This document shows positions 1 through 5,568 of a stretch of DNA of 5,568 nt, in pieces. The stretch comes from Candidatus Helarchaeota ASGARD archaeon Hel_GB_B. GTDB lineage: Archaea; Asgardarchaeota; Lokiarchaeia; Helarchaeales; HEL-GB-B. A program made the position numbers and the translations under genes. Under the pieces are notes generated by a model. It was not told the DNA's origin and did not search any database. It was given only the letters and a program-made list of their open reading frames with translations. How positions within the stretch are numbered: the stretch's first letter is position 1; each line of letters opens with the position of its first letter. The stretch lies in assembly GCA_005191425.1 (NCBI GenBank), contig SUPR01000168.1, positions 1 through 5,568 on the forward strand, in the 5' to 3' direction.

Positions 1-101
1 CTATCTTCGTTGATTGCCACCACGAGATACCAAACACGTCCATTAATTTTAATAAACGTTTCATCGACTAAAAATAAGAAAATAAAATTTAAATCAATCA
101 T
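1..101 (-). mobile_element. Fragment of an IS6/IS240-like DDE transposase (first catalytic Asp motif), N-terminally truncated and running off the window edge; possible pseudogene
   Basis: Manual translation of the minus strand from ATG at 101 gives MIDLNFIFLFLVDETFIKINGRVWYLVVAINED. This matches the IS6-family pattern VDETYIK(V/I)xGxWxYLxxA(I/V)D. An in-frame TAA at 107-105 lies just upstream, so only 11 codons precede VDET. Confidence 0.7.
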
Positions 102-111
102 AATTTAAAGG

Positions 112-133
112 ACTCCAACGAAAAAATTGGAGT
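112..133. repeat. Short inverted repeat / hairpin ACTCCAA-N8-TTGGAGT
   Basis: 112-118 ACTCCAA is the exact reverse complement of 127-133 TTGGAGT, with loop CGAAAAAA. Function unknown. Confidence 0.5.
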
Positions 134-169
134 TGATACCTTGTATAATTAATAATGAAAATAAGTCTT

Positions 170-178
170 AAAAAAAAA
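170..178 (-). terminator. Putative archaeal oligo-T terminator (T9) of the peptidase gene
   Basis: A9 run on plus (T9 on minus) about 19 nt downstream of the TAA stop at 199-197. Archaeal intrinsic terminators are oligo-T tracts. Confidence 0.45.
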
Positions 179-196
179 GGTCGAATTTCGATTAAA

Positions 197-1078
197 TTAT
201 CTTGATATTGAAAAAACATAATTCAATGATAAAATAATATCTCCAAATACAATTAATATGATAAGATCTATTGTAAAAAAGATAATTAACGGTAATATTG
301 GATTAATCCAATAGCACCTTCTTTTTAATTGATTTTTTTCAAAGAAATTTTCGAGTCCAATTTTTATTTTTCTGTTATAGCTCAACAAATACTCGAAATT
401 GTTTTGATTTTCTTTTAATTTCTTTTTTCTATTTGTTCGGCTAAATCCAAGTTGAATTTTTAATTCTCCGTTAACAATTTTTTCCCTGACATAATAATAT
501 CGAAAATTGGTGTTATCAAAAGAAATACAAAAGCTGGAAAATAATATAACTAATTTTTTTAAGAAACTCAAATTCTCATGACCTTCAAAAAATATAGAAA
601 AATTAAAATGACATTTAAATAAATTTATGATGAAAATTATTAAAGAATAAAATATTAAAAGTAATCCCAAATTTAAATAGAATGATAATATCGGATACCA
701 AAATATTCTTGCTAAATAATCCAGGTTTTGTTTTATATAAATATCATTTATTGTTGGAATAAACAATGAAATGGAAAAAACAGCTTTAAAGTCTGCTCCA
801 CTAAAAAGTCCACTTTTATATAAAATAAAATTAATTACAAGTCCAAATAAAATCGAAGGCATTTGAAATAATAAAAATAATTGTCCTGTATTATATTTAA
901 AAATCTCAGATGGAAGAATATTTGTTAAAATGATTTTAATTATACCAAAAATCATTAGAAATATCCAATAATAATTAGAAATTGTCCTTCTTTTATAATC
1001 GTGTATTGATGTCAAAATTAATACAATAATAATCACAATAAACGAACTAATATTTAGAATTATAATTGAGCTAATCAA
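197..1078 (-). CDS. flaK: Archaeal A24-family prepilin/preflagellin (class III signal) peptidase, FlaK/PibD-like, 293 aa, TTG start
   Basis: Polytopic hydrophobic protein. First catalytic Asp in HD27YKRRTISN (DxKxRxIxN type), second in LFSGAD96FK (GGAD-type). Soluble insert followed by the C-terminal WINPILPLIIFFTI...FGD segment typical of archaeal FlaK/PibD. SD-like AAGGT upstream. Confidence 0.85.
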   Translation of the reverse strand: MISSIIILNISSFIVIIIVLILTSIHDYKRRTISNYYWIFLMIFGIIKIILTNILPSEIFKYNTGQLFLLFQMPSILFGLVINFILYKSGLFSGADFKAVFSISLFIPTINDIYIKQNLDYLARIFWYPILSFYLNLGLLLIFYSLIIFIINLFKCHFNFSIFFEGHENLSFLKKLVILFSSFCISFDNTNFRYYYVREKIVNGELKIQLGFSRTNRKKKLKENQNNFEYLLSYNRKIKIGLENFFEKNQLKRRCYWINPILPLIIFFTIDLIILIVFGDIILSLNYVFSISR

Positions 1079-1086
1079 TTTGAATT

Positions 1087-1091
1087 ACCTT
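1087..1091 (-). promoter_or_regulatory. Shine-Dalgarno-like AAGGT for the peptidase gene
   Basis: The minus strand reads AAGGT-aattcaaa-TTG, an 8-nt spacer to the TTG at 1078. Confidence 0.5.
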
Positions 1092-1351
1092 AAAATTGAA
1101 TAAATTGAAATTTAGGTTTTTAATTAATACTTTTTTAATTTCAAAAATATAAAAAAATGTTCCATTAATTTATTTTAAATTTACATAAAAAGTTCTACAT
1201 TTTAATTGATATAGAGAGAAAAAAAATAAGAAATTAAATTATAAGAAATGTCCTTTTTTGATACAAGTTAAATAAATTTATATTTTTTAAAAAATTGTTA
1301 AAAAATTCTATTCAATAAGTATTGCTGGAGTTATCCTTGTGATTATTAAAA

Positions 1352-1359
1352 TTATATAA
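1352..1359 (+). promoter_or_regulatory. Putative TATA box (TTATATAA) of the RNase III gene
   Basis: TATA-like octamer preceded by an A-run, about 30-37 nt upstream of ATG 1389. Weak evidence because the background is very AT-rich. Confidence 0.3.
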
Positions 1360-1388
1360 ATATGTATGTGGGGATATAATTAAATGAA

Positions 1389-2204
1389 ATGTTTAACTTT
1401 AAAAAAATGATATCAGATTCTTTAGAAAATAAAATTTTAAATTGGTTAAGGAGCAATGAAATAATAATCGAAGAAAATCAGTTAGATAACTTTATTGCTG
1501 CTTTTACTCATCCTTCATATACAAGTTTCGGGCTGGCATCAAATGCAAATGATTTTGAGCGTCTTGAATTTTTAGGTGATGCGGTATTGGGTTTAGCAAG
1601 TGCTCATATATTATTAACCCAACTGAGTGGCTCAGAGGGGGTATTGACCGAAGCAAGAAAAAAGTTGGTTAATAATAAAACATTATCAAAACTTTTTGAT
1701 AAATTAGAAATAATTGAATTGGTCCGAATAGTTAAAGATGGTGAATTATCCGCAAGAATTAAAGCAAGTTTTGTAGAAGCTTTTTTTGGAGCATTATTTT
1801 TAGAGTTTGGTTATGATAAAAGTAAAGAAATATGGGAAAAATTTAAAAAATATATTGAAAAAGACCAAAATATTCAATTAATTACATCCGATAGAGCAAA
1901 ATTAGATAGTGATAATTTAATTGATATTAACAAGGAGTTGGGAATTGGTATAAAAAATGCCAAATCAGTTTTACAGGAATATTGTCAAAAAAGAGGATTA
2001 GAAACTCCAAAATATGAAGTAATAAAAAAAGAAGGGCTAGAACATAGACCAATTTTTTATGTTAAAGTTTTATGCTCCAAATCTAAGAGTGACCCTTCAG
2101 AACAAGAAATTGCATATGGTAAAAGTTCCAAAAAAAAGACCGCTGAGATCAAAGCGGCTGAAGCTTTATGTGACAAACTTCAGTTAAAATATTATTCTGA
2201 TTGA
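1389..2204 (+). CDS. rnc: Ribonuclease III (class I: endonuclease domain plus C-terminal dsRBD), 271 aa; alternative start ATG 1407
   Basis: THPSY motif, signature ERLEFLGDAVL (E57, E60, D64), EGxLTxxR (E83), ASFVE130AFFGALFLE. dsRBD NAKSVLQEYCQKRGLETPKY...EGLEHRPIFYVKV...GKSSKKKTAEIKAAEAL. Confidence 0.95.
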   Translation: MFNFKKMISDSLENKILNWLRSNEIIIEENQLDNFIAAFTHPSYTSFGLASNANDFERLEFLGDAVLGLASAHILLTQLSGSEGVLTEARKKLVNNKTLSKLFDKLEIIELVRIVKDGELSARIKASFVEAFFGALFLEFGYDKSKEIWEKFKKYIEKDQNIQLITSDRAKLDSDNLIDINKELGIGIKNAKSVLQEYCQKRGLETPKYEVIKKEGLEHRPIFYVKVLCSKSKSDPSEQEIAYGKSSKKKTAEIKAAEALCDKLQLKYYSD

Positions 2205-2239
2205 ATAATGTAATGTTTGATTTTAGGATTTTAATAATT

Positions 2240-2245
2240 AGGTGA
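2240..2245 (+). promoter_or_regulatory. Shine-Dalgarno AGGTGA for the C45 gene
   Basis: AGGTGA 9 nt before ATG 2255; matches the archaeal SD core GGAGGTGA. Confidence 0.7.
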
Positions 2246-2254
2246 AATAAAAAA

Positions 2255-3424
2255 ATGGTGAAATTTATTCATGTAAAAGGAAATTTTTATGAGATGGGAA
2301 TACAACAAGGTGAACAATTACCAATTAAAAAAGTAGTAAATAAAGTATTACATAGCGAAATTTTTCAAGAGGTAAAACCACGGTTTATTCCTACTTTTAT
2401 TATAAAGACGGTACTTGGTCTCTTAGCCAAATCAAATATTAAAAAAGCAATTAAAAAATATATTCCAAATCAGTTGGAAAGAATGAAAGGTATTGCAAAA
2501 GGGGCAAAAATTGGTATGAATTTACAATATGGACTACACTATATTGAGGTATTCACTGGTAATCCAAAATCCTCTTATTATATTCCTCCTACAGGTTGTA
2601 CAAAAATATTTGCAATACCTCCAGCTACGGCAGATGGGTCTATAATGTATGGACGCAATTATGATTTTCCCAATGTTCTCCAGCCATATCAAATGGTGCG
2701 GTTATCCGAGCCGGATGATAGATATAAGAATATTTGTATAACGCAATATCCTTTGGGTGGTACTCATATTGGTTTGAATAATAAAGGGTTAGCTGTAGGA
2801 ATAAATTATGCTAGGACTTGGGAAAAATATCCTGATGACTTTACGTTTAAGGGAATTCCTCCGACTCTTCTTGTTCAAGAAATGCTAGAAAATTGTAGTT
2901 CGGTTGACGAAGCAATAGAATTTATTACAAATTTTCCAGCTCGTTCTAATGCTCAACACTATGGAATGGCAGATAAATCTGGTAATGTTTGTGTAATAGA
3001 AACAACTCATAACGATTATTCCATTAGAAGGCCAGAAGATGGAATTTTAGCCCATACTAATACATTCCGTACTGAAAAATTTCTTGACCATAATGTTCCC
3101 GACAATCGTCATTGGAAGATGAAAAAAATGCGCCATATTCCATATATCAAATCTCCTAAGATGCGTTATGAAAGAGCTTATGAGTTATTATCTAAATTTA
3201 AAGGAAATATAACAATTGAAACTTTTAAAGAAATTTTGAGTGATCATTATTATCCCTCAAATTATAATGAAGATAACAAAGGTATACCTGATGATTTTAC
3301 TATTTGTAATCATGGTGAAACAGGAGTTACTCTTGCTTCAATAATAATAAGACCTAAAACTGGTCAATTTTTTGTTACAGATACGCAACCTTGTAAAACA
3401 AATTATGAAGAATTTAAAATTTAA
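2255..3424 (+). CDS. C45-family autoproteolytic Ntn acyltransferase/hydrolase (acyl-CoA:6-aminopenicillanic acid acyltransferase-like), 389 aa
   Basis: N-terminal GxxYEMGxQQG and ExMKGIAKGA alpha-subunit pattern. G114-C115-T autocleavage and nucleophile site (Cys codon 2597-2599) followed by TADG...GRNYDF, GLNNKGL, and HTNTF. Substrate unknown. Confidence 0.85.
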   Translation: MVKFIHVKGNFYEMGIQQGEQLPIKKVVNKVLHSEIFQEVKPRFIPTFIIKTVLGLLAKSNIKKAIKKYIPNQLERMKGIAKGAKIGMNLQYGLHYIEVFTGNPKSSYYIPPTGCTKIFAIPPATADGSIMYGRNYDFPNVLQPYQMVRLSEPDDRYKNICITQYPLGGTHIGLNNKGLAVGINYARTWEKYPDDFTFKGIPPTLLVQEMLENCSSVDEAIEFITNFPARSNAQHYGMADKSGNVCVIETTHNDYSIRRPEDGILAHTNTFRTEKFLDHNVPDNRHWKMKKMRHIPYIKSPKMRYERAYELLSKFKGNITIETFKEILSDHYYPSNYNEDNKGIPDDFTICNHGETGVTLASIIIRPKTGQFFVTDTQPCKTNYEEFKI

Positions 3425-3440
3425 AAAATAGAGATAAACA

Positions 3441-3446
3441 TTTTTT
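3441..3446 (+). terminator. Possible oligo-T terminator (T6) after the C45 gene
   Basis: T6 run 17 nt after stop 3424. Confidence 0.3.
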
Positions 3447-3470
3447 AAAAACATATAATAAAATTTTATT

Positions 3471-3478
3471 TTTATATA
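3471..3478 (+). promoter_or_regulatory. Putative TATA box TTTATATA of the SDR gene
   Basis: Exact match to the archaeal consensus TTTAWATA, 58 nt upstream of the TTG start, leaving room for an SD-containing leader. Confidence 0.45.
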
Positions 3479-3515
3479 AATTTAATAAAGATTGAACCTA
3501 AATTACTAAAAAAGT

Positions 3516-3520
3516 GAGGT
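3516..3520 (+). promoter_or_regulatory. Shine-Dalgarno GAGGT for the SDR gene
   Basis: GAGGT 8 nt before TTG 3529. Confidence 0.65.
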
Positions 3521-3528
3521 TAGTTTAA

Positions 3529-4314
3529 TTGTCAAATTTAGAAAAAAGATTATTGGGAAAAAATATACTAATAACAGGTGCAGGCGATGGTATTGGAAAA
3601 GCCATGGCACTTAGATTTGCCCGTGAAGGTGCTAATATTGCAGTAGTCGATATCAATCTTGAGAATGCGAATAAAACTGTCAATGAAATTTTAGAACTTG
3701 GTCAGAAATCAATAGCTATTAAGACAGATATCTCAAAAAGTGATGAAGTAAAAGAAATGGCTAAAAAGGTTTTTTCAAGTTTTGACCAAATAGACGTTTT
3801 AGTAAATAATGCAGGAATTGGCGCAAGTTATACCAGTATAATTCATACACCGGAAGAAACCTGGGACAGAATAATAAATGTAAATCTTAAAGGTAATTTT
3901 CTTGTATCAAAATATATCATAAGAAAAATGACAAAAAATAAAGCTCCAAAAGATAAATTAAAAGGTAAGGTAATAAACGTAGCTTCTATAGCAGGACGTA
4001 GAGGTAGAGCTGGATTGGGTGCATATAGTGCATCTAAATTTGGAGTAGTTAGTCTGACACAGACTTTAGCAAGAGAATTAGGTAGATATAGAATAACTGT
4101 TAATGCAATTTGTCCTGGATTGATTCATACAAAAATATATGGAAATATTTCAATAGAAGGACTTGCTGGTAGTAGTGATCCGGTTTCATTAATATATAAA
4201 CCTGTTGGTCTGCCTGAGGATGTGGCAAATGTAGCATTTTTCCTAGCCTCTTCAGATAGCGATTATATTAGTGGTCAATGTATTCCAGTTAGTGGTGGGA
4301 TGTATTTCATTTAA
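3529..4314 (+). CDS. Classical short-chain dehydrogenase/reductase (FabG-like fold, probably NAD(H)-preferring), 261 aa, TTG start
   Basis: T16GAGDGIG23 Rossmann motif, acidic D41 at the end of beta2 (NAD preference), NNAG 93-96, catalytic N119/S153/Y166xxxK170, NAICPG, C-terminal YISGQ. Confidence 0.95.
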   Translation: MSNLEKRLLGKNILITGAGDGIGKAMALRFAREGANIAVVDINLENANKTVNEILELGQKSIAIKTDISKSDEVKEMAKKVFSSFDQIDVLVNNAGIGASYTSIIHTPEETWDRIINVNLKGNFLVSKYIIRKMTKNKAPKDKLKGKVINVASIAGRRGRAGLGAYSASKFGVVSLTQTLARELGRYRITVNAICPGLIHTKIYGNISIEGLAGSSDPVSLIYKPVGLPEDVANVAFFLASSDSDYISGQCIPVSGGMYFI

Positions 4315-4327
4315 TTCCTACAAATTC

Positions 4328-4334
4328 TTTTTTT
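4328..4334 (+). terminator. Putative oligo-T terminator (T7) after the SDR gene
   Basis: T7 run 13 nt after stop 4314, followed by a T-rich tract. Confidence 0.45.
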
Positions 4335-4335
4335 A

Positions 4336-4460
4336 AATCAATTTAACTTTTAATCTTATTAATTGTCAAATTTTTCGATTTGCAAATAAAATGAATCAAT
4401 TTAATAAAATAAATAAATGATAAATAGTTTTATTAAAAAATAGAAAAAGATAATCAATTT
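4336..4460 (+). repeat. Three copies of AATCAATTT at exact 58-bp period
   Basis: Copies start at 4336, 4394 and 4452. The first two extend to AATCAATTTAA. The intervening sequences are unrelated. Confidence 0.4.
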
Positions 4461-4469
4461 TTCAAATAA

Positions 4470-4510
4470 TTTTTATTGTTATAAAATTTATCACTTATTT
4501 TTTATTGTTA
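4470..4510 (+). repeat. Direct repeat TTTTTATTGTTA x2, 29 bp apart
   Basis: Copies at 4470-4481 and 4499-4510, each followed by an AATT(T)ATC-like tail. Confidence 0.35.
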
Positions 4511-4627
4511 AATTATCCGATTTTGATAAAAGTAATTATTTTGAAAACAATCAAAAAAAGAAAAATTTAGATAGAATAAAAAATAAATACATCATTTAAT
4601 TACAACTATTTTAATTCAAATTCGATT

Positions 4628-4631
4628 GGAG
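4628..4631 (+). promoter_or_regulatory. Shine-Dalgarno GGAG for the LeuA-like gene
   Basis: GGAG 10 nt before ATG 4642. Confidence 0.55.
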
Positions 4632-4641
4632 TAAATAAAAA

Positions 4642-5568
4642 ATGCCAAAAATAAATTTACAAAGATTTTTGAAATTATTACCCGAAGAATATAGGATGCC
4701 TTATGAAAAAGGCTGGGCACATAATTATGCTGTAGAAGCTGAAGAGGTAACAAAAAACTACAAATTTGCTTCGAGTATTACATTTAGCGATACAACATGT
4801 AGGGATGGTGAACAACAAGTAGGAGTTGTATTTACGCCAGAACAAAAAGTGGAAATTGTACAACTATTAGGTGAAGTAGGTATTTCCTTAGTCGAGGTAG
4901 GATATCCTGGAGTTTCAAAAGAAGAAGAAAGAGCTTGTAAAATGATAACTGCAAATGCTCCAAAAGCCATTTGTTTTGTTATGGCGCGAGCAAATAAGAA
5001 TGATATTGACGCAGCACTCCGAGCAGATGCAAAAATGTTAGATTTATTTACCAGTTGCTCAGAATTCCACATAAGAGAAAAAATGGGGTTAACACCTGAA
5101 GAAAATATCAATAAATATCTTGAACTTCTTGATTACGCAACTGACCACGGTTTAATGATAATTTTTGGAATGGAAGATATCAGCAGATCTGATATTGATT
5201 ATTACGTAAAAATAATAAAAGCAGTTAAGGAGGCTGCTGGAAATCGCTGGGCAGGGACTGGTATTAGTGATACAACTGGTTCCTTTAATCCTCTTTCTGC
5301 TAAATGGTTTTATCGGACGGTACAAGATAAATTGGGCGATGTAGCATTAGGTATGCATTTTCATAACGATTTAGGACTAGCTACTGCAAATACTCTAGCA
5401 TGTCTTGAAGAAGGTGCTGCAGCATGCCAAGGTACTATATTAGGACTTGGGGAAAGATGTGGCAATACACCATTAGAAGAAGTACTTGTAGCTTTACGAG
5501 CTATTTACGGACTAAAGCTTCGTATTAAATATGATAAATTGGTTGAATTATGCGATTTGGTCTCAAAA
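4642..5568 (+). CDS. DRE-TIM metallolyase of the isopropylmalate/homocitrate/citramalate synthase (LeuA-like) family; 3'-partial (309 codons visible, no stop in window)
   Basis: Manual translation: MPKINLQRF...D50TTCRDGEQQVGVVF...EVGYP...GMEDISRSD...SDTTG...H239FH241NDLGLATAN...GLGERCGNTPLEE. Contains the DTTxRDGEQ, HxHND and GxGERxGN motifs. The frame is open to the window end, and the ORF track omits it, probably because it has no stop. Confidence 0.9.
   Translation, partial: MPKINLQRFLKLLPEEYRMPYEKGWAHNYAVEAEEVTKNYKFASSITFSDTTCRDGEQQVGVVFTPEQKVEIVQLLGEVGISLVEVGYPGVSKEEERACKMITANAPKAICFVMARANKNDIDAALRADAKMLDLFTSCSEFHIREKMGLTPEENINKYLELLDYATDHGLMIIFGMEDISRSDIDYYVKIIKAVKEAAGNRWAGTGISDTTGSFNPLSAKWFYRTVQDKLGDVALGMHFHNDLGLATANTLACLEEGAAACQGTILGLGERCGNTPLEEVLVALRAIYGLKLRIKYDKLVELCDLVSK

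Follow-up and report, generated by a model that had tools for sequence, protein, structure and literature searches.

The rnc-like gene at positions 1389–2204 encodes a stand-alone RNase III–dsRBD protein with a single nuclease domain, and our leading reading, to which we give a probability of roughly 70%, is that it belongs to an Asgard-wide clan and is an accessory cutter of double-stranded RNA with a eukaryote-type active site. The window analysed here is a complete contig of 5,568 bases from a Lokiarchaeial genome (3.54 Mb in 182 contigs, 93.7% complete, 4.9% contamination). The gene bears on the origin of the eukaryotic RNA-silencing nucleases, and its interest lies mainly in what the clan implies; much of the Asgard clan carries both of the residues that have been termed unique to eukaryotes.

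An intact open reading frame of 271 aa spans 1389–2204 on the forward strand, with an alternative start at M7 (1407) whose 265-aa product is entry P0001 of the protein collection. A preliminary description of this DNA, made from the letters alone, had proposed a full RNase III followed by a dsRBD, and Pfam supports this: the RNase III catalytic domain covers residues 37–151 (1497–1841; PF00636 at 64.6 bits and PF14622 at 61.6 bits, above gathering cut-offs of 35 and 27) and the dsRBD covers residues 191–264 (1959–2180; PF00035, dsrm). An AlphaFold2 model built with 54 aligned relatives (mean pLDDT 89.9) displayed an all-helical nuclease domain (pLDDT about 90–98) and a canonical alpha-beta-beta-beta-alpha dsRBD, joined by a linker of about 40 aa (1842–1958) of which residues 161–179 are modelled at low confidence; this linker is longer than that of the 220–230-aa bacterial RNase III enzymes. 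One RNase III domain followed by one dsRBD is the class-1 layout of bacterial-type Rnc (Pfam; AlphaFold2 model), and the 271-aa query has neither tandem RNase III domains nor a helicase, a PAZ domain or an N-terminal extension. A search for extended or fused versions of the protein yielded two 533-aa proteins and otherwise eukaryotic Dicers alone, the Dicers being the sole fused relatives of the subclade among longer proteins. The query scored 129.5 bits against TIGR02191, the NCBI equivalog for bacterial RNase III, which is below the cut-off of 166.25. Foldseek returned Aquifex and E. coli RNase III as the best fold matches for the model; as a test of bacterial versus eukaryotic affinity we discarded fold matches as uninformative, because these two enzymes lead via the common two-domain layout. 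Upstream of the gene and on the same strand, an AT-rich stretch (1352–1381) contains two TATA-like boxes, TTATATAA at 1352–1359 and GATATAAT at 1373–1380, and each of them might drive a near-leaderless transcript that begins at 1389 or at 1407.

Genes for a lokiactin-grade actin (446 bits) and for an ESCRT-II subunit are present in the host genome; the ESCRT-II family had matches in 0 of 14 control prokaryotes. The contig agrees with its genome in GC content (27.9% versus 28.0%) and in tetranucleotide composition (r = 0.991; median 0.990 for contigs of 4–8 kb), and the left neighbour of the rnc-like gene is an archaeal-type A24 prepilin/preflagellin peptidase (Pfam). Together, lokiactin, ESCRT-II, composition, the archaeal-type neighbour and the position of Ca. 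Harpocratesius repetitus in the same class but another order identify the host as a member of the Asgard class Lokiarchaeia that falls outside the Lokiarchaeales-type family; it comes from hydrothermal sediment. The Asgard host that had been suggested is thus borne out, and the contig is not bacterial.

The other genes of the window encode a C45 acyltransferase/hydrolase, an SDR and an isopropylmalate-type synthase, none of them RNA-related, and a domain search found no helicase or Argonaute gene inside the window. A genome of the same genus (G126) keeps the C45–SDR pair and has no rnc at the syntenic site; its similarity to the window stops at window position 2249, and it carries different genes upstream. 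The kept pair and the end of similarity at 2249 show that synteny breaks here and that rnc is an accessory gene.

All RNase IIIs share four acids, E1, D2, D3 and E4 (Jin et al. 2022, PMC9291653). Rnt1p adds two further side chains, N5 and K6, which were termed unique to eukaryotic RNase IIIs and which take over roles of the third Mg2+ used by bacterial enzymes (PMC9291653), so that the premise of an extra Asn and Lys in the eukaryotic enzymes, on which the preliminary description built, is found in print. The predicted catalytic set of the query consists of E60, D64, S127 and E130 together with N96 and R123. E60 (E1) and D64 (D2) lie in the signature motif E57-R-L-E60-F-L-G-D64 (1557–1580) and E130 (1776–1778; E. 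coli E117) is the fourth acid, whereas the third-acid position (E. coli D114) is occupied by Ser127 (1767–1769), and the four-acid set is therefore incomplete in the query. N96 (1674–1676) is the second Asn of the L-V-N-N in S82-EGVLTEARKKLVNN-K-T-L, and R123 (1755–1757) lies four residues before the third-acid position; the translation agrees with the earlier reading of both. Other public hydrothermal-vent metagenome contigs cover 1100–2016 and 1674–1827 with identical codons for N96, R123 and S127, ruling out assembly errors. The public runs listed as containing this DNA include no RNA run.

Two alignments support N96 and R123 as the probable equivalents of N5 and K6, the eukaryote-type positions to which they had been assigned. 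In a HMMER comparison with solved structures, the LVNN of the query aligned with the same four letters in Drosha RIIIb ('eghltllrsslvnnrt') and in fly Dcr-2 RIIIb ('pgaltdlrsalvnnttl'), and R123 aligned with the Lys in the 'rtKtlaD' of Drosha RIIIb. The same N5 and K6 columns emerged when 111 domains were aligned with E-INS-i, with Glu at E4 in all rows. The Drosha RIIIb string that the preliminary description had quoted matches the one in the HMMER alignment, and the Dicer RIIIb string is right in substance, animal Dicers reading 'SALVNN'. The description of the site as Drosha/Dicer-like accordingly stands for the aligned positions of N96 and R123; it had passed over the third acid, where the query has Ser in place of Asp.

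Near homologues of the query rarely share these residues. Among 122 of them drawn from a 5.8-billion-protein collection, where the few with an organism name are bacterial except one Methanoperedens entry, none has Asn in the N5 column and four have K/R in the K6 column; given these counts, the N96/R123 pattern, as aligned, exceeds chance. Asp is absent at D3 in 49 of the same 122. One of 18 named bacterial genomes, a set obtained via a pattern demanding a basic residue, carries Asn at N5; the carrier, a MAG labelled 'uncultured bacterium', sits on a long branch. Eukaryotic RNase III domains have Asn at N5 in 42/46 and 72/86 cases (about 85–90%) and in 34/35 of our tree set, in which the K6 column is K/R in 31/35 and specifically Arg in 4/35.

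The closest relatives of the query form a subclade made up of the query, eight Lokiarchaeial genomes and a Promethearchaeota protein (P0002), and its members invariably carry both residues (Asn at N5, 16/16; K/R at K6, 16/16). The query is the sole member with Arg at position 123, all others having Lys. Asp occupies D3 in only 2/16 members; Asn is the usual residue of the subclade at this position, and the query carries Ser. The surrounding motif of the subclade, K-D-K-A-[DN]-x-x-E-A-[FL], is nearly that of Drosha RIIIb, K-D-[KR]-A-D-L-[LV]-E-A-F. Beyond the subclade, four named enzymes, one each from Thorarchaeota, Heimdallarchaeota, Hodarchaeales and Hodarchaeota, likewise carry N5. K6 is basic (Lys or Arg) in 3/4 of them and Gly in the Hodarchaeales enzyme. 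The complete six-residue set is present in the Heimdallarchaeal enzyme and in the G133 enzyme. A large Asgard family of about 245 aa (27/31 genomes) instead reads L-V-R-T-N, with Asp at D3 and neither extra residue, and Asn has been lost in some lineages nested within the subclade of the query. Possession of N5 and K6 therefore varies within the Asgard clan.

By analogy with other family members, the query would form a homodimer, the textbook assembly, with one catalytic valley and two catalytic sites. With Mg2+, these sites would cleave the two strands of a dsRNA and produce 2-nt 3' overhangs. E60, D64 and E130 are kept, and Asn96 and Arg123 may be employed at the N5 and K6 places that Rnt1p, Drosha and Dicer use instead of the third metal ion, while Ser127 would replace the normally non-metal-binding third acid. 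With Ser at D3 and Arg at K6 the query is still predicted to be active, and likely so: D3 is the sole catalytic acid without direct metal binding (PMC9291653), and the Asn of Drosha RIIIa and the 49/122 homologues without Asp at this position make activity plausible without the third Asp. The same deviation at D3 in near homologues and in Drosha RIIIa leaves membership of the RNase III superfamily standing. The opposing view, in which S127 and the exchange of Lys for Arg have left a catalytically impaired dsRNA binder, nickase or regulator, we regard as unlikely. It draws on the loss of a residue called conserved in all RNase IIIs (PMC9291653), on an Arg at 123 that is private to the query within its subclade, and on a fairly long terminal branch (0.87), but the three metal-binding acids are intact, non-Asp at D3 occurs in otherwise normal enzymes and in the active Drosha RIIIa, Arg at K6 occurs in eukaryotic domains, and the reading frame is intact with identical codons in independent samples. 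As Arg for Lys and Ser for Asp make the query the most deviant member of the subclade, its activity could be reduced or altered.

Searches with the query protein gave matches at E ≤ 1e-5 in 130/400 Asgard genomes and in 43/90 of the high-quality ones. The best Asgard matches (44–46% identity) belong to the family of Harpocratesius and Promethearchaeum, the Promethearchaeum copy (L039) coming from a Promethearchaeum sp. MAG, and the same-genus genome gave none. Lokiarchaeial relatives were 43–46% identical to the query, including both copies of Ca. Harpocratesius repetitus, an archaeon of the same class as the host and of another order. After P0002 (46% identity), the matches listed were at ≤36% identity, and those with names were bacterial, bar one Methanoperedens. 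A profile of the subclade searched against 1.84 billion representatives yielded 25,939 matches, of which the best ~40 were the subclade itself, including Ca. Lokiarchaeum ossiferum WP_371801685.1, followed by other Asgard enzymes and then by short proteins interspersed with numerous long ones of eukaryotes (Drosha, and RNase IIIs of dictyostelids and further amoebozoans); many eukaryotic proteins were within the best 150 of these 25,939. Against solved structures the same profile placed Drosha (119.6 bits) and plant DCL4 (107.6) first, ahead of Campylobacter (98.4) and Aquifex (81.8), the Drosha and DCL4 totals being two-domain sums, and Rnt1p scored low (35 bits). Summing over two domains partly accounts for how well the complete Drosha and Dicer proteins rank. 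We rejected raw similarity as an arbiter, as single eukaryotic domains score 55–80 bits, the range of the best non-Asgard short proteins.

An IQ-TREE phylogeny of the 111 domains (LG+C20+F+G4) is an unrooted tree from a short alignment of 126 columns with an unconverged bootstrap, in which many 'bacterial' and some 'eukaryotic' rows are metagenome proteins grouped by length, motif and clustering. In this tree all 39/39 Asgard rows, from several classes, formed one clan (97/96) outside the bacterial sample, and the query fell inside the Lokiarchaeial subclade (100/94), on the terminal branch of 0.87. A branch with support of 93/84 had 35/36 bacterial rows on one side and the Asgard and eukaryotic domains on the other, where the eukaryotic lineages formed a comb and the order of Asgard relative to eukaryotes was not given. 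One Methanoperedens sequence (P0030) was placed inside bacteria. A FastTree phylogeny of 370 domains from an independent HMM alignment likewise put Asgard and eukaryote-like domains on one side of a branch (support 0.987, length 0.24) and bacteria on the other, with a few Balneola-type and unlabelled sequences on the Asgard–eukaryote side.

These results make it very improbable that the gene is an ordinary bacterial rnc acquired by recent transfer, with N96 and R123 present by chance or convergence. Such a transfer would fit the view of archaeal RNase III as sporadic and horizontally acquired (PMC5303251; PMC3867540), the class-1 architecture and best fold matches of the protein, the patchiness of rnc within the query's own order, and the position of the Methanoperedens sequence among bacteria. 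Yet Asn is found in 0/122 near homologues, the matches listed beyond the 46%-identical P0002 drop to ≤36% identity, and the Asgard sequences of several classes hold together in one clan outside the bacterial sample; the query does not nest in a bacterial clade rich in LVNN, the placement that the preliminary description had named as contrary to its proposal.

The proposal itself, that the protein is a prokaryotic relative of the eukaryotic RNase III lineage, is supported in part: both fall on the same side of the tree, where the Asgard clan may or may not be ancestor or sister of the eukaryotic enzymes. Masking the L-V-N-N and K6-to-E4 columns reduced the unrooted tree to a star of three clans, with support of 80/96 for Asgard, 71/90 for bacteria together with two eukaryotic rows, and 90/68 for eukaryotes; the subclade of the query was still recovered (99/95). 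In the unmasked IQ-TREE phylogeny, no Asgard sequence nested within a eukaryotic subgroup, and no eukaryotes were placed inside Asgard beside the Heimdall or Hod sequences. We tentatively suggest, at somewhat less than even odds, that Asgard archaea evolved the extra Asn and Lys, which stand in for the third metal ion, ahead of eukaryogenesis and that the window carries a stand-alone, Argonaute-free descendant. An early capture of a eukaryotic RNase III domain by an Asgard archaeon would account for N5 and K6 with no need for the eukaryotic enzymes to descend from Asgard; it would be in keeping with a single Asgard clan beside a eukaryotic comb, with eukaryotes that do not nest near Heimdall or Hod, and with a 'KDKAD..EAF' motif nearly identical to that of Drosha RIIIb. 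We hold such a capture to be improbable, since members of the clan occur in genomes of Loki-, Thor-, Heimdall- and Hodarchaea, closed ones included, they have a simple one-domain architecture of about 230–270 aa, and none of them sits within a eukaryotic subgroup. If the ancestry is shared, the nuclease half of RNA silencing would, like Argonaute, already have been present in the archaeal host lineage; a preprint has proposed that Dicer-like processing predates eukaryogenesis (10.1101/2023.12.14.571608).

Asgard RNase III–dsRBD genes and their link to Argonautes are already published. Bastiaanssen 2024 (PMC11217426) reports that in Ca. Harpocratesius repetitus an Asgard rnc immediately precedes HrAgo1; active-site residues are not discussed in the text searched. 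In our data, one of the two rnc copies of Ca. Harpocratesius repetitus is directly upstream of an 817-aa PAZ-PIWI protein, which is the published rnc–hrAgo1 arrangement, and in another genome with a subclade member (G133), rnc, Ago and a further gene with an RNase III domain follow one another. Other Asgard RNase III genes were likewise found next to Piwi genes (G185, G045 and G307). An Ago neighbour was present at 2/8 subclade loci with flanks and is thus not a defining feature of the subclade; comparison of the neighbours of the subclade rnc loci with the window revealed no gene in common. Across the Asgard set, Piwi was detected in 30/400 genomes versus RNase III in 130/400. No Piwi-domain match was found in the 93.7%-complete host genome or in the window, and none in the host's order within the Asgard genome set. 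In favour of the earlier interpretation, the nearest relatives of the query include an Ago-linked rnc.

That the gene product generates guides in a Dicer-like manner for an Argonaute of the host organism is in our view very improbable. The subclade members next to PAZ-PIWI Argonautes, the other Asgard RNase III genes next to Piwi genes and the published rnc–Ago association (PMC11217426) all speak for it, and, at 93.7% completeness, the genome leaves room for an Argonaute on an unassembled piece. It is opposed by the lack of a Piwi domain in host genome and order, by a window with neither helicase nor Ago, and by an RNase III that occurs in far more Asgard genomes than Piwi does. The small-RNA or defence role that had been suggested for the host was not supported, there being no Piwi gene in the genome or the window. 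Most likely, our analysis predicts, the protein is an active, stand-alone, accessory dsRNA endonuclease. With no Argonaute in genome or window and an accessory gene, cleavage of sense-antisense, structured or foreign dsRNA would be its likeliest job, in preference to essential rRNA maturation or production of Argonaute guides.

In the literature searched, an incomplete sample and hence weak evidence of novelty, N5 and K6 in Asgard RNase III had no earlier description, and only rnc–Ago synteny papers were retrieved; NCBI labels the Asgard proteins 'ribonuclease III family protein'. On that same weak evidence, we found no earlier description of N5/K6 in a prokaryotic clan, of the breadth of the clan across Asgard classes, or of its separation from bacterial enzymes. 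As a small single-domain enzyme, the query offers a test case for the eukaryote-type six-residue mechanism.

Among known systems, the HrAgo1-linked Rnc belongs to the same subclade as the query (43–44% identity) and shares its length, domain order, L-V-N-N, basic residue at K6 and non-Asp residue at the third-acid position. It differs in having Lys and Asn where the query has Arg and Ser, and in having an Argonaute next door, which the query lacks. The bacterial class-1 enzymes, E. coli Rnc and that of Aquifex aeolicus, likewise combine one RNase III domain with one dsRBD and carry ERLEFLGD, but they lack N5 and K6 and use a third Mg2+ (PMC9291653), whereas the query has N5 and an Arg at K6. 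Many bacterial enzymes also have a longer G-x-G-E-x-x-S-G-G loop ahead of the last catalytic helix, which is absent in 40/40 Asgard rows, where the loop is about five residues shorter. Rnt1p and the RIIIb domains of Drosha and Dicer resemble the query in the Asn of V-x-N and in the basic residue four before the third acid; the tandem domains, helicase, PAZ domain and N-terminal extension known from this eukaryotic lineage are absent from it, and the Asgard clan is separate from them in the trees. Drosha RIIIa, a cleaving domain, has Asn at N5 and, like the query, a non-acidic residue at the third-acid position (Asn, 'HAMANCFEAL'); unlike the query, it has mostly His at K6 in the sequences compared and works within an intramolecular pseudo-dimer.

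Beyond the window, in the subclade member genome G133, three consecutive genes (L040:3439-7759, on contig G133:C109) encode an RNase III, an Argonaute of 734 aa and a second RNase III-type protein. The first is a full rnc gene with a complete six-residue site, and the third encodes a 155-aa protein consisting of an RNase III domain only, without a dsRBD. The two RNase III proteins flanking Ago may thus form a heterodimer or a two-nuclease system. Within the query's order, the sole RNase III match besides the query itself was G128:C146:13516-14220 (31% identity), which contains an in-frame TAA and may be a decaying copy. A large Asgard family (f13; L015-L034) carries an RNase III of ~245 aa in 27 of 31 genomes, with the motif L-V-R-T-N and an Asp at D3. 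Since these enzymes lack N5 and K6 though they lie inside the Asgard clan, the eukaryote-type residues were either lost or never gained in this family.

To the right of rnc, a C45-family autoproteolytic acyltransferase/hydrolase is followed by an SDR (window 2255-4314, plus strand), a pair kept in the same-genus genome at 70-75% identity; nucleotide similarity with that genome stops precisely where rnc meets the C45 gene, at window 2249. To the left of rnc, window 197-1078 (minus strand) encodes a 293-aa membrane protein with weak matches, barely above cut-off, to type IV prepilin/preflagellin peptidase A24 (31.8 bits) and the archaeal type II C-terminal domain (30.6 bits). The FlaK model scored far under cut-off against this protein, and its same-genus homologue contains an in-frame TAA. 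Around the AT-rich intergenic stretch at window 1137-1209, a contig in three independent metagenomes matches the flanks over 20 and 27 bases, with 183 different bases between them; matches this short may reflect chance or another organism.

A giant protein of 2391 aa (P0204; 59.5-kb contig, JGI/Logan) contains two or more L-V-N-R-type RNase III domains and scored 206.8 bits against the subclade profile. A 276-aa RNase III from an 'uncultured bacterium' MAG (L046:6001-6540; CBFCWH010000001.1) has N5, K6 and D3 all present, sits on a very long branch and groups with amoebozoan domains. Either the eukaryote-type site occurs, rarely, in a bacterial enzyme, or this gene was mis-binned or acquired by transfer.
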